14,613 nt of DNA from a virus. Lineage: Duplodnaviria; Heunggongvirae; Uroviricota; Caudoviricetes. How positions within the stretch are numbered: position 1 is the first letter of the stretch; each line of letters opens with the position of its first letter. Under the pieces are notes generated by a model. The model saw nothing but the letters and a program-made list of their open reading frames with translations, was not told the origin of the DNA and did not search any database. Shown one piece after another: positions 1 to 14,613 of this stretch. A program made the position numbers and the translations under genes. The DNA lies in the IMG/VR virus record IMGVR_UViG_2778261465_000005, positions 1 through 14,613 of that record; one strand, 5' to 3'.

Positions 1-252
1 TTAGTCTGCCAAGTCTTCCTCAGTCGCAACTGGGTAATTCCAAATATCAAAAAAAGCTATAGCCTCCTGCCATTTGCTCCATAAGTTATCAAGTACTTGT
101 GTAGGTTCCGTACTTTTAAAAACAGAATCAGCCGCATCACCGTTATGAACTTCCTCGTACAGTTCCATTATTAGCAGATTAACAAAGTACTGTTTCAACA
201 TTAATGCCTGATTACCTTCTTTCTGCTGGCTATCCTGCTTGATGATCTCCAT
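1..252 (-). CDS. Hypothetical acidic protein (83 aa) within the AT-rich island
   Basis: Complete ORF with stop at 1..3 on the minus strand; AT-rich like the neighbouring island; no family recognised. Confidence 0.35.
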   Translation of the reverse strand: MEIIKQDSQQKEGNQALMLKQYFVNLLIMELYEEVHNGDAADSVFKSTEPTQVLDNLWSKWQEAIAFFDIWNYPVATEEDLAD

Positions 253-1113
253 CGCCCGTACTAGGCACCTGATGATATCCGCTGCATCATTAACGCTCCA
301 TTCAGATCCGCGCTTATCTTTAGCTGATGAATTGGCTCTCTCAGCGCAAGCCTTTAAAGGCTAATAAAGGTAAAGTCTATTTTGTAGCTGTAGCGTTTTT
401 TTAAGTACTTCTTCTTGGCAAATGCCCCCTATGCTGCAACCAATGTGCCAATCGCAGAAATACCTGCCACCATTGCAACTCCAGTCTGAACCGTCAAAGC
501 CCCATATAATCATCACTCCTTATAAAATACTCTGTCAGTAATATCTAATAGGGGATTATGGTAAGCAATAAAATTTATATCCATATCAGTTTATAATCTT
601 TTCGGGCTGCTAACAGTGGATATCCAGTAGCTCTCACTCGCCACAGTGATGAATACCTGAGTATTCACTAACTTCTATCACAGAGGGCAGGGAAAACCAG
701 AAAAATGGCGCCCCAAAACATATATAATTAAAAGAGAAACATTTTCCGTCAAATGACATAGCTTCGACTAAATTCATTCTAAGCATACATAAAAACGAAG
801 CCCTCTTTTTTATGTATGCACTAATTTGAGCTAGAATTAATAAACACATATTGTTAACTGGATGCACTTAAATCTAGGACCAGCAAACAGTATTGATACA
901 ATCTCATTCACATCTACCAATTCACTTATCACAATAAGTTAAGTGAATTAACAACCCATCAAAAATACGCAAAAACATATCATCTTCAATGCATTACATT
1001 AAAAGAACCACTAAACACTTGTTTACTAAATATTTCACAAAGATAATTATAATAAACACCAACACCCCCACCAATAAAATATAAAAAAAAGGGGGGGGGT
1101 ATTGCAACAGAAA

Positions 1114-1899
1114 TTAAACTACCTGTTTCTTTTTATTGTCTGGAGATTTTTCATACTCCACTTTAGGTGCTGAGAAATTTAAATCTAGTGTTTGATTATT
1201 TGTCTTTCTATTTTTAGGTCTATTGACCAACCTCTCATCAATTAATGCAGCAGAAATATAATCATTAAATACTTTTATTTCCTGATAAATCTTATCAGCC
1301 AAAGCATCTATGCTTTTCCACATAGCGCTATTTTTAGAGGATGTATCTTTAAGCTCCCTATTAATTTCCTGATGAAATCCCCGTAACTGATTAATAAACT
1401 CCGATACTTTCCGCTCTAAAGAAGTTCTTGACTCCAAAATATAATCAATGTGCTCTTCCTTTATTTCCAAATCCCTAATTAGCTCTTTGTTTTTTTCTAA
1501 TAGTGCTTCTTCTTTAGCAACAAGTCGTAATATTTTCGTTTCATTAGCTGTCAGTTCAACTAGAGCTCTGTTAATTTCATCACGAATTAATAATTCATTG
1601 CGCTTAGAAGACGATGATTCATGTTGAATAATTTTTTCAATACAGTAATCTTTAGCTTGTTTTATTTCGCAGCATATACCCTTCCATTTATCCCTCTCTA
1701 ATCTAATTTTTCCCTGCAACTCCTTATTATTTTCTCTTTTTGTAATAAAAGATGAAAACCATAAAGAAAAGACGGCAACTGAAGGATACACCCACTGAGC
1801 AATATCGTCAGACGCTTGATAATAGTGCAATATTCTACTGGCACCAAGAGTTAATGCACCTGTCAATATGAATTGAAATGCCCCCATGAAACTTATCAT
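1114..1899 (-). CDS. Predicted membrane protein: two N-terminal hydrophobic helices plus a long charged coiled-coil-like C-terminus (261 aa); candidate effector of an accessory cassette
   Basis: N-terminus FMGAFQFILTGALTLGASRIL and VYPSVAVFSLWFSSFI are hydrophobic helix-like; the rest is rich in E/K/R/L heptad-like sequence. Lies 6 nt downstream of the 168-aa ORF on the same strand. Strongly AT-rich. Confidence 0.6.
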   Translation of the reverse strand: MISFMGAFQFILTGALTLGASRILHYYQASDDIAQWVYPSVAVFSLWFSSFITKRENNKELQGKIRLERDKWKGICCEIKQAKDYCIEKIIQHESSSSKRNELLIRDEINRALVELTANETKILRLVAKEEALLEKNKELIRDLEIKEEHIDYILESRTSLERKVSEFINQLRGFHQEINRELKDTSSKNSAMWKSIDALADKIYQEIKVFNDYISAALIDERLVNRPKNRKTNNQTLDLNFSAPKVEYEKSPDNKKKQVV

Positions 1900-1905
1900 A
1901 ATGAT

Positions 1906-2412
1906 TTAATCCCGCATTAGAAGAAAATCATGTTTAATACCTTTTGCTTTCATATGCTCACTGAAACTTACTGGAGCATTTTCTAAAAATCTCAGATTTG
2001 TATAGATCAATTGGTTTAGTAAGGGAGAGGAAAAATCTACAATTGATGGAAGGTAAAACTCAGTACTCAATGAAATATTGAGTTCATCATCTACACCTTG
2101 ACTCAACGAATGAGATTTTATACCAATGGCGTATTTATTGTGCTCATCAATTAAAGATAATATTTCTTCGTTAGAAAGCTTTTTCTCCAACTGTTCAAAA
2201 ACAAAACTTATGCTTAGTGAAATACAATAAGCATTTGGTCTTTTAAAAAGGCCATATATAATTTTTAAAGGTTCATCATCCTTATCCGATGAGAAATCGA
2301 ATCCACCAAAAGCATGATAATTATCATCATCAACAAGCTTAAACTTTTCTTCTTCAACATTTATTACACCTTCAACATTAGTTAGAAGAGTAAATAAATC
2401 GGAATTTTTCAT
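1906..2412 (-). CDS. Hypothetical soluble protein (168 aa), first gene of the accessory cassette
   Basis: ATG preceded by AAGGAG at about 8 nt spacing on the minus strand; AT-rich; no recognisable motif. Confidence 0.6.
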   Translation of the reverse strand: MKNSDLFTLLTNVEGVINVEEEKFKLVDDDNYHAFGGFDFSSDKDDEPLKIIYGLFKRPNAYCISLSISFVFEQLEKKLSNEEILSLIDEHNKYAIGIKSHSLSQGVDDELNISLSTEFYLPSIVDFSSPLLNQLIYTNLRFLENAPVSFSEHMKAKGIKHDFLLMRD

Positions 2413-2715
2413 TTAGTACTCCTTACAGTATCTACTTTAATATCATTTTACCGTTTAATATTACATCTTGCACTAAAAACAAAGTAGTCTACAGTATGCC
2501 ACCCGCAGCCTCTTTATGATTACTTATTGTCCATATTCCTGAAATTTCCCTTTGGTGCAATTGCATACCATTCCAGCCTCTTCCTCCAGTGCCACCATCC
2601 AGTATGTCACTGCATACCTACCGTTGATTATGCACATCAAGTTCTGTTCACTCTACAGCGCCACTACATTTTTCATAACACTCTTAACAGGCATATCATA
2701 TGTATGAGCAACGTC

Positions 2716-2775
2716 TTAGCAACTGAATGTACTATTTGTCACAATGTAATGAATAATTGCCTCTTTGTCCGTCAT
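2716..2775 (-). pseudogene. ren: ren remnant: only the first ~19 codons of a Ren-like ORF, ending in a premature stop
   Basis: Minus-strand ATG overlaps the P stop (ATGA) and encodes MTDKEAIIHYIVTNSTFSC*, which resembles the lambda Ren N-terminus as I recall it (MTGKEAIIHY...); the sequence then stops and AT-rich foreign DNA follows. Confidence 0.45.
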
Positions 2776-3473
2776 ACACTTGCTCCTTTCAGTCCGAACT
2801 TAGCTTTGATTTCTGCGATCTTCGCAAGAGCCTGTGCACGATTTAGAGGTCTACCGCCCATGACAGGAAGTTGTTTTACTGGTTCAGGTATAGCCTCACC
2901 ACGGTTAATTCGCGCGGTCATACAGGACAGTTCATCGGCAGCCTTGCGCCGTAATTCCGCGTCAGTCAGCATATTGGCCCGCATGTTCTGGTACAGGTTG
3001 GTAACCAGCCAGTAGTGGGCGTTTGACTGCCACGGGTAGGACTCCGCATCCGGGTATAGGCCACGTTTCCGGCAGTATTCGTAAACCATATCAACCAGCT
3101 CACTGGCGTTTGGCAGCCCGGCGGTAACGGATGCTTCTTCCCGGCACCAGGCAACAAACTGCCCGGGTGATGGCAGGAATGGTCGATTCTGCCGACGGGC
3201 TACGCGCATTCCTGCGTTAACCTGTTCCATTGTGGTGATCCCGTTTTCCCGGAAAGCCAGAACCCACTGGCGGCGGATTTCGTTCAGTTCGTTCTGGTCC
3301 CGGTTAGCCAAGCTCGCCGGGAAAGTTGCCAGTAACTGGCTGAACACACCATTGATGATCTGCGCTACCTGTTGTACCTGCGGCTTTTCGTCGTACTGTT
3401 CCGGCATGTTGTTGGCGATCCGACGCATCTGCTCACGGTCAAAGTTAACCATCTGTGCGGCGATGTTTTTCAT
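2772..3473 (-). CDS. P: Replication protein P (DnaB helicase loader), lambda P type
   Basis: 233-aa product (MKNIAAQMVNFDREQMRRIANNMPEQYDEK...AKIAEIKAKFGLKGASV) matches my recollection of lambda P almost residue for residue; start overlaps the O stop. Confidence 0.9.
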   Translation of the reverse strand: MKNIAAQMVNFDREQMRRIANNMPEQYDEKPQVQQVAQIINGVFSQLLATFPASLANRDQNELNEIRRQWVLAFRENGITTMEQVNAGMRVARRQNRPFLPSPGQFVAWCREEASVTAGLPNASELVDMVYEYCRKRGLYPDAESYPWQSNAHYWLVTNLYQNMRANMLTDAELRRKAADELSCMTARINRGEAIPEPVKQLPVMGGRPLNRAQALAKIAEIKAKFGLKGASV

Positions 3474-4489
3474 AGCTCCACCCCGTAAATCCAGTCAGTG
3501 TTCGTCAGGTCGAGTTTTGGTTTGCCGGCTGTCACGCCAGCCTGTTGCTTGTTACGGTTGATTTCGAGCTGGGTCCACTTGTCGCGTAGTTTGGCCGGAC
3601 TCAGCACGTTACCGGACCAGAAGTTGTCCTGGCAGGCCCAGCGGAACAGCACGCACATGTCGCGGTGGTTACGTCCGTCACGTTCACGCATCAGGCGGAT
3701 ATCGTTAGCCCACCCTGCAAAATTCGGTTTTCTGGCTGATGGCGCGATGGTCTTCACCATGTCAAACATCCACTCTGCGGCGGTCAGGTCTTCTGCTGTC
3801 CCCCACTTGCTGCCGCTCTGAATTGCAGCATCCGGTTTCACCACAGGAAGGTCGTTTTCTGGCTGGTCAGAGGATTCGCCAGAATTCTCGGACGAAAAAG
3901 GTTTTATATTGTCTTTTGTTAGTTTGTCTTTTGTGTTTACCTGATTCGGGTAAGCGCCTTTACCTGATTTGGGTAAATTTTTCTTACCTGATTCAGGTAA
4001 ATTTACCTCTTTCAGGTAAACTTTATTTTTCTTTCCTGATTCGGGTAATGTTGACCATTCACTGACCACATTATTGATGCCGATATTCCGCCCGCTCTGA
4101 ATAAAAATCCCACGCTTTACCAGAACACTTTTTGCAGCAGAACACTTGTGCGGCAATATCCCGGTCAATTCGGAAAGTTGCTCGTTGCTCACCCAATCCA
4201 GTTTTTTATTAAAGCCATATGTTTTGCGCATGACAGCCAGGAAGACCAGAAGCTGGTGCTGTGTTAATCCGGCCAGCATTACAGCTTCCAGCAACTCATT
4301 TGCAATGCGCGTATAACCATCATCGAGATCTGCCACGCGCGGCTCCTTTTGTGCCACATCCGGCACTGGAAAATTGAATATCTCAGCAGTGTTTGCCATA
4401 ATTCCTCCCGCAATGAGTGCGTTACGATTTGCACCTGAAAGTCGGTTCTGTTCCCGCAGACCGACTTTCGCCATTTCTGAATCTGTCAT
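3470..4489 (-). CDS. O: Replication initiator O-like protein: divergent N-terminal iteron-binding domain, lambda-like C-terminal domain
   Basis: N-terminal motifs ADLDDGYTRIANELLEA and RKTYGFNK are typical of lambdoid O proteins; the C-terminal ~90 aa (AEWMFDMVKTIAPSARKPNFAGWANDIRLMRERDGRNHRDMCVLFRWACQDNFWSG...) resembles lambda O; ori iterons lie inside the gene. Confidence 0.85.
   Translation of the reverse strand: MTDSEMAKVGLREQNRLSGANRNALIAGGIMANTAEIFNFPVPDVAQKEPRVADLDDGYTRIANELLEAVMLAGLTQHQLLVFLAVMRKTYGFNKKLDWVSNEQLSELTGILPHKCSAAKSVLVKRGIFIQSGRNIGINNVVSEWSTLPESGKKNKVYLKEVNLPESGKKNLPKSGKGAYPNQVNTKDKLTKDNIKPFSSENSGESSDQPENDLPVVKPDAAIQSGSKWGTAEDLTAAEWMFDMVKTIAPSARKPNFAGWANDIRLMRERDGRNHRDMCVLFRWACQDNFWSGNVLSPAKLRDKWTQLEINRNKQQAGVTAGKPKLDLTNTDWIYGVEL
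3937..4047. repeat. Replication origin iterons: five ~17-bp palindromic repeats (TTACCTGAtTCAGGTAA-like) next to an AT-rich tract (3900..3935), inside the O gene
   Basis: Repeats at 3937-3953, 3960-3976, 3984-4000, 4003-4019 and a degenerate copy at 4032-4047, spaced 19-29 bp; this matches the lambda ori architecture (iterons then AT-rich region within O). Confidence 0.7.
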
Positions 4490-5025
4490 ATTGCCCCCAG
4501 CATGGTGGTAACCATCGCCATTAATGGACCAGCCAGATCCGGGTCCACACGAAACATCGACACAATACCTTCACTCATTTCCTTCAGTTTCTGGTGGCGT
4601 GGTGCGTTGAGAATGACCGCCTGCTTTGCCTCACTGAGTTCCTTTTCCATTTCAGCCAACCGGGCCATGAAGCTATCCTGCTCAGCCAGGTGGCTGCGAT
4701 ATTCCAGCGGTAGTACCGCCAGAATTGCCGGGGTCAGTTCATGCACGTTATTTCGGTATTTTTCAGAATCGAATTTGTTATCGAGGAAGCGGAACAGCTT
4801 CTGGCGTGCACGACTGACATCATCAGGGAAATCGATGGTGCCGCCGCCCTGCTCCCGATACTCATTCACAATGAGTGCGGCAACAACATCCTGATTATCT
4901 GCAGCCGACCAGGCGCGAACGGCATCACGGATTTTTTCGTGGCCTGCCGCCTGTTTTGTTTGAGAACGATTTATCAGCGCAGCCGGGGTAATTCCGCTAG
5001 TCTGTTGGTATGTAATTGGTTGCAT
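4486..5025 (-). CDS. YdaT-like protein (occupies the cII position of the rightward early operon)
   Basis: Position between the cro-like gene and O; motifs NEYREQGGG and LTPAILAVLPLEYRSHL resemble Rac prophage YdaT as I remember it; AGGA Shine-Dalgarno; ATGA overlap with the O start. Confidence 0.5.
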   Translation of the reverse strand: MQPITYQQTSGITPAALINRSQTKQAAGHEKIRDAVRAWSAADNQDVVAALIVNEYREQGGGTIDFPDDVSRARQKLFRFLDNKFDSEKYRNNVHELTPAILAVLPLEYRSHLAEQDSFMARLAEMEKELSEAKQAVILNAPRHQKLKEMSEGIVSMFRVDPDLAGPLMAMVTTMLGAI

Positions 5026-5106
5026 AATTAATTCCTTTAGTTTGAATTGACTGTTAATCAGTCTGTTAAGTTGATTGCTTATTGTTAAAGAGCGTGAAAT
5101 GGAAAT

Positions 5107-5337
5107 TTAAGCTGCGTTCTTTTCGGTGTGTGGAAACAACTTCGGAAGGTCCGGGCGAATCTGGTATGCCTTCACAACTCCACCAGTAGCCGTAACAATG
5201 CTGCCGACATGTTCAGGGGATACCTTTGCTTTGTTGTGAAGCCACTTATAGACGGCCTGCTGTGAAACTTCGCAGGCATCGCCCAGTTTCTTTTGTGAAC
5301 CAACGATATTGATCGCTGTTTTGATTGCTGGGTTCAT
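5107..5337 (-). CDS. Cro-like small HTH regulator (YdaS-like family)
   Basis: 76-aa ORF divergent from the repressor, strong GGAGG Shine-Dalgarno; helix-turn-helix-like segment QKKLGDACEVSQQAVYKWL. Confidence 0.6.
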   Translation of the reverse strand: MNPAIKTAINIVGSQKKLGDACEVSQQAVYKWLHNKAKVSPEHVGSIVTATGGVVKAYQIRPDLPKLFPHTEKNAA

Positions 5338-5441
5338 AACAACCTCCGTGGTTAATCTGAATCAAGATTAAAACTATGGTTGTTTTTAGTCAACAACCAT
5401 TTTCGTTTGATGTAATAAAACCCTGGTTGTACATTTGGTCT
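5338..5441. promoter_or_regulatory. OR-like divergent control region between the cro-like and cI-like genes, with a 25-bp palindrome ATGGTTGTT-N7-AACAACCAT (5376..5400)
   Basis: Perfect 9-bp inverted arms seen directly; AACAAC/GGTTGT motifs recur here and downstream of the cassette terminator; no Shine-Dalgarno ahead of the repressor ATG. Confidence 0.5.
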
Positions 5442-6131
5442 ATGAAAACAACACTCTCAGAAAGACTTAAAGAAGCCAGATTAGCGCGAGGCCTTACACA
5501 AAAGGCGCTTGGGGATTTGGTCGGGGTTAGCCAAGCTGCTATTCAGAAAATCGAAACAGGGAAAGCTAACCAAACAACTAAAATCGTGGAGATCGCGAAC
5601 GCTTTGGGTGTGCGCGCAGAATGGTTATCTTCTGGCGTTGGAAATATGTCAGACAGTACAGTGCAACCAATACAATCAACTGTCAGCCATTCCAAATACT
5701 TTAAGATTGACGTTCTTGATATAGAAGTGAGTGCCGGGCCGGGAGTCATCAACCGTGAGTTTGTAGAAGTTCTACGCTCGGTTGAGTACTCGTTTGACGA
5801 TGCTCGTCACATGTTCGATGGTAGGAAGGCAGAAAATATCCGCATCATTAACGTGCGTGGTGACAGCATGTCAGGAACGATCGAACCAGGTGATCTGCTG
5901 TTCGTTGATATCACGGTTAAATCTTTCGACGGTGATGGTATCTATGCGTTTCTGTATGACGACACAGCCCATGTAAAGCGCCTGCAAATGATGAAGGATA
6001 AGCTGCTGGTTATCTCTGATAACAAAAGCTACTCACCGTGGGACCCGATCGAGAAAGATGAGATGAACCGGGTATTTATCTTCGGGAAAGTTATTGGGAG
6101 CATGCCGCAGACGTATAGGAAGCATGGATAG
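5442..6131 (+). CDS. Prophage repressor, cI-like (N-terminal XRE-type HTH plus C-terminal S24 LexA-like autopeptidase); not lambda immunity
   Basis: MKTTLSERLKEARLARGLTQKALGDLVGVSQAAIQKIE is an HTH; the C-terminus has GDSM (catalytic Ser) and a downstream VKRL (Lys) typical of S24 peptidases. The track ORF begins at 5376, but the HTH starts at the ATG at 5442. Confidence 0.85.
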   Translation: MKTTLSERLKEARLARGLTQKALGDLVGVSQAAIQKIETGKANQTTKIVEIANALGVRAEWLSSGVGNMSDSTVQPIQSTVSHSKYFKIDVLDIEVSAGPGVINREFVEVLRSVEYSFDDARHMFDGRKAENIRIINVRGDSMSGTIEPGDLLFVDITVKSFDGDGIYAFLYDDTAHVKRLQMMKDKLLVISDNKSYSPWDPIEKDEMNRVFIFGKVIGSMPQTYRKHG

Positions 6132-6199
6132 TACCAATTAAAAATTATCAACCGGGCATTGTGCTCATTCAGTAAAACAACTTAATTATTCATTTTAGA

Positions 6200-7273
6200 A
6201 TGGAGAACTTAATGGATACTTTAAAATATGAGAAATTCTCTGATTTTGATCACAATGACCCATTTTTTGACTCTTTAAAAAAAGATTATAAAGAGTTTCC
6301 TCTTTGGTTAGAAAAAAAAGCCAGAGAAGGAGAATCAGCTTATGTGCTCTATGATGACAAGCATAAAATCGAAGGTTTTATGTATCTAAAAGAAAATGAT
6401 GATGCAAATGACATTAATCCAGCGCTCCCACCAGGACGTCATCTAAAGATAGGAACATTCAAATTTGAATCTAAAGGCACCCTTCGCGGACAACGATTTC
6501 TAAAAAAAGCGTTTGACCATGCATTTTCATCAAAATCTGATGATATTTATGTTACTGTTTTCGACAAACACGTCCATCTAATAAAACTTTTCCAAACGTA
6601 CGGATTTTACATTCATGGTGAAAAAGAAACACATAACGGGAAAGAGTTTGTATATGCGAGGTCTTTGCATGAGCCTTATGGTGATATTTTATTAGATTAC
6701 CCTCGAATAATGACATCAAGGGCCAACAAATATTTACTGGCGATTTATCCCGAATATCACACTAGACTATTCCCTGATTCAAAACTTGTAAATGAATCAC
6801 CAGATATTGTCAAAGATATATCCCATGCTAACAGCATTCATAAAATTTACATATGTGGAATGCGTTCTGTGATGGGAATGAAAAGAGGAGATATCATTGT
6901 CATCTATAGAACCGGAGACAAAAAAGGGCCAGCTCGCTATCGTTCTGTAGCCAGTACATTATGTGTAGTTGAGAGCGTAAAAAATATTTCTGAATTTTTA
7001 AGCGAAGATAGTTTTGTAGACTATTGTATTCGTTTTAGCGTATTTTCTGAAGATGAACTCAGAAAAATCTATAAAGAACGTCGATACCCTTTCATTATAA
7101 GATTCACATACAATCTGTCTTTGCCAAAGAGACCCAATCGTGCTATTTTAATAGATCATGTGGGGCTAAATGGTTCGCGTGCATTCCGATGGAGTCACTT
7201 TAAACTCACAAATGAGCAGTTCTTAAAGATCATCGAGTTAGGCAAGATAAATGAAAGTTTTATTATCCATTAA
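6200..7273 (+). CDS. Hypothetical 357-aa protein, AT-rich cargo gene; tentatively an N-terminal GNAT-like fold with an unassigned C-terminal domain (possibly PUA-like)
   Basis: Directly downstream of the repressor on the same strand with no terminator between; markedly lower GC than its flanks. An alternative start at 6212 has a better Shine-Dalgarno (GGAGA). Domain guesses are from motif impression only. Confidence 0.6.
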   Translation: MENLMDTLKYEKFSDFDHNDPFFDSLKKDYKEFPLWLEKKAREGESAYVLYDDKHKIEGFMYLKENDDANDINPALPPGRHLKIGTFKFESKGTLRGQRFLKKAFDHAFSSKSDDIYVTVFDKHVHLIKLFQTYGFYIHGEKETHNGKEFVYARSLHEPYGDILLDYPRIMTSRANKYLLAIYPEYHTRLFPDSKLVNESPDIVKDISHANSIHKIYICGMRSVMGMKRGDIIVIYRTGDKKGPARYRSVASTLCVVESVKNISEFLSEDSFVDYCIRFSVFSEDELRKIYKERRYPFIIRFTYNLSLPKRPNRAILIDHVGLNGSRAFRWSHFKLTNEQFLKIIELGKINESFIIH

Positions 7274-7628
7274 GCCTGAGTTTGCAGAAAAAATATTGAA
7301 CGGAACAAAGCGGTTCGAGTTTCGTAAAGGTATATTCAAAAATCCGCAAATTAGCACCGTTGTTATTTATGCCACGATGCCATTAGGTAAAGTTGTTGGT
7401 CAATTCCGTATTGAATCAATACTAAGTGACGAACCGGAATCTCTTTGGAAAAAGACGGAAAAACACGCAGGTATTTCTAAGCAATTTTATGACTCATATT
7501 ATTCAGGTAGAGAAAAGGCCTACGCAATAAAAATTGGTGAAGTGGAAAGATATAAAGAACCAATTCCTATCTCTGCTCTAGGGAGTAATATTAAGCCACC
7601 ACAATCATATCTTTACCTACCTGCGTAA
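7251..7628 (+). CDS. ASCH-like (PUA-superfamily) small protein, 125 aa; second gene of the cargo cassette
   Basis: N-terminus MKVLLSIKPEFAEKILNGTKRFEFRK resembles the ASCH-domain signature; start overlaps the upstream gene by 23 nt; AT-rich. Confidence 0.55.
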   Translation: MKVLLSIKPEFAEKILNGTKRFEFRKGIFKNPQISTVVIYATMPLGKVVGQFRIESILSDEPESLWKKTEKHAGISKQFYDSYYSGREKAYAIKIGEVERYKEPIPISALGSNIKPPQSYLYLPA

Positions 7629-7632
7629 GAAT

Positions 7633-7660
7633 CCCGGCCACCGTGCCGGGTTTTCTTTTG
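7633..7660 (+). terminator. Intrinsic terminator closing the cI + cargo operon
   Basis: GC stem CCCGGC-(caccgt)-GCCGGG followed by TTTTCTTTT, starting 5 nt after the stop at 7626-7628. Confidence 0.65.
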
Positions 7661-7771
7661 TCCCCTCATCACACAAACCGTTCAAATAACCACCACGACA
7701 TCCCTTCAGTTATCGCTATGCGATGCAAGTCACAAAATAAATCCATCCTAAATACAACCAGTTATATCTAA

Positions 7772-7850
7772 AACAACCAGTAAAACAACTTTTGTTGTTG
7801 ACGATAAAACAACTATAGTTTTAAATAAATTCATCGCAACAACACAACGA
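7772..7850. promoter_or_regulatory. OL/pL-like candidate: repeated AACAAC/GTTGTT operator-like motifs including the palindrome AACAAC-tttt-GTTGTT (7784..7799) and a sigma70-like promoter (TTGACG 7798-7803, 18-nt spacer, TAAATA 7822-7827)
   Basis: Motifs read directly from the sequence; position upstream of the leftward early operon and sharing the repeat motif with OR supports an operator role. Confidence 0.35.
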
Positions 7851-8103
7851 TACGGCAACCACCTGATTCACCGTTGCGATGACCGCTTAGATCCGCAGCT
7901 TGAATTTCAGCAGGCTCCGGGGAGTGCGAGGGGTGAAGCGGACGCGTGAACGTCGGTGTGACCAGCTGAAATCAACTCAACACTTCATACCTCAGTCGCT
8001 TCAACGAGGCGGCTTAGTTATGACAACCGGCGGCCATCCACCGCCTGAATACGCGCAGAAGTCTATATATGTTCAGCAGCCCAGCTTACGGGCAGGAGTT
8101 TTT

Positions 8104-8310
8104 ATGGTTCATCAACATTACGGAACGCAGACCGTTAATCGCGGTGCGGTCATGCCAGGAATGCTGGTCAAACACAAAGATGGTACCTGGACTGCATCAG
8201 CTAATTTACGCGGACGGCTATATCTGCATCGCGGCATCGAGCGCACTTATACCCGTGATTTGCTCGTGGAAGTTTTTCTCGACGGACGCGGCAACGGCCT
8301 GAATCACTAA
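8104..8310 (+). CDS. Small protein (68 aa) at the kil position upstream of gam; possibly a Kil-type host division inhibitor
   Basis: ATG at 8104 with AGGAG about 7 nt upstream; the track ORF from 7900 uses a TTG start and is probably over-extended. Functional call is positional only. Confidence 0.4.
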
Positions 8311-8385
8311 TCCCCTTTCCTGTTTTCCTAATCAGCCTGGCATTTCGCGGGCGATATTTTCACAGCCATTTTCAGGAGGTCAGCC

Positions 8386-8682
8386 ATGAACGCTTATTAC
8401 ATTCAGGATCGTCTTGAGGCTCAGAGCTGGGCGCGTCACTACCAGCAGATCGCCCGTGAAGAGAAAGAGGCAGAACTGGCAGACGACATGGAAAAAGGCC
8501 TGCCCCAGCACCTGTTTGAATCGCTATGCATCGATCATTTGCAACGCCACGGGGCCAGCAAAAAAGCCATTACCCGTGCGTTTGATGACGATGTTGAGTT
8601 TCAGGAGCGCATGGCAGAACACATCCGGTACATGGTTGAAACCATTGCTCACCATCAGGTTGATATTGATTCAGAGGTATAA
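8386..8682 (+). CDS. gam: Gam (RecBCD inhibitor), short GamS form only (98 aa)
   Basis: [21 protein letters not shown]...[10 protein letters not shown] matches my recollection of lambda Gam from its internal Met; AGGAGG Shine-Dalgarno; in-frame stop at 8329 prevents a longer GamL form. Confidence 0.9.
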
Positions 8683-8687
8683 AACGG

Positions 8688-9473
8688 ATGAGTACAGCAC
8701 TCGCAACGCTGGCTGGGAAGCTGGCTGAACGTGTCGGCATGGATTCTGTCGACCCACAGGAACTGATCACCACTCTTCGCCAGACGGCATTTAAAGGTGA
8801 TGCCAGCGATGCGCAGTTCATCGCATTACTGATCGTTGCCAACCAGTACGGCCTTAATCCATGGACGAAAGAAATTTACGCCTTTCCTGATAAGCAGAAT
8901 GGCATCGTTCCGGTGGTGGGCGTTGATGGCTGGTCCCGCATCATCAATGAAAACCAGCAGTTTGATGGCATGGACTTTGAGCAGGACAATGAATCCTGTA
9001 CATGCCGGATTTACCGCAAGGACCGCAATCATCCGATCTGCGTTACCGAGTGGATGGATGAATGCCGCCGCGAACCATTCAAAACCCGCGAAGGCAGAGA
9101 AATTACGGGGCCGTGGCAGTCGCATCCCAAACGGATGTTACGGCATAAAGCCATGATTCAGTGTGCCCGTCTGGCCTTCGGATTTGCGGGTATCTATGAC
9201 AAGGATGAAGCCGAGCGCATTGTCGAAAATACCGCATACACTGCAGAACGTCAGCCGGAACGCGACATCACTCCGGTTAACGATGAAACCATGCAGGAGA
9301 TTAACACTCTGCTGATTGCCCTGGACAAAACATGGGATGACGACTTATTGCCGCTCTGTTCCCAGATATTTCGCCGCGACATTCGCGCATCGTCAGAACT
9401 GACACAGGCCGAAGCAGTGAAAGCTCTTGGATTCCTGAAACAGAAAGCCTCTGAACAGAAGGTGGCTGCATGA
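8688..9473 (+). CDS. bet: Bet (Red-beta single-strand annealing recombinase)
   Basis: 261-aa product [38 protein letters not shown]... matches my recollection of lambda Bet. Confidence 0.92.
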
Positions 9474-10150
9474 CACCGGACATTATCCTGCAGCGTACCG
9501 GGATCGACGTGAGAGCTGTCGAACAGGGGGATGATGCGTGGCACAAATTACGGCTCGGCGTCATCACCGCTTCAGAAGTTCACAACGTGATAGCAAAGCC
9601 CCGCTCAGGAAAGAAGTGGTCTGACATGAAAATGTCCTACTTCCACACCCTGCTGGCTGAGGTTTGCACCGGTGTGGCTCCGGAAGTTAATGCTAAAGCG
9701 CTGGCCTGGGGAAAACAGTACGAGAACGACGCCAGAACCCTGTTTGAGTTCACTTCCGGCGTAAATGTTATTGAATCCCCGATCATCTATCGCGACGAAA
9801 GTATGCGCACCGCCTGCTCTCCCGATGGTTTATGCAGTGACGGCAATGGCCTTGAGCTGAAATGCCCGTTTACCTCCCGGGATTTCATGAAGTTCCGGCT
9901 CGGTGGTTTCGAGGCCATAAAGTCGGCTTACATGGCCCAGGTGCAGTACAGCATGTGGGTGACGCGAAAAGATGCCTGGTACTTTGCCAACTATGACCCG
10001 CGTATGAAGCGTGAAGGCCTGCATTATGTCGTGGTTGAGCGGGATGAAAAGTACATGGCGAGTTTTGACGAGATGGTGCCGGAGTTCATCGAAAAAATGG
10101 ACGAGGCACTGGCTGAAATTGGTTTTGCATTTGGGGAGCAATGGCGATGA
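9470..10150 (+). CDS. exo: Exo (Red-alpha 5'-3' exonuclease)
   Basis: 226-aa product [40 protein letters not shown]... matches my recollection of lambda Exo; overlaps the bet stop. Confidence 0.92.
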
Positions 10151-10308
10151 AGCATCCTCACGATAATATCCGGGTAGGCACGATCACTTTCGTCTACTCC
10201 GTTACAAAGCGAGGCTGGGTATTTCCCGGCCTTTCTGTTATCCGAAATCCCCTGAAAGCACAGCGGCTGGCTGAGGAGATAAATAATAAACGGGGGCTGT
10301 ATGACTGA
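10147..10308 (+). CDS. Small hypothetical protein (53 aa), translationally coupled between exo and the methyltransferase
   Basis: ATG overlaps the exo stop (ATGA) and its TGA falls just inside the methyltransferase start; [53 protein letters not shown]. Below the ORF-track length cutoff. Confidence 0.4.
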
Positions 10309-10858
10309 TTTCACCGGAAGCAATACTCCTGCCGAACATCGCGACAGCTGGCGCACACCACCAGAGATTTTTGCTGCGCTTAATGCAGAGTTCGTTTTTC
10401 AACTTGATGCTGCCGCCAGCGAAAAAAACCGACTATGTCGGCTTTTTATCTCACAGGAGCAGAACACATTAACCACTTCATGGCCTGAAGCAATGGGATA
10501 TGCCTCTGGTTATGTCTGGTTGAATCCACCATACAGCAATATTTCCCCTTTTGTGAAAAAGGCAGCCACTGAAAACAAATTCAGTAGTGTGGGATGTGTA
10601 ATGTTATTGCCTGCTGACACATCTGTCGGATGGTTTCATGAAGCGATACAAACCGCCAGTGAGGTCAGATTCATCACGGCAGGACGACTGGCATTTATTA
10701 ACCCACTCACTGAGAAACCCGTCAGTGGAAATAATAAAGGCTCGATGCTCATTATCTGGCACCCATACCCCCGTACACACTGCCACTTTACGACCGTTGA
10801 TCGTGGAGAGTTGATGGCGTTCGGCTCAAGGATTCTTGCCCGTCGGGAGGCTGCATGA
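10301..10858 (+). CDS. Phage DNA N6-adenine methyltransferase (Dam-like orphan MTase)
   Basis: 185-aa product with the NPPY catalytic motif (VWLNPPYSNI), typical of amino-methyltransferases; size fits the phage N6-adenine MTase family. Confidence 0.75.
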   Translation: MTDFTGSNTPAEHRDSWRTPPEIFAALNAEFVFQLDAAASEKNRLCRLFISQEQNTLTTSWPEAMGYASGYVWLNPPYSNISPFVKKAATENKFSSVGCVMLLPADTSVGWFHEAIQTASEVRFITAGRLAFINPLTEKPVSGNNKGSMLIIWHPYPRTHCHFTTVDRGELMAFGSRILARREAA

Positions 10859-10938
10859 CAACCACGGAATGCATTTTTCTGGCAGCGGGCTTCATATTCT
10901 GTGTGCTTATGCTTGCCGACATGGGACTTGTTCAATGA
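10855..10938 (+). CDS. Possible 27-aa hydrophobic micro-protein (MTTTECIFLAAGFIFCVLMLADMGLVQ)
   Basis: ATGA overlaps at both ends (with the MTase stop and with the next ORF's ATG at 10935); a single hydrophobic helix. Could be a chance ORF. Confidence 0.25.
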   Translation: MTTTECIFLAAGFIFCVLMLADMGLVQ

Positions 10939-11150
10939 CACCTCAGCAGGAAAACGCCCTTCGCAGCATTGCCCGTCAGGCTAATTCTGAAATCAAAAAA
11001 GCCAGACAGCAGTTTCCGGATAAAAACGTCGATGACATTTGCCGTAGCGTACTAAAGAAGCACCGCGAAACGGTAACGCTGATGGGATTCACACCGACTC
11101 ATTTAAGCCTGGCGATCGGCATGTTAAACGGCGTCTTTAAGGAACGGTGA
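10935..11150 (+). CDS. Hypothetical protein (71 aa from the ATG at 10935; the track ORF from 10836 uses a TTG start)
   Basis: ORF in the leftward early operon; no family recognised. Confidence 0.45.
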   Translation: MTPQQENALRSIARQANSEIKKARQQFPDKNVDDICRSVLKKHRETVTLMGFTPTHLSLAIGMLNGVFKER

Positions 11151-11173
11151 ACATGAAAAGCAAAATCATCAGG

Positions 11174-11198
11174 GAGCTACAGGCTCCTTTTTTATTGT
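11174..11198 (+). terminator. Weak intrinsic-terminator-like hairpin (GGAGC-tacag-GCTCC followed by TTTTTT)
   Basis: Seen directly; short stem, so possibly an attenuator rather than a full stop; it sits inside a possible 29-aa ORF (11153..11242). Confidence 0.3.
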
Positions 11199-11248
11199 TC
11201 GCATTCATCCTCAAGCGTATTAACCAACAATTCAGGGATTAATGGAAG

Positions 11249-11467
11249 ATGGCAGACATCATTGATTCAGCATCAGAAATCGAAGAATTACAGCGCAATA
11301 CAGCAATAAAAATGCGTCGTCTGAACTACCAGACTGTATCCGCAACTCATTGTTGTGAGTGTGGCGATCCGATAGATGAGCGAAGACGCCTGGCTGTTCA
11401 GGGTTGTCGGACTTGTGCAAGTTGCCAGGAGGAGATCGAACTTAAGAACAAACAATGGGGACTGTGA
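11249..11467 (+). CDS. TraR/DksA-family C4 zinc-finger protein (72 aa)
   Basis: CxxC...CxxC pattern (CCECGDPIDERRRLAVQGCRTCASC) and size typical of phage TraR-like proteins. Confidence 0.65.
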   Translation: MADIIDSASEIEELQRNTAIKMRRLNYQTVSATHCCECGDPIDERRRLAVQGCRTCASCQEEIELKNKQWGL

Positions 11468-11514
11468 TGGCCTCAAAGCAGCAAATTTCAACATCGTCCA
11501 ACTGAGGTGTAAAA

Positions 11515-11793
11515 ATGTTCAGAATCATTTTTCCTAACACCTGGTACGTCGACCACCACGGCACTCCCTGCAAAATCCTGCGTTCTACCCACAACAAAGT
11601 TCACTACATCCGAAAAGGCAGAACATGTATCGCCAGCATGTTCCGCTTTAATCATGACTTTGAACCTGTGAATAAAGCTGATGCAGATCGGATAGCAGAA
11701 GAGATCGAAACGGCAGAACACATTAAGAAGTTACGTGACATGCGTTCAAAAAGCAGAGGTAACCATGGAATCATACAGCCTCACACTCGATGA
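11515..11793 (+). CDS. Hypothetical protein (92 aa) upstream of xis
   Basis: GAGGTG Shine-Dalgarno; 3' end overlaps the xis start; no family recognised. Confidence 0.4.
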   Translation: MFRIIFPNTWYVDHHGTPCKILRSTHNKVHYIRKGRTCIASMFRFNHDFEPVNKADADRIAEEIETAEHIKKLRDMRSKSRGNHGIIQPHTR

Positions 11794-12115
11794 GGCCTGT
11801 CAGTTTCTTAAGATATCCAGACCAACCGCCACCAACTGGATACGAACAGGCCGCCTACAGGCAACACGCAAAGACCCCACTAAACCAAAATCTCCTTACC
11901 TCACAACGCGACAAGCCTGCATTGCGGCGCTTCAGTCTCCGCTGCATACTATCAAGGTGAGCGCGGGTGATGGCATAACAGAGGAAAGAAAATGTCACTC
12001 TTCCGCAGAAGTGAAATATGGTACGCCAGTTTCACATTGCCGAACGGTAAAAGATTTAAACAGTCTCTTGGAACAAAGGACAAAAGGCAGGCGACAGAGC
12101 TCCATGACAAGCTAA
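11765..12115 (+). CDS. xis: Excisionase (P22-type Xis, 116 aa)
   Basis: [38 protein letters not shown]... has an HTH and matches my recollection of P22 Xis; directly upstream of and overlapping int. Confidence 0.75.
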
Positions 12116-13155
12116 AGGCTGAAGCATGGCGGGTCAGCAAACTTGGTGAAATACCTGATATGACGTTTGAGGAAGCGTGTGTCAGGTGGCTCGAAGAGAA
12201 AGCACATAAGAAATCACTGGACGATGACAAAAGCCGGATCGGATTCTGGCTTCAACATTTCGCAGGAATGCAACTAAGAGACATTACTGAATCAAAAATT
12301 TATTCAGCAATGCAGAAAATGACGAACCGGCGTCATGAGGAAAACTGGAAACTCAGGGCAGAAGCATGCAGAAAAAAAGGGAAACCTGTTCCAGAATACA
12401 CGCCAAAACCAGCGTCCGTTGCAACGAAGGCTACGCATCTTTCATTTATAAAGGCCCTGCTAAGAGCCGCAGAGCGTGAATGGAAAATGCTCGATAAGGC
12501 ACCAATTATTAAAGTGCCTCAACCAAAGAATAAACGGATCCGCTGGCTGGAGCCCCATGAAGCACAAAGGCTGATTGATGAATGTCCGGAGCCATTAAAG
12601 TCTGTTGTTGAATTTGCACTGGCAACAGGCTTAAGACGCTCGAACATCATCAACCTTGAATGGCAACAAATAGATATGCAGCGCCGGGTGGCATGGATAA
12701 ACCCGGAAGAGAGTAAATCAAACCGCGCAATTGGCGTTGCGCTGAATGATACTGCATGTCGCGTATTGAAAAAACAAATCGGTAATCATCACTGTTGGGT
12801 ATTTGTGTACAAGGAAAGCTGTACCAAACCAGACGGAACGAAAGCGCCAACAGTAAGGAAGATGCGGTATGACGCAAACACAGCCTGGAAAGCGGCTCTG
12901 AGACGGGCTGGTATTGATGATTTCAGATTTCACGACTTGAGACACACCTGGGCAAGTTGGCTGGTTCAAGCCGGAGTCCCGTTGTCAGTGTTACAGGAAA
13001 TGGGAGGCTGGGAGTCTATCGAAATGGTTCGTCGATATGCTCACCTTGCACCTAATCACCTTACCGAACACGCACGGCAAATAGACTCGATCCTGAACCC
13101 ATCGGTCCCAAATTTGTCCCAGTCAAAAAATAAGGAAGGTACTAATGATGTGTAA
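11992..13155 (+). CDS. int: Tyrosine integrase (P22-type Int, thrW-specific)
   Basis: 387 aa; catalytic motifs [11 protein letters not shown] and [15 protein letters not shown]; the N-terminus [40 protein letters not shown] resembles P22 Int as I recall it; sits next to thrW, the known P22 attachment site. Confidence 0.9.
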
Positions 13156-13169
13156 CTTATTGATTTAAA

Positions 13170-13215
13170 TGGTGCCGATAATAGGAGTCGAACCTACGAC
13201 CTTCGCATTACGAAT
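13170..13215. other. Inferred attR (prophage-host junction) overlapping the 3' part of thrW
   Basis: Integrase is adjacent to the tRNA 3' end; phages integrating in tRNA genes regenerate the 3' end from attP. Exact core limits cannot be set without the attL copy. Confidence 0.4.
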
Positions 13216-13245
13216 GCGCTGCTCTACCAACTGAGCTATATCGGC
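13170..13245 (-). tRNA. thrW: tRNA-Thr (anticodon CGU)
   Basis: Reverse complement reads GCCGATATAGCTCAGTTGGTAGAGCAGCGCATTCGTAATGCGAAGGTCGTAGGTTCGACTCCTATTATCGGCACCA: cloverleaf with anticodon CGT and encoded CCA. Confidence 0.9.
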
Positions 13246-13359
13246 CCTGAAAGGACATGTTCACGAACGTGAATCACGGTGGACAAGGTTAAAACTAACC
13301 GGGCGATGCGTCAATGGCCTTGTGAATCAAATGGCTACTTTTGCATCACCCGGTTTTAT

Positions 13360-14613
13360 TTACGCACGAATGGTGTAATCACCAATGCCGATCCACTTGT
13401 AAGTGGTCAGTGCTTCCAGCCCCATTGGGCCACGCGCGTGGAGTTTTTGTGTGCTTACCGCCACTTCCGCACCCAGTCCAAACTGGCCGCCGTCGGTAAA
13501 ACGCGTAGAGGCGTTAACATAAACAGCGGACGAATCCACTTCGTTAACAAAACGCTGGGCGTTGCGCATATCGCGGGTCAGGATCGCATCGGAGTGTTGT
13601 GTGCCGTGTTCACGAATATGGGCGATGGCATCGTCAAGATCGCTGACGATTTTGACGTTCAAATCTAATGACAGAAACTCATCGTCATACTCTTCGGCTT
13701 TAACAGCAACCACCTTCGCAGGGCCTGCCTGCAACTGCGCCAGTGCAGCTGCATCAGCGTGTAACGTCACGCCACTTTCCGCCATTTGTTTGCTTAATGC
13801 GGGCAGGAAGCTATCGGCGATATTTTTATTCACCAGCAACGTTTCTACCGTATTACACGTGCTCGGACGCTGAGTTTTCGCGTTGACGATTACTTTCAGG
13901 GCTTCAGCGATCTCTGCACTTTCATCAACATAAATATGGCATACGCCTATACCACCAGTGATCACCGGGATTGTCGACTGCTCGCGGCACAGTTTATGCA
14001 AACCAGCTCCACCACGCGGGATCAGCATGTCGATGTATTTATCCATACGCAGCATTTCACTGACCAGCGCACGGTCAGGATTATCAATCGCCTGCACGGC
14101 ACCCGCCGGTAAGCCACAGGATTTCAGGGCGTCCTGAATCACCGCCACCGTTGCCGCGTTAGTGCGACAGGTTTCTTTGCCACCACGCAGGATCACCGCA
14201 TTACCGGTTTTCAGGCACAGCGAAGCGACATCAACCGTCACGTTCGGGCGCGCTTCATAAATCACGCCAATAACCCCCAGCGGTACGCGACGACGCTCAA
14301 GACGCAGGCCGCTGTCCAGTACGCCGCCATCGATTACCTGCCCCACCGGATCGGCGAGGTTGCACACCTGACGTACATCGTCGGCAATGCCTTTCAGCCG
14401 TGCGGGCGTCAGTGCCAGACGGTCAAGCATCGCTTCGCTAAGGCCATTGGCTCGCGCGTCAGCAACATCCTGGGCGTTAGCGTTGAGGATGATTTCGCTT
14501 TGTGCTTCCAGTTCATCGGCGATTTTTTCCAGCACGCGATTTTTTTCGCGGCTGGAGAGTTGCGCTAATTTATACGAGGCTTGCTTCGCGGCAATGCCCA
14601 TTTGTTCCAGCAT
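13360..14613 (-). CDS. proA: Gamma-glutamyl phosphate reductase (host gene, complete, 417 aa)
   Basis: Product [50 protein letters not shown]... matches E. coli ProA as I recall it; the start codon is the last three bases of the window. Confidence 0.95.

Follow-up and report, generated by a model that had tools for sequence, protein, structure and literature searches.

In phage lambda, the nin5 deletion removes the terminator tR2 and further terminators downstream of it, which occupy the stretch from the replication genes to the nin genes. The logic of this terminator zone is that Q is not to be reached by transcription without antitermination. Another described system is the moron, an autonomous promoter-gene-terminator insertion that was first described in HK97 and HK022 and is distinguished by deviant GC content together with a promoter and a terminator of its own (PMC3594210). 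Here we compare with these systems the interval 253-1113 of a window of 14,613 nucleotides, by which we mean the whole stretch of DNA analysed. This DNA represents an E. coli lambdoid prophage that sits at the thrW tRNA-Thr gene next to proA, and the right end of the window carries tRNA-Thr(CGT), the integrase gene and proA. The interval belongs to the early-right operon on the minus strand, where it has an imported, AT-rich cassette of two genes on one side and the nin genes on the other, so that the preliminary description of this DNA was right to place it next to a foreign cassette. In the prophage of PSS-16, which is 99.8% identical, the PGAP annotation gives the order O, P, two hypothetical cassette genes, a gap, an 83-aa ORF, ybcN, ninE, rusA and Q, all on one strand.

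The interval consists of three parts, namely the 5' part of a pseudogene (253-516), the former leader of the same gene (517-589) and orphan DNA (590-1113). We consider it likely that the whole is a scar left by modular recombination in the accessory region that extends from the replication genes to nin in a lambdoid prophage, assembled from multiple elements, the dead 5' part of a phrog_1779 gene and an orphan cassette tail (Table 1). A broken pseudogene front followed by about 520 bp of orphan AT-rich DNA points to ordinary phage mosaic debris and not to a new RNA gene. The earlier view that no functional ORF exists here today is borne out, as PGAP annotates nothing within 253-1113 in two complete genomes and no intact ORF longer than 77 aa is present. 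The label "non-coding" needs the qualification, however, that 253-516 is recognisable as former coding sequence. Similarly, the interval (36.7% GC) is AT-rich in 517-1113 (27-34%) but not in 253-516, which at 45.5% equals the window mean of 45.3%. Comparison of haplotypes reveals substitutions at 11 sites in 253-1113 versus 0-2 in the 1.6-kb cassette, and does not point to constraint on the interval.

Table 1. Features in and beside the interval 253-1113, in window coordinates
Feature	Position	Strand	Basis and remarks
C-terminal remnant ORF, 83 aa, internal Met start	1..252	-	Belongs to the same dead gene, outside 253-1113; PGAP: hypothetical protein WP_001391403.1
Pseudogene 5' part	253..516	-	Untranslated middle segment 253-360 and 51-codon N-terminal ORF 361-516
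Nonsense codon TAG	361..363	-	GAG (Glu50) in intact relatives; alignment and tblastn
Frameshifted helix segment, the "GC-richer patch"	409..497	-	+1 indel at about 478 and -1 indel at about 409; alignment with intact relatives
Degenerate start region	505..516	-	Sequence reading and comparison with intact relatives
Former leader and promoter region of the phrog_1779 gene	517..589	-	Homologous in 179 E. coli genomes and 2 phages as far as about 587
Orphan AT-rich spacer, 33.6% GC	590..1113	.	3' side of the imported cassette; found only in one prophage lineage
Promoter-like TTGACG-17-AATTAT, toward pseudogene and nin genes	724..752	-	Consensus scan; chance-level class of site
Hairpin A, 13-bp perfect inverted repeat GCATACATAAAAA-N11-TTTTTATGTATGC, alternatively a 16-bp stem with 1 mismatch and a loop of 5 nt	783..819	.	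Fold and shuffles
Hairpin B, 10-bp perfect inverted repeat AATTCACTTA-N11-TAAGTGAATT, with inner 6-bp alternative pair ACTTAT/ATAAGT	919..949	.	Fold and shuffles
Candidate non-canonical cassette terminator hairpin	1060..1104	-	Starts 10 nt beyond the 261-aa gene's stop; U-rich run UGUUUAUUAU comes after it
Homopolymer tract A8G9 (C9T8 on minus), length-variable	1083..1099	.	Forms the 5' arm and loop of hairpin 1060-1104

The phrog_1779 pseudogene and its leader

The phrog_1779 gene encodes a 169-aa hypothetical protein of lambdoid phages, such as WP_000990010.1 in E. coli 118UI and XSB42084.1 in phage PhiR26_1, and occupies the same place there, directly upstream of ylcH/ybcN/ninE. By tblastn, window positions 510-4 on the minus strand are colinear in one frame with all 169/169 codons of this gene, with 79% identity, E=6e-98 and one in-frame stop. 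An intact relative covers positions 1-169/169 of the phrog_1779 profile (E=1.7e-102), and an intact 169-aa gene is annotated over the homologue of window 253-510 in 179 E. coli genomes and 2 phages.

The lesions affect the start, the N-terminal helix and codon 50. The nonsense codon at 361-363 is invariant across the 10 copies that span the site in the copy alignment, and direct reading also finds it in the loci L022, L009 and L012. The pair of frameshifts scrambles residues 12-35 of the phrog_1779 copy, and this region holds the N-terminal AAGISAxGTxAAA helix that is conserved in 11 clusters of the family. In the window the main frame across the helix region reads CNGGRYFCDWHIGCSIGG, from which the conserved helix is missing, and the hydrophobic helix can be deciphered only in another frame, as the ORF 429-497 (VAMVAGISAIGTLVAA). 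The two ancestral ATG codons have become ATT (510-508) and ATA (507-505). The combination of the TAG, the indel pair and the change from ATG ATG to ATT ATA leads us to class the locus as a pseudogene and not as a gene.

Several signals that had been pointed out lie in this part of the interval. A GC-richer patch at 400-500 does exist (47.5% against 36.7% for the interval), but the proposal that it could be a structured RNA or a micro-ORF fails, since its fold z-scores range from about -1.9 to +0.8 and it is the frameshifted, Ala/Gly-rich coding remnant of the phrog_1779 N-terminal helix. The consensus TATAAT is found at 505-510 on the plus strand as reported, but the interval has four plus-strand occurrences and this copy overlaps the degenerate starts; it is a by-product of the start-codon changes and reads CACATC in intact relatives. 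The perfect palindrome AGCCTTTAAAGGCT lies at 349-362 and not at 346-359, and it is at chance level because its 7-bp arm corresponds to the mean best repeat in shuffled sequences (7.07). It runs into the nonsense codon, and the intact allele has it in imperfect form (AGCCTTTAAAGACT).

We have weighed whether the gene could be alive nonetheless, its product being either two functional polypeptides (51 and 83 aa) or, by read-through of the TAG, one full-length protein. Both the 51-codon and the 83-codon ORF are open in the window, and a Shine-Dalgarno sequence, AAGGAG (521-516), stands ahead of the first. However, of the substitute starts available to it, GTG (516-514) overlaps this AAGGAG and ATG (513-511) is only 2 nt away from it, and the conserved helix would still be out of frame. 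Moreover, the sister copies L009 and L012 have accumulated three lesions on top of these, namely a second stop (W144*) and two additional frameshifts, and the window contains no suppressor tRNA, its sole tRNA being the host tRNA-Thr. A living phrog_1779 gene is therefore barely credible. The only "intact" protein of the pseudogene allele, P0008, was rejected as a gene-calling artefact in which TAG had been taken as Gln, because the P0008 DNA also has the TAG.

The preferred reading of a dead gene is consistent with the uneven state of its two ends. The 5' part, 253-516, would have been inactivated by the nonsense codon, by the compensating frameshift pair that destroyed the N-terminal helix and by the loss of the start codons, and the 3' 359 bp were probably overwritten later by recombination with an intact allele, so that the 83-aa ORF at 1-252 looks clean. 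Window 1-359 differs from the intact 169-aa gene of strain 118UI by 1 base.

Upstream of the pseudogene, the former leader contains a candidate promoter with TTGCTT (568-563), a 17-nt spacer and GATATT (545-540), which was read from the alignment by eye and is outside the eight sites of our promoter scan. The 118UI allele keeps the hexamers and their spacing (TTGATT-17-GATATT) despite a divergence of about 25%, and judging from the sequence the site at 568-540 may have functioned as the leader promoter. Promoter-like sites in window 1-2600 as a whole are not above chance, 8 being found versus 10.8 expected.

The orphan tail and its hairpins

The homology to relatives such as 118UI ends at about 587 and resumes inside ren at about 2715. 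We propose that a 2.1-kb AT-rich block (about 590-2715) replaced the stretch from about codon 20 of ren through the phrog_1779 leader, and that this block comprises a promoter-like upstream region, a 168-aa gene, a 261-aa gene and the 520-bp tail. The cassette proper consists of the 168-aa gene and the 261-aa gene, the latter coding for a membrane coiled-coil protein; its genes have 31.6% GC versus 51.4% in the replication genes. No match of the two proteins in PADLOC, Pfam or NCBIfam reaches any curated cut-off, and the structure model of the 261-aa protein is poor (pTM 0.24). A candidate cassette promoter, TGCAAG-N16-TAAAAT, is conserved with the locus L005, a lambdoid phage that has a 70%-identical cassette in the same phage slot and a canonical terminator directly after it. 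Five other cassette contexts were compared, L006 (Serratia), L007 (Pectobacterium), L016, L017 and L018.

The tail, 590-1113, was found only in one prophage lineage, namely in 2/5426 complete E. coli genomes, in near-identical assemblies and in metagenome contigs. Its copies are at least 98.5% identical, and diverged cassette homologues are without the whole region. Searches of phages, plasmids and IMG/VR gave no matches; blastn with "distant" settings against E. coli genomes, phages and plasmids recovered only the same prophage, and exact hairpin-pattern scans of IMG/VR, GTDB genomes and metagenomes recovered the same prophage and one chance Treponema hairpin. Blastn, tblastx and arm-motif comparisons of the tail with every other cassette or phrog_1779 context found nothing. 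Six-frame translations of 517-1116 revealed no protein remnants in Pfam or PHROGs at E<=1. A 77-aa ORF at 634-867 was rejected as a gene, as it has no family match, is uncalled in eight related loci and shows haplotype substitutions at codon positions 3, 1, 2 and 2.

Within this orphan DNA, hairpins A and B stand out. The 13-bp inverted repeat of hairpin A, which lies exactly where it had been described, was equalled in 0/500 dinucleotide shuffles, where the longest repeat was 11 bp; its dG is -15.4 to -15.7 kcal/mol (z -4.0 to -5.4). Hairpin B, earlier taken as a nested palindrome at about 920..946, is also real, but its extent is somewhat larger; its dG is -8.9 to -10.9 kcal/mol (z -2.9 to -5.3), and perfect repeats of at least 10 bp occur in 2.8% of shuffles. 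Two inverted repeats that are longer than chance and have a common 11-nt spacer are unexplained by a simple "junk" model of the tail. No substitutions occur in the 68 bp of the two hairpins, where about 1 would be expected by our estimate among copies that differ by at most about 1.5%.

One way to account for the hairpins is that the tail gives rise to an RNA owned by the adjacent cassette, either a small RNA or a cis-regulatory one, with A and B as its structural core or terminator. Both hairpins are significantly more stable than shuffled sequences, and the tail is directly 3' of the cassette and has a similarly low GC content. Against this, the tail and its repeats are absent from all six other cassette contexts, among them the cassette of 70% identity that occupies the same phage slot. 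Lack of the repeats in homologous islands is an outcome that the preliminary description had itself set against its proposal. Rfam 15 at the gathering score finds only the host tRNA-Thr anywhere in the window, and a search of 200-1200 at E<=5 returns three chance-level matches far below the gathering score, none of them relevant. Outside the two hairpins, a single 100-nt fold window in the interval marginally passes z < -2 (576-675, minus strand, -2.13), so that the structured RNA suggested earlier is not borne out by Rfam and folding. The promoter-like sites are at chance level, and no U-tract follows the stem of hairpin A on either strand, nor is hairpin A called by the terminator scan. Considered together as intrinsic terminators, A and B have A/U-rich stems without a U-tract, and the scan calls nothing in 253-1113. 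Neither tRNA or tmRNA genes nor tandem repeats of a type III antitoxin-like or CRISPR-like kind are present in the interval. An RNA gene of the cassette is thus unlikely.

Alternatively, A (13-N11-13) and B (10-N11-10) could be DNA sites, serving a dimeric DNA-binding protein as operators or marking, as recombination or junction sites, the arrival of the cassette. Their perfect dyad symmetry above chance level, their shared spacer of 11 bp and their position within the mosaic junction zone are in line with such a role. On the other hand, the half-sites are not repeated in the window outside the dyads, and the only other matches carry 2 mismatches and are scattered in coding DNA. The dyads are also unlike the operator-like dyad of the immunity region (ATGGTTGT-N9-ACAACCAT), are missing at other cassette insertions and are accompanied by no recognisable DNA-binding domain in the cassette proteins. 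The flanking TTGTTAA...TTAACAA motif does not fit the core consensus of integron attC sites. We regard this explanation, too, as improbable. Two more specific candidates were rejected: an integron attC-like site at about 851-954, on inspection, because its core motifs are wrong in orientation and consensus, and the use of the hairpin arms as repeated operators or cI operators, as there are no other copies.

A third hairpin, 1060-1104, lies at the cassette end of the tail. On the minus strand, 1035-1120 folds with dG -19.8 kcal/mol (z -2.77), a stability reached in 2/200 shuffles. The hairpin has a G/C-rich stem with UGUUUAUUAU 3' of it, but its loop of about 20 nt is outside the terminator consensus, which is why the consensus scan does not call it; none of the three hairpins (0/3) shows the canonical intrinsic-terminator pattern. 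It may nevertheless be the terminator of the cassette. The earlier idea that the interval contains a regulatory element of the cassette survives to the extent that the cassette 3' end may lie here, but a cassette-owned regulatory RNA finds no support.

The homopolymer tract within this hairpin varies as C6-9/T6-8 and totals 13, 14, 15 or 17 nt across 12 near-identical copies. Such variation raises the question of a phase-variable promoter on the minus strand, in which the tract would be the spacer between TTGCAA (1107-1102) and TATATT (1083-1078) and from which either a small hydrophobic peptide (ORF 994-1107) or a transcript reading through into nin/Q would be made. Promoter-like hexamers do flank the tract, its length gives spacers of 14-18 nt among the copies, and the ORF downstream is strongly hydrophobic. 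However, the hexamers match at only 9/12 positions, and sites of this kind occur at chance level in AT-rich DNA. The ORF has no Shine-Dalgarno sequence, is called by no gene caller in eight related loci and is put out of frame from its TTG start by the different tract totals; hydrophobic pseudo-peptides arise from T-rich strands by composition, and no credible gene lies downstream. We therefore think such a promoter exceedingly improbable. A type I toxin-antitoxin system based on ORF 994-1107 was rejected on similar points, the tract lengths differing by non-multiples of 3 and the ORF being uncalled and without a Shine-Dalgarno sequence.

It is also conceivable that the tail acts as a functional insulator or switch, in which the hypervariable C(6-9)T(6-8) tract would tune the terminator hairpin or a promoter spacer and, with the two N11-spaced dyads, would set a heritably variable read-through from the lysogen-expressed cassette into a nin/Q late-gene switch; we offer this as a very unlikely speculation. 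Rather, we infer that the tail is orphan non-coding DNA that would be transcribed passively in lytic growth, along with the rest of the early-right operon on the minus strand. Its role in the lysogen would most likely be, at most, that of a 3' untranslated region and termination zone for the cassette, where the hairpin at 1060-1104 with its U-rich tail, perhaps aided by hairpins B and A, would restrict transcription that runs on from the cassette promoter into nin/Q.

Meaning of the locus and comparison with described systems

The interval itself reveals no new mechanism. Its value lies firstly in annotation, as WP_001391403.1 (83 aa) and the adjacent unannotated gap are better recorded as one phrog_1779 pseudogene and a mosaic junction. 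The locus also records a stepwise decay, in which the oldest copies bear two stops and another frameshift pair besides the shared N-terminal +1/-1 pair, and later copies have had the 3' end partly overwritten by recombination with intact alleles of other prophages. In addition, it marks the replication-to-nin accessory slot, where the very rare two-gene cassette is the more interesting object.

The block 590-2715 resembles a moron in several respects. It is an insertion with respect to related phages and deviates in base composition (about 32% GC versus 51% in the replication genes), it breaks the conserved order P-ren ... nin, its promoter-like motif is conserved with L005, and a hairpin follows its last gene. 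It differs from described morons in that promoter and terminator are predicted only, the hairpin being non-canonical with its 20-nt loop, and in that the 520-bp tail goes far beyond what a terminator needs and lies outside the conserved cassette. With the terminator zone of lambda the interval shares its place in the early-right operon, between P/ren and nin and upstream of Q, and the logic of keeping transcription without antitermination away from Q would be the same; unlike that zone, it has no canonical intrinsic terminator called in it, and there is no sequence similarity between the two. A parallel in position is the accessory or defence slot of 118UI and PhiR26_1, which is likewise situated between P/ren and the phrog_1779 gene but carries a different cargo, PD-lambda-1/DUF4041 and a Rha-like gene in place of the pair of 168-aa and 261-aa genes found here.

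Prophage setting and the adjoining cassette

The prophage is an E. coli lambdoid element inserted at the thrW tRNA-Thr(CGT) gene, where the end of the tyrosine integrase ORF adjoins the tRNA gene and proA follows. At full length, the interval 253-1113 is present in only two of 5426 complete E. coli genomes, PSS-16 (99.8% identity) and H9Ecoli, or H9 (98.5%). The PGAP annotation of PSS-16, read along the minus strand of the window, runs through a cro-like gene, a YdaT/cII-like gene, O, P, two hypothetical genes, an unannotated gap, an 83-aa hypothetical ORF, a ylcH-like gene, ybcN, ninE, ybcO, rusA, ylcG and Q. This order puts the interval within the early-right operon, with an accessory insertion on one side and the nin genes on the other. 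Elsewhere in the prophage, the immunity region has an operator-like dyad, ATGGTTGT-N9-ACAACCAT, in the DNA that separates the cro-like gene from the S24 repressor gene; it is unrelated to the hairpins of the interval. The repressor gene is followed downstream by a 357-aa hypothetical gene and one with an ASCH domain. H9Ecoli instead carries a HipA-family kinase plus a DUF3037 gene at that position, which suggests that prophages of this type have a second accessory slot with variable content.

Coordinates of features in the window
Feature	Position	Strand
Front of phrog_1779 pseudogene	253-516	minus
Palindrome AGCCTTTAAAGGCT	349-362	
In-frame TAG replacing GAG (Glu50)	361-363	minus
-1 indel	about 409	
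ORF with displaced residues	429-497	
+1 indel	about 478	
TATAAT	505-510	plus
Former leader	517-589	minus
GATATT hexamer	545-540	minus
TTGCTT hexamer	568-563	minus
Tail	590-1113	
77-aa ORF	634-867	
Hairpin A	783-819	
Hairpin B	919-949	
Homopolymer tract	1083-1099	
Putative terminator hairpin	1104-1060	minus
261-aa gene	1114-1899	minus
168-aa gene	1906-2412	minus
Promoter-like region of cassette	about 2440-2470	minus
Terminator-like site	2489-2508	minus
ren stub	2775-2715	minus
Operator-like dyad, within	5338-5441	
Second accessory slot	6200-7628	plus
tRNA-Thr(CGT) thrW	13170-13245	minus

The accessory insertion carries a tight pair of genes encoding proteins of 168 and 261 aa. Its far boundary lies inside ren, of which about 20 codons are left before a stop and the loss of homology; together with a near boundary close to 590, this delimits an imported block of about 590-2715, which has 31.6-33.6% GC versus 51.4% in the replication genes. 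The stub corresponds to the first ~20 codons of a lambda-type ren (MTDKEAIIHY...). Each of the two cassette proteins is extremely rare. A word-indexed search of 5.8 billion proteins returned six clusters for the 261-aa protein and three for the 168-aa protein, and an exhaustive search of 1.84 billion representatives returned five for the latter. The pair occurs directly after P, in the same slot, in a lambdoid phage (L005, 70% identity), beside cysE on a Serratia marcescens chromosome (L006), in Pectobacterium actinidiae (L007), on a short metagenome contig (L016) and on two contigs where it adjoins a plasmid-type replicase (L017 and L018). Neither protein has a match at the curated cut-offs of Pfam, PADLOC and NCBIfam, with weak sub-threshold matches only, and by sequence nothing in the PDB matches the 168-aa protein. 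In the 261-aa protein, two transmembrane helices at the N-terminus are accompanied by a long coiled coil. In related phages the slot is occupied by ren, PD-lambda-1 (DUF4041) and a Rha-like gene, and the presence of PD-lambda-1 there makes the cassette a candidate novel defence or exclusion moron. The cassette is rare and uncharacterised, and is a better target for follow-up than the interval itself. Between the ren stub and the cassette's promoter-like region is a terminator-like site, CTGCGGGTGGCATACTGTAG plus ACTACTTTGT, which is partly alignable with L005 and may insulate the cassette from early-right transcription.

A decayed phrog_1779 gene

The preliminary description saw no convincing ORF in the interval, and the longest is indeed at most 77 aa. 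Its statement that the stretch is AT-rich holds for 517-1113 only, as 253-516 has 45.5% GC, which is the window average. Our alignments show that 253-587 shares 82-83% identity with another 179 E. coli genomes and with two phages (PhiR26_1 and PhiR5_1). There, the homologous stretch lies under an annotated 169-aa hypothetical protein, which matches the full 169-position profile of phrog_1779, a PHROG family of unknown function (E=1.7e-102). By tblastn, 169/169 codons are colinear with window 510-4 in a single frame. In the nucleotide alignment, positions 1-359 differ by one base from the 3' two-thirds of the intact gene, and beyond 359 the sequence follows a diverged allele. The segment 253-516 is the front of a dead phrog_1779 gene. 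Besides the in-frame stop, a +1 and a -1 indel enclose residues 12-35, which read CNGGRYFCDWHIGCSIGG in the main frame, the homologous residues VAMVAGISAIGTLVAA being found in another frame. The two ancestral ATG starts are now ATT and ATA, and the starts left are a GTG overlapping an AAGGAG Shine-Dalgarno sequence and an ATG 2 nt beyond AAGGAG.

This decay also accounts for the GC-richer patch at 400-500, whose composition was correctly noted (47.5% GC versus 36.7% for the interval), but which had been taken for a possible structured RNA or micro-ORF. The frameshifted segment is the family's most conserved N-terminal feature, an Ala/Gly-rich hydrophobic helix found in 11/11 intact clusters, and the patch is GC-richer because of the GCN and GGN codons of this helix; compared with shuffles, the fold of the patch is not unusually stable (z about -1.9 to +0.8). 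The palindrome exists, although not at 346-359, and arms of 7 bp are no longer than chance gives. In the intact allele it is imperfect, and it is a by-product of the two substitutions at a recombination edge. The TATAAT is likewise present but is one of four on the plus strand of the interval, and a consensus scan of window 1-2600 found promoter-like sites not above expectation (8 versus 10.8 expected).

Homology to the 179 genomes runs to about 587 and then ends. The former leader contains TTGCTT, a 17-nt spacer and GATATT, matched by TTGATT-17-GATATT in 118UI, a strain with an intact phrog_1779 gene, despite about 25% divergence around the hexamers. This pair, which was read by eye from the alignment and is absent from the sites listed by the consensus scan, suggests that the gene was formerly driven by a promoter of its own.

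Across the alignment of copies, neither the TAG nor the indel pair varies, and the TAG was read directly in three copies (L022, L009 and L012). The one database protein resembling an intact allele, P0008 (170 aa), proved to be an artefact: it is gene 225-737 of the ENA contig L022, in which the gene call took two TAG stops for Gln codons; the DNA has TAG at both places, which advises caution on recoded gene calls in metagenome protein sets. L009 and L012 are more decayed: besides the shared lesions they carry an insertion of 2 bp, another stop (W144*) and a third frameshift, with the result that homology is spread over three frames. Read together, the haplotypes indicate that the oldest state was a thoroughly dead gene, and that recombination with an intact allele overwrote the last 252 bp in H9 and two related loci (L020 and L021) and the last 359 bp in the window and PSS-16. 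Such overwriting explains the clean-looking 83-aa ORF at the 3' end (1-252; PGAP WP_001391403.1). The two haplotypes differ by 11 substitutions in 253-1113 versus 0-2 in the 1.6-kb cassette with its upstream region. Five of these cluster in 253-360, where the recombination patch accounts for them; the other six (465, 558, 692, 750, 757 and 912) indicate that change in the interval is no more restricted than around it. No substitution falls in the hairpins, where we estimate that only about one is expected.

The tail between pseudogene and cassette

At blastn sensitivity, the tail matches only PSS-16 and H9Ecoli among E. coli genomes; searches of 50,697 phage records and 72,556 plasmids gave no match. 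Its six frames have no match in Pfam or PHROGs at E<=1, and neither Rfam matches nor tandem repeats were found. Exact-pattern scans for the two hairpins found nothing in IMG/VR and, in metagenomes, only two contigs, both of the same prophage (98.6-99.3% identity). By these searches the tail is orphan DNA. A single Treponema hairpin from the exact scan of GTDB genomes differs in its loop and was dismissed as chance. The 77-aa ORF was also rejected as a gene, having no family match and being uncalled in eight related loci; haplotype substitutions within it show no third-position bias.

The 13-bp inverted repeat of hairpin A is perfect and lies exactly where it had been placed. If one mismatch is allowed it lengthens to 16 bp around a 5-nt loop, and no perfect repeat of 13 bp arose in 500 dinucleotide-preserving shuffles of the interval (longest 11 bp, mean best 7.07 bp). 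The nested palindrome reported at about 920..946 was also borne out, its true span being that of hairpin B, in which perfect 10-bp arms enclose an 11-nt spacer and an inner pairing of 6 bp offers an alternative; 2.8% of shuffles contain a repeat of at least 10 bp. As RNA, both fold far better than shuffles (z -2.9 to -5.4).

The suggestion that the interval holds an RNA or regulatory element belonging to the cassette finds no support under the standard proposed with it, conservation in homologous islands, where neither tail nor repeats are conserved: the six other cassette contexts show no similarity to 590-1113 or to either hairpin arm. L005 has a canonical terminator (AAGCCCTTTTA...TAAAAGGGCTTTT) directly 3' of the 261-aa gene, and the flanks in L006 and L007 are unrelated. 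About 100 bp upstream of the 168-aa gene, including a promoter-like TGCAAG-N16-TAAAAT, are conserved between the window and L005. Since this region is shared but the tail is absent elsewhere, the conserved unit comprises both genes plus the promoter-like region, and the tail is specific to its context.

On a strand for which we infer transcription, the tail comes 3' of the cassette and 5' of the nin/Q genes; its most plausible function is transcript 3'-end formation. The minus-strand hairpin starting 10 nt past the 261-aa stop codon has a G/C-rich stem followed by UGUUUAUUAU (dG -19.8 kcal/mol, z -2.77), and was not called by the consensus terminator scan, its 20-nt loop being outside the consensus. 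The stems of hairpins A and B are A/U-rich and no U-tract follows them, so neither hairpin counts as an intrinsic terminator; the two could pause or stabilise RNA, or act as DNA sites. No site of the locus varies more than the homopolymer tract (A8G9, or C9T8 on the minus strand) that starts 14 nt past the 261-aa stop codon: 12 near-identical copies have C6-9/T6-8, in total 13, 14, 15 or 17 nt. The lengths are split consistently by sample group, so they probably reflect real slippage, although sequencing error, some records possibly being long-read assemblies, or selection may play a part. Both the loop and the 5' arm of the putative terminator are formed by the tract, which lies between weak -35-like and -10-like hexamers as well; a role as a switch could be read from this, with low probability.

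Likeness to known systems

The interval 253-1113 is ordinary and requires no new kind of element; it should be annotated as a pseudogene and an intergenic junction. The tail occupies what we take to be the counterpart of the zone of terminators that precedes the nin genes in phage lambda. A short motif, (T)CACAGATGCA...CACCTGCG, recurs between nin-region modules of different lambdoid phages, in L005 at about 5880-5920 and 6400-6427, flanking a 68-aa ORF, and in L022 at about 840-870, after the phrog_1779 pseudogene; it may be a linker where modules are exchanged. Phage morons are defined by deviant GC content and their own promoter and terminator (PMC3594210), and the cassette resembles them in its GC content and in its predicted promoter and terminator-like end. 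Mosaic junctions like this one are attributed to recombination between diverged phage sequences (PMC2327257, PMC3945230). The closest known counterparts of the interval are the phrog_1779 gene, here a pseudogene, the flank of a moron and a lambdoid mosaic junction.

Follow-up and report, generated by a model that had tools for sequence, protein, structure and literature searches.

In phage 434, the operators are 14 bp long, the outer 5 + 5 positions being contacted and the outer 4 + 4 conserved, while the central 4 bp are uncontacted (reference site ACAATNNNNATTGT; PMC1636474). In the prophage CP-933P, each of the two promoters is overlapped by the footprints of the repressor and of YdaS, and regulation extends to a pL-like promoter (PMC8630535). 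The repressor of this element, PaaR2, was described as having no sequence similarity to λ CI, the DNA carrying 18-bp repeats with the half-site GTTTAGTAA, and the message of paaR2 was shown to be leaderless by 5' RACE and N-terminal sequencing (PMC8630535). A leaderless message is equally on record for λ cI (PMC10491246).

The window, that is, the whole stretch of 14,613 nucleotides that was analysed, is a lambdoid prophage according to its ORF map and the annotation of near-identical phages, having the layout of λ in the opposite reading direction. A cro-type gene diverges from the repressor gene and is followed by replication genes, and the genes for recombination and integration lie on the far side of pL. 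The genes and the terminator that frame the two control regions are listed below.

5107..5337, minus strand: cro-like lytic repressor gene, 76 aa, YdaS family, annotated as Cro in phage PhiR47_2
Beyond cro, minus strand: YdaT-type cII-like gene, then O, P and ren
5442..6131, plus strand: cI-like repressor gene, 229 aa, with a 434-like HTH domain and an S24 self-cleavage domain
6200-7273 and 7251-7628, plus strand: cargo genes, GevT/GevA by annotation of the 98%-identical phage PhiR47_2
7633..7650, plus strand: intrinsic terminator at the end of the cI-cargo operon, six G-C pairs followed by a T run
Beyond the terminator, plus strand: kil, gam, bet, exo, xis and int, with a tRNA at 13173-13245

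The terminator stands ahead of the OL-like region, where the earlier note on this DNA had placed it. The tRNA adjoins int and is the sole Rfam match in the window, the scan giving no match in OR, OL or the pL leader. The interval between cro and cI (5338-5441) is probably the right-hand control region of a λ-type lysis/lysogeny switch with 434-type operators. As far as it can be read from its sequence, the switch is an ordinary member of a well-known kind, in which λ geometry is combined with 434-type operators.

The repressor has the two-domain organization of CI/LexA-type proteins, with Pfam matches to HTH_3 (5.4e-13) and Peptidase_S24 (1.2e-18), and its translation carries VSAGPG (Ala-Gly site) as well as RGDSMSG and HVKRL (Ser/Lys motifs), from which self-cleavage would be predicted. 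The nearest solved structure is that of the 434 repressor 1-69, aligned without gaps over residues 2-65 (E 5.6e-10). To this homologous N-terminal domain correspond 14-bp twofold-symmetric sites with outer ACAA...TTGT and four unconserved central base pairs, as in 434. Cro matches the Pfam families YdaS_toxin (6.6e-17) and P22_Cro. Its recognition helix, VSQQAVYKW, is similar to that of the repressor.

The earlier note had pointed to an inverted repeat between cro and cI and to the repetition of AACAAC/GTTGTT in this region and downstream of the cargo terminator, and both features are indeed there. The repeat is formed by ATGGTTGTT (5376-5384) and AACAACCAT (5392-5400), which are separated by 7 nt and whose 9-bp arms are 100% complementary in the window. 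As for the hexamers, 9 of the 19 copies in the window fall within two stretches of ~100 bp, at these positions:

AACAAC: 5338, 5392, 5447, 7772, 7784, 7808 and 7838
GTTGTT: 5379 and 7794

The element AACAAC-tttt-GTTGTT (7784-7799) overlaps the candidate -35 hexamer TTGACG (7798-7803), also in agreement with what had been proposed. Two of these copies probably do not represent operators: conservation of the one at 7772 fails even in phage PhiR47_2 (98% identical), and the one at 7838 falls within transcribed DNA that the heteroimmune phage 4A7 also has.

Most likely, the operator unit is a 14-bp site of the 434 style, ACAACNNNNGTTGT (i.e., ACAAC-N4-GTTGT), present three times in OR and at least twice in OL. 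Allowing up to one mismatch, the window contains 5 matches to this string against 0.49 expected, a number reached in 0 of 200 shuffles, and all five lie inside 5339-5430 or 7785-7822, the two control regions. When up to two mismatches are allowed, the count over the whole window (10 against 7.0 expected) is not above chance, so that the argument for operators rests on clustering and conservation. The predicted operators and promoters, in order of position, are the following:

5339..5352: candidate fourth operator ACAACCTCCGTGGT, one mismatch, over the Shine-Dalgarno and start of cro
5365..5393, minus strand: pR, -35 TTGACT (5393..5388), 17-bp spacer, -10 TAATCT (5370..5365)
5370..5383: OR1 AAAACTATGGTTGT, one mismatch or fewer, fills the pR spacer, centre at -65.5 from the cI ATG
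5393..5406: OR2 ACAACCATTTTCGT, two mismatches with a weak outer half-site, centre at -42.5
5407..5435, plus strand: pRM, -35 TTGATG (5407-5412), 17-bp spacer, -10 TACATT (5430-5435), 6 nt to the ATG
5417..5430: OR3 AAAACCCTGGTTGT, one mismatch or fewer, within the spacer of pRM, overlaps its -10, centre at -18.5
7754..7768: candidate OL3 or accessory element ACAACCAGTTATATC, one good half-site, 3 mismatches to the 14-mer
7785..7798: OL2 ACAACTTTTGTTGT, perfect (zero mismatches), abuts the pL -35
7798..7827, plus strand: pL, -35 TTGACG (7798-7803), -10 TAAATA (7822-7827, 18-bp spacer) or TTAAAT (17-bp spacer)
7809..7822: OL1 ACAACTATAGTTTT, one mismatch, in the pL spacer, counterpart of OR1

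From centre to centre, neighbouring sites are separated by 23 and 24 bp in OR, and by 24 bp in OL. OR1 is a direct repeat of OR3 and keeps its position in relatives, while OR2 abuts the -35 hexamers of both pR and pRM. A site with at most one mismatch recurs in most relatives at the position of 5339-5352, 27-32 bp from OR1, and its status as an operator is uncertain because its centre, CTCC, is fixed by the cro Shine-Dalgarno. Upstream of OL2, no 14-mer with up to two mismatches was found that could serve as a third OL site; a conserved ACAACCAAATAAAAC-like element is located 31-45 bp upstream of OL2 in many lineages. A further symmetric element, TTAATCT-N6-AGATTAA (5352-5371), was considered as a Cro site and discarded, its symmetry being broken in close E. 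coli phages.

To follow the conservation of these sites, the N-terminal domains of four repressors were aligned and used to scan a single genome of each species, which yielded 41 loci. The compared set consists of 26 relatives from ~15 enterobacterial genera whose recognition helix is SQAAIQK or a near variant; Kosakonia, Enterobacter, Klebsiella, Pectobacterium, Brenneria, Serratia, Providencia, Morganella, Xenorhabdus and Arsenophonus are among these genera. These relatives have a mostly perfect ACAAC-N4-GTTGT whose centre, counted from the A of the ATG, is at -18.5 or, in a few of them, at -19.5 or -20.5, and those that keep a divergent cro also have OR2 at about -42.5 and OR1 at about -65.5. 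The half-site positions of OR3 are conserved in 21-26 of the 26 relatives, with all four central positions varying freely, and those of OL1 and OL2 in 16-17 of 17 lineages, although many of the relatives are related prophages and the counts are thus not independent events. Within OL1, ACAAC and GTTTT are invariant (17/17 lineages), and the distance between OL1 and OL2 is 24 bp in 16 of the 17 lineages and 23 bp in the remaining one. In loci of 5-10 kb with a phage layout, sites with up to one mismatch are almost exclusively those of the OR set and the OL pair, the latter being found 0.8-3.3 kb downstream of cI regardless of the cargo; a few loci have one stray extra match. Four relatives with other helices (AQPTIWR, AQPSIFK, SQPSIWK and SQPTVNR) have no such site and carry other 14-mers at the same positions.

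The association between the two control regions and the repressor is also seen in whole phage records. Of 50,697 records, exactly 7 contain the OR block, and the full OL block is present in these same 7 and no others (six E. coli phages and one Klebsiella phage). These seven are the carriers of this repressor N-terminal domain, and their cargo is arranged in five different ways (GevTA, HipA/HipD, RexAB, a lipoprotein, or none). A natural swap is provided by phage 4A7, which is 97.5% identical to the window from mid-cI (C-terminal domain) through the cargo and the pL transcript, but differs in the cI N-terminal domain, cro, OR and a 95-bp OL block:

7739..7833: OL/pL block replaced as a unit in the heteroimmune phage 4A7, with identity to 7738 and from 7834 on

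The position at which identity resumes, 7834, is the predicted start of pL. In its OR and OL regions, 4A7 has a 14-mer of its own, ATAGC-N4-CGTAT, with the same spacing. The helix residues of cI and Cro are shared within each type (SQAAIQK/SQQAVYK here, AQPTIWR/AQPTVWR in 4A7) and differ between types. Short of a binding assay, such co-variation of helix and site is the strongest evidence for repressor operators at these positions. The proposal that the motif shared by the OR-like and OL-like regions marks operators of one repressor is thus upheld, since the two blocks co-occur in the same seven phages and are both swapped together with the DNA-binding domain in 4A7.

A consensus promoter scan calls none of pR, pL and pRM, each of which scores 8/12 by hand count against a threshold of 9/12, and the placement of the promoters therefore rests on their conserved position. 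The -10 frame of pR, TAnnnT, is kept in Klebsiella, Providencia and Erwinia phages (TATTCT, TATTAT and TATAAT, respectively). Along 31 bp, the pL region shares ~90% identity with the pR region of the opposite strand; the -35 of pL is TTGAC in 16 of 17 lineages and TTGAT in one, and transcription is predicted to start near 7833-7835. At pRM, TTGnnn-N17-TAnnTT is kept in 26/26 relatives and is followed by 6-7 unconserved nt up to the ATG in all except one (8 nt). The absence of a Shine-Dalgarno sequence before ATG 5442, stated in the earlier note, is borne out by the 20 nt preceding it, for which pairing with the anti-SD amounts to no more than -2.6 kcal/mol, while the GGAGG of cro reaches -10.2 kcal/mol. 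With 6 nt between the end of the pRM -10 and the ATG, the maintenance mRNA is expected to start right at the A of this codon; the repressor mRNA is very probably leaderless, with a predicted +1 at A 5442, as judged from the distance between -10 and start codon (6-7 nt) and the missing Shine-Dalgarno. In λ, the pRM -10 is likewise located 6 nt before the cI ATG. The analogy to λ pRM that had been drawn for this promoter thus holds, as regards the operator centres, the conserved -10-to-ATG distance and the absent Shine-Dalgarno.

Other readings of the same stretch were weighed against a switch built on 14-bp sites. In one of them, which takes up the palindrome of the earlier note, the operator would be the 25-bp repeat ATGGTTGTT-N7-AACAACCAT itself, occupied as a single unit by a dimer of the repressor, with looser AACAAC/GTTGTT copies serving as operators at OL.

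5376..5400: 25-bp palindrome, composed of the inner half-sites of OR1 and OR2 and of a spacer carrying the pR -35

Its perfect 9-bp arms speak for this reading, as do the recurrence of the GTTGT...ACAAC arrangement at OL (7794-7813) and the 6-9 of 9 arm positions that are complementary in relatives. The string GTTGT-N9-ACAAC has, however, a single good match in the window, and with up to two mismatches it occurs 6 times against 7.3 expected, which is not above chance. Moreover, a dimer site should hold its spacing, whereas the core spacing (GTTGT-N-ACAAC, i.e., the palindrome trimmed by one base in each arm) is 9 in OR, 10 in OL and 8-10 in relatives. The N4 inside the 14-mers is invariant everywhere while the inner gap between OR1 and OR2 is 8, 9 or 10 and that in OL is 10, which indicates that the gap is a spacer between operators and not part of one. 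The half-sites of the palindrome also point in the direction opposite to those of the 434 repressor, and would have to be ~14 bp apart from centre to centre instead of 9-10. Finally, the palindrome leaves the invariant site at -18.5 and the perfect OL2 unexplained. On account of the variable spacing the palindrome was given up as the operator unit, and it is very unlikely that it acts as one. Even slimmer is the chance that it forms an RNA hairpin working as a bidirectional intrinsic terminator rather than a protein-binding site. A terminator scan does list 5376-5400 on both strands, with a 9-bp stem followed by T-rich tails, but this stem has 3 G-C pairs only (-8.4 kcal/mol), ranges from -2.2 to -7.5 kcal/mol in relatives with no compensatory changes, and occupies a place upstream of the two divergent promoters, with the pR -35 inside it. 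Its conservation tracks the DNA half-sites and not base pairing.

A different question is where the repressor begins, as it could be translated from ATG 5376 (251 aa), or from an mRNA with a short leader made from another promoter, instead of from a leaderless message. The ORF is open from 5376 in the window and has been annotated in this way in PhiR34_1, Turner and PhiR5_1. In PhiR47_2, IdasGreatGrand and PhiR26_1, however, an in-frame TGA is found two codons before ATG 5442, so that stops close the frame in 3 of the 6 close E. coli phages, and the Klebsiella phage has an in-frame TAA. All relatives start with MKTT at ATG 5442, and ATG 5376 lies inside OR1 and is not preceded by a Shine-Dalgarno. 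A leader from another promoter would be in keeping with the weak pRM hexamers (8/12 by hand count), and any establishment transcript that depended on cII would have a leader in either case; against a leader stands the -10-to-ATG distance, fixed at 6-7 nt while the bases between vary freely. Taken together, a longer repressor or a leadered maintenance message appears rather unlikely, and the leaderless start at ATG 5442 is preferred.

In the model proposed for the switch, the LexA-like repressor (HTH + S24) most likely binds the 14-bp ACAAC-N4-GTTGT sites as a dimer. Three operators would lie between cro and cI, and at least two more at the leftward early promoter, 2.4 kb away past the cargo. 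O1 would fill the spacer of pR or pL with O2 abutting the -35, in such a way that occupancy of both would shut the lytic promoters. From its geometry, OR2 at -42.5 appears placed to contact the RNA polymerase at pRM, as in λ, whereas OR3 (-18.5, over the -10) would switch pRM off once occupied by Cro or by surplus repressor. Activation of pRM from OR2, cooperative binding to OR1 and OR2, and looping between OL and OR would be predicted by the geometry as well. The model draws on the statistics of the motif, its conservation and geometry, and the way it co-varies with the recognition helix; binding, occupancy order, activation and transcription start are predicted from these.

The resemblance to λ extends to gene order (cro, OR, cI, prophage-expressed cargo, terminator, OL/pL) and to the geometry of a tripartite OR, with three operators between divergent pR and pRM, OR2 near -42 and OR3 over the pRM core. 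Here the sites are centred at -18.5, -42.5 and -65.5, in correspondence with λ OR3, OR2 and OR1, for which -19, -42 and -66 are annotated. OL1 and OL2 are 24 bp apart in both phages, both repressors have an S24 cleavage domain and in neither case is the repressor gene preceded by a Shine-Dalgarno. Unlike the 17-bp operators of λ, those of this switch measure 14 bp and bear no sequence relation to them; the N-terminal domains of the two repressors are of different families, and no clear OL3 is present here. In addition, OR3 is the best match to the consensus in most relatives, with an occupancy order that is not readable from sequence.

With 434 are shared the Gln that opens the recognition helix, the three OR sites and the identical outer ACAA...TTGT. 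The helix, in contrast, is SQAAIQK here and TQQSIEQ in 434 (4 of 7 positions differ), the fifth operator base is a conserved C, the operators are 23-24 bp apart and Cro is of the YdaS type instead of a homologue of 434 Cro. The claim of an immunity specificity different from that of λ agrees with the 434-like N-terminal domain, but the term "immunity-specific" needs to be qualified in view of outer ACAA...TTGT bases that are the same as in 434.

As in CP-933P, a YdaS-type Cro gene and a YdaT-type cII-like gene diverge from the repressor gene across ~100 bp (PMC8630535). In contrast to PaaR2, the repressor described here is a 434-like protein with an S24 domain, and its operators are different.

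Despite a geometry identical to that of λ, the switch could be wired differently, with a fourth site, OR3 as the best site and possibly cross-immunity with 434; this is suggested only tentatively, and is doubtful on the whole. The centre of OR3 is richer in G/C, while those of O1 and OL are A/T-rich, so that, as in 434, the four central base pairs may set the order of affinities by indirect readout. Since the helix differs from that of 434 at four positions and the half-site is the same ACAA, cross-immunity with 434-type phages may be possible.

Positions 5300-5700 are 100% identical to E. coli PSS-16, and the same repressor and OR segment (≥95% identity) were found in 1,521 of 5,426 complete E. 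coli genomes, that is, roughly 28%, with relatives of this immunity type across the Enterobacterales. Very common in E. coli, the type is apparently uncharacterised experimentally: no description of its operators and no binding or transcript data were found in the searchable literature and phage records, and searches of the open literature for the RdgA operator, GevT/GevA and the exact operator strings gave no relevant match. The operator model (ACAAC-N4-GTTGT, with five mapped sites) would correct the start-codon annotation, as several phage records use the 251-aa ORF, and would predict which prophages are homoimmune. It also supplies targets for EMSA, footprinting and reporter work and places the cargo slot relative to the control elements. 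Conceptually, it adds nothing beyond λ and 434. If cross-immunity with 434 proved true, it would concern the E. coli genomes with this repressor (roughly 28%).

In contrast to λ, no N gene is located downstream of pL in the transcript starting there. An RNA of the HK022 put type was considered in its place and dismissed, as blastn against HK022 19000-30000 matched only the C-terminal domain of cI, and the overall fold of the pL leader was not significant (z = -1.06). An N-like peptide encoded upstream of kil (GTG 7933, MKRTRERR...) was likewise set aside, having no PHROG or Pfam match.

Outside phages, a close counterpart of this repressor is RdgA of Pectobacterium, a genus in which the RdgA/RdgB pair is involved in the induction of pectin lyase after DNA damage. 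RdgA is reported, in work by Liu et al. of 1994 and 1996, to repress rdgB and to regulate its own expression. Its N-terminal domain is ~70% identical to that of the repressor described here, with the same recognition helix. Although they form a domesticated chromosomal pair that lacks cro, OR1 and OR2, the Pectobacterium rdgA loci have a perfect ACAAC-N4-GTTGT at -18.5 with the same -10-to-ATG geometry, and a pL-like TTGACA with ACAACTATAGTTTT ahead of the adjoining Mor-family gene, which occupies the position of rdgB. Sites at both rdgA and the Mor-family gene would fit the reported autoregulation by RdgA and its repression of rdgB.

In the window and in its relatives (26 enterobacterial loci whose repressors carry the recognition helix SQAAIQK or a near variant), the predicted 434-type operators differ in their four central base pairs. 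OR1 and OL1 have an A/T-rich centre (TATA or TATG), as does OL2, while that of OR3 is richer in G/C: in 20 of the 26 loci it begins with C, and its last position is G or A. The best half-sites are nevertheless found at OR3, despite this G/C-richer centre. By analogy with 434, the order of affinity among these predicted operators may be set by the central base pairs through indirect readout. Two further elements lie close to the predicted sites:

5339-5352, a fourth operator-like 14-mer, ACAACCTCCGTGGT, overlapping on the DNA the Shine-Dalgarno sequence and start of cro
7754-7768, a conserved ACAACCAAATAAAAC(C)-like element with one good half-site

Most relatives, belonging to several genera, have at the position of the cro start a 14-mer with at most one mismatch, located 27-32 bp from OR1. 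This candidate may function as a true downstream operator, or it may merely reflect the constraints acting on the Shine-Dalgarno sequence. The ACAACCAAATAAAAC(C)-like element is found in many lineages 31-45 bp upstream of OL2, adjoined by a AAAAATAAAT tract. It does not fit the 14-mer operator model, and it might correspond to a weak OL3, to a direct-repeat site, or to an upstream promoter or bending element.

The interval between pL and kil (7828-8105) contains neither an N-type antiterminator gene nor cIII. Depending on which kil start is chosen, the pL leader measures about 190-270 nt, with the following structure at its predicted 5' end:

7831-7840 paired with 7873-7882, a perfect 10-bp stem

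The overall fold of the leader has a z-score of -1.06; an Rfam scan of the window gave no match in it, and no similarity to HK022 was found by blastn against positions 19000-30000 of that phage. Upstream of kil and in the same frame, an arginine-rich stretch (MKRTRERR...) begins at GTG 7933, with no family match in PHROG or Pfam.

The slot between cI and the terminator is occupied by cargo:

6200-7628, two overlapping genes

The first product (357 aa) belongs to PHROG 6345, of unknown function, had no match in a Pfam search and is weakly acetyltransferase-like at its N-terminus; the second is an ASCH-domain protein. In the 98%-identical phage PhiR47_2 the pair is annotated as the GevT toxin and GevA antitoxin. 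Homoimmune phages carry in this slot HipA/HipD, RexAB or a lipoprotein, or leave it empty.

In three deposited records (PhiR34_1, Turner and PhiR5_1) the repressor is annotated from an ATG inside OR1, and the resulting long form (756 nt, 251 aa) is very probably a start-codon misannotation. An OR3-type site and the leaderless geometry are retained at chromosomal rdgA loci (L018 from Pectobacterium carotovorum, positions 6060-6240, and L013-L023), where a pL-type promoter and an operator-like site precede a Mor-family gene, and where ACAACCAAAATTGT is conserved at +132, within the rdgA coding region. Judged from sequence, these loci look like a domesticated remnant of a phage switch of the window's type. 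Within E. coli, the immunity type defined by positions 5300-5700 occurs, at 95% identity or more, in 1,521 of 5,426 complete genomes, almost always in a single copy, and NCBI gives the gene pair no more specific labels than "S24 family peptidase" or "helix-turn-helix transcriptional regulator" for one member and "transcriptional regulator" for the other.

Follow-up and report, generated by a model that had tools for sequence, protein, structure and literature searches.

A GNAT-EVE/ASCH module (PDC-M11, GevT/GevA) as swappable cargo behind the repressor of a lambdoid prophage

In phage lambda, the slot downstream of the cI repressor gene and ahead of the OL/pL region is occupied by rexA and rexB, which encode a DNA-binding protein and a membrane protein, respectively. 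Since a lambdoid prophage integrated at thrW carries two other genes in the equivalent position, the question arises as to what this pair is, how it came to be there and what it might do in the lysogen. The locus was studied within a window of 14,613 nucleotides (i.e., the whole stretch of DNA that was analysed), in which the following features were placed:

5442..6131, + strand: cI-like prophage repressor (HTH_3, E 6.5e-13; Peptidase_S24, E 1.5e-18)
6132..6211, + strand: spacer between cI and gevT, owned by the cassette, with RBS GGAG at 6201–6204
6212..7273, + strand: gevT / PDC-M11A, 353-aa GNAT-EVE protein
7251..7628, + strand: gevA / PDC-M11B, 125-aa ASCH-domain protein
7633..7660, + strand: intrinsic terminator of the cI operon (hairpin at 7633–7650 followed by a T-run)
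7760..7830, no strand assigned: OL/pL-like operator cluster with three AAAACAAC half-sites (at 7770, 7782 and 7806)

The repressor gene, which RefSeq lists at 5442–6131 as a 690-nt 'S24 family peptidase', is divergent from cro (5107–5337), and the genes behind it were called as open reading frames 6200..7273 and 7251..7628, both on the + strand. A preliminary description of this DNA had reported two overlapping genes encoding 357 and 125 aa. The pair, its overlap (23 nt) and the 125-aa length stand, but the first protein counts 353 aa, with gevT starting at the ATG at 6212 and not at the ORF start at 6200. Specifically, GevT homologues measure 350–357 aa, those listed align from the Met at 6212, RefSeq likewise starts the gene there, and this ATG and its RBS were the sole conserved features in an alignment of the upstream regions of eight loci. 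The cassette had further been described as AT-rich and as residing in a rexAB-equivalent slot. Both points agree with the present data, as its GC fraction is 0.349 over 6132–7632 vs. 0.490 on either flank (i.e., 35% vs. 49% GC in the phage backbone), and as it is co-oriented with cI, bounded by the cI-operon terminator and located ahead of the OL/pL-like operators. A Dam methyltransferase is also encoded by this prophage.

With regard to its expression, no terminator-like site was found on the + strand between 6132 and 6211, and the RNA of this spacer folded no better than its shuffled counterparts (z +0.88), in line with the earlier claim that no terminator separates cI from gevT. We also considered, and rejected, a promoter or operator belonging to the cassette itself, since the eight aligned loci contained no conserved promoter or other upstream motif, and since promoter-like sites did not exceed the level of shuffled sequence (seven found vs. 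8.8 expected). An RNA antitoxin inside the cassette was ruled out as well, as Rfam yielded no RNA element there. A lone stray AAAACAAC operator half-site is situated in the spacer at 6174–6181. Because no promoter of the cassette itself is conserved, it is reasonable to expect, as the preliminary description did, that gevTA is made together with the repressor in the lysogen, and the sequence thus predicts cI, gevT and gevA to be co-transcribed.

At the other end, the cassette had been said to stop at a clean intrinsic terminator. This terminator is indeed strong, with a hairpin of six G-C pairs and a 6-nt loop (–15.2 kcal/mol, z –3.35) that none of 200 shuffles equalled in folding. It is, however, not part of the cassette but of the conserved backbone, and is common to all alternative cargos: the identical hairpin also ends HipA, lipoprotein and three-gene cargos (loci L008, L010 and L011). 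The OL/pL-like region expected just past it was recovered as the AAAACAAC cluster at 7770/7782/7806 together with AACAAC/GTTGTT dyads at 7784–7799. This 8-mer occurs seven times in the window vs. 1.08 times expected, and its copies cluster at OR (5379 and 5445) and at the three positions above.

Comparison with sister phages revealed that backbone homology stops at the cI stop (6127–6132) and at the start of the terminator (7626–7633), and that in phages whose cro-cI region is >96% identical precisely these two boundaries enclose different cargo or the scar of a deletion. Behind the same cI, the slot can hold a HipA_2 kinase with a DUF3037 protein (PADLOC PDC-M66A/B), a BamE-like lipoprotein, three unknown genes or a deletion scar. 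The slot between the cI stop and the cI-operon terminator is a true hotspot, and the gevTA cassette is, as had been proposed, horizontally acquired and swappable cargo. PhiR34_1 and Turner were considered as examples of an 'empty' ancestral slot, and neither proved to be empty. Since PhiR34_1 keeps window positions 6132–6187 and the last ~76 nt of gevA, it is a deletion derivative, in which a microhomology-mediated deletion has taken out both genes together.

The preliminary description had not recognised the pair as any named defense system, and this claim has to be withdrawn. A PADLOC profile search matched PDC-M11A to gene A (E 2.1e-133, residues 6–356 on profile positions 10–356 of 357) and PDC-M11B to gene B (E 6.8e-52, residues 1–123 on positions 1–122 of 132), and no other family at E ≤ 1. 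These neighbouring genes thus both match PDC-M11 HMMs; A has an N-terminal GNAT domain fused to a C-terminal PUA-like (EVE) domain, and an ASCH gene is adjacent. With these folds, and with PDC-M11A/B as the only PADLOC families, the content is unrelated to rexA-rexB, as had been stated. Moreover, the cassette of phage PhiR47_2 is 99.8% identical and carries the label 'GevT toxin / GevA antitoxin' in GenBank (PV340567.1).

The same (PIN)-GNAT-EVE + ASCH operon appears in a computational study by Bell et al. 2020 (PMC7641849, BMC Biol 18:159), in which the architecture is attributed to Iyer et al. 2013. Bell et al. present it as a predicted toxin-antitoxin module, 'commonly located within prophages' and optionally accompanied by an AAA_17 gene, and state that none of these modules was characterised at that time. 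The present cassette shares its architecture and its prophage location in gamma-proteobacteria, and nothing structural differs. In short, the cassette is the GNAT-EVE/ASCH module, i.e., PADLOC candidate PDC-M11 and GevT/GevA, and was already known. In the searchable literature, we found no published experiment on GevT/GevA toxicity, neutralisation or phage resistance; no paper was found behind the GenBank 'toxin/antitoxin' label, and the pair goes unmentioned in a 2025 study of lambdoid phages in Genome Research. The anti-phage role of PDC-M11/GevTA is accordingly a candidate one and unproven.

To see where else the module occurs, its distribution was surveyed in bacterial and viral genomes. 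It was present in 275 of 5426 complete E. coli genomes (5%), O157:H7 included. The viral contigs were sampled as the best 80 matches, a set dominated by enterobacterial prophages. In 76 of 79 viral loci that carry A, B follows with an overlap of 23–35 nt, the other three being truncated or carrying a frameshift in A. A same-strand repressor gene lies upstream in 74 of the 79; these repressors belong to seven unrelated types, and the median gap is ~69 nt. The carriers comprise lambdoid, P2/186-like, P4-like and filamentous prophages. The module was also encountered in chromosomal islets and, in Vibrio cholerae, in TniQ/Csy transposon cargo, beside PD-Lambda-1 and Dsr1. In 186-like prophages, CI and gevT are separated by an additional gene of 355 aa, which was rejected as a GevT paralogue (BLASTP E 1.9) and has no Pfam or PADLOC match. 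The recurrent placement behind seven repressor types, the slot hotspot and its exact boundaries are additions of the present analysis.

The two genes also occur in other arrangements. Single-chain PIN-GNAT-EVE-ASCH and ASCH-PIN-GNAT-EVE fusions exist, as does a TIR-GNAT-EVE fusion, and in Shewanella the ASCH gene is located on the strand opposite to A, an arrangement easier to reconcile with two independent enzymes than with an obligate complex. Within the viral set, one locus (L029) has a frameshifted A next to an intact B. This configuration, and the joint loss of both genes in PhiR34_1, are as a toxin-antitoxin pair would predict, and can be taken as indirect hints.

The pair could be a toxin-antitoxin of the classical type II, or an addiction module, in which GevT would acetylate charged tRNA in the way of TacT and AtaT, GevA would bind GevT or repress the operon, and the prophage would be stabilised with no anti-phage function being involved. 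Such a module would suit the toxin/antitoxin label in GenBank, the overlapping and translationally coupled genes, the simultaneous loss of both from PhiR34_1 and the HipA-type toxin-antitoxin pair that serves as alternative cargo of the slot. Bell et al. (PMC7641849), moreover, propose an aa-tRNA target and a regulatory role for the ASCH protein, and report HTH-ASCH fusions in alpha-proteobacteria. However, GevA lacks a DNA-binding module of the RHH or HTH type and is encoded downstream of the toxin, its invariant catalytic octapeptide and cleft (see below) would be needless in a pure binder, covalent ASCH-GNAT-EVE fusions poorly suit a labile antitoxin, and the defence-island and TIR/PIN-fusion contexts suggest conflict with other mobile elements. 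Taking both sides together, we deem a classical module of this kind unlikely.

The GNAT/RHH type II systems AtaT-AtaR, TacT-TacA, KacT-KacA and ItaT-ItaR share with GevTA a presumed GNAT toxin and the form of a two-gene module on mobile elements. Their antitoxin is an upstream RHH/DUF1778 protein, whereas the partner of GevT is a downstream ASCH protein and the upstream gene is the phage repressor. GevT also has an additional EVE domain when compared with these toxins, and no AtaT or TacT structure was among the structural neighbours listed.

Within GevT, the GNAT domain spans approximately residues 1–152 (6212–6667) and the PUA-like EVE domain approximately residues 170–353 (6719–7270). The PUA-like fold of the C-terminal half is solid and rests on Foldseek, which retrieved the modified-base-binding N-terminal domain of McrB (6p0f, E 5.4e-5) and ZmASCH (5guq, E 6.4e-5), matches that have to fall in this half. 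The narrower assignment to EVE draws in part on Bell et al. (PMC7641849); Pfam EVE was found at sub-threshold level in four of ten family members (best E 0.0078), and also in longer relatives. At the level of sequence profiles, this half resembled ASCH weakly (hhalign probability of 40% over 38 columns), and a PDB profile search returned nothing meaningful.

The GNAT domain comes nearest to acetyltransferases of two kinds, those acting on protein N-termini and those of the PaiA/SpeG type acting on polyamines (among the latter, 1tiq at E 1.3e-5 and 2fl4/9dsb at E 0.17), and no AtaT, TacT or ac4C writer was among its matches listed. Given that PaiA and SpeG-type spermidine/spermine acetyltransferases are its best sequence matches, the cassette might be a moron encoding a small-molecule (polyamine- or antibiotic-modifying) acetyltransferase with an accessory ASCH protein, and with no role in genetic conflict. 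These matches are, however, weak and far under the family cut-offs (e.g., NCBIfam SpmdActasePaiA at E 0.016, with 15 bits vs. a cut-off of 250 bits). Moreover, the obligatory fusion to a nucleic-acid-binding EVE/PUA domain, the equally obligatory ASCH partner and the PIN/TIR fusions are foreign to metabolic acetyltransferases, and the module is found almost exclusively on mobile elements, making such a moron highly improbable.

GevA, in turn, carries a GxKxxExR octapeptide (G18, K20, E23 and R25) that is invariant across 26 homologues, as are its cleft residues Y40, T42, Q118 and S119, and both the octapeptide and the cleft residues are retained in the fused ASCH forms. By this octapeptide it belongs to the GKER class, together with ZmASCH, TthASCH, EOLA1 and TRIP4. 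A 2026 preprint, in which the octapeptide classes and the catalytic dyad were defined, reported that 19 ASCH proteins, including those of GKER type and ZmASCH itself, strip ac4C from tRNA in vitro, with the Lys and the Glu/Thr being essential; ZmASCH was inactive on free ac4C and had no significant effect in vivo. An earlier report presented ZmASCH as an ssRNA RNase, and mutagenesis of this protein showed that its cleft residues Tyr47, Lys53 and Ser128 matter.

ZmASCH (PDB 5GUQ/5GUS) is the closest solved relative of GevA and its only close relative with biochemical studies. Its Tyr47 and Ser128 correspond to Y40 and S119, both invariant, and its Lys53 aligns to G46, with K47 adjacent. The possibility that ZmASCH itself stems from a GNAT-EVE operon was rejected, as the 375-aa protein encoded upstream of it shows no relationship to GevT (hhalign probability of 0.1%); this neighbour has no PADLOC match either. 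The biochemistry of ZmASCH is therefore not simply transferable to GevA. Equally rejected was GevA as a YqfB-type ac4C nucleoside amidohydrolase, since in our own alignment YqfB has a Thr (Thr24, in a GK[T/S]R octapeptide) where GevA has a Glu.

Two domains of the modified-base-reader type in a single module could also point to a nucleic-acid modification that serves the phage, in which GNAT-EVE would acetylate a DNA or RNA base and the ASCH protein would serve as reader or editor of that mark; the phage would gain, e.g., protection against host restriction or a hold on the lysis-lysogeny switch, instead of toxin-antitoxin activity or defence. Bell et al. (PMC7641849) relay the proposal of Iyer et al. 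2013 that DNA bases are acetylated, and suggest that GNAT-EVE may shield phages from host restriction-modification; the Dam methyltransferase of the same prophage would be in keeping with such a function. Nevertheless, placement in the repressor operon implies expression in the established lysogen, while anti-restriction is needed at DNA entry or during lytic growth. The cassette also resides in non-phage defence islands, transposon cargo and chromosomal islets, and its slot, which is dispensable, can equally take toxin-antitoxin-like cargo. We consequently regard a phage-serving modification as quite unlikely.

The explanation that best accommodates these observations, and to which we attach an even chance as a whole, is that of mobile GNAT-EVE/ASCH cargo made in the lysogen, composed of an acetyl toxin and a counteracting GevA, and acting in exclusion and/or addiction. 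The repressor promoter would read through gevTA, so that the pair is made in the lysogen. GevT would be a growth-arresting acetyltransferase that its EVE domain steers to a nucleic acid with a modified base (RNA, be it tRNA or another species, being the most plausible target), and GevA, translationally coupled to GevT, would counteract it. Because GevA keeps the Lys/Glu octapeptide and a nucleic-acid cleft, an enzymatic or substrate-level antagonism (e.g., deacetylation, much as DarG undoes the action of DarT) is preferred here to mere sequestration. A superinfecting phage, or loss of the prophage, would then shift the balance towards GevT, resulting in abortive infection (exclusion) and/or prophage addiction.

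The TIR fusion, the defence-gene neighbours in Vibrio cholerae and the variety of prophage carriers form a conflict-system context that counts in favour of this explanation. Against it speaks the affinity of the GNAT domain to N-terminal and polyamine acetyltransferases, with no tRNA-toxin match among those listed. The inactivity of ZmASCH on free ac4C, its lack of a significant effect in vivo, the earlier report of its ssRNA RNase activity and its unrelated genomic neighbour also weigh against this explanation.

A more specific version would be an acetyl writer-eraser toxin-antitoxin, in which GevT as putative writer would locate a modified nucleic acid (tRNA, other RNA or DNA) through its EVE domain, N-acetylate a base (e.g., cytidine at N4) or an amine close by, and thereby halt growth. 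GevA would be its putative dedicated deacetylase, and the module, produced from the cI transcript, would putatively abort superinfection. We consider this version possible but rather doubtful, and the searchable literature contains no demonstrated writer-eraser nucleic-acid acetylation toxin of this kind. The likeness to DarT/DarG, an anti-phage enzymatic writer-eraser, would be one of logic only, i.e., a nucleic-acid transferase with a partner whose conserved catalytic pocket removes the group; the folds are unrelated, and the group is ADP-ribose there vs. the proposed acetyl for GevTA. If true, GevTA would be an acetyl counterpart of DarTG in the RexAB slot.

Compared with RexA/RexB of lambda, GevTA shares the slot and, as predicted from its layout, the logic of lysogen expression (i.e., downstream of cI, co-oriented with it and before OL/pL), and exclusion by growth arrest would be the analogous proposed outcome. 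The two systems are unrelated in sequence, GevTA consisting of an acetyltransferase fused to a reader domain, together with an ASCH protein that is soluble.

As a discovery, the cassette adds little, since computational descriptions of the module date from 2013 and 2020, PADLOC includes it and GenBank has gene names for a 99.8%-identical copy. Its value lies in being common (5% of complete E. coli genomes) and strictly located behind repressors, which makes GevTA a clean and easily cloned test case. It bears on whether GNAT-EVE/ASCH modules are acetyl writer-erasers on nucleic acids, and on whether morons in repressor operons may generally act as exclusion systems.

The cassette belongs to a lambdoid prophage that has inserted at tRNA-Thr(CGU), adjacent to proA, and is 100% identical to the copy in E. 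coli PSS-16. On the + strand, a cI-like repressor is followed by a spacer, gene A (gevT), gene B (gevA), a terminator, an operator cluster and kil-gam-bet-exo ... int.

Features from the repressor to the terminator
5442-6131, + strand: cI-like repressor (HTH_3 plus Peptidase_S24)
80 nt, + strand: spacer between cI and gevT
6212-7273, + strand: gene A, gevT (353 aa; ATG at 6212, ORF listed from 6200)
7251-7628, + strand: gene B, gevA (125 aa; 23-nt overlap with gene A)
7633-7650, + strand: terminator hairpin, followed by a T-run (-15.2 kcal/mol, z -3.35)

Since gene A homologues measure 350-357 aa and those listed align from the Met at 6212, since an RBS and this ATG are the only upstream elements conserved across 8 diverse loci, and since RefSeq places the start there as well, 6212 was taken as the true start codon. 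With this correction, the preliminary description of the locus was borne out in its gene order, gene overlap, terminator, OL/pL-like cluster and low GC content (0.349 within the cassette vs. 0.490 on either flank). The hairpin and T-run at 7633-7650 form a strong terminator (0 of 200 shuffles equalled its fold), while a terminator scan revealed no terminator-like sites between cI and gene A, where the spacer RNA was unstructured (z +0.88 vs. shuffles). Moreover, the 8-mer AAAACAAC was present in 7 copies (1.08 expected) that cluster at OR and at 7770-7813, supporting the OL/pL-like region. A 14-mer containing this operator half-site, CAGTAAAACAACTT, was located both in the OL region (7778-7791) and in the cI-gevT spacer (6172-6185); the spacer copy, which is not conserved among other gevT-bearing phages, could be a stray cI half-site or a recombination footprint.

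Several other features of the window stood out. Some 440 nt (7661-8103) separate the terminator and OL/pL region from kil (8104-8310), and neither RefSeq nor the phage records annotate an N-like gene there; the early-left operon may use N-independent antitermination. The same operon encodes a phage Dam-type DNA N6-adenine methyltransferase (10301-10858, + strand; PF05869, E 2e-56). The gene in the cII position (4486-5025, - strand), annotated as cII in phage records, encodes a YdaT_toxin-domain protein (PF06254, E 1.7e-28) and not a lambda-type CII. Finally, a second AT-rich two-gene cargo (1114-2412, - strand; GC 0.316) flanked by replication gene P and the nin region encodes proteins of 261 and 168 aa, which yielded no convincing Pfam or PADLOC match (ZorA/DruC coiled-coil-like hits were weak, E 0.025-0.1, and MCRA scored below threshold) and may mark another moron or defence slot.

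Gene A gave nothing above threshold in Pfam, and matched PADLOC PDC-M11A (E 2e-133) and phrog_6345 (E 1e-186). Its C-terminal domain of ~185 residues is PUA-like/EVE: Foldseek matched it to the modified-base-binding N-terminal domain of McrB and to the ASCH protein ZmASCH (E about 6e-5), and Pfam EVE scored sub-threshold in 4 of 10 family members. Gene B encodes an ASCH protein (Pfam E 2.5e-8; PDC-M11B E 7e-52; predicted model pLDDT 96), in which the octapeptide GxKxxExR (G18, K20, E23, R25) and the equivalents of ZmASCH Tyr47, Thr49, Gln127 and Ser128 are invariant across 26 homologues.

The pair was therefore wrongly presented as an unrecognised system: it is the GNAT-EVE/ASCH module (GevTA), catalogued in PADLOC as candidate system PDC-M11 and highly prevalent in E. 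coli. A distinct group of EVE domains, fused C-terminally to GNAT and often combined with an N-terminal PIN, was reported by Bell, Wolf, Koonin and colleagues (2020; PMC7641849), who acknowledge Iyer et al. 2013 as having described it first. They noted an ASCH protein in nearly all GNAT-EVE operons and, often, an AAA_17 ATPase; they predicted a toxin-antitoxin function and noted that none of these modules had been characterised. A 2026 O157:H7 preprint reports the pair merely as PDC-M11, and our literature search retrieved no experimental work on the module. The names 'GevT toxin' and 'GevA antitoxin' stem from the GenBank record of phage PhiR47_2 (PV340567.1, 99.8% identical), for which the search found no accompanying publication. 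At >=99% identity the cassette was recovered from 275 of the 5426 complete E. coli genomes and from 8 phage records, and the exact GevT and GevA sequences are each present on at least 1000 contigs. In E. coli SCU-485 (locus L101, 381-1801), gevT is a frameshifted pseudogene and gevA is disrupted to a 186-nt ORF, which points to decay of the two genes or, alternatively, to errors in the assembly.

An exhaustive HMMER search placed the gene A family in 1421 clusters at 50% identity, with longer architectures alongside the 350-aa form. In the ~500-aa forms, PIN was weakly detected in 1 of 2 scanned; four fused proteins were inspected.

Fused family proteins
P0306, 632 aa: PIN-GNAT-EVE-ASCH fusion, its C-terminal ASCH clearly of GevA type
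P0324 and P0338, 615-621 aa: N-terminal ASCH and a long linker, presumably PIN, before GNAT-EVE
P0244, 532 aa: TIR-GNAT-EVE

GNAT motifs are visibly kept in these sequences, all four of which retain the GxKxxExR octapeptide and/or the GNAT motifs. Such covalent fusions show that ASCH and GNAT-EVE act jointly. PIN and TIR are typical effector domains in conflict systems.

The two genes are also tightly coupled when separate. Among the best 80 viral-contig hits, a sample rich in enterobacterial prophages whose fractions are indicative only, gene B lies directly downstream of gene A with a 23-35 nt overlap at 76 of 79 gene A loci (the other 3 being truncated or frameshifted in A), and a same-strand repressor gene, of 7 distinct types, lies upstream at 74 of 79 (median gap ~69 nt). 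In P2/186-like prophages the pair is situated between CI (plus one 355-aa gene) and integrase; in the Klebsiella 186-like prophage (L005-L007, 6909-7976) the conserved 355-aa protein, without Pfam or PADLOC match or similarity to GevT, may be a further component or independent cargo. Other mobile carriers include a P4-like element and a TniQ/Csy2-4 CRISPR-associated transposon of Vibrio cholerae, in whose cargo three genes (L002-L004, 8001-9953 and flanks) encode GNAT-EVE, ASCH (134 aa) and a kinase-like AAA_17/18 protein (PADLOC VakA-like, E 6e-9), with a PD-Lambda-1 homologue on one side and, on the other, a Dsr1-like SIR2 protein. This three-gene variant with an AAA_17/18 gene also ends filamentous (Rep_trans/Zot) prophages of the Vibrio harveyi group, right after zot (L094-L096, 8001-9953), making these a fourth kind of temperate phage with the module.

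The slot behind cI is itself well supported as a cargo hotspot. Phages with cro-cI more than 96% identical carry differing cargo within identical limits, set by the cI stop (6127-6132) on one side and by the start of the terminator (7626-7633) on the other. With the same immunity region, PhiR5_1 (L008, 1455-3028) carries a HipA_2-type kinase and a DUF3037 protein (PADLOC candidates PDC-M66A/B, E 6e-15 and 4e-16; labelled HipA toxin and HipD antitoxin in GenBank), PhiR26_1 a BamE-like lipoprotein, and PhiR70_1 three unknown genes. These alternative cargos are all AT-rich (GC 0.35-0.40), and since every one ends at the same terminator, the latter belongs to the phage backbone. The seemingly empty slot of PhiR34_1 (L009, 1333-1460) keeps the gevT leader (window 6132-6187) joined at a short microhomology to the last ~76 nt of gevA (7553-7628). 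Judging from this junction, PhiR34_1 is a microhomology-mediated deletion derivative that lost both genes in one event; phage Turner, its slot apparently empty, has the same coverage pattern. The earlier reading of lysogen-expressed cargo in the rexAB slot is thus well supported by the position behind cI, with no terminator between and no conserved promoter. We infer that GevTA shares a transcript with cI in the lysogen, in the manner of lambda rexAB.

In the reading we favour, GevTA would act as a toxin-antitoxin-like acetylation module. GevT would be the effector, its EVE domain bringing GNAT to a nucleic acid with a modified base, most plausibly tRNA or another RNA, and GevA would counteract it. 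This antagonism could be simple sequestration of GevT, or could occur on the substrate, by deacetylation or competition. The latter is favoured because the Lys/Glu catalytic octapeptide and nucleic-acid cleft of GevA are invariant and are retained even in single-chain fusions, because the ASCH gene can have a transcript of its own (it lies on the strand opposite gene A in a Shewanella chromosomal islet), and because, according to a 2026 preprint, N4-acetylcytidine (ac4C) is cleared from tRNA in vitro by 19 ASCH proteins, the GKER class and ZmASCH among them, with Lys and Glu/Thr being essential. That preprint also found ZmASCH to be inactive on free ac4C and without significant in vivo effect; earlier work presented ZmASCH as an RNase acting on ssRNA, and its gene has no GevT homologue encoded beside it. 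A further weak point of the acetylation-module reading is that the GNAT domain lies closest to acetyltransferases that act on protein N-termini or on polyamines, rather than to any known writer of tRNA acetylation or ac4C. As an acetylation module, GevTA would exclude superinfecting phages, cause prophage addiction, or do both, and the remaining interest of the cassette lies in its possible defence role and in the chemistry of GevTA.

Follow-up and report, generated by a model that had tools for sequence, protein, structure and literature searches.

Lambdoid phages consist of interchangeable modules whose boundaries lie at gene ends, the pattern known as classical mosaicism. In lambda (NC_001416), the division inhibitor Kil is encoded immediately 5′ of gam, by a gene (47 aa) that overlaps both cIII and the coding region of GamL, the 138-aa form of Gam that reviews call a second isoform. 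The structure of the shorter form, GamS, with RecBCD has been solved, and Gam is a DNA-mimic dimer (PMC5218532). Another division inhibitor, KilR (73 aa, b1352), is the product of an early leftward-operon gene of the lambdoid Rac prophage of E. coli K-12; it causes filamentation or rounding via FtsZ (and MreB), its toxicity is set by its C-terminal tail, and AlphaFold3 predicts for it a β-rich core with short unstructured ends (PMC12482147). Lambda Kil acts through ZipA, KilR also affects MreB, and in the literature the two families are regarded as unrelated. In ftsA* ΔzipA cells, KilR is active and lambda Kil is not. Here we analysed a stretch of DNA of 14,613 nucleotides, referred to below as the window, in which a predicted inhibitor of the KilR type takes the place that Kil holds in lambda. 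We estimate at roughly 90% the probability that position 8304 of the window is a lambdoid module boundary, at which a KilR-type kil module meets a lambda-like Red module, and that the resulting arrangement, with GamS as the only form of Gam, is inherited and widespread.

The window comprises the early-left and immunity region of a lambdoid prophage in E. coli, integrated at the tRNA-Thr gene that adjoins proA (13173-13245, minus strand; the only hit when the entire window was scanned against Rfam at E ≤ 1). Across the junction it is 100% identical to E. coli PSS-16 (NZ_AP027713, thrW prophage). The cro gene lies on the minus strand (5107-5337) and a cI-like S24 repressor gene on the plus strand ends at 6131. 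All the features that follow are on the plus strand: an overlapping pair encoding a 357-aa protein (6200-7273) and a 125-aa ASCH-domain protein (7251-7628), which correspond to GevT/GevA in PhiR47_2; a gene-free gap of 475 nt (7629-8103), in which the identical RefSeq genome has no annotated gene; the KilR-type kil (8104-8310, 68 aa); a kil-gam spacer of 75 nt (8311-8385); gam (8386-8682, 98 aa); bet (8688-9473) and exo (9470-10150), both present as ORFs and in the PGAP annotation; and, as annotated by PGAP, a DUF1317 gene (10147-10308) and an N6-adenine DNA methyltransferase gene without lambda counterpart (10301-10858). According to the ORF list and the annotation, xis and int lie 3′ of the methyltransferase gene. 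PGAP coordinates are given here as positions in the window, that is, as those of the annotated locus L085 minus 771.

The closest relatives of this locus, namely phages 4A7 (Bievrevirus, NC_049946), PhiR47_2 (PV340567), IdasGreatGrand and Turner and the PSS-16 prophage, are 94.7-100% identical to the window over 7600-9000 and differ from it only by point differences. The gene order in this group is that of the window, with cI, a GevT-like gene, ASCH/GevA, a gap of about 475 nt, a 68-aa Kil, a 98-aa Gam, Bet and Exo, and the same architecture with an annotated 98-aa Gam is found in 4A7, 4C10, PhiR47_2, IdasGreatGrand, Turner and others.

Comparison with lambda places the boundary to within a few bases. 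Between window 7001-11500 and lambda 31000-36000, blastn returned a single HSP, at 8304-10303, with 97.55% identity over 2001 nt. It contains bet and exo and, as compared with lambda 31348-33330, extends from the gam leader through GamS, bet and exo to the DUF1317 gene, with the order and the position in the pL operon being alike in the two phages and a division inhibitor standing immediately 5′ of gam in both. To the left of 8304, nothing in these segments aligned with lambda by blastn, in agreement with a MAFFT alignment, and a search of 8104-8303 for continuous lambda-like similarity at lower stringency found none. The first lambda-like bases, TCACTAA (8304-8310), supply the final codons and the stop of the KilR-type ORF (..AAT CAC TAA) as well as those of lambda kil (..ATT CAC TAA). 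The lambda alignment, the start of the HSP and the start of matches to Stx phages together define the junction at 8302-8310 on the plus strand. The megablast matches to Stx phages, which carry a lambda-type kil, begin at the identical base, 8304 (query position 705); from there on the gam leader and Red genes of Stx2-converting phage 86 and other Stx phages are 98.6% identical to those of the window, whereas upstream these phages, unlike the window, keep N, cIII and the lambda-type kil region.

A preliminary description of this DNA had seen here a recombination breakpoint between modules of different origin, located at the stop of ORF 8104-8310, and both points are borne out by the sharp edge of the HSP and by the nucleotide alignment, which shows no continuous lambda homology through kil. 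Its estimate of about 8296 for the start of lambda-like sequence has to be moved to 8304 (or to 8302, with a single matching A included). At the other end, the lambda-like block has its edge at 10296-10308 (plus strand), the homology stopping at 10303, where the DUF1317 gene ends and the methyltransferase gene starts, so that both edges of the block lie no more than 7 nt from gene ends. The abrupt change from near-identity to no similarity at a gene boundary, by which module boundaries of lambdoid mosaics are recognised, is thus present at 8304 and at 10303. Chance is not at issue, given 97.6% identity over 2 kb on one side, no alignable similarity on the other and a switch within a few bases. 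When we say that the KilR-type gene replaces lambda kil, we refer to its position relative to lambda and imply no direction of exchange. As a further detail of the right edge, the methyltransferase gene (10301-10858) stands in place of lambda orf63/orf61.

The ORF at 8104-8310, which is preceded by the Shine-Dalgarno sequence GGGCAGGAG, was rightly set apart in the preliminary description as a small gene different from lambda kil. Its 68-aa product is not an unknown; it is a homologue of KilR, and PGAP has already named it as a 'phage encoded cell division inhibitor protein' (WP_000233576.1, exactly 8104-8310). Its entire length (residues 1-68) is covered by a match to PHROG 294, 'Kil protein for bacterial septation inhibition' (E = 1.3e-37), and BLASTP aligns the protein to Rac KilR from KilR residue 1 with 36% identity over 61 aa (E = 9e-13). 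The match to NCBIfam NF008465 (PRK11354, FtsZ inhibitor; E = 1.8e-17) reaches 63.1 bits, under the curated cutoff of 92, and the protein is a homologue outside the narrow subfamily of Rac KilR. The two proteins also differ in their tails, that of the window (DGRGNGLNH, 9 residues) being shorter than and divergent from that of Rac KilR (GRDGLPVKAESW, 12 residues). Homologues of 67-68 aa that share the start methionine occur in Klebsiella, Citrobacter, Enterobacter, Shimwellia and other Enterobacteriaceae, and the C-terminus ..G(N/x)GL(S/N)H is kept across them. The AF2 model is all-β, with six strands within residues 8-59 and ends that are mostly coil (pLDDT 80.7, only one of five models being confident), and may thus resemble the predicted fold of KilR; in BFVD, the best fold match comes from a Pantoea phage protein of 73 aa (TM 0.79, 35% identity). 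Taken together, we infer that the 68-aa protein is a predicted FtsZ/cell division inhibitor of the KilR family and a functional analogue of lambda Kil. On the side of domain databases, Pfam PF27398.1 is precomputed on all database homologues and a Pfam-A scan of 8104-8310 gave no family, the entry being presumably newer than the release that we scanned.

One could argue that a single ancestral kil has diverged fast on the two sides, instead of having been replaced by an unrelated module, since both ORFs occupy the same position, have the same assigned function and end in CAC TAA. We consider this hardly credible. BLASTP gives no alignment between the window protein and lambda Kil at E ≤ 100, and the two differ in length (68 versus 47 aa); lambda kil overlaps cIII and GamL, whereas the window gene overlaps neither; the window protein has its similarity to Rac KilR, from a family that the literature sets apart from lambda Kil; and identity passes from none to 97.6% within about 3 nt, where the lambda-like block begins. 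As for the shared CAC TAA, it could be a coincidence and not a recombination substrate, as KilR members of other genera also end in ..SH*.

The frame of the 68-aa ORF is open from 7900 to 8310, which would allow a longer, fused or different protein of 96-136 aa, containing an arginine-rich 'KRTRERR', to start at ATG 8020, GTG 7924 or TTG 7900. In keeping with this, PhiR47_2 annotates a 128-aa 'Kil', and many database calls are of 83-116 aa. Among 23 unique relatives, however, 8 carry a stop just 5′ of SLQRGG and 1 is frame-shifted between 8020 and 8104, with the 68-aa part intact in all of them. Since relatives do not maintain the extension at 7900-8103 as an ORF, we take 8104 as the start, which is also the start implied by the uniform length and common methionine of the homologues in other genera, by the alignment to Rac KilR from residue 1, by the 68-aa calls of PGAP and RefSeq, and by the good Shine-Dalgarno sequence of ATG 8104. 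A longer upstream gene is therefore very unlikely. Separately, two IMG/VR loci (L032 and L015) have a breakpoint inside their KilR-type kil, equivalent to about 8154; their similarity to the window is confined to the last ∼157 nt, the N-terminal half being unrelated, and they are hybrid or disrupted alleles.

On the right side of the boundary, gam starts at ATG 8386, behind the Shine-Dalgarno sequence AGGAGG (8374-8379) at a spacing of 6 nt. In line with what the preliminary description had read from this gene, it encodes exactly the 98-aa GamS: the product is identical to lambda GamS in 96 of 98 residues (the differences being I22/L and A61/S), matches Pfam PF06064 from end to end (residues 1-98 against positions 1-98 of 98; E = 3.4e-65, 216.8 bits, cutoff 25) and is labelled by PGAP as a 98-aa 'host-nuclease inhibitor Gam family protein'. 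Given this 98% identity to a structurally solved protein, the Gam of the window probably binds and inhibits RecBCD. Between 8304 and 8385, an 82-nt leader, the window differs from lambda at only five places (window/lambda): 8311 T/C, 8338 T/C, 8367 C/T, an extra T at 8369 (a TTTT run in the window versus TTT in lambda) and 8379 G/T, the last of which turns the lambda Shine-Dalgarno AGGAGT into AGGAGG. Within this leader, the spacer at 8311-8385 has a lambda counterpart that encodes GamL residues 16-40, and in the window it is non-coding.

GamL, which would need a start about 40 codons upstream and an open frame, cannot be encoded by the window. The frame of gam is closed by an in-frame TAA at 8329-8331, and none of the 18 in-frame codons between this stop and ATG 8386 is ATG, GTG or TTG. 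The reading frame used in lambda for the N-terminus of GamL is open in the window at 8259-8417, contains no start codon there and enters gam out of frame. The preliminary description had attributed the lack of GamL to the stop at 8329 and to a 1-nt difference next to the Shine-Dalgarno sequence. Both features exist, with an extra T at 8369 and an altered base in the Shine-Dalgarno sequence itself at 8379, and an alternative start that would restore a GamL-like product is found in neither upstream frame; the stop and the extra T are nevertheless secondary. The GamL ATG lies inside lambda kil, which is absent from the window, and this is the main reason why GamL is impossible here.

To see how gam is arranged in relatives, we used IMG/VR loci with a GamS identical to that of the window, restricted to the best 80 of at least 589 matches and thus biased toward close relatives. 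Within this sample, a lambda-type kil with an intact 40-codon GamL extension occurs at 38 loci and a lambda-type kil with a frame-shifted extension at 12 (9 with the same extra T as the window, CAGCCATTTTCAGG, and 3 with a 1-nt deletion); a KilR-type kil directly adjoins gam at 22 loci and is followed by an insert of about 450 nt at 7; one locus is unclassified. GamL is hence not encodable at 42 of these best 80 of at least 589 loci, 12 of the 42 retaining a lambda-type kil. The Shine-Dalgarno sequence AGGAGG, with G at 8379, is common to just two of the best 80 of at least 589. The insert of the seven loci (e.g., L006 2053-2500) stands in place of the lambda-like spacer as far as about 20 nt from the gam ATG and contains an ORF of 104 aa on the opposite strand (2057-2371).

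The frame-shifted loci bring up another explanation, in which GamL has been lost by decay, through inactivating mutations (the extra T and the TAA at 8329) in a degenerating prophage, and the junction is irrelevant to its loss. The extra T and the 1-nt deletions do break the GamL frame at loci with lambda-type kil, and Stx2 phage 86, whose GamL frame is also broken, is annotated with a split gam of 50 aa and 98 aa. Yet in the window GamL would be impossible regardless of the extra T, its start codon being located in the absent lambda kil, and the KilR-type loci L039 and L053, which are without the extra T, still have no start codon upstream of gam. Moreover, GamS, bet and exo remain intact at 97.6% identity to lambda, the Shine-Dalgarno sequence has been strengthened to AGGAGG and free-living phages are in the same state. 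We therefore regard loss by decay as improbable and hold to the module boundary as the explanation for the GamS-only state.

With a 171-nt probe (8230-8400) and a coverage of at least 80%, the KilR-gam junction was found in 2167 of 5426 complete E. coli genomes, and an equivalent probe for the lambda-type junction in 1390 of 5426; the two probes share only 57% of their length, so that a coverage of at least 80% requires the specific kil allele. The junction is commoner in complete E. coli genomes than the lambda arrangement; it is inherited and not an event particular to this one genome. The KilR-gam arrangement is ordinary and already known: more than one in three complete E. coli genomes have it, and it is annotated as such.

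The downstream neighbors of KilR-type kil vary. Among 21 species-representative genomes, gam lies at most 1.5 kb downstream of a KilR-type kil in only 4, and it is directly adjacent in 1 of those 4, an E. coli-like contig. In HK225 a KilR-type kil precedes a RecE module, in Salmonella phage SEN34 it is followed by a different spacer of 81 nt and then gam, and in Rac kilR is followed by ydaE/racC/recE/recT, whereas the window has gam/bet/exo at this place. With such varied neighbors, KilR-type kil behaves as an independent module.

The following picture best accounts for these observations. To the right of 8304 stands a Red module of 2.0 kb (gam leader, gam, bet, exo and the DUF1317 gene) that is nearly lambda's, and to the left a segment with the pL region, a leader of about 270 nt and a KilR-family kil, in place of the lambda segment from N to cIII-kil. 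An exchange point exactly at the gene end is what one would expect if recombinants survive only with both flanking genes intact; recombination within the conserved spacer would be an alternative route to the same outcome. Translation of gam would start only at ATG 8386, behind the consensus AGGAGG, to yield a 98-aa GamS predicted from its sequence to inhibit RecBCD, and the 68-aa protein would, by its homology to KilR, supply a transient division block by a KilR-like and not a lambda-Kil-like route.

What this means for GamL is a more tentative matter. GamL may be a lineage-specific by-product of the overlap with lambda-type kil and not a conserved second isoform, a reading that we place slightly short of even odds. 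It is based on the 42 of 80 loci without GamL, on the 12 among them in which a lambda-type kil is accompanied by a frame-shift, on a GamS that is invariant (the loci having been chosen by GamS identity), and on the KilR-type, GamS-only arrangement being the commoner one in E. coli. In a weaker variant of this reading, exchange would favour the conserved 75-nt spacer together with the shared CAC TAA, or the spacer would contain a regulatory or terminator element that is retained for reasons other than coding. GamL is still used in some constructs, yet about half of the close relatives sampled (the best 80 of at least 589) cannot encode it, as would be expected if GamS is the form that matters. 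The locus itself is textbook lambdoid mosaicism: one position is held by either of two non-homologous division inhibitors, and the exchange lies exactly at a stop codon. Beyond this, it has little import other than for annotation, where a 98-aa Gam and a KilR-family division inhibitor are the appropriate calls, as RefSeq already has them.

The DNA upstream of kil differs from lambda in content as well, N, sieB, ral, ea10 and cIII all being absent from the interval between pL and kil. At 7778-7830 (plus strand) lie probable oL operators and a probable pL promoter region, with operator-like repeats at 7781-7796 and 7805-7820; positions 7806-7824 show 95% complementarity to a stretch between cro and cI (5368-5386). 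There is no N-like gene between the operator region (7778-7824) and kil, so that the leftward operon has kil as its first gene, behind a leader of about 270 nt. We considered the arginine-rich extension at 7900-8103 ('GVKRTRERR') as an N-like arginine-rich motif or as part of a longer Kil and rejected it, because 9 of the 23 unique relatives do not keep this frame uninterrupted. On the rightward transcript just past cro (5050-5116, minus strand), a perfect boxA (CGCTCTTTAACAA) is followed by the hairpin GACTG-ATTAA-CAGTC, with a stem of 5 bp and a loop of 5 nt, in a nutR-like arrangement. Two short matches, CGCAGCTTGAATTTC (7894-7908) and AATCAACTCAACA (7970-7982), are common to the leftward and rightward leaders and collinear in them. 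RNA folding of the leader between pL and kil is not significant (z = −0.5).

About 60-120 nt 5′ of kil, on the plus strand, lies a 62-nt element (7984-8045) that is 96.8% identical to unannotated DNA 5′ of the KilR-type kil of HK225 and 85% identical to DNA just past N of phi80. It can form two adjacent hairpins, one with a 9-bp stem (AGUCGCUUC/GAGGCGGCU) and one with GGCGG/CCGCC. In a 22-locus alignment it occurs only in the window, in HK225 and in an Enterobacteriaceae MAG (L107) and is missing at the other KilR-type loci, the sequences being too few for covariation analysis. It may be a regulatory element of the 5′ UTR. In Rac, an sRNA, KilS, is annotated 5′ of kilR; the region upstream of Rac kilS/kilR gives no convincing alignment with the upstream DNA of the window.

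The kil-gam spacer shows no significant RNA folding (z = +1.14). It contains a weak terminator-like hairpin (8335-8352) followed by a T-run (to 8362), GCCTGGCATTTCGCGGGC GATATTTTCA, for which the lambda C at 8338 (T in the window) gives a better stem. The tL2 terminator cluster of lambda lies between bet and ral; the lambda record J02459 carries no terminator features, and a literature search for tL2 coordinates returned nothing usable.

Outside the kil-gam region, the gene pair at 6200-7628 has a low GC content (32-37%) and lies directly 3′ of cI, the position of rexAB in lambda. The 357-aa protein belongs to PHROG 6345, its N-terminal part resembles the acetyltransferase PHROG 13728, and it has no Pfam match; PV340567 (PhiR47_2) labels the pair 'GevT toxin / GevA antitoxin', and a literature search under those names found no relevant paper. 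A terminator-like hairpin (7633-7650) lies 3′ of the ASCH gene. Relatives without a GevT/GevA-like pair match the window from about 7626-7633 on, so that another module boundary lies there. Finally, at the position of lambda cII, the window encodes a protein of 179 aa (4486-5025, minus strand), called 'toxin YdaT domain-containing protein' by PGAP and 'cII' in PhiR47_2.

Follow-up and report, generated by a model that had tools for sequence, protein, structure and literature searches.

A Methylase Cassette and a Probable 27-Codon Gene in the exo-xis Segment of a Lambda-Like Escherichia coli Prophage

Introduction

Termination-reinitiation at ATGA or TGATG stop/start overlaps, for example at trpB-trpA, is a general feature of bacterial and phage operons. 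Among the small hydrophobic proteins known from E. coli and E. coli prophages are the type I toxins Ibs, ShoB, and TisB and host-acting peptides of the lambda Kil type. The Dam methyltransferases of phages T1 and HP1 act on GATC. In lambdoid phages, the exo-xis region has been the subject of work in the Wegrzyn and Donaldson laboratories. In lambda and the Stx phages this region follows the order orf60a-orf63-orf61-orf73-ea22 and is already much studied (PMC8614690, PMC6213356); the function of lambda Orf73 has been described (PMC9239242), and published models of Orf61 suggest a three-helix homeodomain-like fold (PMC8614690). With regard to phage methylases, M.EcoVT2Dam is reported to target GATC (PMC6602927), and M.Phi93DAM methylates GATC experimentally and blocks DpnII (PMC4190342).

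Here, we analyzed a stretch of 14,613 nucleotides (the window; IMG/VR record IMGVR_UViG_2778261465_000005), for which an earlier note, made from the sequence letters, had described a chain of small overlapping ORFs around an orphan adenine methyltransferase.

Results

The interval 10147–11150 corresponds to the exo-xis stretch of the early-left (pL) operon in a lambda-like E. coli prophage, where an orphan Dam-type methylase takes the place of one small gene. Public annotation was matched at 99.4–100% DNA identity in phage PhiR30_1 and 244 E. coli genomes, and the region is syntenic with lambda and VT2-Sakai. All genes are located on the plus strand in the order bet, exo, orf60a, methylase, 27-aa ORF, orf61, 29-aa ORF, and orf73. 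The first of these, bet (8688–9473), encodes a RecT-family annealing protein (PF03837, E = 2.7e-33) and is annotated as Bet in PhiR30_1, and exo (9470–10150), annotated as exonuclease, encodes the lambda exonuclease with a YqaJ domain (PF09588, E = 4.3e-30). They are followed by an orf60a homolog (10147–10308; DUF1317, 53 aa; PF07026, E = 2.8e-33; phrog_1998), a phage N6-adenine DNA methyltransferase of 185 aa (10301–10858; PF05869, TIGR01712), a hydrophobic micro-ORF of 27 codons (10855–10938; MTTTECIFLAAGFIFCVLMLADMGLVQ), an orf61 homolog of 71 aa (10935–11150; phrog_303), a 29-aa ORF (11153–11242), and an orf73 homolog with a TraR/DksA-type zinc finger (11249–11467; PF01258, E = 2.8e-9). 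On the pL strand, the segment sits between exo and xis/int and contains homologs of orf60a, orf61, and orf73 in order, whereas orf63 (DUF1382) is not found between orf60a and orf61, where the methylase cassette is located instead, which makes the locus a variant of the conserved block. The order of exo, orf60a, micro-ORF, orf61, and orf73, the operon, and its overlapping junctions are the same as in the lambda and Stx phage exo-xis regions, with ~97–99% DNA identity outside the cassette. In contrast to these phages, ea22 and ea8.5 are missing, and a DUF4222 gene and an excisionase-like gene come next. Furthermore, orf61 is intact here, whereas that of lambda PaPa is truncated by an A7 frameshift.

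Two of the small ORFs deserve a closer description. The 53-aa ORF, which the earlier note had counted among ORFs below typical annotation cutoffs, is lambda orf60a (DUF1317) and is routinely annotated. It would comprise 55 aa if started at the alternative ATG at 10141, and the PF07026 match begins at residue 3 of that form; PGAP picks the 53-aa form, and lambda orf60a has an identical ATGA start. The 29-aa ORF, located directly upstream of orf73, would comprise 31 aa with GTG 11147, a codon overlapping the orf61 stop, as its start. It is 59% identical to a 30-aa counterpart in an Enterobacter prophage (L236), where it is ATGA-coupled to a DUF1382 gene, and it may correspond to the lambda “orf2313” (cf. 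PMC8614690). It contains a terminator-like hairpin (11171–11189) followed by a T-run, and its coding signal is weak (7:10, P = 0.08).

The overlaps between the genes were read straight from the sequence and the ORF list. The exo stop (TGA 10148–10150) overlaps the ATG of orf60a at 10147, the methylase stop (10856–10858) overlaps the start of the 27-aa ORF (ATGA 10855–10858), and the stop of the latter (10936–10938) overlaps the ATG of orf61 (ATGA 10935–10938), in each case as ATGA. Between the orf60a stop (TGA 10306–10308) and the methylase ATG at 10301 there is an 8-nt overlap, ATGACTGA. Thus, the four overlaps that the earlier note had listed all exist where it placed them, but the one at 10301–10308 is not of the 4-nt ATGA type to which it had been assigned. 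A fifth overlap is present upstream, between bet and exo (ATGA 9470–9473). In 8688–11250, an ATGA links a pair of ORFs, each of 25 aa or more, five times, compared to a mean of 1.3 in 1000 dinucleotide shuffles, 11 of which reach five; one of the five counted junctions (9153) is a spurious off-frame match inside bet, and the test is weak. The stronger case lies in the linked ORFs themselves, which are real genes (DUF1317, E = 2.8e-33; Dam, PF05869, E = 2.3e-56, and TIGR01712, 165.6 bits). Prophages from Enterobacter and further enterobacteria whose gene content differs show the same run of 4-nt overlaps in this operon, and orf61 homologs in relatives are ATGA- or GTGA-coupled directly to whichever gene precedes them.

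A Shine-Dalgarno sequence, GGGAGG (10845–10850, plus strand), lies within the 3′ end of the methylase gene, 4 nt 5′ of the micro-ORF ATG. With a duplex energy of -10.3 kcal/mol, the Shine-Dalgarno sequence of the micro-ORF is the second strongest of the operon, compared to -3.9 kcal/mol for orf61. Translational coupling, as proposed in the earlier note, is a reasonable reading given genuine overlaps and a single same-strand operon, in which the weak orf61 signal comes after the strong one of the micro-ORF. Every stop either overlaps or directly adjoins the start that follows, so that a ribosome could finish one cistron and restart on the next by termination-reinitiation. The terminal ATGA of the 27-aa ORF falls on the orf61 start and the ribosome binding site of orf61 is weak, so that the ORF would at least relay ribosomes to orf61; its peptide sequence is probably selected, too. 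This arrangement shares with coupling of the trpB-trpA type the 4-nt same-strand overlaps and a cistron with weak Shine-Dalgarno sequence (orf61) behind a well-initiated one. It differs in that the relay cistron has only 27 codons and is apparently under amino acid-level selection, and in that coupling is here a prediction from sequence.

The micro-ORF is present in lambda (31008–30925), 933W, and VT2-Sakai, and in 3144 of 5426 complete E. coli genomes (58%); in E. coli, copies of the 84-nt ORF number ~4200. In lambda and VT2-Sakai it is concealed beneath the annotated N-terminal extension of orf61, and the exact peptide has been deposited solely as “hypothetical protein.” No match to the peptide was obtained in Pfam, NCBIfam, or PHROGs, tblastn searches of phages with E-values up to 10 yielded only copies of at least 92% identity in Escherichia lambdoids, and the peptide sequence was not found in a literature search. 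A passage of a review that cites lambda ribosome profiling (Liu et al. 2013) names only a 7-aa and a 31-aa ORF as extra ORFs in the region, and not one of 27 aa (PMC8614690). The micro-ORF is missing in divergent prophages and in locus L106, which carries an orf61 variant. In Escherichia sp. E1V33 (L006) the 5′ end is 14 nt shorter, the micro-ORF is broken, and the coupled ATG lies in the orf61 frame.

Among 322 loci, the micro-ORF frame shows 14 synonymous and 12 nonsynonymous alleles (457 and 42 occurrences, respectively) at an expected allele ratio of 6:20 (P = 1.0e-3), whereby these 26 variant alleles stem from closely related, non-independent sequences with micro-ORF copies of at least 92% identity. 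For the other two frames of the region, P-values of 0.62 and 0.76 were obtained. The frame is kept at 322 of 324 loci, 15 of the 26 variant alleles affect third codon positions (P = 0.009), and each of the six variants found in 39 or more loci is synonymous. The synonymous excess equals that of orf61 and orf73. The suggestion of the earlier note that this ORF is expressed finds support in this coding-type substitution pattern, which is confined to its own frame. The 27-aa ORF is probably a genuine protein-coding gene, and its allele pattern is best explained by a conserved gene of Escherichia lambdoids under purifying selection.

It could also be that the 27 codons are a mere spacer, which hands ribosomes over from orf63 or the methylase gene to orf61, and that the peptide is functionless and degraded. 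With an ATGA on either side, the micro-ORF fits the gap precisely, the orf61 Shine-Dalgarno sequence is weak, and relatives couple orf61 straight to the upstream gene in the absence of a micro-ORF, which is young and lineage-restricted; in addition, a variant shortened by one codon (Q27*) is tolerated in five loci. However, for a relay alone an open frame would suffice, but missense alleles are depleted as strongly as in orf61, and the most frequent of them occurs in only 11 loci, compared to up to 137 loci for synonymous variants. Thus, we regard a spacer with a functionless peptide as unlikely and favor a selected, protein-coding micro-ORF. An RNA element in its place was considered and set aside: the sequence from 10835 to 10975 folds no better than shuffled sequences (z = +0.75), and the only Rfam match was a tRNA elsewhere.

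The 27-aa peptide is hydrophobic (GRAVY 1.62), with a core of 15 residues, CIFLAAGFIFCVLML, of a mean hydropathy of 2.87. It contains neither Lys nor Arg but two acidic residues, with an Asp at position 22, which is uncommon among small proteins that insert into membranes. With less than 30 aa and a hydrophobic 15-residue stretch it resembles Ibs, ShoB, TisB, and the Kil-type peptides, from which it differs in its lack of basic residues. Nor does a cognate antisense promoter stand out: three promoter-like sites were found in a search for antisense and internal promoters, where 2.5 were expected, and no antisense one was convincing. Unlike stand-alone toxin loci, the ORF is embedded in an operon, and it has no sequence similarity to any family in the three profile collections mentioned above. 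The “membrane-acting peptide” of the earlier note is only a guess, as the peptide is hydrophobic but lacks a basic residue, and a membrane or toxic role is unsupported.

The start site of orf61 bears directly on the micro-ORF. From sequence comparisons, the true start of orf61 is probably ATG 10935, which gives a protein of 71 aa, and the 93-aa form that begins at ATG 10869 has probably been misannotated. The orf61 genes of lambda, 933W, and VT2-Sakai most probably start 22–32 codons later than in the lambda and VT2-Sakai records. A word-indexed protein search with orf61 returned near-identical E. coli sequences only, and divergent homologs came to light solely in the sequences downstream of methylase homologs. 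Those in L236 and L237 are 27–30% identical and align from M1-T2 (E = 1e-11), and the orf61 variant of L106 has its own Shine-Dalgarno sequence and no upstream extension. If the 27-aa ORF were no gene, the stretch from 10869 to 10935 would lengthen orf61 at its N-terminus to 93 aa (MHFSGSGLHILCAYACRHGTCS-MTPQQ...), which is how the annotations of VT2-Sakai, the PHROG family, and lambda have it. RefSeq orf10 of VT2-Sakai indeed has 93 aa, the annotation of lambda orf61 includes this upstream frame, phrog_303 was built on forms of 93–101 aa, the extension frame is open from 10836, and L006 has an ATGA-coupled ATG with a strong Shine-Dalgarno sequence in this frame. Against this, variation in the extension frame looks neutral (4 synonymous and 15 nonsynonymous alleles, P = 0.76), ATG 10869 has essentially no Shine-Dalgarno sequence (-2.6 kcal/mol), and the divergent homologs as well as the L106 variant begin exactly at Met-Thr. 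In every E. coli genome inspected, PGAP now gives the 71-aa form, and an open frame of 33 codons would be expected by chance ~20% of the time. Moreover, the published AlphaFold and RoseTTAFold models differ only over residues 1–23 (PMC8614690). An N-terminal extension of orf61 in place of the micro-ORF is thus improbable, and we retain the 71-aa start. The product name “ZapA,” which PGAP gives to some orf61 homologs, was rejected, as neither the 71-aa nor the 93-aa form matches any NCBIfam or Pfam model.

Upstream of the micro-ORF, homology to lambda and VT2-Sakai ends after AAACGGGG and restarts at the micro-ORF ATG, with alignment breakpoints at ~10296 and ~10853. The inserted cassette (10296–10852, plus strand) takes the place of lambda orf63 (DUF1382) in the alignment with VT2-Sakai and PhiR30_1, and the last few codons of orf60a come from it. 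The junction GGGAGGC(T/A)GC(A/G)TGA also occurs in the methylase homologs of L236 and L237. Judged from these alignments, the GGGAGG plus ATGA/GTGA junction at the 3′ end is native to the methylase family, and the methylase forms a cassette in place of lambda orf63 that brings along its own Shine-Dalgarno sequence and ATGA junction, which would now drive the 27-aa ORF. A survey of the position revealed ~190 loci with orf63, ~25 with the methylase, and one with a DndB-like gene, whereas L106 carries a 250-aa gene of unknown function there, so that four different cassettes were found. The accessory methylase would accordingly occupy a swap slot that has the 3′ end of orf60a and the micro-ORF ATG as its limits, and that holds orf63 in lambda and the Stx phages.

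The methylase scores 165.6 bits against TIGR01712, above the equivalog cut-off of 97.05, over profile positions 3–165 of 165, and 190.5 bits (E = 2.3e-56) against PF05869 with a cut-off of 28.1. It contains the motifs DAAAS (residues 36–40) and NPPY (residues 75–78), the latter of which is kept in the alignment with the VT2-Sakai enzyme. It is 47% identical to the methyltransferase from the nin region of VT2-Sakai, which we infer to be M.EcoVT2Dam, 39% identical to the phage HP1 homolog, and 36% identical to Phi93_04 (M.Phi93DAM); sequence searches found no relatives in the PDB. Like the phage Dams of the TIGR01712/PF05869 type (M.EcoVT2Dam, phage T1 Dam, HP1 Dam, and M.Phi93DAM), it scores above the equivalog cut-off, falls into the range of ~140–185 aa, has a lone recognizable NPPY motif, is phage-borne, and lacks a restriction partner. 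It differs in its location, which is the exo-xis slot within the pL operon, compared to the nin region in VT2-Sakai and 434 and the packaging module in phi93. It is at most 47% identical to any characterized member, and its specificity is a prediction.

The target is likely the GATC adenine, an extrapolation from 36–47% identity, since three characterized relatives (M.EcoVT2Dam, M.Phi93DAM, and phage T1/HP1 Dam) methylate GATC. The number of GATC sites in the window, 44 compared to 56 expected from its composition, is uninformative. Another DNA specificity or a non-DNA substrate, to which the 36–47% identity, the small genes of unknown function on both sides, and the example of M.EcoPA8orf6770P, an Stx-prophage MT-A70 “DNA adenine methyltransferase” that methylates 16S rRNA together with a small partner protein (PMC10810198), might point, is quite improbable, as that rRNA enzyme belongs to another family (MT-A70, DPPW), the methylase here is a PF05869 protein with NPPY and scores as a TIGR01712 equivalog, and the three characterized PF05869-type enzymes that the literature search yielded all act on GATC, in very distant hosts. 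The rRNA methyltransferase was set aside as a model because of its different family; M.EcoGIX and the enzymes of the ST131 methylome are unrelated to the methylase.

That the methylase has no restriction partner, as the earlier note had stated, agrees with our searches, in which none of the other ORFs of the window (the visible part of the host genome) matched a restriction partner, a nuclease, or a restriction-modification system, and the best PADLOC model was oMTase (“orphan methyltransferase”). As a member of the small phage Dam family with NPPY only, the enzyme would most likely methylate GATC adenines on phage DNA, and possibly on host DNA, after induction or infection. This could shield the DNA from enzymes that cut unmethylated GATC, or could serve to fully methylate fast-replicating phage DNA. 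No sigma-70-like promoter was found on the methylase strand between 9400 and 11600, and by analogy to lambda a methylase in the pL operon should be silent in the lysogen. Hence, the absence of a new adenine methylation motif in lysogen DNA, by which the earlier note proposed to refute its idea, would refute nothing. Since a GATC enzyme would also be invisible in a Dam+ host, such a test of lysogen DNA would be uninformative.

Discussion

Overall, we are fairly confident in reading the locus as an exo-xis operon with a methylase cassette in a swap slot and a coupled, selected 27-aa ORF. The operon, its overlaps, and the orphan Dam-type methylase are mostly ordinary and already known. Beyond textbook material, this part adds little except for a swap slot at the position of orf63, which takes up accessory genes, namely the methylase, a DndB-like gene, and a gene of unknown function. 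The single modest new lead is a probable gene for a small hydrophobic protein in lambda, which would relay ribosomes to orf61.

The further-reaching proposal, to which we give an even chance, is that lambda and the Stx phages carry an unrecognized, selected gene for a 27-aa hydrophobic protein between orf63 and orf61, which has been masked for decades by a mis-set orf61 start and which, itself translated by coupling, in turn licenses the translation of orf61. It would be young, restricted to Escherichia, and of gene-junction origin, and its loss may partly explain delta-orf61 phenotypes. The useful outcome is a probable correction to a model system, in which the vacated 84 nt would be a conserved 27-codon gene in more than half of the complete E. 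coli genomes. The locus would also offer a simple, testable case of a micro-cistron that relays ribosomes between two genes. The later orf61 start bears on the reading of published orf61 deletion and structure-modeling work: if the proposal is true, the altered timing of lysis and lysogeny and the reduced Phi24B adsorption ascribed to “delta-orf61” may partly reflect loss of the micro-ORF.

Operon Identity and Gene Overlaps

Comparison with lambda (NC_001416) and VT2-Sakai identifies the region as the stretch of the pL operon known as exo-xis, which has a literature of its own (PMC8614690, PMC6213356, PMC9239242). Searches against Pfam, NCBIfam, and PHROGs identified bet (RecT) and exo (YqaJ), the 53-aa ORF as DUF1317, i.e., lambda orf60a, and the gene at 10301-10858 (+) as a phage N-6-adenine methyltransferase (PF05869; TIGR01712 equivalog, 165.6 bits with the cut-off at 97), followed further along by a TraR/DksA zinc-finger protein (lambda orf73), a DUF4222 protein, an excisionase-like protein, and an integrase. 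Since the 53-aa ORF is orf60a of the exo-xis region, it is a known and routinely annotated gene, and the earlier note on this DNA overstated the novelty: the overlap chain, orf60a, and this family of methylases had all been described before. Phage PhiR30_1 has 99.4% identity to the 1.1-kb interval, at least 80% of which is present in 244 of 5426 complete E. coli genomes (best matches 100% identity).

According to the sequence and the ORF list, bet and exo overlap at 9470-9473, and exo (9470-10150) stops at TGA 10148-10150, with the next ATG at 10147. The 53-aa ORF (10147-10308, stop TGA 10306-10308) and the methylase ATG at 10301 form an 8-nt overlap, ATGACTGA. The methylase has the ATGA at 10855-10858 in common with the 27-aa ORF (10855-10938), which in turn meets its downstream neighbour in the ATGA at 10935-10938. 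The overlap chain described previously thus lies at the coordinates claimed; the 53-aa ORF/methylase overlap comprises 8 nt and not 4 nt. Five junctions of the ATGA type were observed against 1.3 expected, and 11 of 1000 shuffles reached five. This is a weak test; the better argument is that genuine genes are linked here, and that the 4-nt-overlap architecture of this operon is kept in prophages with different gene content.

An Exchangeable Interval Carrying the Methylase

In the alignment, VT2-Sakai homology stops just past AAACGGGG, the orf60a 3' end, and is back where the 27-aa ORF opens with its ATG. What lambda and the Stx phages have between these breakpoints is orf63 (DUF1382), whereas the window carries the methylase, which by this comparison is a cassette. 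Among the loci fetched, the slot held orf63 in about 190 and the methylase in about 25, and in one each a 355-aa DndB-like (DGQHR) protein (locus L006, 1371-2438; PF14072, E=2e-46; PADLOC DndB) and a 250-aa protein without family match (locus L106, 1741-2493), so that the site may be a hotspot for accessory genes of DNA modification or counter-defence. The 3' end of the methylase, GGGAGGCTGCATGA, encodes RREAA-stop and includes a strong Shine-Dalgarno sequence and the overlapping start. The same junction occurs in 79-84% identical homologs of prophages L236 and L237 (the protein database lists the L236 protein under Enterobacter cloacae), where it is placed to drive whichever gene comes next. 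At the left boundary, a run of G residues at the 3' end of orf60a (AAACGGG[G]n, window 10292-10296; same site in L122, L135, L151, L155, and L180) differs in length between loci, and a change alters the frame and hence the C-terminal tail.

The methylase has its NPPY motif at residues 75-78, and the PDB holds no relative by sequence. Neither a restriction enzyme nor any other R-M component was found within the 14.6-kb window, and the best PADLOC model is "orphan methyltransferase," in agreement with the orphan status assigned before. We infer GATC specificity with moderate confidence, because its relatives include the VT2-Sakai nin-region enzyme (47% identity), taken to be M.EcoVT2Dam with its reported target GATC (PMC6602927), Phi93_04 (M.Phi93DAM; 36% identity), which methylates GATC and protects against DpnII according to SMRT sequencing and DpnI/DpnII digestion (PMC4190342), and HP1 and T1-like phage homologs (39-46% identity). 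The methylase gene is part of the pL operon, and its strand showed no promoter-like site in 9400-11600. By analogy to lambda, expression should come with induction or infection, not in the lysogen. Because of this expected silence, and because methylation by a GATC enzyme would be invisible in a Dam+ host, the proposed search for new methylation in lysogen DNA would not be decisive. A Stx-prophage "DNA adenine methyltransferase" turned out to be a 16S rRNA enzyme (PMC10810198); it serves as a caution only, since it belongs to a different family (MT-A70, DPPW) than the window methylase (PF05869, NPPY).

Coding Frame Downstream of the Methylase

The 84 nt of the 27-aa micro-ORF are not window-specific, as they also occur in lambda (31008-30925), 933W, VT2-Sakai, and 175 phage records, where they open with ATGA on the orf63 stop and close with ATGA on the next start, and in 3144 of 5426 complete E. 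coli genomes. For analysis of the coding frame, 324 loci were gathered via an anchor inside orf61, so that sampling was unbiased toward the micro-ORF, and distinct variant alleles were counted (expected synonymous fraction ~0.24-0.26). The micro-ORF frame had 14:12 synonymous:nonsynonymous alleles (occurrences 457:42; P=1.0e-3), a statistic resting on few, related sequences because the micro-ORF is limited to Escherichia lambdoids with at least 92% identity. The controls orf61 and orf73 gave 25:32 (869:115; P=1.3e-3) and 26:25 (340:268; P=3.6e-5), respectively, and the third frame 6:20 (30:469; P=0.62). All variants present in at least 39 loci are synonymous in the micro-ORF frame, and third codon positions hold 15 of its 26 variant alleles (P=0.009). 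The frame is intact in 322 of the 324 loci, but not in a contig of 1.3x coverage that lacks 1 nt, nor in L006. The suggestion of a real small ORF is supported by these data.

Older annotation of lambda and VT2-Sakai covers this stretch, in another frame, with an N-terminal extension of orf61 (in the window, a 93-aa form from ATG 10869). This reading is doubtful. L006 counts against the micro-ORF: its 5' part is 14 nt shorter, so that the micro-ORF is destroyed and the coupled ATG falls in the orf61 frame. The extension frame varies at 4:15 (17:189; P=0.76). No Shine-Dalgarno sequence precedes ATG 10869 (-2.6 kcal/mol), that of the orf61 ATG being weak (-3.9 kcal/mol) and that of the micro-ORF ATG in the window strong (-10.3 kcal/mol). 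In L106, a 7-nt spacer separates orf61 from the different gene before it, and orf61 has a GAGG of its own and lacks the extension. The L236 and L237 homologs (27-30% identity, E=1e-11) likewise lack it: the alignment begins at Met1-Thr2, and they are ATGA/GTGA-coupled straight to the preceding gene. Some E. coli copies start orf61 with GTG instead of ATG and retain the overlap. Beside the substitution counts, these observations lend independent support to the 71-aa form from ATG 10935, the one given by current PGAP with a 76-nt gap upstream. An RNA-level explanation of the micro-ORF stretch was rejected (fold z=+0.75, no Rfam match).

Within orf61, after ...SEIKK, lambda (30839-31024) has A7 where the window (10935-11150) and the Stx phages have A6; the frameshift truncates the lambda protein (also noted in PMC8614690). 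Lambda's annotated 61-aa "orf61" therefore joins the doubtful extension to the truncated real gene. The PGAP name "cell division protein ZapA" on some orf61 homologs in RefSeq (e.g., L002 2905-3186; protein matches H106 and H108) looks unfounded, as neither the 71-aa nor the 93-aa form has any NCBIfam or Pfam match.

Neighbouring Features

A 29-aa ORF, MKSKIIRELQAPFLLFAFILKRINQQFRD, lies at 11153-11242 (+) just upstream of orf73/TraR (31 aa from GTG 11147, overlapping the orf61 stop) and may be the lambda "orf2313" from ribosome profiling. With a 30-aa, 59% identical counterpart in L236, ATGA-coupled to DUF1382, it is better conserved than orf61 (27-30%). This conservation could be RNA-level, because a terminator-like hairpin and T-run lie within it (11171-11189). 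Two overlapping genes at 6200-7273 (+) and 7251-7628 (+) match the PADLOC candidate defence system PDC-M11 (component A, E=2e-133; component B, with an ASCH domain, E=7e-52), just downstream of a cI-like repressor (5376-6131), the rexAB position in lambda. Directly beyond the integrase (11992-13155), a tRNA gene (13173-13245 (-), 71.8 bits) probably marks the prophage attachment site, followed by an aldehyde-dehydrogenase-family host gene at 13360-14613.

A Candidate 27-aa Protein

The exact peptide occurs in databases only as "hypothetical protein," no paper with its sequence was found in the literature searched, and a review of lambda ribosome profiling names, as extra ORFs of this region, only one of 7 aa and one of 31 aa (PMC8614690), which speaks against the micro-ORF. 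The peptide is hydrophobic (GRAVY 1.62; core CIFLAAGFIFCVLML). Since it has no basic and two acidic residues, membrane insertion is possible but not indicated, and the earlier idea of a membrane-acting peptide stays a guess; a toxin-like role has no support.

The translational coupling proposed before is a reasonable reading of the overlapping stop and start codons at 10855-10858 and 10935-10938. Ribosomes that finish the methylase (orf63 in lambda) at TGA 10856-10858 would reinitiate at the ATG overlapping this stop, helped in the window by GGGAGG 4 nt upstream; after 27 codons they would reach TGA 10936-10938 and reinitiate at the ATG of orf61, which overlaps that stop in turn. As one modest new lead, lambda-type phages probably encode a 27-aa protein masked by the old orf61 annotation. 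If it is real, the published work on orf61 deletions (PMC6213356) and on modelled structures of the 93-aa orf61 (PMC8614690) would have to be re-read accordingly.
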